The position numbers were made by a program, and so were the translations under genes. From Podarcis pityusensis (lineage: Eukaryota): a stretch of 64,000 bases of DNA. The stretch lies in assembly GCA_964106645.2 (NCBI GenBank), contig OZ067054.1; one strand, given 5' to 3'. The notes beneath the pieces were generated by a model. That model searched no databases, was not told where the DNA came from, and worked only from the letters and a program-made list of their open reading frames with translations. Below are positions 1-64,000 of the stretch, piece after piece; position 1 is the first letter of the stretch, and every line of letters starts with the position of its first letter.

Positions 1-302
1 AGCAGTAGATTCAGGAAGGGAACAAGAAAGTACTTTTTCACACAATTTATGATTCACTTATGCAATTTGCTGCCATGAGATGTGGGGTTGGCTTAGGCTT
101 AGATACAAAAAGGCTAGACAAGTTTATGCAGACAGAATGTGCGGCTTTATCAGCAGGTATTAGTCATGATAGGTGCTTAACAACAGCTTATATCTGAACA
201 CTAGATGCTAGGGGATTAGCAAAGGGTTGGGCTGTTGCCTTCTTGCCCTGCTGGAAGCAGGATGTTAAAGCAGAAGGAACTGTGGTCTGATCCAGCAGGA
301 CT
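1..302 (+). mobile_element. Degenerate CR1-type LINE 3' end
   Basis: ttcagg...aagaaagtactttttcacacaa...ctagacaagtttatg...ggtctgatccagcagg resembles squamate CR1 ORF2 end/3'UTR. Confidence 0.5.
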
Positions 303-1216
303 GTATGCACTCTAGTCAACATCCCTTTAGAAAGACAACATCTGTGCCTTTAACAAATGTGCAGATATAGTGAATTTTGGATTGTGCGGCAGTAGCAGCA
401 CCATCGCAGAAAAAGCCAACTATAAAGTAACTTGCTTTGCCCCCAAAAGGAATATGACATTCTACTCAGATTTGTGATGGTGCAGTTTTAATAAAAACAT
501 ACTTGTCTGCCCATCACTTTTCCCTACAGCCTTCTCATGTCCCCACTTTGGGGAGCCCTGAATTATGCAATGCAAGAGTTGGTAAACAAGAGCAGGTGGT
601 TCTGGTTTTTCTGATTGTCATGCAAATTTATACAGCTCCGAAAGCAGATGCCAGGAATATTTCAGTGACTCTTGAAGGGATCACTTGTAGTTTCCCGTAT
701 GTCATTGGGATGAGATAGAGGAATTCTGTGAAGCCATAGACAGGGACTCACTTCACTCGGCCAAAAAAAAGCTTCCAGATTTGGCCCATGTGTAAGGCTT
801 AATTTGAACCAGGGCTGAGCCCAAGACACGTGCATAGTTTCAGTGCTTTATTTCAGACAGTAGAATTTGTTTCAAAATCTAGTTCTGGGTATATCATTTT
901 TCCTGGAACTCAATTTCTCTGTTGCTGCAGACAGCCTGCCTCAATGTCTTGACTGCATACTTCCAGCCTACCAGATTTTCAGACATAAAAGAATCTGATA
1001 TGCAAAATTATCTAGGTTGGAGAAAAACAGAAGTGTTACAGGGCTGAACTTAACTTGGCAGCGAAAGGACAGAGTTCTTTGTTTGAAGACTGCCAAACAG
1101 TAACATCTGACTAGCTAGCTTGAAAGCACTATTTATAGCTTCCTTTCCTGGCTTGGCGTAAGTGATGGCTATATAAACACTTTTTTTGTTTATTGTTTTG
1201 TTATTGGTTCCCTCAC

Positions 1217-1325
1217 CTCTTCCTTGTTATGTTTGCCAGCGTATTCAATTCTGTGCCAGGCTGGGGCACACGGCACAGCCAGGGCTCCATCTCCAGTTAG
1301 GATGACACCAAGGCACAATCGGAGC
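1217..1325 (-). other. Candidate internal exon of an unidentified minus-strand (divergent) transcript
   Basis: Long pyrimidine tract + ttag acceptor and GAG|gtgagg donor. One frame is open throughout, and an ATG-initiated frame reads MEPWLCRVPQPGTELNTLANITRK. Confidence 0.4.
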
Positions 1326-1707
1326 CTAAGAAGTGCTAAGATAAATAAAAAAGGAAGAAAAACAGGACATTTTAACTTTGCCCTTGCAAAATCTGAGATA
1401 TAAACAGTGCCATGCACTTCAGTGAAAAGCACATAGGGCAGAATTACTGGGTTGGCGAGCTCTCTTGTCATCAATGGTTTTGTTTCTAGACCACCTGTCA
1501 TCAGACGATTGCAAGGAAGAAAACAATACAAGAGCTTCTCAGAGCCCAGTAAGCAAGGAAAACTTGCTGGGTGCACATGTGGGGGAGGACATATAAATGG
1601 TTTCTCCGCTCCCCATTTATTTATTCATTCCCCTCCACCCCACATAAGGTTGCAATGGCGTTAAGTAAATTGAGCTCAAGTTGTGGGTTCACTGTATCAT
1701 TTTCTTA

Positions 1708-2205
1708 GGAACTACAACTAATCCAGAATGCAGCAGCTAGACTGGTGACTGGGAGCGGCCGCCGAGACCATATAACACCGGTCTTGAAAGACCTACACTG
1801 ACTCCCAGTACGTTTCCGAGCACAATTCAAAGTGTTGGTGCTGACCTTTAAAGCCCTAAACAGCCTCGGTCCAGTATACCTGAAGGAGTGTCTCCACCCC
1901 CATCGTTCAGCCCGGACACTGAGGCCCAGTGCCAAGGGCCTTCTGGCGGTTCCCTCGCTGAGAGAAGCCAAGTTACAGGGAACCAGGCAGAGGGCCTTCT
2001 CGGTAGTGGCACCTGTGGAACGCCCTCCCACCAGATGTCAAAGAGAAAAACAACTACCAGACTTTTAGAAGACATCTGAAGGCAGCCCTGTTTAGGGAAG
2101 CTTTTAATGTTTAATAGGTTATTGTTTTTTAATATTCTGTTGGAAGCCGCCCAGAGTGGCTGGGGAAACCCAGCCAGATGGGCGGGGTATAAATAAATTA
2201 TTATG
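1708..2205 (+). mobile_element. L2-clade LINE 3' fragment
   Basis: Translates LQLIQNAAARLVTG..DHITPVLKDLH*LPVRFRAQFKVLVLTFKAL (L2 ORF2 C-terminus) and ends gggcggggtataaataaattatt. Confidence 0.85.
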
Positions 2206-2211
2206 ATCATG

Positions 2212-2212
<1 letters not shown>

Positions 2213-2250
<38 letters not shown>

Positions 2251-2258
2251 ATTATTAT
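2213..2258. repeat. (GTT)n/(ATT)n microsatellite
   Basis: About 12 GTT units at the L2 tail. Confidence 0.95.
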
Positions 2259-2610
2259 CCAGACTCAGTGATTTGTCAATTTTTATTTTATCAAGAAGCC
2301 CTAGAACTTCATCTCTTGACACTTCTATTTGCCTCAATTCCTCAGACTTCCTTCTTGTGAAAGTTCAGGCCCAGGAATCTGCCCTATATGTTCTGCTGTG
2401 AAGACAGATGCAAAAAAACCCTTTAGCACACCTTTTACTCTGTTGTCATCTAAAGGTCCAACACCCCGCCCTAGCCAATCTCCTGCTACTAATGTATTTA
2501 AATGAATTTTTGTTGGTGGCATTCTTCATGTTTTTGTTTAGCAATGTGCTCCTCAAGTTCTTTTTTTAGCATCCCTTCAGGGGGTTTTAAAAGCAGATTT
2601 TCCAGCTGCA
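2259..2610 (-). mobile_element. CR1 LINE ORF2 fragment
   Basis: Minus-strand peptides GFFASVFTAE and EVSRDEVLGLLDKIKIDKS are typical of the CR1 ORF2 region before RT. Confidence 0.75.
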
Positions 2611-2793
2611 CAAATTCTCTGTCAGACATCATGTCACACATGCACACATACACACAGTGTCAAATGAGCACACAGTATGCTTTGCTTACACCTGGGGCAG
2701 TTTCTTCATAGAAGTTAGTCATTCTCACTCTCATTCTCATCTACAGCAAAACCCAACTTACAAGTGCAAGGGCCACTTCCTGAAAATTATGTA

Positions 2794-3057
2794 CAGTGGT
2801 GCCCCGCAAGACGAATGCCTCGCAAGACGAAAAACTCGCTAGACGAAAGGGTTTTTCGGTTTTTGCGTTGCTTCGCTAGACGATTTTCCCTATGGGCTTG
2901 CTTCGCAAGACGAAAACGTCTTGCGAGTTTGTTCGCTTTTTTCTTAAAGCCACTTGAAGAGGCGCAGTTGCGACGGACCGTGCTTCGCAAGACGAAAAAC
3001 ATCGCAAGACAAAAAGACTCGTGGAACGAATTAATTTCGTCTTGCGAGGCACCACTG
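2794..3057. mobile_element. Tc1/mariner (pogo/Tigger-like) MITE
   Basis: 22-bp TIR CAGTGGTGCC(C/T)CGCAAGACGAA, TA target duplication on both sides, internal cgcaagacgaaaa repeats, CpG-rich. Confidence 0.9.
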
Positions 3058-3345
3058 TATCTATCTACTACTCTGCCTCATCAAACTTGTGCTGCCAAAA
3101 TTGTATGTCTCAAGCAGTCTTCTTGGCCCTGGAAGTACTTTTCTTCATCTGAAGTACACATTCTGGCTGAACTTCTAATATTGTGGCTAAGAGAGCTTTT
3201 GAGGAAAACAGAATGAATGCAATTTAGATTGTGAACATTTAGGAGGGAGAAATAAGTCTTATATAGCATAAGTACTGTGAGTCACCTTGCTCTCTAAGTT
3301 CAGAATGAGTACAAATCTAAATAGCAACAAAAATGAAACAGAAAG

Positions 3346-3454
3346 CACGGGCATAGCCAGGATTTTTGTTGCTGGGGCAGAACCTCATATTTGTATTGAT
3401 TTGTATTGAGTTCGGGGGACAGCTGTCCCCTGCCCCCCACTGGCTACACCTCTG
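3346..3454. mobile_element. Short hAT-like non-autonomous element
   Basis: Imperfect TIR cacgggcatagccag / ctggctacacctctg; 8-bp TSD acagaaag / gcagaaag. Confidence 0.65.
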
Positions 3455-3589
3455 GCAGAAAGTGTGTAGCCTTGTGGAATCCTAGATCAACATACTACTT
3501 GATGATAGCACTGAAATGATTTTGGGAATGGTGCATCCTAAAAGGTTAATGCTGTAGCATAGAATATTGTAATGCCATATGCTTTAGGC

Positions 3590-3844
3590 CAGGGGTAGGC
3601 AAACTAAGGCCTGGGGGCCGGATCCGGCCCAATCACCTTCTCAATCCAGCCCATGGACAGTCCGGGAATCAGCGTGTTTTTACATGAGTAGTATGTGCCC
3701 TTTTATTTAAAATGCATCTTAGGGTTATTTGTGGGGCATAGGAATTCGTTCATATTTCCCCGCCAAAAAAATATAGTCCGGACCCCCTGCAAGGTCTGAG
3801 GAACAGCGGACTGGCCCCCTGCTGAAAAAGTTTGCTGACCCCTG
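3590..3844. mobile_element. hAT (Charlie-like) MITE
   Basis: TIR caggggtaggcaaact / agtttgctgacccctg; 8-bp TSD ctttaggc / ccttaggc. Confidence 0.85.
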
Positions 3845-4016
3845 CCTTAGGCAGTCCCCCCCCCCCAAGTTAGTTATCAACTGTTGTGTGAATTTTAACT
3901 GTGAGAGCAGCAAGCATGTTGTGTGCTATGCTGCTGTCTGCCTCAGAGTCAGTCAGTAAATACTGATCAGTCTCAGGTACAAATTAATGTAAATATTCTT
4001 CAGTAATGTAAGTATT

Positions 4017-4359
4017 GGGATGCGGGTGGCACTGTGGGTTAAACCACAGAGCCTAGGACTTGCCGATCAGAAGGTCGGCGGTACGAATCCCCGCGACGGG
4101 GTGAGCTCCCGTTGCTCGGTCCCTGCTCCTGCCAACCTAGCAGTTTGAAAGCACGTCAAAGTGCAAGTAGATAAATAGGTACCACTCTGGCGGGAAGGTA
4201 AACGGAGTTTCCGTGCGCTGCTCTGGTTCGCCAGAAGCGGCTTAGTCATGCCGCTTATGACCCGGAAGCTGTACGCCGGCCAATAAAGCGAGATGAGCGC
4301 CGCAACCCGAGTCAGTCCCGACTGGACCTCTAATGGTCAGGGGTCCCTTTACCTTTACC
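4017..4359 (+). mobile_element. Sauria SINE
   Basis: tRNA-like head gggatgcgggtggcactgtgg, core gcaagtagataaataggtacc, (ACCTTT)n tail; TSD gtaagtatt on both sides. Confidence 0.92.
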
Positions 4360-4516
4360 GTAAGTATTGCCTGCCTGTCTTGTACATTCAATCTGACAAG
4401 AGCAAGTACAGCAAGTAAAAGTCATATGTAATTTTTAAATTTTAAAACCAAGTGTGTTGCATTGTTTTCTTCTAGGAGGGAAAAAGAGAACTACATATTC
4501 AAAAGGCCAAATGTCC

Positions 4517-4716
4517 NNNNNNNNNNNNNNNNNNNNNNNNNNNNNNNNNNNNNNNNNNNNNNNNNNNNNNNNNNNNNNNNNNNNNNNNNNNNNNNNNNNN
4601 NNNNNNNNNNNNNNNNNNNNNNNNNNNNNNNNNNNNNNNNNNNNNNNNNNNNNNNNNNNNNNNNNNNNNNNNNNNNNNNNNNNNNNNNNNNNNNNNNNNN
4701 NNNNNNNNNNNNNNNN
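4517..4716. other. Assembly gap (200 N)
   Basis: Run of exactly 200 N, typical of a fixed-size scaffolding placeholder. Confidence 0.99.
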
Positions 4717-7601
4717 CTGCATGTTCATTTATGTAATAAAAACGTACACACTGCTTGGTTGATTGCTTCCCCCCACCCACAAAAAAGCACCTCAGAGCAG
4801 TTTACAGGAAGACAAAACATGAATGTCGGGGGGGGCGACGACCTCACAAGCCTACTTTAAAGCATGCAAAAGTTAAAATGCTAAAGCAGATTAAAATTAC
4901 CTCAGCTTTCATCTGGTAGGCTTGTCTAAACAGCAATGTTTTGGGTTGCATGACTACTGCTACTGCTACTACTGTTACCATTATCATTATATCTATATAT
5001 ACAACCCGCCTTTTTCCCTGACAGGGACTCGGCTGAGAACATAGGGAATAATAATTAAAAAGGCAATTAAACATCAATAGAATAAAAAACTACAAGTATA
5101 TACACGTTTAGTCTAAACATACAGATGAAAACAACAATCGCAGCAGCAGCCCTCATTAAAAATGGACAGTTCTCAAAAAGCTTTTTGGAATAATTTCCTT
5201 TTCACCTGCTGGCAGAAGAACAATATGGAGAAAGCCAATTTAAAAATAAAATATGTATTTTATGGTTTTCAAGAGTAGCATCATAAACAACATAAAACAA
5301 AAAGAACACATAGAGTACATACTAGGAGGGAGCCAGTCTTCACTTCTCCAGGGAGGGAGTTCCAAAGTTATCTGGGAGAAGCCACCACCAAGAAGGCCTT
5401 TGTTCAATGTAAATTGGGGAAGGTGTGCATGTTTGAGGGTATGAATTGGATTTGGGGATACAAATTAAATTTAAAAAAAATCTGTAAGATAAATGTATGG
5501 ACATGGGATGGGAATACGGTAGGTTAGAACCATGTGAAAACACCTTGCACATAGTTGTGCATTGGGTATTGAAATCCTTGAAAGCTAACCAAGTTTTAGC
5601 CTTTTCTGTTTCAACAAACCCAATACACACACCCCTCTGGAATTGCTAATACTGTAGGTATAGGTGTGTGTATCATGAGGAGAAACAGGTGTACTGGGAG
5701 AGTGAATGGCAGACTGTGATGGAAGTGCTGGAGAAGATTGTGTGACACTAGGGAGGCTGGCGAGGAGTGACTAGGATGAGGGAATGAGCTGTTGCCTGTG
5801 GTTGGGGGTGTGCAAGGAGTCTGTGAAAGATGGAGGTGGAATGTCACTTTAAGGAAGGGTGGGAAACACATGCAGCTAATAATTATACAAAAACCAAAAC
5901 CTCAGAGTCTGCTGTAGCTGGACTTCCCACTGCCCTTCACTCCACAGGCCCATCTGCTATCAACTGTTCCAGTGGAAGCAAGTCCAGTAGAGAGGAGGAT
6001 GCATGCAAGGAGCACCTCACAGCTGGCCATCCCTACCCCTCAGGGCCTTTTTACCAGTAACTGCCCTGTGGGAAGGATCCTGATTACTTTTATACATTGT
6101 TTGTTATGTTCTGGTCTTTATTCATTCAATTATAAAAATGCAGTTTAATGTTACTTTAAAGCCATCTTGACAAATTTGTATGTAAGGTGGAATATAAATA
6201 ATTGAAATAAATACATAGTTTTGTGTGTGTGATGAAAGCATTAAGAATTCTTCCACTAAAAGATTATTTATCTATGAAAGTGGATAGTTTGGTGGAGGTG
6301 AATGGTGTATGGAGGTATTTCTGGCTGTGTTGGATTAGGCTACTACAAGAGAGGCATATGTTCAAATGCCTGCTTTACCATCAAGCTAATCATGTGACCT
6401 TTGGCTAGTCGTTCTTCTGTCTGTCTGATTTACCTCATTGGGTTGTGTGCAATGTTCGAAACTTCCATTGTTCTAGGCGCATTTTGTGACAGGGAATTTC
6501 ATTAGCGTGAGTAGCTTCTGAGTTCTGGGCGCAGTACTGTACCTAAGATTTCAGATTAAAACTGCAGAGTGGAAGGAAAGGAGGACCTTTTTTGCCTTCT
6601 CACTTCCAGCTACACTCTGAAGACCGGAGAAGAGACCCTCTTAAGAATATTAGGGGGGTGGGCGGAGGAAGGACTAGACCATGTGGAAAATGGACATAAT
6701 ATTTTAGCTGCAGTTCATTGATTTTCAGCTTAGTATTCTTGTTATAAAAAAGCGCACCTAGGCATTCTGTTGTTGCTCCCATAACCTTGGTTTAAGGTGC
6801 CCTTTAGTTCCTAGCTTTCATATCTCAGTTTCTAACACTGGTTGGGTGGTTCTGGGTAAGACAAAGATGTTGTAATCTACAGACGCATGTGTAGGGAAAG
6901 AGCAAGCATATTGAGAGAATGTGAAGTAGTATTGTGATGGAAGGAACATAAAATTGGGGAGGATGTAAAATTAATATCATTGAGGGGTTTATATTTTTTG
7001 TGAGTTGCGGAGACCAGTGGCATTCAGATTCACAGTTAGTGGTCAGCCGAGGACAGATCATCTGTTCCCAGCCATTTTTCCTCTTCTGCAGATATAATTC
7101 ATTATTAATCTTTTATGTTGTGGCTTGTTGGATGAAGTACTTCAAAGCTTTATTGTCCTTTGCTTTGCCAGTCTTTTGGGGAGCCTTCTAATAAAGAACA
7201 TAATTTCTTTGCTAGATTGAACCAAAATCCTTCTAATCCAGCAGTCAGATGCTCCTGGAAGACTTGCAGGCAGGGCATATAGAGGATGGGTAACAACAGG
7301 AGGTTTTCTTCAGCACCTGTTAATCAGATGTATATTACATCTGTACACAGAGGTTCCTTTTTATTGTCATTAAAAGCATTTGGTCAGACCTATTCTCTGT
7401 GAGCATGTAAAATTACTTATAAAAGTAATCTATTGTTATTGCTGCTGCCTTCTGTAAAGCCATATTGTGCTGTGTGAAGCCGCATTACTTTTTCTTCAAT
7501 TTAGTTCGCCACCCTCATTTCTAAAGTAAGCAAGCCATTTTCAAAGCATGGGTTATGAATAAAAAGGTGGCTTCCTTCAACCACAATTTTTGGATCATAT
7601 A

Positions 7602-7783
7602 CAGTCGTACCTCAGAAGTCGAACGGAATCCATTCGACTTCCAAAACGTTTGGAAGCCGCATTGGATGTTCAGGTTCCAAAGAACATTTGCAAACTGGAA
7701 CACTCATTTCTGGGTTTGCAGTGTTTGGGAGCCAAAACGTTTAACTCACAAGGCGTTCATCAACCAAGGCCAAGGTACGACTG
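7602..7783. mobile_element. Tc1/mariner-type MITE
   Basis: TIR CAGTCGTACCT / AGGTACGACTG with TA on both sides. Confidence 0.8.
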
Positions 7784-8321
7784 TATAATGTAACCCAGAG
7801 TTCTTTGAAATGAAACAAAGTGTTAGCTGCATCCTCCTTATGTCTGCTAAAGAGAAGGAAGAGAAGAGTGTGTGAGTCTCATTCCAGCTTATGCATTTAA
7901 CACTAAACCATAGTTTAATGTTGAGTGCAAACCAGATATTGGGTCGTTGGCACCTGCTATCACTCCTTGTTCCTTTAACACCAGAGCAAAGAGTATAAGT
8001 GAGAAGTTGGCCACTTTAAGTCCATTCCTATTCATTTGTGCCATCTTGATTCTTGAGTGGGGCAGTGATATTCATGTGCAACTAGAGGTATGGCTCATCT
8101 GTGATGTAAGGTTTGCAGTTGATTTCTGTCAAGAATCAGTGACTTGTCAGGACCACAAAGACGGCACCAGATGCTTCTGCCACTGATTAAGCCCCATTAA
8201 CACCCATGTAACTCTAATGTGGCCCACTCCCCCTTTTGACCATTTGTGGTACTTTGTACATTAGATATGGCCTTGAGATCTTTAAGAGAACCTTCTTTAC
8301 TGTCTTTGATACCCCTTGCAG

Positions 8322-8419
8322 ATCAGTGGACAGCTCTCACCTCGTCTCTTCCGTAAGCTACCACCAAGAGTTTGTGTATCTCTGAAGAGCATTGTTGATG
8401 AACATTTCTTGTGTGCAGG
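8322..8419 (+). CDS. DCAF15: DCAF15 exon 2
   Basis: ttgcag|ATC...GCAGG|gtaag; [33 protein letters not shown]. Confidence 0.95.
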
Positions 8420-11400
8420 GTAAGACTATGTCCCTCATTCTGTGATGAACTGTCATTGTGCTGGCTATTCCTTAGCTACATGGGTGGTCATTCTACACAT
8501 GGACCTGATAGTCTTAATTTGGCATTTTTCTTTGCAGGCACATTTTCCTTGGCTTCTCTAAGTGTGGGAGATACGTCTTGTCCTACACCAGCAGCAGTGG
8601 TGATGATGATTTCTCCTTCTATATCTACCATCTCTATTGGTGGGAGTTCAATGTCCACAGCAAACTAAAAATGGTATGGTTCAAGCTGCATATGATGGGT
8701 ATGGAATTGAGGTCTCCCCCTTGTTGTGAGTTAGGGGAATTAGCTTGGGGAATTCGCATGGGGAATTAGCACAACTTGCCTTGTTATTGGTGGAACACTG
8801 TGGAAGGCACTTGGAAAACTTCAGGTAGTGGGAAATCAGGATTCAGGGAGAGTATTTTGCCTTGGCAGCAGGAAGTAGTATGATCTTTGGGCCATACTTG
8901 AAGTTGGATCCCATCAAATAGCTGGGTCAGGCACGCCAATTCTAGGGGGCAAGGTGTCTTCGGCTCCCTCAATATTTGTTTGAAGGGGGCCTAGTCCCTC
9001 CATGCTGCAAGGGCTGGTGCAGCCTTGCAGAAGGCTGCACAGTGTCGTGAGATGTGTGTGATGTCGCATGACACACACCTCCAATCTTTGGGGCAACTTG
9101 GTGCCTCCGAGCTGGGTGTTCACTGATTTGCAAAGCTTGTGAACTTTAGTTCTCATGTGTGATTGCGTCCTGTCTGACAGTTTGCTAGGAAGGATTAACA
9201 CATCTGTTGAAGCCAGTGTAGAATAATACATTTGCCCTTACATACTTGCAGTACTTGCTTATCACAGGTATACAGATTGCTTCTTGATACCCAAGCACCT
9301 AAAAGCTGCAATTTATCAATCTGGCTAACAGACTTTGCAGATAATTTATAGGTACAGAAACAAGTGTTAGTAATCTGTTTTTGGCAAGGGATGTAGTTTC
9401 TTTTTTGTGGGGTAGTGGATGCCATTTTTTGTGCTGATCACAAAACCTCTGTGCACTCCTGGGGCACATGTATTCTCTTATCAACCTAGACCAATTATAG
9501 TTGTGAAGATATACTTAAGAGCATAATAGCCCTGCTAAGTTAGACCAAAAGCCCATCCAGTTCAGTGTTCTGTTCTCACAGTGGCCAACCAGGTTCTGTG
9601 AGAAGCCCAGAAGCATTAATGAGTTGGGCTGACTTCATTGGCCATGCTGAGGCTGTCTCAGATGGGCTAGCTTGGACTTTATGGTTACCAGGACAATCAT
9701 GGGGTTGCATCATTTGCCCAGTACACCATTAGCCCAGCCCATGAGGCCAGATATACCCTTGACCTGGTCTTTGCCACAGAACAGATTGGTAATACTCCAT
9801 TGTGAGTTGGTTGTCATGGATGGGTTGTATCCTGGTTAGTTTTGGGTTGAATGCACCTACTTCACTCTATTAGTGGTGAGGGCATTGAGATAGTCTGTCT
9901 GTGGAGACTTATGGAATCTGAGGGATCCCTGAATTCTCTGAGGAATTTTCTGTCTGATGCTCCTGTTGCTTCAGGAGGGATGACAGTAGAGCATAGCTGG
10001 TGTAAATCTCTGAATCTGACAGAACACAAGTGAGAGTGCATTAATGCTCTCCATGTGGCAGCAAAGGCAGATAAAACTGATTACTTTGGCACCATTGCTT
10101 CTGCACGACTAGCAGAGCTTCCAGTGGTGAATAAATTTTTTGTTACCTGGCTGGTAGAGCATCTTTCTGACACCCTTGGAAGCCTGCTTTGACCATTTTA
10201 GGGATTAAATGTATTTGGACTTTGCCCCCTGCTTTCCTCCTCTCCACATACCCCTAAATCTGTTCCAGGAGTTCCCTCAACCCTCTGGAGCAGATTTGGA
10301 GATGGCATGGGGGGAGGAGAGGGGCTCAAAGTCCCAGTGCACCAGCAGAAATTCTTGTACTGCCTCCTGCTAATGCAAGGGGTTAGTTGAATCTTGCCCT
10401 AGAAATTGCATGAAAGCATGAATGTGTCTAGAAGACCCTGGTGTTGCAGTAATGTTAATTTAAGTTTATTTGGGACCATTGCCCTTATTTTCCTCATGAT
10501 TCAGGCTACTTCTGATTTTTGCTGTACATCTTTGCTCACAACACCAGTAACCTTTGAACTCATGCCCCATTCTGACACTACCTTTACTCCCCTCTCCGCA
10601 CTTTTTGTATTAAATTGTATAGATGTTTGCTTGCTTTTGTTTATTCTGATTTTGTAATCAATAAATTTGATTATGAATCAAAACATCTCCATTGGCAAAA
10701 AGTTGAGTTGAGGTGCAAAGAGAAAGGCAGTTTGGTTTCCTGGTTGGCTTTCTAAAAGGACTAAACAAAACAAAGAATAATACATTTCCCGAAGAATTCT
10801 CTTCACCCAAAGATTTGTGGGGAGGTGGGGTGAAGTGGAGGCTAAAGTCTTCTGGCGGGAAATTCCTTTCTCAGTGGAGCGATGGAAGGAAAGGATGAAG
10901 GGAGCTTATCAGCTTCAGAGGGCAGGTCTCCTTTTACAGATAAGGGTGGGAAGCCAGTATGGCTTGGGTGCCAGAGAGATGAGCTGAATAACTTTTGAGT
11001 AGATCTCACTGCCACCTTATTCACTTAGGTGACCAATGGTAAGGAGGCTGGTGACCTCCTGCAGTGATGCTAGTACTAGGGTACCACAAAGGTACTAGAG
11101 GGATCAAGCAGGCAGTGAAGAGTAGAAAGGGGGTGGGAAACAAAGCAGGTTTTCACAAAGCAAGCCAGAGTCTGATCACCTGTGGGACAACTCATAGTTT
11201 TTAGTTTGCTTAAAACCAACCAACAAACCTCATGGCTTAACATGATGTGTGGTTGGCCACTGAGAATAGATGGGCCTCCTGTTCTGCAGAGCTCTTATGT
11301 TCTTATGAAATGCACCAAATTTGGCAATGCTGGTGTTCTCCATCAATCGATGTTAAGTCTGGATTAATTATGTTTATATATGAGTATAAAATAGCGATCT

Positions 11401-14400
11401 TCACATATCTAGAAAACCCTTTTGAACTAAGGTTTAATCACAGAAGGTCCTTACTGTTTCCTCCATGAATTAATACTGTACAGCTCCAAACCATTAACTG
11501 GTTGGGTACTAATGGGACTAATTTGTTGGATACAGGTTTTAAGTGTATCCTCCTTTTTTCCGTGGGGGTCATCTATTGCTAAGTCTCTTTTCTGAGGCCC
11601 AGGTGGGATTTCTGAAGTTTTACCAAGTGTCCTGCTGCTCCTTCAGGTACGTCAGGTTCGATTGTTCCAAGATGAAGAAATCTACAGTGACCTCTACTTG
11701 ACTGTATGTGAATGGCCCAGTGACTCCTCCAAGGTCATCGTTTTTGGTTTCAAGTATGTTTCTTTCAATTAAACTTGCTTTTGAGATTGAGTGCGATATC
11801 TGCCAGTTGAACTTCCCACATTTCCATGAGAATCAGGAACTCATTATACTTGCTTGAGGCATTATGGATTACTGCTTATTGTATTCTGCCTTTTAAGGGA
11901 TGCTAAAAATCAGGAAAGGTATTGGTGTCTTTACAAATTATTTAACTGAGGTGGCCCCTTACTTTGATTCATTGAATCAAGCAAAAGGGTTGTGTCAGTT
12001 CCAGAGTTTGTCAAGACATTATTACCTTTTCTGAACCAAGGGTCTCTTACTTCCATGTTGTTCTAAGTAGAGCTTTGAGCTCCAGATAAAACAGATGCCA
12101 GCAAGAATTCAGTTTAAGAGGCTGTTCCTTTGCTGTTGAATGAGTTAGTGTGACTATGGAAAAGGATCATAGCTTAGTGGTGGAGCACACACTTTTCATG
12201 TAAAAAGTTGCTGGTGCAATCCCTGGAAACCTCAGATAGAGCAGGGAAAGTCTCCTGGTTGTGATGGTGGGGCACTGCTGTCATTCAGTGTGGTCACTTC
12301 AGAGCTTGAACAAAGGATGGATGGATGGATACATGAATTTCCTCCTCTGAAATTTTCCCCTTCTCTCCTGGTAGTACCCGTTCAGCCAATGGCCTGCTCA
12401 TGAACATGATGATGAGTGATGAAAACCATCGGGATATCTACATTAGTACAGTTGCTATGCCTCCTCTTGTGCACTGTCCCAGCTGCAGGGACATGGCCAT
12501 TGCACATCCAGGTGAGTGGCCTATTGCTGGCAAAGTGCCCTAAATTAATAAACTTGGAAGGACTGATTGAAATGTTTAGTAGGATAGCTAAAGCAGTAAT
12601 AATTGCACCAGTAATCCAGTGTGGGGAAATGACAGGATTCACATCATTAGAAAGAATACTTCTGCTCAATGTAATTTTCCTAAAATATTTTCATATTGCA
12701 TGCATTTCCAGTTATTAAAATGTGGCAGTCACCAAAAGTTCCTTTTTATGAAACCAATAATCACTGTGAAACATTGAAAATTTATGGCCATTGAACTTTT
12801 GTTTATAGCCATAAAGAACTTGTTTAGTTTTAGAGCCATCCCAATTCCAAGGCTCAGGTTATAGTTTCATATTGTTTCTGAAGAGGTGCCAATTGTTCTT
12901 GTCTAGAAATTCAGAAAACAACTATTTACTTTTCCGCATGTTCAGAGCTTGCCATTAGTTGGTGCTGATGATCCTTTGTACATGCTCCCTAGGTGATCCA
13001 AACGCCAAATGTTTGCAGCATGGGTTCATGCTGCACACCAAGTACCAGGTGGTGTACCCTTTCCCCACATTCCAGCCAGCATTCCAGCTTAAGAAGGACC
13101 AAGTGGTGCTGCTTAATACCAGCTATTCTCTGGTAGCTTGTGCTGTTTCTGTGCACACATCAGGTAAGAGAGTATGGGGAAGTTTGTGTGTCACTTCTCA
13201 GCCTCTGGATGAGAGTCTGTGCAAGGTGAGCTTTGAGATGTACAGCCTCAAGTGTTGCATGCCTCTGTTGCTTTTTAGAACGGGGACTGCCCAGATAAAA
13301 CATTCATATGTTGAAGCTTCCTTTCATTTGGAACACTGAGAACATACCCCATTGCAATAAATTAAAGTTCTTCCACTTTTTATGTATCAAAAAGAATTTT
13401 TCAGTCCTAAAAATCTAATTCAAACTGAGGTGAACTAACTTACTGCATTTTTATATTTTCCTTCAACCCCAAGGATTTTTAGTATGGCAAACAAAATAAT
13501 AAAAAGGCATTGATGTTTAAAAATACAAAATGACAGAACATTGTTTTTACCCTCTTGGCTCTAAGTTTATACCGTTTTCAGACAAACATCTGAAAAGCCT
13601 GAGCAAATGAAAAAAGGCCTATCTAGCACTGGATAAATAACAAAGTCAGCCCTAGACGAGTCTTTCTTGGGATGGTGAAAGAGACACTGCTTATTGCAGA
13701 GAAAGCCCTTTCACTGATCTCTGTTTTGCCTTCTGCTGCTTCTGAGAAAGTATAGGAAAGGGTGGACTGGAAAGGTTAATGAAGGTGAGAGGAATAGGCT
13801 CTTGGAATATTATTTTATTTATTTCACAAAGTTTATACACTGCTTGATTATATCTTTAAAAAACCCTCGAAGCAGTTTACAAAATGGTAACACAATAAAA
13901 TCAAGAAAAATTTACAACCATACTTTAACATAACCTGAACTTTCTAAACATCTGGGTAGCCTTGTCTGAACAAGAATGTATTTAGCAGGCGCTGAAAAGA
14001 CTACAGTAAAAGGCACCTGCTTCATATCAATAGGCAAGGTGTCCCAAAGTGTAGGTGGTGCCATACTAAATGATCAAGTTCTTACAGATGCAGAAGAGGT
14101 ATTATGTGGCATCTGTAGTAGTGCCAATTTCGCCAATTGAAGTGGGCACATGGAGCAAGGTGATCGTGTAGGCAAACTAGTCCCAAGTTGTTAAAGGCTT
14201 TCTATACTAATAGCAACACCTTGAACATGGCCTGGTAGTGAGTAGGCAACCAGTGCAGACCTCTGAGCACAGGTGTTTTATGCTGACATGACCTTGTGTT
14301 GCAGCATTCTGCACTAACTGCAGCTTCTGGATCAAGCATGAGAGAAGCTTCACCTAGAGCGCATTAGATTAATCCAGTCTTGAACTAACAAATGCATGAA

Positions 14401-17400
14401 CTACTGTGGCAACGCTTTCCTGGTCCAGAAACGGCCATAGCTGTTGAACTAGCTGCAGTTGGGAAAAGGCACTTCTAGCCTCAGAGGCTACCTGAGCCTC
14501 CAGCCACAGAGATGGATCCAGAATCACTCCCAGACTGCGAGACTGCGCAACCCCATCCAGGGCAGGCAACTGACCAAATTCTTGGATATTGGAGCTACTT
14601 GCCCACAGTGCAAATGAAAGGTTCTATCAACATTTGTCCATCTTGGGGTGGGAAGTATTTGTCACGCTAAACTAAATTTTAGAAAGACTGTGCTGCTGCA
14701 ATAAGGAACTGCCCAATTGACACTTGCGTCTTTGGTCCATCTTTCCCAGTACTAATCTGTCTTGCAAATCCTTATATGGAGGTGCCAGGGATTAAAACTC
14801 CAATGCTTACGATTATTCTTATTATATATTTATTTATACCCTCCCTCCTTTTCCCCTGATGGAACTCAAGGCAGCTTACAGATTAAAAACAAAAAGTGAT
14901 CTTTAAAAAAATGATTGATATAATTAAAACTATATACATATATAGTTTATGTATACATGTTTATGCAATATGTATATGCCTCATTTCTGAACTAAACCAG
15001 TCGTTGTCATAGATGTGAATTCTGCTTGAAAAAGAGGTAGGCTTGTGGACAGGCTGACATCCAGCCGGCCTGTGGGAAGCAAGGAGAGCTTTGATATAAA
15101 CAACATGCAGAAAAACATGAAGAGTCTGCTGGGTCGAGCCAGTGGCCCATCTAATCCGTCACTGTTCTCAGAGTGGCCACCCAGATGCCCATTGGAAGCC
15201 TTATTGCAGAACCTGAGTGCAACAACACTTTCCCATGCCCCTGAAACATTTTATCACTGCATCTTACCCCTTCCAAAGGGAACAGAATCTAAGATTTTAA
15301 TCACTTCTTGATACCTGACTATCTTGAAGTCATACTACTTTTGTTGGTGATTGAAAACAATGGTGCATCGGGTGCAGAAATTGCAATATATTCAGCATTT
15401 TCTAACCTTCCTTCGCTACCTTCTTTCAGATGACAGCAACTTTTGCCAAATCCTTTATGATAGGAGTCGTCAGCCCTGGTCTCCTGTTGAAGTCAGCCAC
15501 ACAGCTCTCATCTCACAGTGCCCTGCAGGCTTGGAAGAAGGGCTAGAAAGAGATAACTGTTACTGTCAGGGTGGAGCTGCACTGCAGCAGCCCCTTGCCG
15601 TGCCTCCGCAGGACACAGGAAGGACACATGTCTCCCCTGCTGTAGCTATGGCAAAGGAGTTTGTTGCGGACATCTTCCGGAGGGCCAAGGAAGCTAAAGG
15701 CACTGCCCCGATGGAAGAGGAGGCAGGCAGTGGGCTTCAGTGCCTTCTTGACTCGGATGGGGCCCTTGGCCAGGGCAGTTCAGCCTCTTGGGATCTAGGG
15801 AAGAGATTGGGGTCTTGCTTGCATGGCAGTGGCACTTGTAGCTCCACATCTCCTGGAACAGACAGCATCTCTGATGTGGATGGATCTCCCAAAGATTCAC
15901 CCACTGCCAGTGCTGAACTGGAAAACCAGCCAACAGAGCCAGGCTACGTGAACTATACTAAACTGCGTTATGTTATGGAGCCCAGTGATTCTTCTGAGAC
16001 AGAAGTTGGTAAGTCCCCCTTTAAAACAAAGCACAGTGTTTGAGGAAGTAGCAAATGACAGGGTTTTGAATCTCTGGCATCTGGATCTGCAGGCACAAGC
16101 AAAGAGGCTCAGTAACAAAGCCTGCAGCTGTGCTGGTTCTTGATAGCCATCCTCTTCCCTAGATGGCACAGTGTGTCAAGCCCATGCTTTTGTTTGACTT
16201 CCTGTATGTACAAGGAAAAGCTGTTTTCTTCAGCCTTGGGAATGTTTCCCATGCTGTCCCCGTTGTATAGCTACAAGCAGCAGTTTTCTTCTTGTGTTGC
16301 CCCTTATCTCGTGGGCTCCTTCTGAACACTCAACCAACAGTTTTGGGGCAAGCCTGGCAGTAGGACTGCATGAGAGATTTTTGCTCTTCTCTTCTGGAAA
16401 TATTGTCTACAACATAGGGACTTAAAAGTTCCCATGTCTCCTATTAATGTGAAGCAGTGAGGTGGAACTATGCTGAGGCATGGAGCCTAGTTGTTCTAGG
16501 CTGAATGGGCCTTGTAATGCCAATTCTACTAGTATAGTAGCTGATAGACCTAAATGTGACTTGTTCATAACCTTATTAAAGTGGCTGTTGAAGCTCTTGA
16601 GAAGTAAGTCCATGTATAAGAGGCTAATTTTTATTTTCACTTTAAGGGCAATAGATTTGACAAATTTGATAATTTGTGACTTCAACAAGAGAATACTGAG
16701 TGTGCATGTAGGGTTTTTTCCTTGGGATATTTTCCTAATCCTACCTCAGTGTTAAGCAATATGTTTACAGTTGCGTAAAGGAAGGAATGTGTGTACTCTG
16801 CAGGAAAAGGAAAATAAACTGTGCCAAGGAAAGCTGAATTATGTGATCTGTGTATGCTAGGCAGAGGTGCTGTGTGTACATCTTGCAAAATGTATTGGTC
16901 CTAGGGAGGACCAAAGAGCTGAGCACAGCACTGACCACTGACATCCTGCTCAGCTTCTCACCACTCCAGTGGTGGATAGAGGGTGTTCATCTGAATTCAT
17001 TCACTGAGAGTCTGAAGGTCTGCATAAAGTATGAATGGGGGACAGACCTGTCTTCTGCATGCATATATTTTGAAACATGCTTAGCCAGAAAACTAGGTGC
17101 CCTACCATCCATTGAGTCATTTTGAATGATGGTTCCATTATTGCTTCATTTTATGCCCTTGGACTGATTTAGGGTTGCAGGTCTCAACAACTCATCTTTC
17201 TGCAAAACTAGGATGCTGCATTTCACCATGATTGTTCGGTTTTCATGTGTGCATTGTTTGGGTCCCTAGACTGGGAAACCTATTTCAGCCCAAGGATTGT
17301 GTTCCTTTCTGGGAAATCTTCCAAGAGACATATGCCAGAGGTTGGTGGGGCCAGAAGCAAATATAGGCAGAATGATTCATTTTACCTCCTTACAGTAGGC

Positions 17401-18819
17401 TGGTTTCTGTACACATTCATCTCACGCTCTCTCTGCCTCTGCTATCCAGATAGGCATTTTCAGAGTCACATTCTAGCCATGCAGAAACACGTCTGGTGCA
17501 AAGCAGGGGCAGTGAGGGGTATGGCTTGCGGAGGGGGATATACCCTGGGGAAAGTTCTGAGGGCCAGATAGAGAGGCCTGGATAGCAGCATTTTGTCCTT
17601 GGGCCTGAGGTTCCCCACCCTTCTCTGAACCAAACAGAATGGGGGATGTTGGGAACATGATGCAAGGAAAACCTTGCGGCAAGTAGGCTGTTTTGCGGCA
17701 GGGTTTGGCAAATGAAACATGATTATCTATGTTGGGGCTCTTGGCTTTGTGCTTGTGTTGGCTGTGGTGACAGATCTCCAGCCATGGAAAATGTAGACCT
17801 TATGTCTGAAATTGTAGACTTGGCAAATGTTCAAAACATTTGACATGCAGGGGTGTGCATGTCGGCCCTGCTGCAGTGTCCCCATGTGCGTCATTCTGCA
17901 TGCTCAGTCCTCAACTTGTCCCATGTTGAGGTGGGAGGAGTCTTCAGGGGGCTGTACTCATTTTGCTTGAACTCAAGTGAATTGCCTTGCACCGTTGGGA
18001 ACCTGCTTTATCAGGGTCACCAGTCATGTAGAGGGCTCTTCTCCCACCCCGGATGAACTAACATAGAAGCCCTCTGCAAACCACCCCATGCAGCATGAGG
18101 AGAGTTGCAAACTAAAGGAGGATGTGCTACATGTACGAGGAAATTGGACGTGGGAGTTGTGTACATGCTCTTGCCGCTGCCCACATTTAAAAGCATTTGG
18201 GTGTTAAGACACTAAGTATGCCTTATATTTTCCTCTTGGATGGTTGTGCCTCTGTGAATCATCCACTTTCCACGAATCTGTACAATCTGTAGAATTGTAG
18301 AGTTGGAAGGGGCCACACGGGTTATATAGTTCAATTGCCTACAATGCAGGAATCTTTTGCTCAAACCCATGACCCTGGAGATTAAGAATATCATGCTCTA
18401 CTGACTGTTGAAGCAGATTCAGTTTTAGACTACAAAAAGTCTGGGGTTTGGGGAAGACACTGTGCCTTGCTGCTGTAATTGGACCAATATGAAGAAACCT
18501 GGGTTTCAATTCCCTTTCAGGTCACAAATCTGGCTTGGTGGTTTTGCACATTGTTGTCTCTCAGTCTTGCCCACCACACAGCACATGAAATAATTTCTTA
18601 TCTTTTGATTTTTGCATACTTCCACCTGTATAGTTATAGTGATAGGGCAGTCTCCAAATTGAGAATAGAAATTTATTTATACTTATAAAATTTATTTATA
18701 CTTGTAAAATGTGAAGAAGGCTAATATAATGGGGAGAGCCTCAGCCTTGCATTGTTGGAAAGATGAAAATTTCCTTTTGAAGCATCCTGTTCCAGGAGCA
18801 AATATTCTTTTGACCCCTG

Positions 18820-18864
<45 letters not shown>

Positions 18865-21800
18865 CTCACTCACTAAATTTGAGCTTCTTGGACAGGTGCT
18901 TCATCCTGACATCTATTTCTTTTGACTGTGTGAGATTACCCTCTCCTTCGTCTCGTTGTGTTTACTTTCAGAATATGAGGATGATAAGATCTCCTTGCCA
19001 TTTGTTGTGACAGACCTACAAGGAAGAAATTTGAAGCTGCTGAAGGAGAAGGCTGTCTGTCAGGTGAGGGTAGTTTCTGGTCCCAGCATCATTAGAGAAA
19101 CTGGATTTGCAGCTAGCCTAGACTTGTGATTGGTTCACTTAAACTGAACCATCTTGACTTATTTCTATTAACAAGGTGACCTAAAGTCACTGAGAGGAAT
19201 TAATTTAAACTCAAGCAGGTTTCCCATTACCACTTACTTCCTAAACAGAAGTGTATACTGATTACTTCATATAACCAGAAAAAGTGTAGTTTTGTAACTA
19301 AAGAGAGGGTTGTATTCAGTGCTAGTCCTATTAAGAAGAGATTTGTTGAAGTTCATTGATCTAAGTTAGTCATGTCCACTTATTTCAGTGGGTCTGTTCC
19401 AAATAGGACTAGCATTGGATACAACCCAGAGCCTTCAATACAGATCTGTTCATCTCCCAAAATGTTTAAACCGAGAGAAGAAACTCATTCAGAAAGGTAT
19501 GTGGTGTAGTCCTCTGGGGACTGCATCCCAAAAACCTGAGCACATGGAGGAATGAGCAAATAATTGAATGGCAATTATGTATGTACCAGCTCTTTGCATA
19601 TGGAAAAACTAGAAAGTTGTAGAGAAAGATCTGAATCCTTCCTAATGTGTTAATTGTCCCCAGGCTGGGAATTTTGACATTGAGGAACTTTCAAACATGT
19701 GACTTCCCCCACCTACATTCTGCAATGGTACAGTCCCTAGAGGGCTGAACCTTCTTTTTTCTAATCATGTAGAATATCATACTGATGGGCCAGGCAGTGT
19801 AGGAAGGCCATCACACCAGCAGTACGCCAACCTAAGGGGTGCTTCCACATGGATTTGCTACACACAGTTGGCTTTTGCAATATATTACAGCTGTGCCTTA
19901 GAGCCTCATCAGGGAGGTTAGCAGCAGCCACATGCTCATAATATATGATGCTGGCTTAAAGGATTATTAGAGGAGCAGAATCAGCTTTCCCCCTCAACAG
20001 AAGAGTGATCTATTTGGTTACAAAATGTCCTCTCTCTAACTGGCGGTATTTCTAGTCCTAATCTGCCTTTGTCCTATGACAGTTACTGAGCTTTCTGCTG
20101 CTGAGATGTTGTTCTGACTGTTAGTGTTGGTGCACTTGGCCTACAGAACTCACTAGCAGAAAGTTGGCAGCCTTCATCCTGGCTCACTTGAACCAACTGC
20201 TCATCCATCATCTGCAACATGAAGGTCACTTATGAAAATTACATCTGTCAACTACCCTCCAGCGCTAAAAGGGCAGCAGGTTCCACCTCAAATGAGTCTC
20301 TGGAAGATGCTCTTGGCCATTTTGACCTTCCCTGCCAAGCTTTGTTAGGATTCAAGTTATTTTAGATTCACAGTTGGGTTTTGCACATTGTAATTTTTTA
20401 TGCTGTGAATGTTTGAGAATTAAGAATTGTCTCAAGGTAGCTCTGGTTCAGGGCTGGCAATGCAAATGCTTCCCCTTTCCTAAATCCACATCTTTCTTTG
20501 CCTTTCCAGGGCCAATACTTAACAGTGGAGCAACTGACTTTAGATTTTGAGTATGTCATTAATGAGGTGATCCGGAACGATGCCTCATGGTCAAAGCAGT
20601 TTTGCTCCTTCAGTGACTATGACATCGTCATTTTGGAGGTAGGACCATGTTGGGTGTATTATCGCAGTAACGGTGCCCCATTTGGGTGCAGTTTGGGCCA
20701 TTGAGGAACTATGCTGCTCCTTGGTAATTTGCATCCTTGCAGCCATTGATCTTCAGACTTTATTTCCAAGGAAGGGCTTTATTTATTGTCTCTTTTATTA
20801 ATTTTTGATATCTGCATCAAATCCTTTTAAAGCTAAAATGAGAGAGATGTCAACATGAATAAAATAGCCAGTGCATGTCTAGTTGACATTTATTGCTACA
20901 TTGCAAGAGCCCTTGGCAATTGACCTACCTGTTTGTAATACCCTCTAGCAAACCCCACTCCCATCTTGGGTAAAAATGAGCAGCGGTCCTTTCTTTAATT
21001 TTCTGGTTAGTTGTGACTGAAGGGGAGGCTGAAACACAGTTGCGTCATTGTTTGAAAACCAGAACTCTCAATATGTTGGCCAATAGTGCCAAGCCATACT
21101 TAAAATGCTGTGGCCTAAGTAACTTAGGCTGGTACATGTGAATTCAGTGCCAGCACATGTCATCACCTGTTTATGGCACCTCTGGATTTTCCAACTCAAT
21201 AGGGCCTTTGAGTGTCCCATCTTGTTTTCAGGCATGATATCTAATTTGTACGGGAGCCTTGACTAATAAGGGGTAGCGGGAGACCTTTTTTTCTACCTCA
21301 CCAAAGGTGGCTGATATGGATCCTTCCTTTTTTAAAGACAGGGATGGCCAATTGTCTACCTAGTGTCTGATTATAAGGTGCAAAGCTTGCTACTGCTAGC
21401 CTTCTGCCGTACTTGAGGGCAGATACCAAAAGATTCCAACTGAGAAATGACTCTGCCCCTGTGGAGATGGTAATCTGGAAACAGTGGCTCATGTTCTCCT
21501 GTACTGTCCCCTTTATAAAGATCTGAGGAATGAGATCATTACCCCACTCTTTCTTACCATCTGAGGCCACATTGTTCTTTCTCTTATCAGATCAAAATTG
21601 TCAGACAACAGCAAGGGTTGCTAGGTTTATCGAAGGTGCAATGAAATTAAGGGCCACTATCTGAACTATCTGGGATGCGGGTGACGCTGTGAGTTAAACC
21701 ACAGAGCCTAGGACTTGCCGATCAGAAGGTCGGCAGTTTGAATCACCGCAACGGGGTGAGCTCTTGTTGCTCGGTCCCTGTTCCTGCCACTCTAGCAGTT

Positions 21801-24800
21801 CAAAAGCACATCAACGTGCAAGTAGATAAATAGGTACCGCTCCGGCGGGAAGGTAAACGGCGTTTCCGTGCGCTGCTCTGGTTCGCCAGAAGTGGCTTAG
21901 TCATGCTGGCCACATGAGCCGGAAGCTGTACGCCGGCTCCCTCAGCCAGTAAAGCGAGATGAGCGCCGCAACCCTAGAGTCAGCCACGACTGGACCTAAT
22001 GGTCAGGGGTCCCTTTACCTTTACCTGTCTTGAACGATAATCTTGGCCATTTGATTGCCCTTTTTGCCCTGTCCTTTTTATTTGTATATATTGCTTGTTT
22101 TATGTTGCTATGGCTGTTGGCTAATGCGAATAAAGTTTATCTTACCTATCTATCGTGCTACTGCTATTTACCTCTCATTTCTTGTGAGACATATCCACCA
22201 GATTGGAAGTGGTACTCTGCAACACAATCCTAAGACTGGCCCAGGCAATGATTGAAAGGGGTGGGAGAAATCCTTCTCCCCTGGTACCTCACAGTTTCTT
22301 GAGCCTGTGTAGCTTGGGTTATGCCTAGCCAAGGAATTAAGTGTGTGTGTTGTGCTCACCAGGGAATGTGAATTCAGACCTTAATTGCTTTTCCAGGAAG
22401 TGTGTAGCCCTTGTCCCCACTTAATTCTCTCAATAAATTAAGGGCAGAATTTACCTGCTGAGTCCCATCAGCAGAAGTTGCTTCTTGCACAGTGGGGCTT
22501 CCCTCCCCCTCATTTGCCCCCTGCAATTGGCTCTGGGTGGGTCAGGAACTCCTGGAACAGCACACAGGGGGAGAAGTGGAATTGTTCCATCTGGCAAGCT
22601 AAAATGCTTGCATTGATGGAACCATTGCCTTAGTGTGATGTTGAAGCTCACCTGGTTGCTGATTTAAAGCAATAGTTAGATAGCAGAACTCTATAAAAAC
22701 ATAAGGCGCTGGAACAAATGACTGTCCCAAAAAGTTGTCTGTTCTGAAAGATGTTGGGCCAGCAATTCTGACTTGCTGGTCCTGCTGTGAGTACAGTGCA
22801 GTTCAGGTAGTTTGCTTTTACCAGCTGTCAACTTTGCCTTCCTAGGTGTGTCCAGAAACCAACCAAGTTATTATCAATATCGGACTCCTGCTCCTAGCCT
22901 TTCCTTCTCCTGATGAAGAGGGGCAGCTCAGGTGAGTCTCTGTCACGCCCACCTTGGGCCTCTGAATATCTTCTCTCTTTGAAGTTCTGTTGTATTAGGA
23001 TTTTGACACAGAAGGACTTTTGGTAGGGGGAGAAATCTTTTGGAGTGATTTACTAGAGTAGAAGGAAGCAGAATAAGCATTAATATATAGGGCTTAAAAG
23101 TCATACACTTTGCCTGTTTTGCTAGCTCACTTTTGCATTTTGGTCTCGATTTGGATGGAGCTAAATGAATTTTTTGCATAACCTCATTTTGTGTGTGGGG
23201 GGGGGGGGGGAGAAATCAGATTTTAATGAAATTTTACCTCCTCAGCAACTTTTTATTTCTGATGTGACAAATGTTGTCTCATGATTTGTCAAAATATTGC
23301 CCAATACTGCAAATAGTAACATTAATGACATTTGTCAAATAGTCAAAACCACCCAGCTAGCAAATGTTTTCCAGTATTTACTCTCAGGTAATGAAATCAG
23401 ATGCAAAATACCAATCTCAGTACTTGGGCAAATACTTGGGTAATAACTAGTATGTGAAAATAGCATCTGTGGAGGATATATATTGAGAGCAAATTACTTT
23501 CAGCTGTGGTTCTGAGTATCAAGTTCTCTTCCTGGAGCCAACACCTGGGCATAGGCTGGTGGAGGTTCATCAGTTGCTGAGATTAATCTTGGAGTAATTT
23601 ACAAGGTATGTCGTTGTGAGGTTGGGAAGAGGATATTGCTTTTTGGTGTTCACAGCTGCTTGTCTAAATTGCCCTTTTCTGCTTTTCACAGGCCAAAGAC
23701 GTATCACACTAGTCTCAAAGTTGCATGGGATCTGAACACTGGCATCTTTGTCACAGTCAGTGTGGGAGACCTCACAGAAGTCAAAGGGCAGACCAGGTAA
23801 GACATCGTGTGATGTGCTGTAAGGGAAATCCATCTTGGATAGCTAATTGACTTGTTACCAGAGGTGCCCAGTGACTGGGTATATATTCAGTATTATGAAC
23901 ATTGCACCAAAATATCTTTTGAACGCTAATTCTTCATGTAAAACTGCATCCATTTATTTTTAATTGGCTATGAAACTTAGGGCCTGTATTGAGTACAGTT
24001 CCACCCCCTGTATTTTTGTTGTAATCCGCTTAGTTATTTTTTATGAAATAGCAGTCTCTATTTTTATAAATAAATAAAATAATTAAGGAGCTTGCTAAAG
24101 CCAACTGACACCTGTACCCATACTGCTTCACCTAAAACCGTTCCCACAGCTGAAGGGTGTTTATAGTCGCGAATGAGTAGACATTTCACGAAGCCTCAGT
24201 CTGTTGCGGATTAATGATACCAAGATGGGGAAAGAAACTGTGATTTCTTCCTTAGTACTTTGTTGGAGACCTGTTTGCAGACTGTGGACGCTGATAGAGC
24301 CCCATCTTTCCTCCCTTAGTGGCAGTGTGTGGAGCTCCTACCGGAAAAGCTGTGTGGACATGGTAATGAAATGGCTGGTGCCAGAGAGCAGTGGTCGTTA
24401 TGTCAACAGGATGACTAACGAGGCCCTTCATAAAGGTAACTCAGCACTTTCCAGGAGGCTCCTTGGTGCCTTCCTCAAGGCATAGTGGTCATAGTTGACT
24501 GGTTATTGTTGAGGCAGGAAGTCTACTTCAAACCAGGGAGCCATCTGATGGTTTCTGTGCCCGTCAGGAGGACAACAGCACATTATCTTAGCATTTTTCT
24601 GGTGTTAGATGATGGAGGAACACATGTATTTTTTCTAGGACACAGAAGGACTCATTCTCGCCCTTGCTGTTGCTCAGGGCTAACTTCTAAGTTTCAGCTT
24701 CTTCCTGTGCCTCCTTCCTAAATTGTAATGTGGTGGATTCTTGGAACACTCGTGCCCTTTTGTGGATTGCCTGGTCCAGATCAGTGTGTAGCTAATTTCA

Positions 24801-24879
24801 TGTCTTCCTCCTTCCCCCTGCAGGCTGCTCCTTGAAATTCCTTGCCGACAATGAGCGTTACACGTGGATTGTCTTATGA
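8322..24879 (+). CDS. DCAF15: DCAF15 (DDB1- and CUL4-associated factor 15), 5'-partial gene, coding exons 2-13: join(8322..8419,8538..8673,11647..11753,12375..12511,12993..13163,15430..16008,18972..19063,20510..20638,22846..22931,23692..23796,24320..24435,24824..24879)
   Basis: Spliced translation [21 protein letters not shown]...YTWIVL* matches DCAF15. All introns are GT-AG. The exons total 1812 nt = 603 codons + stop. The C-x2-C...C-x2-H zinc site (CPSC...CLQH) and FPTFQPAFQ are conserved. Confidence 0.97.
8538..8673 (+). CDS. DCAF15: DCAF15 exon 3
   Basis: tttgcag|G...ATG|gtatgg; [45 protein letters not shown]. Confidence 0.96.
9640..10200 (+). mobile_element. Highly degenerate L2-like LINE ORF2 (endonuclease region) remnant
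   Basis: acccttgacctggtc (TLDLV) motif and surrounding L2-like sequence; boundaries approximate. Confidence 0.4.
11647..11753 (+). CDS. DCAF15: DCAF15 exon 4
   Basis: cttcag|GTA...AA|gtatgt; [35 protein letters not shown]. Confidence 0.95.
12163..12325 (+). mobile_element. tRNA-derived SINE, degenerate (Squam2-like)
   Basis: atagcttagtggtggagcac...ggtgcaatccctgg A/B-box-like head. Related copies at about 34495-34680 (+) and 42368-42479 (-). Confidence 0.6.
12375..12511 (+). CDS. DCAF15: DCAF15 exon 5
   Basis: ggtag|T...CCAG|gtgagt; [45 protein letters not shown]. Confidence 0.95.
12993..13163 (+). CDS. DCAF15: DCAF15 exon 6
   Basis: cctag|GT...TCAG|gtaag; [56 protein letters not shown]. 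Confidence 0.96.
13810..14610 (-). mobile_element. L2-clade LINE fragment
   Basis: ORF 14369-14569 [43 protein letters not shown] is L2 RT C-terminal sequence; tttatttattt tail at about 13810. Confidence 0.8.
15110..15235 (-). mobile_element. CR1-type 3'UTR remnant
   Basis: aagagtctgctgggtcgagccagtggcccatctaatcc is the reverse of the CR1 tail motif seen at about 26590-26645. Confidence 0.55.
15430..16008 (+). CDS. DCAF15: DCAF15 exon 7 (579 nt, mostly low-complexity linker)
   Basis: tttcag|AT...GTTG|gtaagt; contains [25 protein letters not shown] and [10 protein letters not shown]. Confidence 0.94.
18275..18407 (-). mobile_element. tRNA-Lys-derived SINE with CR1 tail (Squam3-like)
   Basis: Minus strand reads cagtcagtagagcatgatattcttaatctccagggtcatgggtttgagc followed by ccttccaactctacaattctac. 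Confidence 0.7.
18825..18858. repeat. (CT)n microsatellite
   Basis: About 17 CT units, roughly 110 nt upstream of DCAF15 exon 8. Confidence 0.95.
18972..19063 (+). CDS. DCAF15: DCAF15 exon 8
   Basis: tttcag|AA...CAG|gtgagg; [30 protein letters not shown]. Confidence 0.95.
19307..19427. mobile_element. Fold-back MITE, PIF/Harbinger-like
   Basis: 26-bp TIR GGGTTGTAT(T/C)CA(G/A)TGCTAGTCCTATT, 3-bp flanking duplication AGA. Confidence 0.7.
20510..20638 (+). CDS. DCAF15: DCAF15 exon 9
   Basis: ttccag|GGC...GAG|gtagga; [43 protein letters not shown]. Confidence 0.96.
21390..22155 (+). mobile_element. Non-LTR retrotransposon 3' end (CCHC zinc knuckle), interrupted by a Sauria SINE
   Basis: [42 protein letters not shown] from 21400. 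A 3'UTR with aataaa and a (tatc)-like tail resumes after 22026. Confidence 0.65.
21672..22026 (+). mobile_element. Sauria SINE
   Basis: Closely similar to the 4017-4359 copy; acctttacct tail. Confidence 0.92.
22846..22931 (+). CDS. DCAF15: DCAF15 exon 10
   Basis: cctag|GTG...AG|gtgagt; [28 protein letters not shown]. Confidence 0.95.
23692..23796 (+). CDS. DCAF15: DCAF15 exon 11
   Basis: tcacag|G...AG|gtaaga; [34 protein letters not shown]. Confidence 0.95.
24320..24435 (+). CDS. DCAF15: DCAF15 exon 12
   Basis: cttag|T...AAAG|gtaact; [38 protein letters not shown]. Confidence 0.96.
24824..24879 (+). CDS. DCAF15: DCAF15 exon 13 (terminal coding part)
   Basis: ctgcag|GC TGC...TTA TGA; [17 protein letters not shown]. 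Confidence 0.95.
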
Positions 24880-25430
24880 GGCCAGGTTCAGAAGCAAAGC
24901 TTACATCAGTAGTTCATTTCCTGCCATAACTGTGTGTCACATTCAACTACCTCCCTTGTTAAAAGTTTTTAATTTCCCTATCCCTTTTGACTAGACAGTT
25001 GCCCCAATGACCTTGAGTGCATCTTAATTGATTTGTGGGTAGAACCACACCCTCTGCTTCATTGTCTCTACATGTTGGGGGGGGGGAATACAAGGCTGGT
25101 CCAGACGCTCTGAAAAGCCTGCCTCTCCATGTAAGGTAGTCGTACTAGTTGGGCTACACAGGCTCCAACAGAAAGCAGCTACTTCTGTGCAGTTATGTCC
25201 ATTTGTACTTGGTGAAACTGCAAGGAGACTCTTAAGAGGTGAGTCTTCTACAGGGTTTGTCCTTGGGCCCAGAAAATGAATGATTCCGGGGCAATGATTG
25301 TTAAGGAGACCAAAACCAACTTCCCTGTTTTGAGTTTCAGTGTTTCAGGACCCCCACCCCCCAGGGGATGGGGCCACAAATGTGTTTTTCATTCTTTTAA
25401 TTTGTCTCAAGCAGGCTTTCTCTTCCCTGC

Positions 25431-25436
25431 AATAAA
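25431..25436 (+). terminator. Probable DCAF15 polyadenylation signal AATAAA
   Basis: AATAAA about 550 nt after the stop, with U-rich sequence upstream and GU-rich tgttattgtttc downstream. A second AATAAA lies at about 25787. Confidence 0.6.
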
Positions 25437-26484
25437 CATTTAAATTTGAGAATGGCTGTTATTGTTTCATTTAATCTTTGAGAGGAAAAAACTCCTGTCA
25501 CTTCCAAGGCTATATTACATTGCAGCCAGAGACGGGTTTAGGGTACTTCAGCTGGTTCAGCTATGTTGGGTGCCACAACAATGATGTAGAACAGAGTATG
25601 AGAGGTGGGGTGCAGAATTTTAGTGTTGCACAGGGTGCCGCTGAAATTTGAGAGCCCAAAGTCCACCACTACTGCAGCAGCAGCAAGGTGTATGTATATT
25701 CCCAAAGCCACCGTCTGCAAACTTAGGAGATGCTTGTGCAAGCTCAAGATGCCTTTTTGCCTCTTTCAACGCAAGGCGATAGTGAAAATAAAGAGTGGTC
25801 CAGTTTTGCATTGTAGCAGCTTAAATGTTTTGTTTACACCCTGCCTTTCTTCCTTATAATTCAAAGCAATGTACACAGACTTACTAGCTGGAGTATCAAT
25901 GCTCAGACTTGCTAAGGTTCAGCAAGGTTGTATTGTATCATGAACTTTTTGACCATATTCTGTCTGCCATTAACTTCTACTTTCTCATACTATGGCACAA
26001 TTTTTTTTGCTGCTTTCAAGAGGGAGGGGAGAGATCGGAGAAGGGAAGAGTGGCAAGATTCATGATGGATTGGGGGTGGGGAGGCATTACTTCCCCACCA
26101 CTGAGCAGTATTCACTTGAAATCAAAGCTGAGATTTCTTCCTACACTGCAAAGCAGATATTAGCACATTACCAGCAAAACCACTAAAAGGTTGCAGTTTC
26201 AAGGCTTTGTGTCCTGGATTTCATAGAAATTCCTTCTATACAAGTGTGAATACCTCACAGTCCTATAACTGCTGCTATTTGAGAAGTCTTATTTCAGAAA
26301 AAATTGCTTGAAATTCTTTCCTGCTGGCTGGTAAACCACTCTGGCATTGCTGTTCTTCATATATAGCTGGTACAGGACTCTTTCAGCAGCAGCTACAGGA
26401 TAGTGAACAACTGAGAAATAGCAAAAGTAAGCCAAACAGGTGTCTGGTACTCTTAAATGAGAAGACCCCATCTGCTTCTGTGTT

Positions 26485-26648
26485 TGTCCAGCTGGAGGCA
26501 GAATACCACTTGCTGGAAACTACAGGAGGGGAGAGTGCTCTGGTGCTCAAATCCACTTGAGGGTTTCCCTGGTCGGCCCCTGGGAGAACAGGATACTGGA
26601 CTAGATGGGCCACTGGCCTGATCCAGTAGGCTTGTCTTATGTTGTCTT
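26485..26648 (+). mobile_element. CR1-type 3'UTR remnant
   Basis: ggatactggactagatgggccactggcctgatccagtaggcttgtcttatgtt tail. Confidence 0.65.
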
Positions 26649-27068
26649 CCCTGTAAAGTGGCTGTTCTAGGGCCAAGCTAGATGAAACAGGCAATTAATA
26701 TGCAATATTTAAAATATAGACACTGGGAGGAGGGAGTGTTGAGTAGAATCTGAACCATTGAGGAGCTAATCAGTCCCCCTCCTTGCTGTGGTTCTGATAA
26801 AGATCTCTCCACTTCCCACTCTAAAAAGCTGAGAGGGAAGCTTCTTAGATGGCAACTTGCTTCCTGAGGCTAACAGCTTTGAGAGTGCAGATGATGAAAT
26901 TAAAATAGCCAGGTTTGCAGTGGCTGTAAACTATAAAAACTAAAGTTTACTGCTTATATGCAGTGGGTGTCCTACCTATTAGCCAAGTCGAGGTTTGTGC
27001 AGAGGATGTCAAGTCAAGGTTGTCCTCCTCTTAGTTTAGTATAGCTGGACTAAAAGTGAAGGTAAAAT

Positions 27069-27127
27069 TTTATTTTGGTAAGAGTAAGCAAGCAGCATCC
27101 TAGGCAAAGAACACGGCTGAATTTATT
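27069..27127 (-). terminator. Candidate RFX1 distal polyadenylation signals (two AATAAA on -, 27122-27127 and 27069-27074)
   Basis: These are the first canonical AATAAA I find on - after the RFX1 stop. An AU-rich block (about 27290-27660) precedes them and GU-rich gtgttctttg follows. Confidence 0.5.
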
Positions 27128-28966
27128 TCTTAAGAAAGAACTACAAAAGGTAGAAAACAGCTTTTTCACTCCAGACTACACACACGTACATCATCTGACC
27201 ACAGGCACTGCCCATCTCATGGACCCAGGACACCTACAAAGCTCTTCAAACTCCACTTGAAGTCTATAGTGCAGCTAAAGCTGCTGCTGCACAAAAGATT
27301 GACACAAAATATATATTTTATACAATATGTAGATTTGCAATAAACATCTATATCACAGGTTTAAAACACTGGAAAATTGAACAAATAAGGCCATGATGGT
27401 TGAAAAACCCAAAAATATCAAGTAATTTATCTTCACCAATCTCACAATATTTAGGTGGTTTTTAGAACAAGAATTAGTAATTACATATAAAAGCACAGAT
27501 ATTTTTTTTCTGTTTAAAACTAGAATATCTAATATTCAGTTACAAACCAGAAGAGTGATTACTTTCTTTAGAGTAGGAAGTAACCAAACCTGTTTGCTTA
27601 GTTACTAGCACAGAGGGAACAGAGGACTGGTTTCTTTTAAAAAGTGAATGCGGTGTTCTCATCTAGCAAGTATTTCTGCAGTCTGGAGCATCCAGACTGA
27701 GTTGAACCTGCTGATTGATAACTCTCCTTAGCTGCTCTGCAGCTAATCTTGGTGGACAGAGAGAATCTTGGTTCAGAGGGAATGGGTGTTGGCTTTGTGT
27801 AAGGCAGCAACTGAATAAAAAGGTAAGCTCATTCATGTTGTTGAGTCCTGCGTGATTGGTAGATCCAGCGTTCTGCACAGTTCAAAGAGGGGAATAGCTA
27901 GCTTACAGAAGCAAGGTTTTTGCAAACAACATGATCCATTTTCCATATCAAAGTTAGGACTTTTCTAAAGCTAAAGCCAATCTGCATACATTTCAGAGAG
28001 CAAGAACTAGGGGAATGCTGGAACAGATGAGTCTCATTACTTGGAACCTTGATTTACAGCCTGTCCCTTCCTTTCAGATCACTGGTTTATATGCCTGATG
28101 GGAGTACGAACCTTTCATCTCTGATGGGCGTATCTTGCTTTGTCAGGTGTGTGGGTATGTTCACATGCCTGACAGTGAAGTTAATCAGCATGCATAACCA
28201 GAAACATTTGAACACACTGCTTTGCTGTGAATTGTTAGTAAAAGCAGCAGAAGAGGCAGGTATGATAAATAAGGTGCTTCTCTGACAGGGCAAGTGCTTA
28301 TTTCTGCAAAGTGGGAAATGGCTATGAAGCCTCTGGTAAGGAAAGAAATATGCCTCTATCACCTGCATCCTACTTGCTGTAGTTCAAAATAATGAAGAGG
28401 TGCTTTGTGCAAATATCTCCCTTCAAGGTAGCATTCTGCTACAGGAGCAAAGCAAAAGTTTTGGCACCTGTGTTTTTCCTCTAGTCAGTCACTTCAAGGA
28501 GAAATTTGCTGGCCCACAAGCTGGGCAACTCTCTTAAGTAGCCCTTCTCTAGACTAGACTGACTGATTGCACTTTAATTGGGACTACAGAGGGGGGGGGG
28601 TAAGTTCCTATTTAGCACACTATGCACTTGCTTTGCTGCAACAACTGCAGAGGGGATATCTCGCTAGAAGGACCAGAAAGCCTGCCTATAATCCCGGTAC
28701 TTGTAAAACCCATGTGCCGCTAAGCAAGCTGGCACATTTACATGATGGGGGTGATACGGAGGTGCTGTGCTCTAGGTAATTACAGCAGCTTAATATAGTT
28801 GGGTGCAGCTAAGAGCAGCCACCAGCCTATTTGGCTGAGGTTGGGGATACAATGGTAGTGGCTAGAACAATGGGATTCTCTGGTTTCTGCTGTGAGGCAG
28901 GTAGCTTCAGTTAGTCTATTTTACATGGAGAATTTGGACAAACCAGAAAAGAGAAGAACCGGAAAG

Positions 28967-29153
28967 CACTGGCGGAGGAAGAGGAGTGTGGGGGGAGCGC
29001 ACCACCCCTGGCAGCGCAATCTCAGTGGGGTGCCATCGTGACTCTGCCCCCACCCCGCGCTGGGCGCCATGCTCCCGGGATGTGCGCCAGCCCCGCCCCC
29101 ACCTGGTCTCCACCCCCACCTCCCCGGTGCCGGAGAATAAAGCGCCACCACTG
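28967..29153. mobile_element. GC-rich hAT-like non-autonomous element
   Basis: Ends cactggcggag / cgccaccactg; 8-bp TSD ccggaaag / cctgaaag. Confidence 0.7.
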
Positions 29154-30451
29154 CCTGAAAGCCTCAAATCTCAGTCTTACTGGACTACCAACTATTATTA
29201 TTAATTAATTAAATTCCTATGCCACCCTTTATGAGCACCTTTATATGACGACGAGGGTTAAAAGATTTACATGAAGTATCTATTGGTAAGGAGAAAGGTT
29301 TCAAGGAGCTGAGGGACTACAAGGATGGTCCTGAGAGTTTCCTCCTCGACCACTTGCTTTGGTGCACATCCCTAACTTAAAGGCCCACAGATCTTTCCTT
29401 TTGCTACCCTAGGTAGAGGTGTTTTATAGGAAACAGGAGTGCAGCATCAACCACTATGATTTGGATTCCTGGAGTGGGCGATGCTAGTGCCTGAACAAGT
29501 CTATGCTGAAAGCCAGCAATGAGCAAAATGTTTGTTGAATCCCACCTTCCAGACCCGGGTAGGTCAACACACAAAGATAACGAACAGCAGCTACACCTTT
29601 CCTGGACACAGTCTTCATGCCTTGTTACAAGCAGCTGTAATGGGTAAGGACAAACCCACTGTTGTAAGCTCTGAGCCTAGGCACTCTTCAAACTACTGCT
29701 TGTAAGGGGAGGAAGAAGCTAGCATTTACAATTGGAGATAGTTCTGCAGTGATCTCTACCCACCCAAGTACTTCAGTTTGCTTTCCCTTTGACCTTTCCT
29801 ATCACAGGACCAGTGTAATCAAGTAGGTTGCATCCACATGATTACCATCCAAATTTTGTACCCTAATAATGCTGCAATGTGGCTGATGGTGGGCTGTTAG
29901 CGTGGATATAGGCTTAGATAAAAGCATACTCTGTACCACAGTTCCATTGGTTATAGTAGCTCCTACACTGAATCCCACCTGACTGCAGTGTATCAAGCAG
30001 GCTTTGGCCTTCAAGCACTCACAAGAGGACTGACTAACCCTATCCTATGCATTGTGACAGCCGTAATAAAACCATAAGTGGAATCAATGTATCCAGACCC
30101 TGTTACTTGGTTAATGGAAGGTCTTCCCCACCCCGCCCTCCACACCTGCAAAAGCTAAGTATTTGTCTGCCACTGTTGATTGCATTGAAAAGCTAGCCTT
30201 GCATAATGGTCAGACGCTTAACACAGACAGGTGAGTTAGCCATGTCTGGCAGAAGGCGGTACTGCTTATGCCACCATTTTGCATGCCGAGAAGCCCAACA
30301 CTGGAAAGTTTTATAATTAGTGCAGCTAATTATCTGGCGTGGCTGAAATGCGACAACATTTTGTCACAGCTGTACCAGGAGTCCAGTGCAAAGGACACTG
30401 ACTCAAAGATCCTACTAGTACTGCATCCCATTCCTACTCAAGACACTAAAG

Positions 30452-30580
30452 CAGGGATGGGGGAACCTTTGGCTCTCCAGATGCCGCTGAACTTCCATCA
30501 GCCCCAGATAGCATAGCCAGAGGTCAGAGATGATGGGGGTTCAGAGTCCAACATCTCAAAGGCCACATTCCCCATCCCTG
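30452..30580. mobile_element. hAT-type palindromic MITE, degenerate
   Basis: TIR cagggatgggg / ccccatccctg; same family as 50219-50354. Confidence 0.7.
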
Positions 30581-32219
30581 ATTTAAAGAGAACACTTAGC
30601 CTGACTTTGGGTTAACAACAGGTAGGGCTTCCTGACTTGTCACAACGGATAATCAAATCTGCCCAGAGAAAAATTTCTGGCCAGTCACCAGCAGCAGCAC
30701 CAATCAGCTTAAAACTGCATACAATAAAGCTAATCAGGAACAGTAAAGCATCTGAGAACACAGCTGCTTCATGCCTTCTCTGCACCCAAATGTAGCAGCA
30801 GGAGTACAGAAGGGGTAGAATCCAAAGAGTTTTGCAGTGAGAGTTCAATTGCATGTTAGGAAAGAAATATCTGTAAATTCAGACATGCTTACTGAGAATG
30901 AAAAAGGGGGGCAGGGCGGAAATCAAGCTAAGCAATGGGTTGGTTGGTTGGATGGAAGGAGTTGTTCAGAGCAATAAGCCCTGGACAACTTCTAAGCAGC
31001 TGGAGAATGAGAATTAGTTGTATTAAAAACCAGAAATTGTCAGGCATAGAGCCAGGGCCACCCACTGTGGACCGTAATACTGCAGCGTTGCAGCTCCTCT
31101 TCTAATGAGACCCTGCCTGCTGCAAGGAGTCTGCAGGCAGTTAAGGTCTGACTGGGCTACAAAGACAGTACAGCATGTGGTGCATGCCCACACATGCATG
31201 TGGTCATTAGGCACATGTCCGTGGCAAATGGGAGCTTGGATACCATTGTGACAGTACAGGTACATGCTGCCCTCTTCAAAGTATCATCTCACACATCCAT
31301 TAGCTTGAGGCAGTCCTAAGTCCAGTAGCACACACCACACTTGAGAAAACCCATTGTTGCATTTAGCCACTGTCCTAGAACACAGGAAAGAGTAACCCAG
31401 GATCCATGTTGAAGCTATGGGATGAATACAGCACAGCACCTCACCCCAAAACAGGCACAATTCTTGTTGCTGGGAGTTCTAAACCCAAGCACTGACCACT
31501 CCTCAAGTTCCTTGATGCTCAAACCATGAGCCCAACAGCCTCCAGAAGTACAAAACTAAGGCAGATGCCCAGGAACAACAGAAACTCCCAGGCAGACACA
31601 GGAAAAGTTCCCCATCATCTAGTGACATTCAGCCTGATCTGAGGAAGCAGCTGGAGTGCCACTTCCCAGGCAGCCATCTCTGTGACTCATCTGGCTACCC
31701 ATATAAAGAAACGTAGGGTTACTAGATACTGTGCATAGCCTAGTCCTTGCCAAGAGACAGTAATGGCTAGACCCCAGGTGAACCTACCCCAGTTTAATAA
31801 CTGAATAGCACTCACTGCTCTGGGAGCGGAGACCGTGGGGGCTGGGACTTGTGCCTGGGCAAGCACCCCCTCCAACTGACAGTGGAAAGCAGCCATGGAT
31901 GAGGGGCATGCGGCAGAAGGGCTAAGCCAACTTCCAGGGAACCCAGGTTATCAGAGCAGCAGCTGGAATGAGGCAGAAACCAGCCCCTTCAGTGCTGCTA
32001 GGGGCTGGGAAGGCTGTTGGGGTGAGTGCTCCTAACTGGGGGCTTGCTTGGGCTACACTGGGCTACAGGTGAGACGGAGAGGTGTGAAATGAAAGCGCGT
32101 TGCATACCACTTGGAGATAGGGAACAGCTCATCTTTATCGCAGGGCAGCGCAACGCAGCGCAAGGTGCATCCTGGCCTCCTGCCGGCCACTTGGCAGTCA
32201 GTCCCTCCTGTGCTGCTTT

Positions 32220-32386
32220 TTAACTGGAGGGCAGTGCTTGTACAAAGATGCCCCGGGAGTCTGTCCGTGCCAGCTTCGAAGGTGGCTCCATAGACTCTGC
32301 TGTTAAGCTGCTGGACTCGTTGGAGCTGAGAGATAATTCTTGGGGCATTTCTTCATCACTCTCGTCTTCCTCTTCCTCTTCCTCAT
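32220..32386 (-). CDS. RFX1: RFX1 exon 21 (terminal coding part)
   Basis: [54 protein letters not shown]. Confidence 0.95.
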
Positions 32387-35300
32387 CTGATTTAGAAAGA
32401 GAGATGGTTACAGCAATCCTGAGACTTGCAGCCTGATTGAAAGAACCTGAGGACTGATATAATGCAAGAACCAGCCTATTTTGTCCCCTCAATCCTCGGA
32501 GATGTCTTTTCCAAACCACAGCCTGGGTACCCCCTCAAGTCCAGCTGACAAAGAACAGCAGGGAACTAGACAGTCATCAGCTATCAACTTGGAAGCCTAA
32601 GTAAAATCCACCTATTAGCCATGACATCTAAATAGAGCCTCCATGCTCAGAGGTGAAATATTAATATAAATATCACCTACCAACAGTTAAGGCCCATCAC
32701 CTACTTGCCTTTTATAAGAGTTTCTGAGAGGCACCTGGAAGGCTCCATTCAAGATATAATGCTGGATTAGACCTTCAGTCTTATCCAGCAAATGTAAAAG
32801 GTCTTAAATACTTATATTAAAGTGTTTGTTGCTACCACTGACTCCTTCCTTTGCCCAAGTCTTCTTCCTCAGGCCAGAGAACTTGGGGACAGGGGAGAGT
32901 ATTGTACTGCCTGTGGGAAGACTGCAAACGGGACTTTAGCACAGCAACACACTCTCTACCAGTGATTCCCAGCAGCTGGTATTTTGCTAGCAACTGGCAT
33001 TAAATGAACAGGTGATGATGTAAATACACCCTCCACAGCTCCAGGGACAGTTTGTAACACAACCAGTCCCTTCCTGACTGAGCATCCCCTTCCTTCCTTC
33101 CTTCCTTCCTTCCTTCCTTCCTTCCTTCCTTCCTTTCTCCCTCTCTCTCTCTTACACGTTTTGTTTGTTTGAGGATCACCTTCCCTCAGGGCTAATTTGT
33201 CGAGCACATGCTGCTGAGGCCAGCACCAAAAGTGGATCTTCTGCCACCCACTTTTCTCCTTTTGCCTCTTCTTCCTCACCTAGAAGAATGTTCTTGCCAG
33301 GTCTGAACTGAGGACTTACAGAGGGCGTTTTTTTTAAAAAATAGGTCAAGAGCTGCATGTCCCTGCTTCATATCTACAAATTCTTCACTTCTAACCACAC
33401 ACAGGGGATTGCTACCATCTTACAGGTGGGGAAAAATCTGAAGTAAAGAGAATGAAATGGGACCAAGGTCATTTTGAATTCATAGCTTCACTGAGCTTGA
33501 AGCCAGCTAATGAGCCCTTGATTTCATTCTGTGTTCTGGTCTTGCATCCAGGAGAGCAGAAAGACCTGTCCAGTACTGTAAGATTCTCCAGAAAAAGAGG
33601 GCAGCCACAAGCAAACCAAAGGACAACGCAGTAATCAAACTTGTCTCTTTCTCTCTCTATGTAATTTGTTTTAAACTTTTTAATCTTGTTTTTTAAATGG
33701 GTCTGAGCCCCCGCCCCCATGAAGGGTGGTTAATAAATCCAAAGTCATAATGATGTATGGTTTAGAAAGCCGACATGATTCAGAGCTGAAAAATCTGGGC
33801 TCCAATGCTGGCTTAGTTCTTGAATTCAGTGAATAGCCTCAGGTAACCTCCCTCCTTCAGTTTCTCTTTCATACTAGACAAATGGGAAGAGCACTACCGC
33901 CTCACACATTGTAAGTGGGAGGGAGAGTAATGGCCCCAAAGTCTCTAACATCTACCACTGACAAAGCCTAAGCATTTGGCCTCCCGAGGGGCTGGGCGAT
34001 ACCTTTATCCGGATCCAAGGGGTTCAAGGAGCTCGTCAGGTTTGCAAACTTAAAAAGAAACAAAGAAAACACACATAAGGATCTTCCCACATTATAGACT
34101 ACTCTGCCTGTAGCCTAATGCTACCTCACACAGCCCTTCTATGCTGGTGGGCCCTGCTCTTTTTCTCAGGCAGAGATCTGGGATAGGGGGAGAAGCAGTC
34201 CAGAGACCCACCCCCCTCTCCAGAACATGGCAATGAACTCTCTGTGGCCTAAAAATTGGAGGTGGTGGTGGGGCACTTCTTGTTTGCATTTCACTGATTT
34301 CTTGACCTCCACACAAGCATCTACCAGCTAACGGAACATGGATGGTAATTCTTGGATTAGGCACGGCTCCACACTCACTGGTAAGCACTGGGCAAGCGAA
34401 AGTGTCTCATGCTAGTGTGCGGAACTTTTAAGACCACAGTCTTAAACTAAACATGTTGGGCTCTGTATACAAACAGAGGCACAGATTCAACATTTCTGTA
34501 GCTCAGAACTAGAGCACATACAAAAGGGCCAAGATTTAATCCCTGACCTGCCCAGTTAGCAGAATCTTAAGATTGGGTTGGAAGAGGAGACTAGAGATTC
34601 ATAAAAATTACAACCAGAGAGGCATTATCGACCAAGATGGATCAATGATTTGACAAATATAAGGCAGCTTCATATGTCCAAAAGCTCCCTGGTGTCAACA
34701 GGGGGGAAGATTCTTGATTCTGACATCCCAGCCAAGGGCATGTCAATCAGAATGATTCTAGCTCTTTAAGCAAGATTTTCCAACCTCAAGTCCAAAGCCC
34801 ATAAAACCTACCTCTCCCATGACAGCAATGGGAGTCTCTCCCTTGGCCTGGGCCACACGGTGCTCTATCAGGTAGTACATGTACTCATCATAGAGGAGGC
34901 GGATGAGATGGAAGGAGCCAAAACTGGCTGCGCTCCGCAGGGTCAGATCCCGAATCACCATAGAGCTGGAGAAAGAAGGAACCCAATGCTGCAGTTACCA
35001 TGCAGGCAGCAGGGAAGGACTTTGCAGTGCCCTGTGTGAGGCCAACCCCCCCCCCCATATCTTCCATTCTGTGTGTGCACTACGCCATAGTTGCAACGCA
35101 CTGAGCACCCCCCCCCTCGGCTCGGCACCCAGTGCAGGAGAATCAGTTGCAGGGCCCTAAATCTGCATCTGCAGGCAGCATCACAAGGCACGTAAACCAC
35201 CCTGTTTCACAGGCATGGCTAAACAGCAGGGGGGGGGGGAGTCTATGGCTGAGCCGGGTGTGAGCCCAAAACCAAGCCCAACACTCTGCTTCTCACCTTC

Positions 35301-38300
35301 TACTTACCTGTAGAAGGACCACTTGAGGAGGAAGAGTTTGGCGGCTTTGGGGAAGCTGGGGCTGCCATGGTAGGGCTTCAGGACCTGGCTGACCACGCCA
35401 TCCAGCCACACGGCCCACTGTTCCAGAGAGTTCTGCTGCTGCAGAGTCATCTTAAAGTCCTGCTCAAGGCGCTCCACCACACGATTCTCGCACCGACATA
35501 CCCATGAGGCCTGCTCCTGCGGAGCAGCAAGAGGAGGAAGAAAGGCGTCTCCAGTGGGGTTTCTCTTCTCCCATTGGGTAAGCCAATGACCCACTCTGAA
35601 GCTACTTAAATGAACTGTAGAATCAAAGTGGCCAGGGAAATCGGGTACCATGGAGTCTCAAATGCCAACAAAATACCGTCAATGGCTATGAAGGCAAATC
35701 CCTCGTAATGGATGGGATGAAAAAGAGCTCCAGACGGCCCACAGAGTCCAGACTGCCCAAAGAATCTGCCATTGGAGGGGGAGGGGGAGCAGTTTGCAGC
35801 AAGGGAGCTGGCTTGCTTGTGCCCACCTAAAATCATCACAGTTTTACCCAGATAATTTCACTGTCCCACTAAGTCATCACTGGGCACCCAACTAAAAAGA
35901 TACATTCATTGCTAGAATTAATCAGCATACTTTTTCACAAGTAATAATTATCTTCTGGAACTCACAATCACAGGATGTGGTGGTCACTAGTTTAGGGCCA
36001 AGTTGCAGTAATGCCTAGTTCAGGGAATTGTTGGACTCCCAATTCCCATCAGTGCCAGCTAGCACGACCAATGGTCAGGGATGCTGGGCATTGTAGTTTA
36101 GCAGCATCTGAAGCACAAGTACCCCATCCCTACTCCAGTTATATGAATACAAATGTGCTGTTAAGTGGGGGGCAGGGGAGAGAATCTGAAGCAAAGAAGT
36201 GGGGTAAGGATGAAGCAGCACAAAGAAAAAGGGGCGTCAGCACTGCATTCATGCGTATGTGCAACATCTAAAAGGCTTTTAAACATATTCAATAAGAACA
36301 GGTCCATCAACAGCCATTAGCCATCAAACGGAAATCAACTATCCTCCAAGGACCAAATTCTGGGAACAATCCATAGGAAGGGTCCTTCTTTTTGTGTCCT
36401 ACCTGTGAGCTCCCAGTGCACATGTGCCACTATGAGTAAGTCCTATGTTGAATCAGATGGGCCTAGCAAATAAGCTGTAAGGCCTGTGTCTGACACAACT
36501 CTTATTTTGACCACTCCAAATGCCAAATAAGGCTTTGGGGTTAAATGAGACCAGTCAATAGGAAGATCATTTGCAGCTCCTGGATTCAAGATGGGAGTGG
36601 AAGAAAACAGTGGCAGAAGTGTGGAGGTTGTTACCTGGACATTAGTAAAATCCACCCTGTTGAGATCACTCAGCATCTGATTGATTTGGGCAGTGTTCTG
36701 TAAAACAGCCCGGGCAGCCTGGGCAAGGTGGTTCAAGGAGGTGTAACGCCGCAGCGTCTGGGCAAAGGCACTTGCTGCTGCAACCTGAGAGACAAAACAC
36801 AGTAACACATATTTCCCACCAGCCACAAACTGAGGAGAGCTAGGAGTTTGTTCTGCTGCCACCCCCACTAGGAAGCGGGGTGGGGGAGGAGGGGCTCCAA
36901 CTGCTGAAAAGAGCCAACTGTGGCATCAAGTTCTGGTCACTGGTGCAGAGGCAGAAAACCTCACCCAATGTGACTTGGTAGTTGTATACTGATCTGCCGC
37001 AACACAGACTGAAGGCTCCAGAGAGCACCGCCTTAAGACCTCCTAGTCTCAGAAAAATGGGAAGCCAAGACCAACGGCACCCCACAACTTCCCACGTCTG
37101 GCTCACCTTAACGCGGACCATCTCTTCTGGAATATTCATCATGGCATTTGTCAGCCAGCTCTCCAAACTTTTTGCAAAATTTCGGATTGCTTGCGTCAAG
37201 GCACCTGGGGAAGGATGTAACATTAGAATGGCCGGTTTCAAGATGGTTGACAGTCCTCTCTTCATGGGGGTAGTAGAGAATAAGTCCAAGGGCAACATGG
37301 CACTGAGGGGGTGGCTTAAATGCCTCCACCTCAGGCCAAAGAGGCTTCCTACCCAAACCTGCACATGAGGCCGATCACCCAGCCCACTATGGAACAAGGC
37401 AGGAGCATCTGGCAGAGCCCCACCAGCAGCTGAAGCATCCTGATTTCAGCATTGGTATTGGCTGTGGCCCTAGGCTTGGGATAGTCTGTTGCAGGCCTCG
37501 GATATGAGCTGGGCAGGATGAGCTTACTCGGAATGGGCCGGAGCACTTCTGGAATCAGGACCTCTACCAGCCCCTGGTACAGCAAGTTGTCACAGTCCTT
37601 CGTCCATTTGAGGACAGGCTCGTACTTGGACAGTGTCACCAAGCAGCTCTTTGGGAGACGCTTCTCTGCTTCGTCTTGACTAAATATGAAACACAGACAC
37701 CTGGTTAAAGAGCACCATCACCAAGCCACAACTCAGATTATCAAGACCCATCAGCTATGCCAGCAGCCCTTGCCTAGGAACAGCAAATAGATTTTGGATA
37801 CTAGATGTTTAAGGGCCTGCGGGGAAAAGGTGGAGATAAGATGCTAGGCAGTTATGATGGTAAAACAACTTCCTATTTTGGTTCCCCTGCAAAGGTTCAT
37901 ATTTCCTCTGTTATAAGAAGTTCATTAACAAGTTGTTATTCTTCCCCCTATCAGTTTCATTTTCCGCCTGTCCCATTTACAACCCCTGCATTTAGCCTTT
38001 ATATCCTAATGTGGCCATGCCAGCCAAGTCCTCTGTCAGCCTGAATCAACAGGCCTGCAGGGCAGTGAACTGCTCCATTCATTTTGATACAGAAGCAGAT
38101 TCTGTATTAAAGGAGCCTACAGACTATACTCAAGAGATGCTGGGGAAAATAATCTGAGTACTGGTGGCAGAGGAAGATGCAGGGAACTTGAGGAGAAGCT
38201 GATACAGGAATGGAATGTTAATTCAGCAAAGTCTGCGAATGCCTAGATTAAATCAAAACTGGTGGGAGTTTTTTTTACTGTTGTTCTACTCCCATAGGCA

Positions 38301-41300
38301 TATATGCCTAACTCTCCACTGAGTGCTGGGCTGACTATAAGCTGCAAGCCCTTGCTGCCTAGTGGCATCTGTGCCTCAGGCTGGCTACCCGTGGTAAGTG
38401 TGATATCCTTCTTAAAGGGATGAGAAAAGACATTACAGCACTGAAGTGCTATATAGCAGGGGAAACATGGAAGTGATTTTGTTGCTCAAACAGTTGAGAA
38501 ATGCACCCAGACCTGGATCATGGAGACAGTAGCCTGTCCTTAGTCCTCAGTAGTCTGATGCACTTCTTAGCAAAAAGCCAATCCCATGTACTTTTCAACA
38601 GAAGTCACTGTCACCAGAAATGACAGCCTCTGCGTCATAAATTTGCAAAGCACCCCACAGCATGTAGTTCATTTTTATATAAATGCCAAAAAACAAAGAC
38701 TCACATATCGATGGGGGTGGCTTCACTGGGCTGGTTCAAATTGTACCTCCAAAAAGTCTTCCAGAGTGTCTCCACCAGTGTGAATTGCAAGTTTACCATC
38801 ACATCAACAATGGCCTGAGGAAGAGAAGTAGTTGTATGATTTAATTCTAGACCTGCCAGGCAGGAACAGAGATAGCAGGATCCTCCCTGCTAAATTACCG
38901 CATTTTTCGCTCTATAAGACGCACCAGACCACAAGACGCACCTAGTTTTTGGAGGAGGAAAACAAGGAAAAAAAATATTCTGAATCTCAGAAGCCGAACA
39001 ACAAGAGGGATCGCTGCACAGCGAAAGCAGCAATCCCTCTTGCTGTTCTGGCTTCTGGGATAGCTGCGCAGCCTGCATTTGCTCCATAAGACGCACACAC
39101 ATTTCCCTTTACTTTTTAGGAGGAAAAAAGTGAGTCTTATAGAGCAAAAAATACGGTAATTTGTTCCTATCAACAAGATGATAGGCTGCCTTTAAAGAGT
39201 CAACCCAGTAGTCCAGCACATTCTGTCATTTCTGAATTCAAAGCCAATACTCTGCTAATACTCAAGCAGAATATTTCAGAGAGCAGATAGAACATAAAGG
39301 CTGCTCGGGTGGGGTTCATGGACAGACTCAATACAAATTATTTCATATTGAAGCAAAACTCTAATTATTCCATCTGTGCCATGCAAACTGAGTACCTGCC
39401 TGCAAGGTGTGCTGCCTGACTTGCTTTCCCCCAGTGACTAAATCACATTAATTTCAGTTGTTCACTCATGTATGGTAACCCTACTTTGAGCAAGTGTTTC
39501 TTCAGTCTCACAACAGATGTCCCTCAATCTGAAATGTGTGTATGTCCACTCTCAACTTCACACATACAGGCTCGAGCACTAAAAAACTAATGCTACAATA
39601 AATTCATTAATCTTTAAGAAATATATGCAGATGGCAAGATGCTTCTGAATTCCATGATGCTTCTTGTAGTTAAACATCTGCACAAATGCTGCAGCTAGAA
39701 CAGACCATTCACCAGCACATAGCTTAGGTGCTTAAAAGCTTCCTCTGAATAAAAATAAACAAACAAATAAAAAATTTGCATGGGCTGTCCATTTGCTACC
39801 AGGCGAAGTTCAAGACTCTTCTTTTAATTTACAAGGGCTTAACAACTTGGGCTCCGGATACGTTAAGGACTACCTTACTCCTTATATCCCTGCCCAATCA
39901 CAGAGGTCTTGAGGTGAATCACAGTCAGTGGTCCCCCATGACTCCGATATTCAGCTTGTATACCAGGATCCAAGCATTTAGTATTGTGGGCACAATGATG
40001 TGGAACTTCCTCCCAACTGAGATCAGACAGCCCCCCCCCCCCCCCTGTTGAATTTCTGGTACATGGGTGGGGCAGACCTTTCTACTTCACTAGGAATCTT
40101 AAGTAAGTTTTCTGATGTTGTCGCTCATTTTAATTGATTTTATCTTTATTGTTTCTGTATAACTGTATAACACTGTATAACACTTAGAGAATACAGGGTT
40201 AAGCATATACCCATATAAATAGTTGAAATAAAAAAAATTTTAAAAATCAGCTCAAGCTGACTGTTTAAAAAACTAAGATCCTAAAAACAAGGCACACAAC
40301 TATTTTGTGGAAACTCTCTCAGGGATGAAACCCCTTCAAGGGTGAGTTAATACAATCAGCCTGAGCAACAGGTGTATCACCTCCAAAACAAGTTATGAGA
40401 ATAACAATGCCTGAGATTTTCAAAAGTTCAGGCAACTGAATGGCAAAAAAGTCCGCCACAGATTACTGGATCAGGGGCATCACGTAATGAGTTTAGAACA
40501 GGCAAAGCTGTGGCAGCAGTATAACTGACCTGCAAGGCAGTCTAGAAATGTTTAATAAAATGAAACAATTAAAAGAGGACAACTCAGAAGAAAAATTCAA
40601 AAGGGGTTAAGTTGGCCTGGTTCTGCTTCCACTGACATGGCTTTGCCTAGAAGTAGCCAGAGCAATGCCAGGCCTACAAGCAAGCATGTGGGGCTGCAGA
40701 GGGTGGTCCATTTGATGCACACCTGCCTGGGAGGCACATTAGCCTGCTACTTTCCAACTGCATCCAGTGGGCTGTAGCACAGGAGTGGGGAACCTTTTTT
40801 AGCCCATTAGGGCTGCAGTCCCTCATGGGCAACCTTCCCTGCCACTAGCGGGCAGGTTGAGAGGGAGGAAATGTGGAAGGGGAGTGCGTTCCAAGGCAAA
40901 AGTAGGTTATACTGTGGGCTACACTCCAGTCACACAGAAGCTGTTTGTACAATCCACCCGCTTACCCTGCAAACACACCCATCACTCCACCCTCTCTGGA
41001 GGCAAGCAAGAGGCACTGCCATAGTTCAGGGGTACATTCCATCCAAGCAAGAACATTCAAGGCGGGTATGGAGCAGGGCCAGGAAAGGAACCGGAGGCGC
41101 TCCACCCCTGCCTAGATTTCCCTTTCCAATGTGCTCTCCTGATGTACCTCGCAATGCTCTCGATAGAGCGACTGGAAAGACTTCACATCTTCGGCTCCAA
41201 TGCCCTCAGGGAGGGACTTCCCTTGTAGGTCTATCTCTGCAAAGTCAGGCAGGCTGCGAGAGGCATCTGTGTGGAGGAGAGAGACATCAGCCCTCCAAGC

Positions 41301-44300
41301 CCAACCCTGGGTCCCAGGGAGCAGCCCCACCTTGACACTGTCTGCTGAAGTTTGATCGAAAAGGTGGTGGTTTATCTGCTTCAGGATCTATAGCTTCTCA
41401 GGGGACTGGGGAGTTGTGTTTCCATGGCCCACTCTATCCTTGGCCACAAGGGCGAGACTGCCAGCACTGAAGCCACACAGACCTGCTTCAAATGTAACAT
41501 GGACACAAAATGGTTGTCGCCCAAAAATAATTCCTTGTAGTGAGGACTCCGTGCAGGGGTTATGGTAATGCATGCAAAGAACTTCACACATACAGTGAAA
41601 AAATCTCATTCCAGTACTGCATTTCCTGGGACATGGAAGTTCTCCGCAATACTTGGCTCTGAGATGGTGTTCCTACCACACAGACACTGTCTAAGGTATC
41701 AAACAAGTCACATCAGGCACGGCACGACAGAATCTCCACCAAAAAAGTCATTTTCTGTGAGCCAGGTGGTTAAACATGGAACCCTAACAACTGCACGTAG
41801 AAGCTTGTGTCGCATGTCCTCTGCTTCCATCTCAAAGACCACACTCTGCCATGTGCAAAAGAGTGGCCCTCCTTACCCAGGAATTGCTGGTACTGTTGTA
41901 CTTGGGCACTGATGTCAGACAGCCCCGAGGCTTGCTGCTGCCCGACAGCCACTCCATTGGTCATGCCTTCCATCTTCTGAATGGGTTTGAGCCTATAAGG
42001 CAGAACAACTTGGAGTCAGCCCACAACACATCACAGTAACACCAATAGCATCTGCCTATGTCAAGAGCATGGGATACAGAGAGAAAAGGGTTGCCTCAGA
42101 TTCTGTTATGGAAAAATCTTCAGCAGATAACGCTTCAAAACATTTCAAGGTCCTGATGCCACTTTCCACACTAGGGAGAACTTCAAGAATATCTATCTCA
42201 CCAAAGAAGTTCCTCAGTTCCAAGAGGATAATAGCACTACAAGGGTCCACAGTTTTGGGGACCTGCATACAACACTCTACTCTTTCATATAATGCTTGGG
42301 CTATATGGTCCTTGGTTTGCCTTGCTGATATGTACACTTTGCAACTGTAATAATATTTTGTATATGCCAGGGTTTCAGTCCTGACTTCCTCCCAGCCCTA
42401 CCTGAAGATGCCAGAAATTGATGCTCAGACCTTCTGCTTGCTAAGGATGTGCTCTGCTACTAAACTACGGTCCTTCCCCTGCACTATTGCCTACCTTTGC
42501 TTCTGAGAAAAGGGCTGTTGCCTCATGGCCAAGTGTTGCTGATCCTCCATGAGCCGCAGCAACGGGGAGTTAGCTTTGATGCGTAGCCCGTAGTAGTGGT
42601 ATTTGGAGTTTCCTCTGAAAGAAAAGTGAAGTGGGAAAACATAAGCCTCCATATAAACAAACCCCTTGGACCACAACAAAAGGTACACCACCAGACACAG
42701 AGAGATGTTATCAAGGTACCCTTAGGTACATAACAGGCCAAATTCAACTAACCAGTGCCACTAGTGAAAGCCCACGCAAGAACTTCGGCTGGCGCAATGG
42801 GACTTTTCTTACCTCTCCTCCCCGTATGTACTACTGGTAGTTACCAGGAGGAAGATGTAAATAATAAAAAACGATTTTGCCCATTTGGCCATTACAAAGC
42901 TTCACTGGCATGGCGCAAATCAGATCAGTGTGAGTCCAGGCATTAGGCCTCTGCATTAAGAAGCAAGCTCCCTTTTAGGAGACATTTGGTACCTTCCAAC
43001 TGCTCTGAGAAAGGGTGGGTTTTGTATGTGCCTCTCCCCGCCCTGTACAGCACACCCACACTTCCCCCACGCTCTGCTCAATCTGAGGTTTGTGAATGGG
43101 AAACAAGGTGGACTTTAGTGCTGATAGTAATTGTATTCCTGAAGCTCCCGGGGGATGCAGAGATGCTTGGCAGCTTAGGTACCTCACATTTTTACTCTGC
43201 GATGCTGCCATGCAGCCCCCGGGGGTTCCATCTTTCATTTACCTGGTTCCAAGCCGGCGTGTGCGAAGTCCCATAAACACTGAGCGGATGAGCTTGCCAA
43301 AGGAAGCTGCATTGACTGGCTCCAGTTTCTGCTCCTGGCAATGCAGGAGGTAATGGCAATACAAGGTACTCCGTGGAAGGCTTACACCTTCCGCAGTCTC
43401 ATAGTTATCCAACAGCCACTGGACCTGCAAAGAAACAGGAATCTAAGTTATGGGCCTTCCAAGCCCTTTTGTTTGCAGTTATTGAAGGGTAGTTCAGGTA
43501 CTGTCACAATCTCTCTCAATGAATGGTTCGCATGGTGCAACCCATGCTTGGGAGGTTGGCACCATCTTAATAAGCCATGTGAGGGTCCATTCTCTTCCCA
43601 CTCTCAGGGTCCCAAAATTATACAAGAGAAGGCTGTGTTGATGCCAAAGTCAAACATTTAACACTCCTATATTATTAGGTAAAGGGACCCCTGACCATTA
43701 GGTCCAGTTGCAGATGACTCTGGGGTTGCGGAGCTCATCTTGCTTTATTGGCCGAGGAAGCCAGCGTACAGCTTCCAGGTCATGTGGCCAGCATGACTAA
43801 GCTACTTCTGGCAAACCAGAGCAGCGCACAGAAACGGTGGTTACCTTCCCGCTGGAGTGGGGGGAGTACCTATTTATCTACTTGCACTTCATGCTTTTGA
43901 ACTGATAGGTTGGCAGGAGCAGGGACCAAGCAACGGGAGCTCACCCTGTCTCAGGGATTTGAACTGCAAACCTTCTGGTTGGCAAGCCCTAGGCTCTGTG
44001 GTTTAACCCACAGCGCCTTCTTTTAAATAAGAACCACGCATCTTTTTACAAGCCTTACACTGAAATCCTATGGAAGCAGTATAGAGACCTGCCATTAGAT
44101 TCCCCCTCCACACCCCAACTTTCGCAGCCCTGGCCCTACCAACATTGGTGCTCAGAGCTGGCAGGGTAGGACCAAAAGGGGTTTGCAGGTCAGGGCTGGG
44201 AGATGACCAGGGAAAGGCATGAATTATGCCAAACCCAGGACTGAATTAGGCCAGTCCAAGAGCTGGAGTACCTCAATCCCATTTCTTTTCCTTCCATTGT

Positions 44301-45057
44301 TTCCAATGAAGAATTAAGGAATTGTTTCCTGCGAGAACTAATGAATTCTAATGGGTCTAAAGAAACACAGAAGAGAAAGCAGGCACATTTCACAATCTTC
44401 AGTTAGATCCACCATGAGGTAAAGAGTGCTTTCGGAAGGCTGGTCTCAGAGAACAAGACCAATGAAGTAGGGAAAGTAGCATCAAGGGCCAGAAAATCTA
44501 AGCAAGAGCATCCCCTCTTAACAGGAGACAAAAACCACAAATAAGTTCTCTGTGCAAGCTATATTAACTTATGGCAGAGATGGGGAATCTGTGACCCTCC
44601 AGATGTTGATATACTCAAATTCCCATTACCCTCAGCCACCATGGCCAATGATCAGGATGATGGGAGGTGTAGTCCAGTAACATTTGGAAGGACACAGGTT
44701 CCCCACCTCTGACTAAGGAAATGAAACACTTCTGTCGATCTACATTGAAGCTGTGCAAGAGGATGGCAAATTGTGCCCTCTGGGTGAAATCTGTCTTGTG
44801 TTCCACTCTGCTGCCTTTAATGACATCCAAACATGCTACTTTCCCTCATGATAGGGCTGTCTTGGGTGGTATCTTTTACTGAACAAGCTTCTGGTTCATC
44901 GTTCACTAGAATGATCAAAGCTATTGTTTTCCTTTGAGTCTCAAAAGCATTATGAATTACTTCATACTTTCACATGCCTACCGTAATACAAATGTTCAAA
45001 GCACTTTTAAAAGATATAAAATGATTCCATCAGAAAGAGCCCCAGGCCTATCAAATA

Positions 45058-45096
<39 letters not shown>

Positions 45097-48000
45097 TTTA
45101 TCCCATCGCAGCAATGTCCTCTTGGAAGGGCAAAAGAACACTGAACAGAGGAACATGCATAAGTGTTTAATTCTCTAAGTCATTGGTTTTCAGACTTGCT
45201 ACCTTCAAAGGACATTTTCCATATCAACTTGTCCACAACAGAACCCCTAGCATTGCAGAGAATGCTGGGACATTTTCTTGAATGCACAGGGTGCTGCTAT
45301 TGACTGTTAGGGCTCAAGGTTGCTCTGTGTGGACTGAGAGTGCACCCAAAAGGGGCCCAGTACTTTCTTGCTGCTGCACCTTGAACAGAATGATCAGCTG
45401 TGGACAGGCAAGCCATCTCAGGGAAGCTTGCACCAATCATTATGGGTCTTCTAATTAAAGAACCCTGAGAAGTCTCCAAGGAACCCCAGGTTCCCTGGAA
45501 CACAGCCATGAAAACCACTGCTCTAAGAGCACTTGGACAAGTTGCTGAAAAAAGCAAAGAGGCTCCCGGAAGCTCCAATCCCCTTGAATGAACAGCAAGG
45601 TATTCAGAGTGAGACTCAGACTTACAGTTGCTGGGGAGGCACGAGTGGTGTGCGAGTACGACTGGCTTGAACTTCCCAGCATGTAACCTCCTTGAATCAC
45701 GTAGGTCCCCGTGCTGCTGCTGCCACTGCCTCCTCCACCGCCACCACCAGTGCTGCCACCGCCACCACCATTTCCATTTCCACCTCCTCCTCCTCCAGCA
45801 CTGCTGCCTCCGTTTGGGTTGGCTATGATTTGCCCTCCAGAGACATACATGGGCACTGACCCACTGCTGGCCACAGTCTGGGAGGTTGCTGGGGTGGAGA
45901 CCTGGGTTGGGGTGCCTTGCGATTCATAGTAGTTTGCGCCAGTGTTCTGAGTGTAGAGAGGGGTTTCCGTGTAAGGGTAAGTGTTGGAGCGTCTGAAAAC
46001 AGGAGAAAGAGGTGCTGTTTCCATCTCTGATTTCCAAGTGAAGAAAACAACCACTTGTTATAGAGAAATGGCAGCTAAACATATACACCACCCTACAGTG
46101 AGCAAAAAGGAGAAGGCTGTACATCACCACTCCTTTACCATGCTTTTTGCTTAGATCAAGATGACTTAGCTTAGGGGTGCACAAACCCAGCTCCCAAGTG
46201 ATTTCACTTGGGGTTTTTTTTCCATTAGAAAACAGGGACAATCAACAGCCAATCCACCAATCTTCTTCAAGGCAGCACTTCAGAATAACTTCCCTGATTT
46301 TCGACAACATTTACTATATAAACTTTCATTTTCTATTCTTTACAAAACAATAATAAACAGTTCATTTTTTAAAAGAAAAATCTAAGTTCATGCGCCCATA
46401 GTTTCATTTATAATAAAAAGGGGAAATGCCTAAGAGATATCGTCCACACCCTAGTGCTTCATCTGTGTTTGGTATTTGTATGTAATGTTCTAAGGTAAAA
46501 GGCAAAGGACCCCTGGATGGTTAAGTCCCGTCAAATTTGACTATGGGGTGCGGCACTCATCTCACTTCAGGCCGGGGGAGCTGGTGTTTGTCCACAGACA
46601 GCTTTCTGGGTCATGTGGTCAGCATGACTGAACTGCTTCTAGCACAACGGGACACCGTGACAAGTGCCAGAGAGCACAGAAATGCCATTTACCTTCCTGC
46701 CGCAGTAGTACCTATTTATTTACTTGTGCTGGCATGCTTTCGAACTGCTAGCTTGGCAGGAGCTGGGACAGAGCAACGGGAGATCACCCCGTTGTGCAGA
46801 CTTGAACTGCCAACCTTCCGATCGGCAAGGCTCAACACCACCTGCTCCCAGAACATAATGTTCAGCTGTGACTGGGTGAAGATACTCCATAACCATTAAC
46901 CCTTCATTGCTAGGTGGCACCAATGTTGTGATGGAGCCTGGCCATCCAGAAAGGCATTTCCAGCTGCTAGATCATTGTCTGGCCATCTATGCACAGGGAA
47001 GTTGACCGTCTCTGGCTTAAGATACAGAATAGAATCAATTAGCATCTGTGTGAAGATCTGTGTCTCTTGCAACCTGCACCTGACAGGAGTCCATACCCGG
47101 CTCACTGTGAGCTTGAATGCTGGGGCAGCACCGGTATGATAAAGCCTTCCTTCTCACCAGGCATGTACTCACATGGTACTTGCTGTGTAGCTGGCATCAC
47201 CTCCTTCCACATACTGCACCTGGTTGGGATAGACATGCTGCACAGGTACCTGCTGGAGCTGCTGCACCTGAGAACGCAGCAAGCCCACAAAGAGAGGAAA
47301 GGAAAAGAGGTGAGACAGGATGGGCCAAGTCGCTGCACTCCACTCTCTCTAATCCCTCCCAAGACAAAAGGCGTCTTTGTCTAGGCGCCTCTAGACAAAA
47401 GGCGACCTCTCTGCCTTCCTAATTGCCACACCTACTGTCAATCTGCTTGCAGCAGTCATCACCTGTCTCATGATTTATATTTGCCTCTATCCTGCATCTG
47501 ACATTGATCTAGCAGACATTAAATGTGGGGGAAGGGGGTTCGGGGACGGGACGGGACTCTAGAATGCTTATTCCCATGAACCAAGGATTTCCCCACAAGT
47601 CAGAGCCGTAGTGAGGAAAGTCAGGAACCCAGGGTCCAAATACTCTGATCCTGGGAAAAGCAGCACAATGGTATAACATGGAGAAGGAAGTGCTGGGGGC
47701 TCTTGCTGGGCAGGCAAGAGCCCCCAACAGATTCTCTTGCGTTCCCTTCTGGAATGCTAAGGTGCAGAGCTGCATGCAATTCCATCACTTCTAAAGGTCA
47801 CTTTGCACATTTTTGTTAAGAGTGCAGCTAAAATGTTGCAAGTGTACATCTACAAGAGTAAAGTGCAGGTGTGAGAAATATACATTTGCATTATGCAGAT
47901 GCACTTGTAGGACAGCCACGATTGGCTGCAGTTGCCCTCGAGTGCATACTCAATGGCAAACCTGGGTTCGCTCCTGTGTAAAGTGTGAAATGGCCCTTTG

Positions 48001-48927
48001 CAACAATGGTACAATATTGGTTTTATGGAAATACATGGATTATAGCACAGCTTTATAAACAAGAGGCCTTTTACTTGCCATGATGGGCCTAATGTCTTAC
48101 AATGTGATGAGGTGATTTGAAGAAAACTCAGTTTCCACTCACTAGACAGCAGCTAACTTTGGCTCAGGGAGCTGCCTTTGTTTCAGTAGCTGATACAGTT
48201 TTAGGGCAAACGGGCTAAGTAGTCCTCATACAATCGGTACTGCATGATTTAGCTTACCTAGATCAGACCTTGTTCATAAACATAGATGCAGTTATCTGGG
48301 ATCCTGGCTAGCTATGGCAAGCCTCTGTTCTGGCTCCCAAATACTGAAAGTCCTGCACAAAACGTAGCATGCTTATCTGGTGGCATATGTCTCCCACAAA
48401 CCCCAATCCCTCAAGACCTCCATATCTACATCTGATTCAAGCAAATGAAATCAAAATCACATCCAGTGCTGAAGAGGTCCAAGAATTTCAATTTCTCTGG
48501 CAGTATGTGGGGAAGGAAAGAGGGTTGCTCTACCATCGCTAATTAAGAGGAGAGTCACAATCGTAGAGAAGGGGATAATGCTGGCAAGCTCTGCTACCTG
48601 ACTCTGTGGGAAGGGAAATGCACAGAGCTTGCTATTCTTGGATCTCAATCGGTGCCCTCTGCAGGACCTACTTTAAGTGCTGTAGCTGCTGTTCCAAACA
48701 CTAGCACCTGAGGGACTCTCTGAATCTTGACTCTCTGGTCAGGGCTGGAGTGATGAGAGGAGAGGAATGGCAGCTGCTCTATCACCACCTTCTGTTGTGG
48801 CAGGAGGAGCGGTTGAGGAAGCATGCGGACCAGCTCCACCCACTGCTCCGAGGCAGAATCTAGAGAATGCATGTAGTGGAGCCTGTGCTCTGGGCCAGAT
48901 AAACAGCAGCTGGCCAGCTGGGGTGCA

Positions 48928-48958
<31 letters not shown>

Positions 48959-51900
48959 ACTCTAGGGAGAGACCTTGCTGCACTCCTTGTTGCTCTTGCT
49001 GCTGCGACTGCTGATTGCTCTTAGAAGGGCCACTGTCTGCACTCTAAACAATAAACAGAGAGACTGAAGCAATCAGAGATAGTGGAGAAACCCAGAAATG
49101 TCCTGCCGGAATGAAGGATTAAGGCAGAGGGTGGTATTCAATTAAATAATTGCAGAAGCAGAATGAGTTCCACTTGCGCAAGGGAACTTCCCCTCTTCTT
49201 TTCCCAATGCCATTCGTATCCAGGGAACCTGCAGAACAGATTGAGGATGGTGGAAGTTCTGTTGCACAAGGAGATTGTGCTGATGGAATATTCCCCTTAA
49301 TGCTACTTTGATTACAACCCAGAAGGTCCACGCATCCTGCCTCATCTGCATCTTGCCCAATGAGCCCAAGGCATTCTATAATGGTGGCTAAGAAGGTTCC
49401 TTACAAAACAAGAACTGGCAGGGATGAGAACCTTCCCCATCTTCATTGTCTAGAATTTATGGTGATCACCGTGGGGCTGGGGGAGTTATGGGTGACTACT
49501 AACCACTTCTTCAAGAGAAGAAGGGTGTGGGGGAGTTTGGATATATCCAGAAAGCTAGTTCTGGGTGGGAAAGATTTAAACGTCCCACCGCTGAGGAATT
49601 CAGGACAGGAATGGGTGCAAAGGCTTTAATGCACTGGCACTGGCTTAGCTGTCTTGGGGAGCAGCTAATCTAGGAATATCCTCCATGGCGGATCACAGCT
49701 GCTACCAAAGTAGGGCAGCCAGAAAGCAACAGTCAAATCTCTTTCTTACCTCTTGAGTAACATGAACCTGCTGGAGTCCTTGCACTGCCAGCTGCTGCAC
49801 TGTGCCTGCTTTGGGAGTTGTCTGCACAACAGATCTCTGCAGAAACAAACCAGAATTTATCAGAATGCTTTGGATGGCAGAGGTGATACAAGGCCTCCTT
49901 GCCCCAAGGATAGCTGTAGTCGAGCTTGCAATACATACTGACAAGAGCAGGCCAAAGGGGACCTAACCCTAACCCTAGGACACAAAACATGCAAAGTAAT
50001 GATTTTTCTTTTTACAGAAGTCTTACAAAAATACTATTCTCACAAAAGGCCCTACAAACATATTACTTCATTTGGGTATTCCAAAGAATCTGAACACAAT
50101 TAGGAGAAACTCAACAAAGCACTCTTGTCGGCATAAGCATTTCTGTTCCAAGGCTTCTCCTGACCCTCTCCAGGCCAATTTGGGCGGGGTGGGGGAAGAG
50201 ATTCCTGTTGTACTAGGACAGTGATGGTCAAACTTGGCCCTCCAGCTGTTTTGGGACTACAATTCCCATCATCCCTGACCACTGGTCCTTTTAGCTAGGG
50301 ATGATGGGAGTTGTAGTCCAAAAACAGCTGGAGGGCCAAGTTTGGCCATCACTGCACTAGCAGAGGTCCTCATGTGGGCTTCCACAACTGAGATTGCTTA
50401 GTTGATTCTGGCCCATTAATTTTATATTAGTCTTATAAATCTGAATTGCACCCCAAAACATCACGTGGAAGGTTTGATTTCTGAAAACTAAATATCACAT
50501 AAATACATCAGTTTGTAGCAATGTGAAAGGGACAGTTGTTTAGAGTTACACATATCTGGCATTTGGTGTGACACCTCCACAACAAAACAAAGGTAAACTA
50601 TAGGAAAGTTCACACTACCTTATAACTGAAAGCAGTGGCTACATGGAGTGCAATAAAGATCTTGAAAGTGCTTAGAAACTGTTAACAGATGGAACTTTGA
50701 AAATCTAGTGTGAACCCTTGACAAGCTGCAGCTTTTGCTACCCGAAAATCCGATCACATTACCATGACTGGGAAGAGACCACAAGATATTGGCAAGCAAA
50801 GATACAGCACCTCTTGTGCTACAGGCACTTGCTGGACTCCGTGAACCTGGAGCTGCTGCACTTGTCCCGGTTTAGCAGCAGAGCTGCTGTTCTGGACAGG
50901 GGAACGCTGAAAGGCAAGGAAGGAGACTTTACTTTTGGGTATGGACGAAGGAGCAAGGCATAACAGCATGATGTACTACTGTCTCAGAATTCATGCTTAC
51001 TTTCTCTCCTCCTGGAGTCAGGTGGTGTCCCTCCCTCAGTCATGGTGCACTCTACTTCTAAGAAAAACTTCCACATGGTCATTATACTGCTGATGAACAT
51101 TTTATGGAAGAGAAAGGTTGTCCAGCACTACCAATTTTTATAACAAAAAAGCAGGAGGGGACACCACACGCACTGCTATATTCTTTGCTTAAGTCTGTTG
51201 GTTAGAAGAGGGGCACTGAGTTGTGCCCAACATTGGGGGGCCCGTCACACGCATCACAACATTGTGCAGCTGTCGCAGACCTCCCAAGTGTCTGTGCAGC
51301 GTCTCCCAACACTGCACAAGCAAGAAAACTTTGTGCCAGGCCACACCGCTCCGTGCAGTGTCTCTCAAAACTGTGCAGCTGGGGTGATTTCCAGGATGGT
51401 GGAGGACCGTGGACAAAGGTAGGAGGGAGGAAGCAGACAGGCGAGAAAGGGCTCAGCCTCCTCAAGATGGGGGGGGGGGTTTCAGCCCCATCCCAACAGA
51501 TATGGGGGGGGGCTGAAGACGCCTCAGCTTTATAGAGTTGGTGCCTATGGAGGTCAGAGATCAAATATTCTAAGTAACTTGCATTTTTTCCCAGGTTACA
51601 TATGGTGCTATCTACAAAAATGACAGAATGAACATAAACTGGATATTGAAAAATGGCAACACACAGAAACCAGTCCAGTCTCAGTCTCCTGGGACATTAA
51701 TTGTCTAACCTGTATATTGAAGCAAAGGATGCTTTACGGAAACAACAGAATATAATGCTGCTAAATGATCACAGCCTGGGCACAGTAACACACACGCACG
51801 CACGCAAACACACTTGACGCAAAATAGGCATGTTGTCTTTTCTGGCGATCACTCGTAGTCAAGTAAGATTGTCTTCCATGAATATGGTCTTAACAGTGTG

Positions 51901-54900
51901 TCCGTAAGTGACTGTGGAGGCCAATTCTAGGGAGCGGGTGGCACTGTGGTCTAAACCATTGAGCCTCTTGGGCTTGCCGATCAGAAGGTCGGCAGCTTGA
52001 GTCTGTGTAACGGGGTGAGCCCCTGCTTTGTTCCAGCTTCTACCCACCTAGCAGTTCAAAAGCATACCAACATAAGGAGATAAATAGGTACCGCTGCAGT
52101 GGGAAAATAAACAGTGTTTCTGTGTGCTCTGGCTTCCATCATGGTGTTCCATTGCCCCAGAAGCGGTTTAGTCGTGCTGGCCACATGACCCAGAAAGCTG
52201 TCTGCAGACAAACACTGGCTCCCTCGGCCTGAAGCGAGATGAGTGCTGTACCACACAGTCAGGTTTGACTGGACTTAACCGTCCAGGGATCCTTTACCGT
52301 TACCTAGCAGGCATGTGGTAGGGCTGTAACCCTTCAAGTAATCTGTCAATTTCTTTAGGCCACAGTAACTGAAATTCATCCTACAGCCCTAGAACAGCCT
52401 ACCCCAACCTCCCCACCCCCAATATCTTGAACTACAATTCCCATCAGTCCCAGTGAACACAGATGAAGGGGCTTGTAGTCTGCAACACCTGCAGGGAACC
52501 AGGCTGAGGAAGGCTCATCTAGACAAGCTGATCTGTAAGCTAGAGGAGTCCACATTAAAGCAGATACAATCAACTTAATCCTCAAAGTGGCTAACAAATA
52601 TGATACAGCAGGTTTCCAAGGGTTCTGATGTCACCCTGTGGGCCAACTTCAAGTAGGCTCCCAAATCACTTGGAAAAGCCCCACTGGATGCAACTGTGAC
52701 AAAAATTTTGTGTTTTCAGTGCCACCACAAAGTGGGCTCACTAATTATCTCTTTTTGATCAGATTTGCACTGAGATTTATGCTGTGCACATCCTAGTAAT
52801 CTTTCATCTTGCCTCATTGCTCCTACCTCACTGGTAAGCCAGGGAGCAGACTGAGCTCTGTGATGTGTGAGAGGATGCTTAGGAGCAACTGAGGTTGGAT
52901 AAGAACCCATTGCCAGGTAATGAGAAGATGTTCCCAGGTCTCACAGAATATGATAGTCACAAGGGAGCTTAGGAGGAAACTGGAAATGGGCATCAACTGT
53001 GGAGGAACCAGGAAGTAGCTGATGAAGAAAAGAAGTATCGGACTGATCAGGCAGATAAATAAATGAGCAACATCATTCAACACAGTGAAGGCAAAACTAG
53101 GCTTTCTTTGACTCATGGCGGATGGAACATCTGAACAGGCTTTCCAAACATCTGGCCACCCACCTCAGGTGAAGAGTGGACCTGCTGCACACCATGGACG
53201 GCCAGCGCAACAGCTCCTCCTTTACTAGCCTGTGAAGTACTCTGTACCACCAGCCGCTGAAACAGGATGACATAAAAGAAGCAAGCCCTGGTTAATTACC
53301 GTATCTCCAGGAGACTGTTCAGAAGCTACTGACCAGTGGGCTACCAAAGAACTGCTCACCAACCAAACACACACACTTGGTGAATTATAATATGAGCAAT
53401 TTTTTACTAGCTACCTTTCACATAGGCAATTACCTTCCTACCCCACCCTGCACTACTCACTGTCATTTCCTTACTCAGTTGTCAAGGCAGCCATACCAGC
53501 TAAGAGAAGGGTTGTTGTTGTTTTTTGTTGTTTTTTAAAGAAAGAGATTCAGGAAAGCCTGTTGAGAGGATCAAACAAAACATGGAACCGCCTCCTCAAG
53601 TGGGATGCTCTGCAATCAACCACTTCCGGTTTGCCACCAAGGGGAAAGGAAGCCGGGATCACTATTGCAGTGAACTGGCTGCTGTTTTTGGAGTTTTGGG
53701 GTGGCTCGTAGGCAGCGAGAGCCCCAAAGAAGGTCCTGGGGATGACCAGGACGTCAAAGGTTCCCGCTGAGACCAAAAGGGAGCTCCCAACGGGTCTGAT
53801 GATATTATGTGCTTGTAAGCATCTTTAGAGATGGGTTAAAAGCTCTGAAAACAAGAACTGAGGATTCCCTTGGCCAGACAAATATAGGTTAAGTGTTACT
53901 ACTTTTTAAAAAACATTCTATTTCTACTTTTGTACTTCTTGAATACTATGTAAACTCTTATTTCCTTAAATTAATGTAGTGGATTCTCATCTCCTTTTGA
54001 CTCCCTTAAACTGCTTTAAACCCTCCAGGAACTTCTAGGCCTGGTGCAGATGTGATGCCACAGAGGAATGCAGAAAGTGTATGGCATCACAATTATGTGT
54101 ATTCTACATATATCTTGTCCAAAATATATCATGTCCATAAATATAGATAACTGATAACAATGTTAGTCATTATGCCTGGATTGGGACAGGAATATTTTAT
54201 GAAAAATCACTGAAGGTTTATATTATAAACTTCACAACAAAACCTTTTTAAAGTGTAAATCTTACCATTATATAATACTGATTTGTTACAATTGTTTCCT
54301 GCCCTTCTTCCAATGAGATCAGCACAGCACACATATGTCATTTCTATTATTCTAAGGACATTGTAAGCATAACATACAATTCACTAGCAGGATTTCACTG
54401 GTTAATAAACAGGCTTACTAAAAGGGCAAGATTATTAAGGTTGCTACTACTGCCTGTTTAACTTTTATATGTTCATATTATTATTTTATACTATTCTAAT
54501 GATTGTTGAATGTTACTTTTTTGATGGAGGTTGCCTATTTTAAAGTTATGTTTTATTAGCACATTTTTGTATTGCATTAGATTGTTATAAGATGTACATT
54601 TTTTGTTTCTTCAGCTTGTAAACCGCCTTGAGTATTGTAAGATAGAAAGGTGGTATACAAATTAAAAATGATGAAAATTATGATGATGATGCCTGGTGCC
54701 TGGTATGACACTGGAAAGATTCAACCAACTAGCCAAGTGAACTATGGCAAAGATACCAGAAGGTTTAGAATGCAAAAGTGACAAAGAAGCGTTGAAAAAT
54801 AATGCCCTTGTCAGGGAAGGCACCTAGACTCAAATTCAAATATGTACAAAGCTAGCACACATAATGAAAGCCAGTTGGCAGCAGCCTCTTAAGATTAGGA

Positions 54901-57339
54901 GAAGCGTGTAAACTGAAGGTGAACATCAAGATGTTGTCTTTAAAGAAACAGTCATTTTTTGGCAGTGGAAAGTATTTCCACCAAAGACTGTACCTAGATA
55001 TCATCTCATGCAATGGCACCACACATTTTTAAGATGCTTCAGGTGAACACAGAGAGAAAGCATCAAATAAAATTTATGTATTCTCTCTCCCATCTTTATC
55101 TACACACACACAATCATATCACTCATCCTTCCAAATACAGAAAAGAAGAGCAAATGAAGTCTTTGGACAGGCTCAAAAATACCCAGATTGTCACCCAACA
55201 CATCCAAAACACAGGTGACTAGGGTACATGAGCCCTGCTGCACTTAAAAGCTTAACCCAACCTCTTCCAGGGTCCAAGCCAATACAGCCTGTTGCCTGGG
55301 TCAATTTTTTTACACTCCAACTGTTGCAACAGGTCAGGTCCCAAAGCATGAATGCAGCCAATCCACTACACCTCTTTGATAGGAGATTCCCTGAGCACCT
55401 TAGCAGAAGTACACACTATCCAACTGCTCATTTATCAATTATTAAGATTGTTTTTGCCATAAAGCGGCCTACTTCAGTGCAAGAAGACAGAACCGATAGC
55501 CCTGAAAGACACATACAGTACAAATCTTACATCATGTTTTGGTAAATCTCACCATCACCACAAACAAGATGTACTGCTACCCCCACCTGCCACACTGTTC
55601 TGGGGCTTCTCCTGACCACCCTAGAGCCAGTTTCAGGGGGTTCCAGGTCGCAAGGAAGCGGAAGGGAAAGTCCTATTGCACAAATGGAAGCTCTCAGGCA
55701 GGGTTTGAACTGACAGGACTTGTTTGGTGAATCCCACCCTGAGTGAGTCCCATGCAGAATCATTAGTGGGATGACCACAAGGTTGAAGTTTCAACTAAAA
55801 GTACATAATTTTTAAGAGCTGGGAAGGGCTAAATGGATTATCAAGAACCACCACTCACCCTAATGTTTGACAGTGGAACAAACTCCCTTGGGAGGCGGGA
55901 GGCTCTCCTCCCTTGGAGGTTTTTAAGCAGAGGCTGGATGACCATCTGTCATGGACGCTATAGATGTGATTCCTGCATTGCCTGGGGTTGGACTAGATGT
56001 CCCTTCAAACTCTACAATTCTATGATTCTAATAGATTCTATACACAGGTGACTATAGAACTGTAGAGATGGAAGCGACAACAAGGGTTGTGGAGCCCACT
56101 CCCTTGCAATGCAGGAATCTCAACTAAAGAATCCACGGCAGATGGCCACTCAACCTCTGCTTAAAAACCTCCAAGGAAGGAGAGATTTCTCCAGTGAAGG
56201 AGAAAACCATCAAATAAGGATTCCCTCAACAGAAATACTGGAAACCGTAGTTCTGCAAGAGGTCTATGGGTGTCTAATATAGAAATCCTAGCAACCTAAT
56301 AAAACAATTCACCCTTGGCAAAGATTATGCTACTTTACAGCTATCTGAGTTAGTAGTACACAGGTCCCCTATTTCTCATGACAATAAGCTGCAACAGCTA
56401 GAATATATTCTCAGGACAACATCTGTATCACTCAGTTGCAGACACAGCAGGCAGGCAGGCCACTGGGCAGAGGTATGTGCTTTAAAACTGCACCAATTAC
56501 TTGTGGCAGCGTCACAGAGAAAGTTCAGACTCACCTGCTGGGGTACTTGTACACTTGTGAGCTGTAGAGGTGATACCGTTCCAGGCTTCGTCTGCACACT
56601 AGCTTGGACCAATAACCTCTGCCAAAACAAAAACAAACTAGCCAAGGATCAAGGCAAACAAAGGCAATTCACAGGAAACATTTTATCTGCTGCCAGTTTC
56701 ACCAGCATTCCCCCTCAAAGATAGCAAGGCTCACTGTAAAGTCCACAAAGCACTGATATTTGCATTTAGCACAGGGGGATAATGATCCTGGCTGGGTGAA
56801 GAACCTTTGCTATTGGTTTCTTATACACAATTTCAGGAAAAGAATATAGGTGCTCTTACTTACAAACCTCCCACCCTACCTACATGACCGTGTCCGTCTT
56901 TTGCTAAAGACTTTGCACCCCTCTTCCAACCCATATAACTGAGAACAAAACACAGAACTACCTACTTCTCTGATCCACAAAACAAACCCACTTGTTCTGG
57001 TTTCCAGGACCCTTCCCCTGCTCTTACAAACGATATCCCATTCTATAGTTATGGAACCCAAGAACTTTATTCACAGCTCTCCTCACCTTTTATTCTAATA
57101 CCACTAATTCAGAGGTATCTGTACTTTTAAAATGTCAAAGTAGTCCTGGTTAAGAGAGCAGCCCCATCTGCTTCCTTACAGGGTGGCCATTGTTGAACTA
57201 ACCACAGAAACTATGGTTGAGCTACATACCTGCTGAGTAGCCTGGACTTGCTGGACCACCTGAGTTGGCACCCCTGACTGTGTGGCTGTGGAGCCTGGAC
57301 TGGACTCTGAAACTGTGTCACTGGGCCTCATGGAGCTTT
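32220..57339 (-). CDS. RFX1: RFX1 (regulatory factor X1), 5'-partial gene, coding exons 3-21: complement(join(32220..32386,34003..34048,34812..34965,35308..35516,36635..36784,37107..37204,37528..37679,38705..38814,41148..41266,41877..41992,42495..42614,43243..43424,45626..45992,47173..47267,49750..49836,50811..50906,53164..53256,56535..56618,57230..57339))
   Basis: Contains the RFX winged-helix DBD ([22 protein letters not shown]...[16 protein letters not shown]), the dimerisation region, and the RFX1-type Q-rich N-terminus, poly-Gly and acidic tail ending FVQALPSS*. All introns are GT-AG and phases are consistent (2555 nt). Confidence 0.97.
33088..33134. repeat. (TTCC)n microsatellite
   Basis: About 11 units. 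Confidence 0.95.
34003..34048 (-). CDS. RFX1: RFX1 exon 20 (46 nt)
   Basis: ttttaag|TTT GCA AAC...AAA G|gtatcg; [15 protein letters not shown]. Confidence 0.93.
34812..34965 (-). CDS. RFX1: RFX1 exon 19
   Basis: [51 protein letters not shown]. Confidence 0.96.
35308..35516 (-). CDS. RFX1: RFX1 exon 18
   Basis: [69 protein letters not shown]. Confidence 0.96.
36635..36784 (-). CDS. RFX1: RFX1 exon 17
   Basis: [50 protein letters not shown]. Confidence 0.96.
37107..37204 (-). CDS. RFX1: RFX1 exon 16
   Basis: [32 protein letters not shown]. Confidence 0.96.
37528..37679 (-). CDS. RFX1: RFX1 exon 15
   Basis: [50 protein letters not shown]. Confidence 0.95.
38705..38814 (-). CDS. RFX1: RFX1 exon 14
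   Basis: [36 protein letters not shown]. Confidence 0.95.
38898..39156. mobile_element. Tc1/mariner (Tc2/pogo-like) MITE
   Basis: 23-bp TIR CCG(C/T)ATTTTT(C/T)GCTCTATAAGAC, TA on both sides. Confidence 0.88.
39775..40235 (+). mobile_element. Degenerate L2 LINE 3' fragment
   Basis: [22 protein letters not shown]...[19 protein letters not shown] resembles the L2 C-terminus. Confidence 0.7.
41148..41266 (-). CDS. RFX1: RFX1 exon 13
   Basis: [39 protein letters not shown]. Confidence 0.95.
41877..41992 (-). CDS. RFX1: RFX1 exon 12
   Basis: [38 protein letters not shown]. Confidence 0.95.
42495..42614 (-). CDS. RFX1: RFX1 exon 11
   Basis: [39 protein letters not shown]. Confidence 0.96.
43243..43424 (-). 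CDS. RFX1: RFX1 exon 10 (DNA-binding domain)
   Basis: [60 protein letters not shown]. Confidence 0.97.
43677..44017 (-). mobile_element. Sauria SINE
   Basis: Reverse complement of the 4017 family (aggtaaagggacccctgacc...aacccacagcgcc). Confidence 0.9.
44575..44711. mobile_element. hAT-type palindromic MITE
   Basis: cagagatggggaa...ttccccacctctg termini; internal ttcccat / atggga arms. Confidence 0.7.
45058..45096. repeat. (AAT)n microsatellite
   Basis: About 13 units. Confidence 0.95.
45626..45992 (-). CDS. RFX1: RFX1 exon 9 (poly-Gly)
   Basis: [15 protein letters not shown]...[28 protein letters not shown]; tttcag / gtaagt. Confidence 0.95.
46492..46849 (-). mobile_element. Sauria SINE (second subfamily)
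   Basis: Reverse-complement match to 51930-52305. Confidence 0.88.
47173..47267 (-). CDS. RFX1: RFX1 exon 8
   Basis: [31 protein letters not shown]; tctcag / gtgagt. Confidence 0.95.
48672..49043 (-). CDS. RFX1: Candidate RFX1 alternative cassette exon (124 aa, phase 0-0) in intron 7
   Basis: tctctctgtttattgtttag|AGT...CTT AAA|gtaggt, with an alternative in-frame donor CAG|gtgcta ending the exon at 48708. Open frame [20 protein letters not shown]...[21 protein letters not shown] is in phase with exons 7 and 8. Confidence 0.65.
49750..49836 (-). CDS. RFX1: RFX1 exon 7
   Basis: [29 protein letters not shown]; ctgcag / gtaaga. Confidence 0.93.
50219..50354. mobile_element. hAT-type near-perfect palindromic MITE
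   Basis: cagtgatggtcaaacttggccctccagctgttttgggactacaattcccatcatccct pairs almost perfectly with the right arm; 8-bp flanks tactagga / cactagca. Confidence 0.88.
50811..50906 (-). CDS. RFX1: RFX1 exon 6
   Basis: [32 protein letters not shown]; tttcag / gtgctg. Confidence 0.9.
51930..52305 (+). mobile_element. Sauria SINE (second subfamily)
   Basis: gggagcgggtggcactgtgg head, agataaataggtacc core, cctttaccgttacct tail. Confidence 0.88.
53164..53256 (-). CDS. RFX1: RFX1 exon 5
   Basis: [31 protein letters not shown]; tttcag / gtgggt. Confidence 0.9.
55889..56040 (+). mobile_element. CR1 LINE 3' end
   Basis: tcccttggaggtttttaagcagaggctggat...ggttggactagatg...ttctatgattcta. Confidence 0.85.
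56053..56185 (-). mobile_element. CR1 LINE 3' end (inverted)
   Basis: atagaactgtagagatggaag...cctctgcttaaaaacctccaaggaaggaga is the reverse complement of the adjacent copy. Confidence 0.8.
56535..56618 (-). CDS. RFX1: RFX1 exon 4
   Basis: [28 protein letters not shown]; phase 0-0, ggcag / gtgagt. Confidence 0.93.
57230..57339 (-). CDS. RFX1: RFX1 exon 3
   Basis: ctacag|AA...CAG|gtatg; [36 protein letters not shown]. Confidence 0.93.
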
Positions 57340-60300
57340 CTGTAGAGAGGCAGATGAGAAGAGTTAATACCACAAGCCCCAACTCTCCAGCCACCTATTT
57401 AAAATCTCAACAGCAAAGTAGGTGATGTGTAAGACTAGGCTCAGAAGCCCCTAGCTCAACATTGGGAGTTCAGGTGTCCATTGCCCTAGTTTATAATATG
57501 ATTCAGTGAAAACTGGAAGGCCAAGAGTAATGATTCCTGTGTTTAACTGCTAGCTCTTGTGAAGTGTTCACACAATACATTCTGCCACCTGACATAGTAT
57601 AGCACACAATGAAAGGACTTTGCCCCAGCATCTCTTGCAACATTGCAGGAAATCTTGGGCCACATTTTACAGATTGCACCTAAATTATCACCCCCATAAA
57701 CTTTGATGCCCCAAGCAACTGCTTGAGATGATGGCCCGTGTTTTGGAGGGGAACAAATTCTGATCAGAACTACATTTCAATGAATTTTGACCTATCCAGA
57801 ACTTTCACTATCCAGACCCTAACCTCAGATAGTAAAAGGAATTGTATGTGGTAGTTAAACATATAAAAGGTTGACCTTCTTGAAGCAGGAATAGACAAGA
57901 AAATAAATTCTCCCTAGAATATTACCAAATTAATGTTATTTGGTGCAATAAATATGCAGCTGTTACTTGTTTGTGGCGAGGGTTCCATAGGTATTTCCTC
58001 AAGGCAGTGATTGCCAAGGGGATATCTCATTTTCTCAGCACTCAGTCTGCAATTTCTGGTCACTACAATCCTAACATGTGTAGTAAGAAGTAAGTACCCT
58101 TGAGACCAATGGGGGTTCTTCCCAAGTAAACTGTGCATAAGACTACCGCCTGAGAAAATGCTATTTGCACGCAGTCACAAACACAACACTCTCTTATCAC
58201 ATTCATTGTGAATTAGTGCTGTGTGGAACAGGCTTATGTGTTACAGCCACCTAATGGATACTGCCTGCAACACAGCTAGTAATAAGCAGGACAACCCCTC
58301 TCCACCGCTCCTGCCATTTTATGAATTTTAAAATGCTTTGCCAACTTTAGAGGCTGAATGAACTCTCTCACCCTGTCAGAATAGCAACAATAAAAAGAAA
58401 TACACCAAAAAGGCTACCCAATCCTGCCACAGCAACATTTCACTATTTTATAAACTCCTAAAATAAAAACAACAAAACTCCGACAACCATGTGCTCCTAT
58501 TCCCATGACTGGTACATGGATATTCTGATTTTTTAGATGTGGCAAACAGCAGTATGTCTGTCTCCTGCAGAAAGGCTATCTCCACTGTATAAACCCACTC
58601 TCAATTATGTCAATATAGGATATTGTGTCCCTGGCACTTAATCCAAACTTGATGAAGTTATCATAAATAATTCCAGTGTTTCTCATTTTCTAGATCTCAC
58701 CCCTCCCCTATACAAATTGGCAAAGGAAGCAGGTTCATCTATTTCCCAAAAGCAAGGACTGACCACTTGAGGCAAACAACTAGGAAGCTTCCAGTGCCAA
58801 GTGCAGAATTATGAACTCTTGGTGCTCAGGAGTTGGTTTTTACAATGCCCTGCTTGAATAGAGTTTGCTTCTTTTTTCCTGTAATTCCAGTGACCACAAC
58901 GGATTTGCCAAAAAAGCAGAGAATGTGATTTAGAAAAGCTCTGACCTCTGTCACAACTGGGCTGATCCTAAGCAGAAATCCCTTCCCAAGTACTTACGGT
59001 CAAAAGGCATTGCATAAAGGCAATCATAATACATGGTGAGGCTGTAAAAAGGATTTCAGTTCTAGTTGTTCCTTTCCTTGAGAATAAAACAGACAAGGCT
59101 TTTATAAACTGTAACCTTGGCCAGATAATCCCTGCTAGTTCCTACCAAAGCTCCAGACAGGTTGGTTTCAAATAAACATTCACATTGTAGTAGGTACACC
59201 CTCTGTTCTTCTCAGGATGGGGTGGCGGATGCCGGCTGTTCACCTGATTGTAATCACGAAGCAGGAGTTCACGTTTCACGAGTGTCTCATTTAACATGCA
59301 CAGCGGGAGGGAGAAAAAGGGCAGGTGAAGTCACTCTGGGCCACCTGCAATAGGCCTGTGCTTTTATGTCCTTAGAAAAACTAGCATCATAAGTAGGGTT
59401 TCAAAACTGTTCTGTTTAAAAGCTTCAGCTCTTTTAACATGAAGAATGATCAGCAACTACATGACCAATATGACTATGCACATGTCTGAACTGAGGTGTG
59501 CAAAACCATATGGCAGACATCTCAAGGATGAGAGAGTGTTCCATCTACAAAATAGCTGGAAGAGATCTATTCAGTTAATGACAAGGCGCTTGCAGACTGA
59601 TTTGATCCTGGAATGTCCCACCTTTCCTTAGGATGTCCCTATTTTCATTTCAGAAATGTTGGAAAGTATGGTAGGATGTCCCTATTTTGACTGGAGAAAC
59701 ACTGGAGGGAACAGAATTATCTGACTCCAGAACCATCTGAAGGTAACCCTATTTAAGTAAGTTTTTTTAATGTTTAATGTTTTATTATGCTTTTATACAC
59801 GTTGGAAGCTGCCCAGAGCAGCTGGGACAACCCAGTAAGATGTGGGGAGTCTAAATAGTAAAATTATCAATATGGAATGGGATGTCCCTATTTTCATAAG
59901 AGAAATATTGGAGGGTATCCGCTTGTACCTCCCAACATTCACAGAGCTACCTTCGGTTCTGGAACTCTGAAAATCCTACTTTAATCAGGATATTCTGCTG
60001 TGGCTGACAACAGAGGGCCTGATGTTCTAGGCTAGAGGGTCAACAGTCATAATGAGCCTTCCTTGAAAAGACAACTAAAGAAAATGCAGACAAGTTATCT
60101 GAAAGTAGTTGCTCTTTTCTGGGGAATGGGAGCATATAAGATCAAAGCAAATAGGAAGAAGCAGGACCAGAAAAAGGGGGACTGAAAAAGAGCCTGACAA
60201 AAATAAAAGTTAAAAGGGTTGGACCTGGGATAAGCAGAATTTAGCTTGCAGTGATAGGGCTTTACACTGTACAAGACCTAAACCCCTGCCAGATGGGAGC

Positions 60301-61994
60301 ATTTTTGAATAGGCCCTTTGCCTGGTATGAACAAGCATTCTGTTCAATGCCCCAGTGACACAATTTCTAGATTTGCCACCTCTGACATGCTAATCAAGGA
60401 AAAATGGACAGGCTTTGATCCCTGGAAGGCAGAACCTTTCCACAGCTGCCCCTCCTCTCACTACTGCTCTTACCTCAAGGCCCAAAGATAAGCAAACTTT
60501 CATTCAATCTTTCTTTTCCCCTTGCTAATTTCAGGACATTTTGGTACTAGAACTATTTTTACCAGAGTATTAAAGGAGTATACTTCCAATTATAACAGGT
60601 TTTATGATCCCCTGGGAGCTCAGCAGAGGAACAGGGCATGTATCTGCACAAGCGTGTGTCTGCATGCACACAAACACATATGTACAGCCTTAACTCCTTT
60701 TGGAAAAATAAACCTAAAGGAACAAAGCCCACTAGAATTAGCACTGATCCTGGTAACTTTGCATGGCCGGTATTCTTATTCCCATATTGCAGAATGGACA
60801 GGTGAGAGACTTGCTTGCCTAAGGCAACCGTGGTTTGCTGACAACCATGGTTTGCTGACATTGTCATTTTGTTAAAAGAGAAAGAGATTATCAAGCATCT
60901 CTGTGTTCTTTTCACTATATTTTCTGGAAGCTTGTTGCCTGCTTTAATTTTCCATTTTTCTTTCTAGGCTAATGTGTACTGCTGCTCTGGTCTGTATCCA
61001 TCCTTAGTTGAAACATCGTCTTAATACTGTGACCAGGTGGACTCCATAGCTTCAACCTAAGACTTTTGTTTGTTTGTTTGTTCTTCACTTTCCATGATTT
61101 TGTTTAGCATCTAGCCCAATGAAGAGCTGGAGAACTCAAAAGCTTGCACACTATTTGGGGATATATTTTATCAGCCAAATAAGGGTATTGCCCTGATATG
61201 GATTTTGGAATACCACCACTAGCCATCATTTAATGAGGTACACCCTTTGGCAACTCAGTTGAAGGACATAATTTAACTAGGATTTGAAAAACCTGAAAAA
61301 CAATAATGGCAAGATTATCCAGAAAAAATATTTGAGCAAAGTCCTCAGCTGCTATAAAACTGTTCAGTTCGACTTCACTGAAATGAAGCAGGACTGGCTA
61401 TATATCTCTAGCATCAACCCAAAGAGAAACCTGCTATGACCACAGATGCCACTCTGCCAGCCCGCTCAAATGTGCTCTGCGTTGTTTGACAAAGGAGGGG
61501 GCACAAGGTAATGTGAGTTTTCTGAACATCCAAATAAAACTCAAAAGCAATCTGAATTCATTGAGGCTTATTCCCAAATGAGCAGGGTTATGATTGCAGC
61601 CTGAGAAAAAGTTTCAAAAACAATTTAGCAGAATACATGAAGCAGGAGAGTTGGACTTCATCTAGAGTGAATTTGAACACTGCCTTCCTAGCCATCTTTA
61701 TTTCTGTTTTTCAGTGCACTTGTTTTTCAGTGTAGCTGAAAATTAGTGGCTTTCTTCCATTTGCTGAATGAACAGGTCAGTGTAACTCGAAACCCTGCAT
61801 ATCCCTACATCAGCAGAAGATATCACCTTACTCTTTTGTTATCTCTGATTTTGTCCAAAGCACATGTTATAACAGCAGCGGAGTAAAAGAATAATAAGAA
61901 TAATAATTCTGACAACTTATAAAAAATGCGACTTTAATATTAATGGATTGATTTTTAAAAGCTGATAAATTCAGACAATGTAACTGGCCAACAA

Positions 61995-62349
61995 GGGACG
62001 CGGGTGGCGCTGTGGGTAAAACCTCAGCGCCTAGGACTTGCTGATCGCATGGTCGGTGGTTCGAATCCCCGCGGCGGGGTGCGCTCCCGTCGTTCGGTCC
62101 CAGCGCCTGCCAACCTAGCAGTTCGAAAGCACCCCCGGGTGCAAGTAGATAAATAGGGACCGCTTACCAGCGGGAAGGTAAATGGCGTTCCGTGTGCTGC
62201 GCTGGCTCGCCAGATGCAGCTTGTCACGCTGGCCACGTGACCCGGAAGTGTCTGCGGACAGCGCTGGCTCCCGGCCTATACAGTGAGATGAGCGCACAAC
62301 CCTGGAGTCTGGCAAGACTGGCCCGTACGGGCAGGGGTACCTTTACCTT
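61995..62349 (+). mobile_element. Young Sauria SINE
   Basis: Full length, CpG-intact, perfect 14-bp TSD taactggccaacaa (61981-61994 / 62350-62363). Confidence 0.95.
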
Positions 62350-64000
62350 TAACTGGCCAACAAGTAAATATAAATTGAGAGAGGTTGTGTTTTCTGTTTT
62401 CTAAACTAGCACAAGCATATAATTTGCCCAGTGGTCACTTATGGGATACAAAGCAAGAAAGAAGACGATTAATAGTGGTGCCTGAAAAGAAAGATTTTAA
62501 AAACCCAGAGATCTGTTCGAGACTCAGTTTCTCAAATAAGAGGAAAGGAAGAAGCTGTCTTGTACCAGGTGAAATCCAGTACTGTCACGACTTCATGAAT
62601 CTCCAGGATTTCAAGTAGTGGACTTCCCTCATCACCTGCTACTTGATTATTTTAACTGGAGCTGCCAGGGATTGAACCTGTGGGCTTCCCTCTGAAAAGC
62701 ATGTATTCTACCAATGAGATTTGGCCCTTCCCCATGAGGCAAGGTCAAATATTATTCCACTCCACTGCTGAAACATACGAAGCTGCTTTAAACTGCAATA
62801 GGCCATTGTTCTGCTTAGCCCAGTTTTGCCTGAACTGACTAGGAATGACTCTCTCTGTGACTGTCTATGTGCAGAGCCTCTCCTGTCCATTTACCTCCTG
62901 GCCTTCTTGTCCAGTTTTGACACAGTGTATGAAAAGAGCTGTACACTTAAGTAGAAACAGAAGGGATAGCAGCAGGGAGGAAAATGTAGAAATGTGAAAC
63001 AGGCAAAATGCAACCAATATCAAACATTTTCTGAACTCACAAAAATACCTGCTTCCCTCATCTATACTCTGTTCATGCTTAGAGGCACTTTCCTTCAATA
63101 CTCCTTCACTTCTTCTAAGATTAGACCCTGATACTGAAAACAGGTTCCAAGTCTGGATCCTGGTGAGAATATACTATTTTTTAAAGGATCACATGAACCT
63201 TCGCTTAAAAAATCCAGCAGAGTTTCCAGCTCTACTGACTGAAAGGAAAGACTAGAACTGGGAGAAAACACCAAATCCAACAGACATTCAATATTTCAAC
63301 AGGACTCAATAGTGTGAAGTTGAATTCTGCCAGTTTTTTCAGTTGCTTTCCATACATATGGAAATCTACACTCTCTGGAAAAAACTCAACCACAAGGCAA
63401 ATCAAACAATTTCACTCTGCAGCTTAGGAGCAACCTGATTAGAATCAGAAGCAGTCCAGGTTTCTTTGGATCGTATTTCAGGCCAGCTGAAGTGCTGCAT
63501 TACACTACGAAAGACAGCAGGAATTCTATCTGGCTGTTTGCCTTGCCTTCTTAAGATACGGAGAAGGCTCCACCAGGAAGCAAGGCAACACAACTGATCC
63601 TACGAGCCAGTAAGATAGCACAATTGAAGACATGACAGACATGACCCATCAAGCACAATGTCTGTGCAACCTCTATGCATTTTAATGAAGCATGCACAGA
63701 AGAACTTCCTAGAGGATTGCATCCCATGTTAATTAGCAGATGGCAGTGCATTTTATGCCTCAGCAACCAGAATATCTTGGGCCAGCTCTGCCAAACACAC
63801 ACACACACACACTTTTGTACAAGGACATGAACACCCTTGAAGTGGAGCAGATCACATAATGTATGGCTTGTACTGATCACCTTTGTCTAGAGTTGTACAA
63901 GTTAAGTGCCATGGAAGGCAATATTATTCATGTGTTTCTTCCACCAAGCAGGTCAAAAAAGTAATTTCGTTGTCCCCGAAGGGGGCAATGACAATATAGA

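What the first reader, a model, noticed from the sequence alone, without database searches (positions are those of the whole stretch)
48672..49043. Unexplained 372-nt in-frame cassette exon in RFX1 intron 7 adding 124 aa to the N-terminal activation region
Seen directly: a pyrimidine-rich acceptor (tctctctgtttattgtttag) and a stop-free frame, [124 protein letters not shown]. Two donors both keep the frame (AAA|gtaggt, 372 nt; CAG|gtgcta, 336 nt), matching the phase-0 ends of exons 7 and 8. The sequence is GC-richer than the flanking intron and not transposon-like. It is absent from the canonical 979-aa human RFX1 as I know it. The hydrophobic segments ([24 protein letters not shown]) look like interaction motifs. 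Inference: a tissue-specific long RFX1 isoform, little or not at all characterised, though it may exist in automated predicted isoforms.
Basis: partly seen in the sequence, partly recalled or inferred. Interest (0 to 1): 0.75.

Follow-up and report, generated by a model that had tools for sequence, protein, structure and literature searches.

The report
Ancient optional exon in RFX1
The transcription factor gene RFX1 has an optional exon, kept from sharks to humans and already in database predictions and a 2014 mouse exon list, that adds about 120 amino acids and likely gives the protein an extra partner-binding surface that my searches found no study of.

Summary
The exon is real, but it is not new. 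The 372-nt frame, the acceptor and both donors are as described. One spliced contig from a related lizard run joins it to exons 7 and 8 (1 of 4 runs laid). The peptide occurs in predicted RFX1 isoforms of chimaera, sharks, coelacanth, amphibians, reptiles and mammals, including human X2. Exon-skipping forms are annotated in sharks, a lizard and mammals; short-donor forms in a turtle and rodents. It is the orthologue of mouse 'novel exon tNE-6' (PMC4111849): same 330 nt as the mouse insert, primers inside it. That paper called it testis-enriched by RNA-seq but 'barely expressed in testis' on validation, so tissue specificity is open. The last 22 residues are as conserved as constitutive exon 8 (0.90 vs 0.91); the 5' half drifts (0.30). 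Best reading: a splice-in interaction module in the activation region, trimmed by the second donor. Partner and effect are inferred, not shown.

The parts
48672..49043 (-). RFX1 cassette exon, long form (372 nt, 124 aa, phase 0/0)
   Evidence: joined to exons 7 and 8 in contig X13 record 9; homologues
49044..49063 (-). polypyrimidine tract and AG acceptor
   Evidence: joint 49043/49750 with canonical ends
48666..48671 (-). long-form donor GTAGGT
   Evidence: joint 47267/48672 (read with the cut +2)
48672..48707 (-). 36-nt extension between the short donor (CAG|GTGCTA after 48708) and the long donor; encodes the last 12 residues
   Evidence: short-donor isoforms annotated in Pelodiscus, mouse, rat, Phodopus; not seen in the lizard contigs
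48672..48737 (-). most conserved block, last 22 residues of the cassette
   Evidence: mean identity 0.90, 10 of 22 columns invariant over 28 species
48816..48851 (-). predicted amphipathic helix (12 residues)
   Evidence: mean identity 0.69; helical hydrophobic moment 1.34; helix in a low-confidence model
48852..49043 (-). variable low-complexity 5' half (Gln/Ser-rich here, Pro-rich in mammals), with an AGC repeat of variable length
   Evidence: mean identity 0.30, 0 of 62 invariant; alignment; 3-nt gaps in contigs
48602..49140 (.). substitution-free zone in a related lizard contig: exon plus about 70 and 97 nt of flanking intron
   Evidence: X1 record 5: 21 substitutions in 968 nt, none here
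49750..49836 (-). upstream exon 7 (87 nt)
47173..47267 (-). downstream exon 8 (95 nt)

Best explanation
This is an in-frame cassette exon of RFX1, shared by sharks, lobe-finned fish and tetrapods, that inserts about 110-135 residues into the N-terminal activation region and likely works as a splice-controlled interaction module. Shown: splicing of the long form in one lizard contig; annotated included, skipped and short-donor forms in several lineages; strong conservation of the last 22 residues against a drifting 5' half. Inferred: the insert is a mostly disordered arm; its amphipathic helix and basic/hydrophobic 22-residue block bind a cofactor next to the conserved exon-8 segment and so shift RFX1's balance between activation and repression in cells that include it; the second donor removes the last 12 residues (9 in muroid rodents) and would weaken or drop that contact. 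The partner is not identified.
For: Junctions 49750>49043 and 48672>47267 with canonical ends in a 3479-nt contig at depth 95 that also carries the two neighbouring constitutive junctions. Profile search: 66 of 95 hits are long proteins with RFX domains, from Callorhinchus to human; the other 29 are short unnamed frames that read by eye as genomic read-throughs of the same exon. The 3' block pattern is found in 64 of those 66. Conservation 0.90 for the block, 0.91 for exon 8, 0.80 for exon 7, 0.61 for exon 9, 0.30 for the cassette's 5' half (28 species); substitutions in the block are mostly conservative (K/R, I/V, V/L/M). Among 56 listed cluster members: 38 long, 15 skipped, 3 short-donor. 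Zero of 21 substitutions fall in the exon in a related-lizard contig, P about 4e-5. The insertion point lies within the Pfam PF04589 activation region. RFX1's opposing N-terminal activation and C-terminal repression regions are stated in a review (PMC8106159 passages).
Against: No binding partner, no Pfam family and no solved-structure relative for the insert. Part of the conservation may be nucleotide-level: synonymous sites and 70-97 nt of flanking intron are also unchanged in the X1 contig, and the conserved P-Q-V overlaps the short donor CAG|GT. I could not compute dN/dS. Only 1 of 4 runs showed spliced RFX1 at all. The mouse paper says the exon was 'barely expressed in testis' on validation. 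Predicted proteins are in frame by construction, so broken orthologues would be invisible here. Caviomorph rodents have lost the helix motif and muroids three residues of the block. No translation evidence.
Confidence: 0.55

Rival explanations
1. Spacer or disruptor: inclusion matters because it splits the activation region between exons 7 and 8 and dampens it; the 3' end is conserved mainly for splicing signals, not for a binding surface.
For: Insertion falls inside PF04589. Exon plus flanks are substitution-free in X1. The 5' half varies freely in sequence and length. Two donors sit inside the conserved block.
Against: Conservation covers residues upstream of both donors and a separate helix 25 residues away, with conservative amino-acid changes from sharks to mammals. 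The 3' region shows no unusual RNA fold (z +0.44).
Confidence: 0.25
2. The block is a PxVxL-type motif that recruits HP1 proteins and makes the long form a heterochromatin-linked repressor.
For: P-Q-V-L-[VLM] fits the recalled consensus in 24 of 28 aligned species, and the short donor would cut it.
Against: The central Val is Ala or Glu in cartilaginous fish (7 of 106 proteins), and elsewhere it is explained by the donor GT. No paper holds RFX1, HP1 and PxVxL together. The consensus is recalled, short and common.
Confidence: 0.07
3. A conserved but minor exon of little protein consequence, a leftover of the exon duplications that built RFX1's N-terminus.
For: Exons 4-7 are mutual repeats, and the cassette's 3' end plus the start of exon 8 scores weakly against the exon-7 profile (10-12 bits; 3-13 of 200 shuffles reach it). 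Low mouse expression.
Against: The similarity is marginal against 23-43 bits among exons 5-7. Retention across jawed vertebrates at 0.90 identity is hard to explain without selection. The exon is in the dominant contig of one run.
Confidence: 0.1
4. Chance open frame or annotation artefact from unspliced RNA.
For: Such a frame arises in 20% of simulations; three runs show only unspliced low-depth cover.
Against: Exact canonical junctions on both sides, orthologues from chimaera to human, independent detection by junctions in mouse.
Confidence: 0.02

Closest known systems
Mouse Rfx1 'testis-enriched novel exon' tNE-6 (Hong, Song and Kim 2014, PMC4111849; mm9 chr8:86608465-86608794)
   Same: Orthologous exon: 330 nt equals the 110-aa insert of mouse RFX1 X1; both exon primers translate to motifs inside that insert; the isoform primers lie in exon 7 and downstream of exon 8.
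   Different: The paper's table gives no protein prediction for it, and the parts I read (abstract, passages, section 7, primer rows; figures not held) give no conservation analysis, second donor or function.
RefSeq predicted RFX1 isoforms, e.g. human X2 XP_047295148.1, mouse X1 XP_011246631.1, Podarcis raffonei X2 XP_053227704.1, Scyliorhinus canicula X6 XP_038640573.1
   Same: They contain this exon's peptide at the same position; 98% identity for the Podarcis protein.
   Different: Automated models with no tissue, protein or function data in what I could see; the 979-aa reference human protein lacks the insert (length inference and recall).
Testis-specific pC@RFX1 isoform (PMC5838959)
   Same: An RFX1 isoform that changes the N-terminal region.
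   Different: It comes from an alternative start site and shortens the protein upstream of the activation domain (passages); it is not this exon.
Conserved alternative exons encoding disordered segments with binding motifs (general class, recalled)
   Same: Frame-preserving, conserved flanking intron, low-complexity arm with a short conserved hydrophobic motif.
   Different: Unusually long for the class (recalled), with a second donor inside the conserved motif; binding not shown.

Membership tests
Genuine cassette exon | Spliced to both neighbours at canonical sites | tested here: met
   X13 record 9, both joints canonical; 1 of 4 runs
Genuine cassette exon | Skipped in other transcripts | tested here: inconclusive
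   No skip junction in the four runs; skipped proteins annotated for Podarcis lilfordi, mouse, two other mammals and sharks, 15 of 56 members
Genuine cassette exon | Frame-preserving with either donor | tested here: met
   372 and 336 nt, phase 0
Orthologue of mouse tNE-6 | Same length, position and primer sites | tested here: met
   mouse genomic DNA itself not examined
Tissue-specific exon | Inclusion differs between tissues | not testable with these tools
   Run tissues not given; mouse paper ambiguous
Protein-level purifying selection | dN/dS well below 1 | not testable with these tools
   No orthologous DNA available; amino-acid pattern is suggestive
Transposon-derived exon | Many copies in the genome | tested here: not met
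   One significant match for the 3' 63 residues; depth not repeat-like
HP1-binding PxVxL motif | Central Val conserved independently of splice signals | tested here: not met
   Ala or Glu in cartilaginous fish; overlaps donor GT; consensus recalled
RFX1 N-terminal repeat unit (exons 4-7) | Clear profile similarity to the other units | tested here: inconclusive
   10-12 bits, 3-13 of 200 shuffles (mouse 3 bits) versus 23-43 bits among exons 5-7
Exon shared by RFX1-3 paralogues | Homologous frame in the matching intron of the paralogues | tested here: not met
   Profile A1 finds nothing at E<5 in L015 and L016, which span the matching introns; paralogue names recalled

The most novel reading that the evidence does not exclude
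RFX1 has carried, since the origin of jawed vertebrates, a three-state splice switch (skipped, short, long) that adds a cofactor-binding motif to its activation region and turns RFX1 from activator to repressor, or the reverse, in particular cells such as germ cells or neurons. Because the reference human protein lacks it, damaging variants in these 110 codons would be read as intronic.
Probability: 0.25. Interest if true: 0.6.

Novelty: already known. Interest (0 to 1): 0.32.

Why it matters
RFX1 is essential in mouse embryos and for testis development, and acts as activator or repressor depending on context (review passages). A segment as conserved as its constitutive activation exon, but absent from the reference protein, is a concrete candidate for that context dependence and is easy to test with three cDNAs. 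The exon's existence is already on record; what this check adds is its depth of conservation, the conserved second donor and the link to the 2014 mouse exon.

Tried and rejected
Chance frame and transposon origin: rejected. No run was on record as RNA; RNA status of X13 rests on its four spliced joints. X1, X5 and X6 showed no spliced RFX1 contig; the tool filters human-like records, so this is no evidence. Pfam, solved structures, protein atlas and the 1.84-billion-protein profile search (8 hits, all reading as this exon) gave no non-RFX1 relative. Full-length AlphaFold2 model uninformative: mean pLDDT 33, and even the BCD domain was under 50. Core model low confidence: pLDDT 59, pTM 0.19, one helix, no compact fold; no fold search was run on either. 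Complex of residues 225-325 with the BCD region: no verdict, score 0.00. RNA fold around the two donors: not better than shuffles. Simple counts of splicing-factor motifs in 300-nt flanks showed nothing striking, without a control. Motif scans (LIR-like, PP1-like, ET-like; consensus recalled) are too short to weigh and are not universal. No named bird or ray-finned fish protein was among the 66 named hits, but only cluster representatives and 8000 candidates were scored, so loss is not shown. Relatives' genomes were not available, so no dN/dS. Literature: nine searches over open-licence papers only; subscription journals and bioRxiv supplements were not seen and could hold more on this exon. 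Earlier scan findings: none relevant.

Full report
Observation. The acceptor, the long donor after 48672 and the short donor after 48708 are present and in phase 0 with exon 7 (49836-49750) and exon 8 (47267-47173). GC is 55.9% against 46.6% on both sides. The gene is RFX1 of a lacertid-like lizard: a Podarcis raffonei isoform maps over 20 blocks from 57349 to 32223, with 14 after the cassette, which fits the 21-exon human gene (PMC2533330 passages). The open frame alone proves little: 20% of 2000 simulated introns have one as long.

Splicing. Of 24 listed runs none was on record as RNA; I laid 4, from four studies. In X13 one 3479-nt contig (depth 95) joins 50811 to 49836, 49750 to 49043, 48672 to 47267 and 47173 to 45992, all with canonical intron ends. 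The long form is therefore spliced in that sample, which may be a related species; its tissue is unknown. The other three runs gave only low-depth unspliced cover, and no skip or short-donor joint was seen in any run. In X1 one contig covers 48560-49527 with 21 substitutions, none between 48602 and 49140 (P about 4e-5 for the exon).

Conservation. The peptide found 44 longer proteins, the coelacanth region 22, and a six-sequence profile 95. Of those 95, 66 are long RFX-domain proteins from a chimaera, sharks, coelacanth, caecilian, newt, frogs, turtles, alligator, squamates and mammals, including human X2 and mouse X1; 29 are short unnamed frames that read as the same exon running into its intron. 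None of the named hits is a bird or ray-finned fish, but the search sees only cluster representatives, so loss is not shown. Over 28 species, identity to the lizard is 0.30 in the 5' half, 0.69 in a 12-residue amphipathic segment, 0.57 in the linker and 0.90 in the last 22 residues, against 0.80 for exon 7, 0.91 for exon 8 and 0.61 for exon 9. Among 56 listed cluster members, 38 carry the long form, 15 skip the exon (Podarcis lilfordi, mouse, two other mammals, sharks) and 3 use the short donor (mouse, rat, Phodopus); Pelodiscus X2 does too. These are automated annotations. The exon is single-copy and has no match in the corresponding introns of the two paralogues I fetched (their names RFX2 and RFX3 are recalled).

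Prior record. PMC4111849 (abstract, passages, section 7 and primer rows read; figures not held) lists tNE-6, a 330-nt novel exon in mouse Rfx1, found by junctions and called testis-enriched among six tissues. The insert of mouse X1 is exactly 110 residues, the two exon primers translate to motifs inside it, and the isoform primers flank it. It is the same exon. The paper gives no protein prediction for it and says it was barely expressed in testis on validation. PMC5838959 (passages) describes a different, start-site RFX1 isoform. A 2021 RFX1 review has no word beginning 'splic' (passages). PMC6361134 mentions RFX1 only as a ciliogenesis regulator. Nine searches found no functional study; the library is limited to open-licence papers.

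Mechanism. The insert lands inside the PF04589 activation region, immediately before the conserved exon-8 segment. It has no family, solved relative or atlas hit and no relative outside RFX1 among 1.84 billion representatives. Structure models were low confidence. It is richer in bulky hydrophobic residues than exons 4-7 (0.18-0.33 in its 3' parts against 0.07) and has one segment with a helical moment and one with a strand-like moment. A variable arm ending in short conserved hydrophobic elements is, from general knowledge, the usual anatomy of a binding motif in a disordered region. I therefore favour a splice-in cofactor-binding module (0.55), with the second donor trimming it. The main rival is a spacer whose 3' end is conserved for splicing reasons (0.25): synonymous sites and flanking intron are also frozen in X1, and the conserved P-Q-V overlaps the short donor. 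An HP1-type motif is unlikely because its central residue changes in cartilaginous fish. A distant origin from RFX1's own repeat exons is possible but marginal.

Verdict. The exon is real, ancient and alternative by annotation. Its existence is already recorded in RefSeq models and in a 2014 list, and I found no study of its function. Tissue pattern, translation, partner and effect remain untested. Interest 0.32.

Noticed in passing
window 56618-49750 (-), RFX1 exons 4-7: These four phase-0 exons are mutual sequence repeats (23-43 bits among exons 5-7, 0 of 200 shuffles; exon 4 weaker), and are skipped in various combinations in annotated isoforms.
   Followed up: partly
window 47600-49650: Three runs show low-depth unspliced contigs across intron 7 around the cassette; could be intron retention or pre-mRNA, but the runs were chosen for holding this stretch.
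   Followed up: no
window 48923-48964: AGC repeat in the exon: eight Ser here, six in two Podarcis proteins, 3-nt gaps in related contigs; always in frame in what was seen.
   Followed up: partly
window 46435-46808 and 50175-50361: Very high-copy repeats in RFX1 introns (depth thousands to hundreds of thousands), probably short interspersed elements.
   Followed up: no
proteins P0045, P0008, P0068: Odd annotated variants: a 39-residue insert in a bat (internal acceptor), and altered 3' junctions in a leatherback and a tailed-frog isoform.
   Followed up: no
window 15351-16040 and 20441-20701 (+): Exon-like frames of a plus-strand neighbour gene; resembles DCAF15 from recall only.
   Followed up: no
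window about 4520-4720: Assembly gap of 200 N.
   Followed up: no
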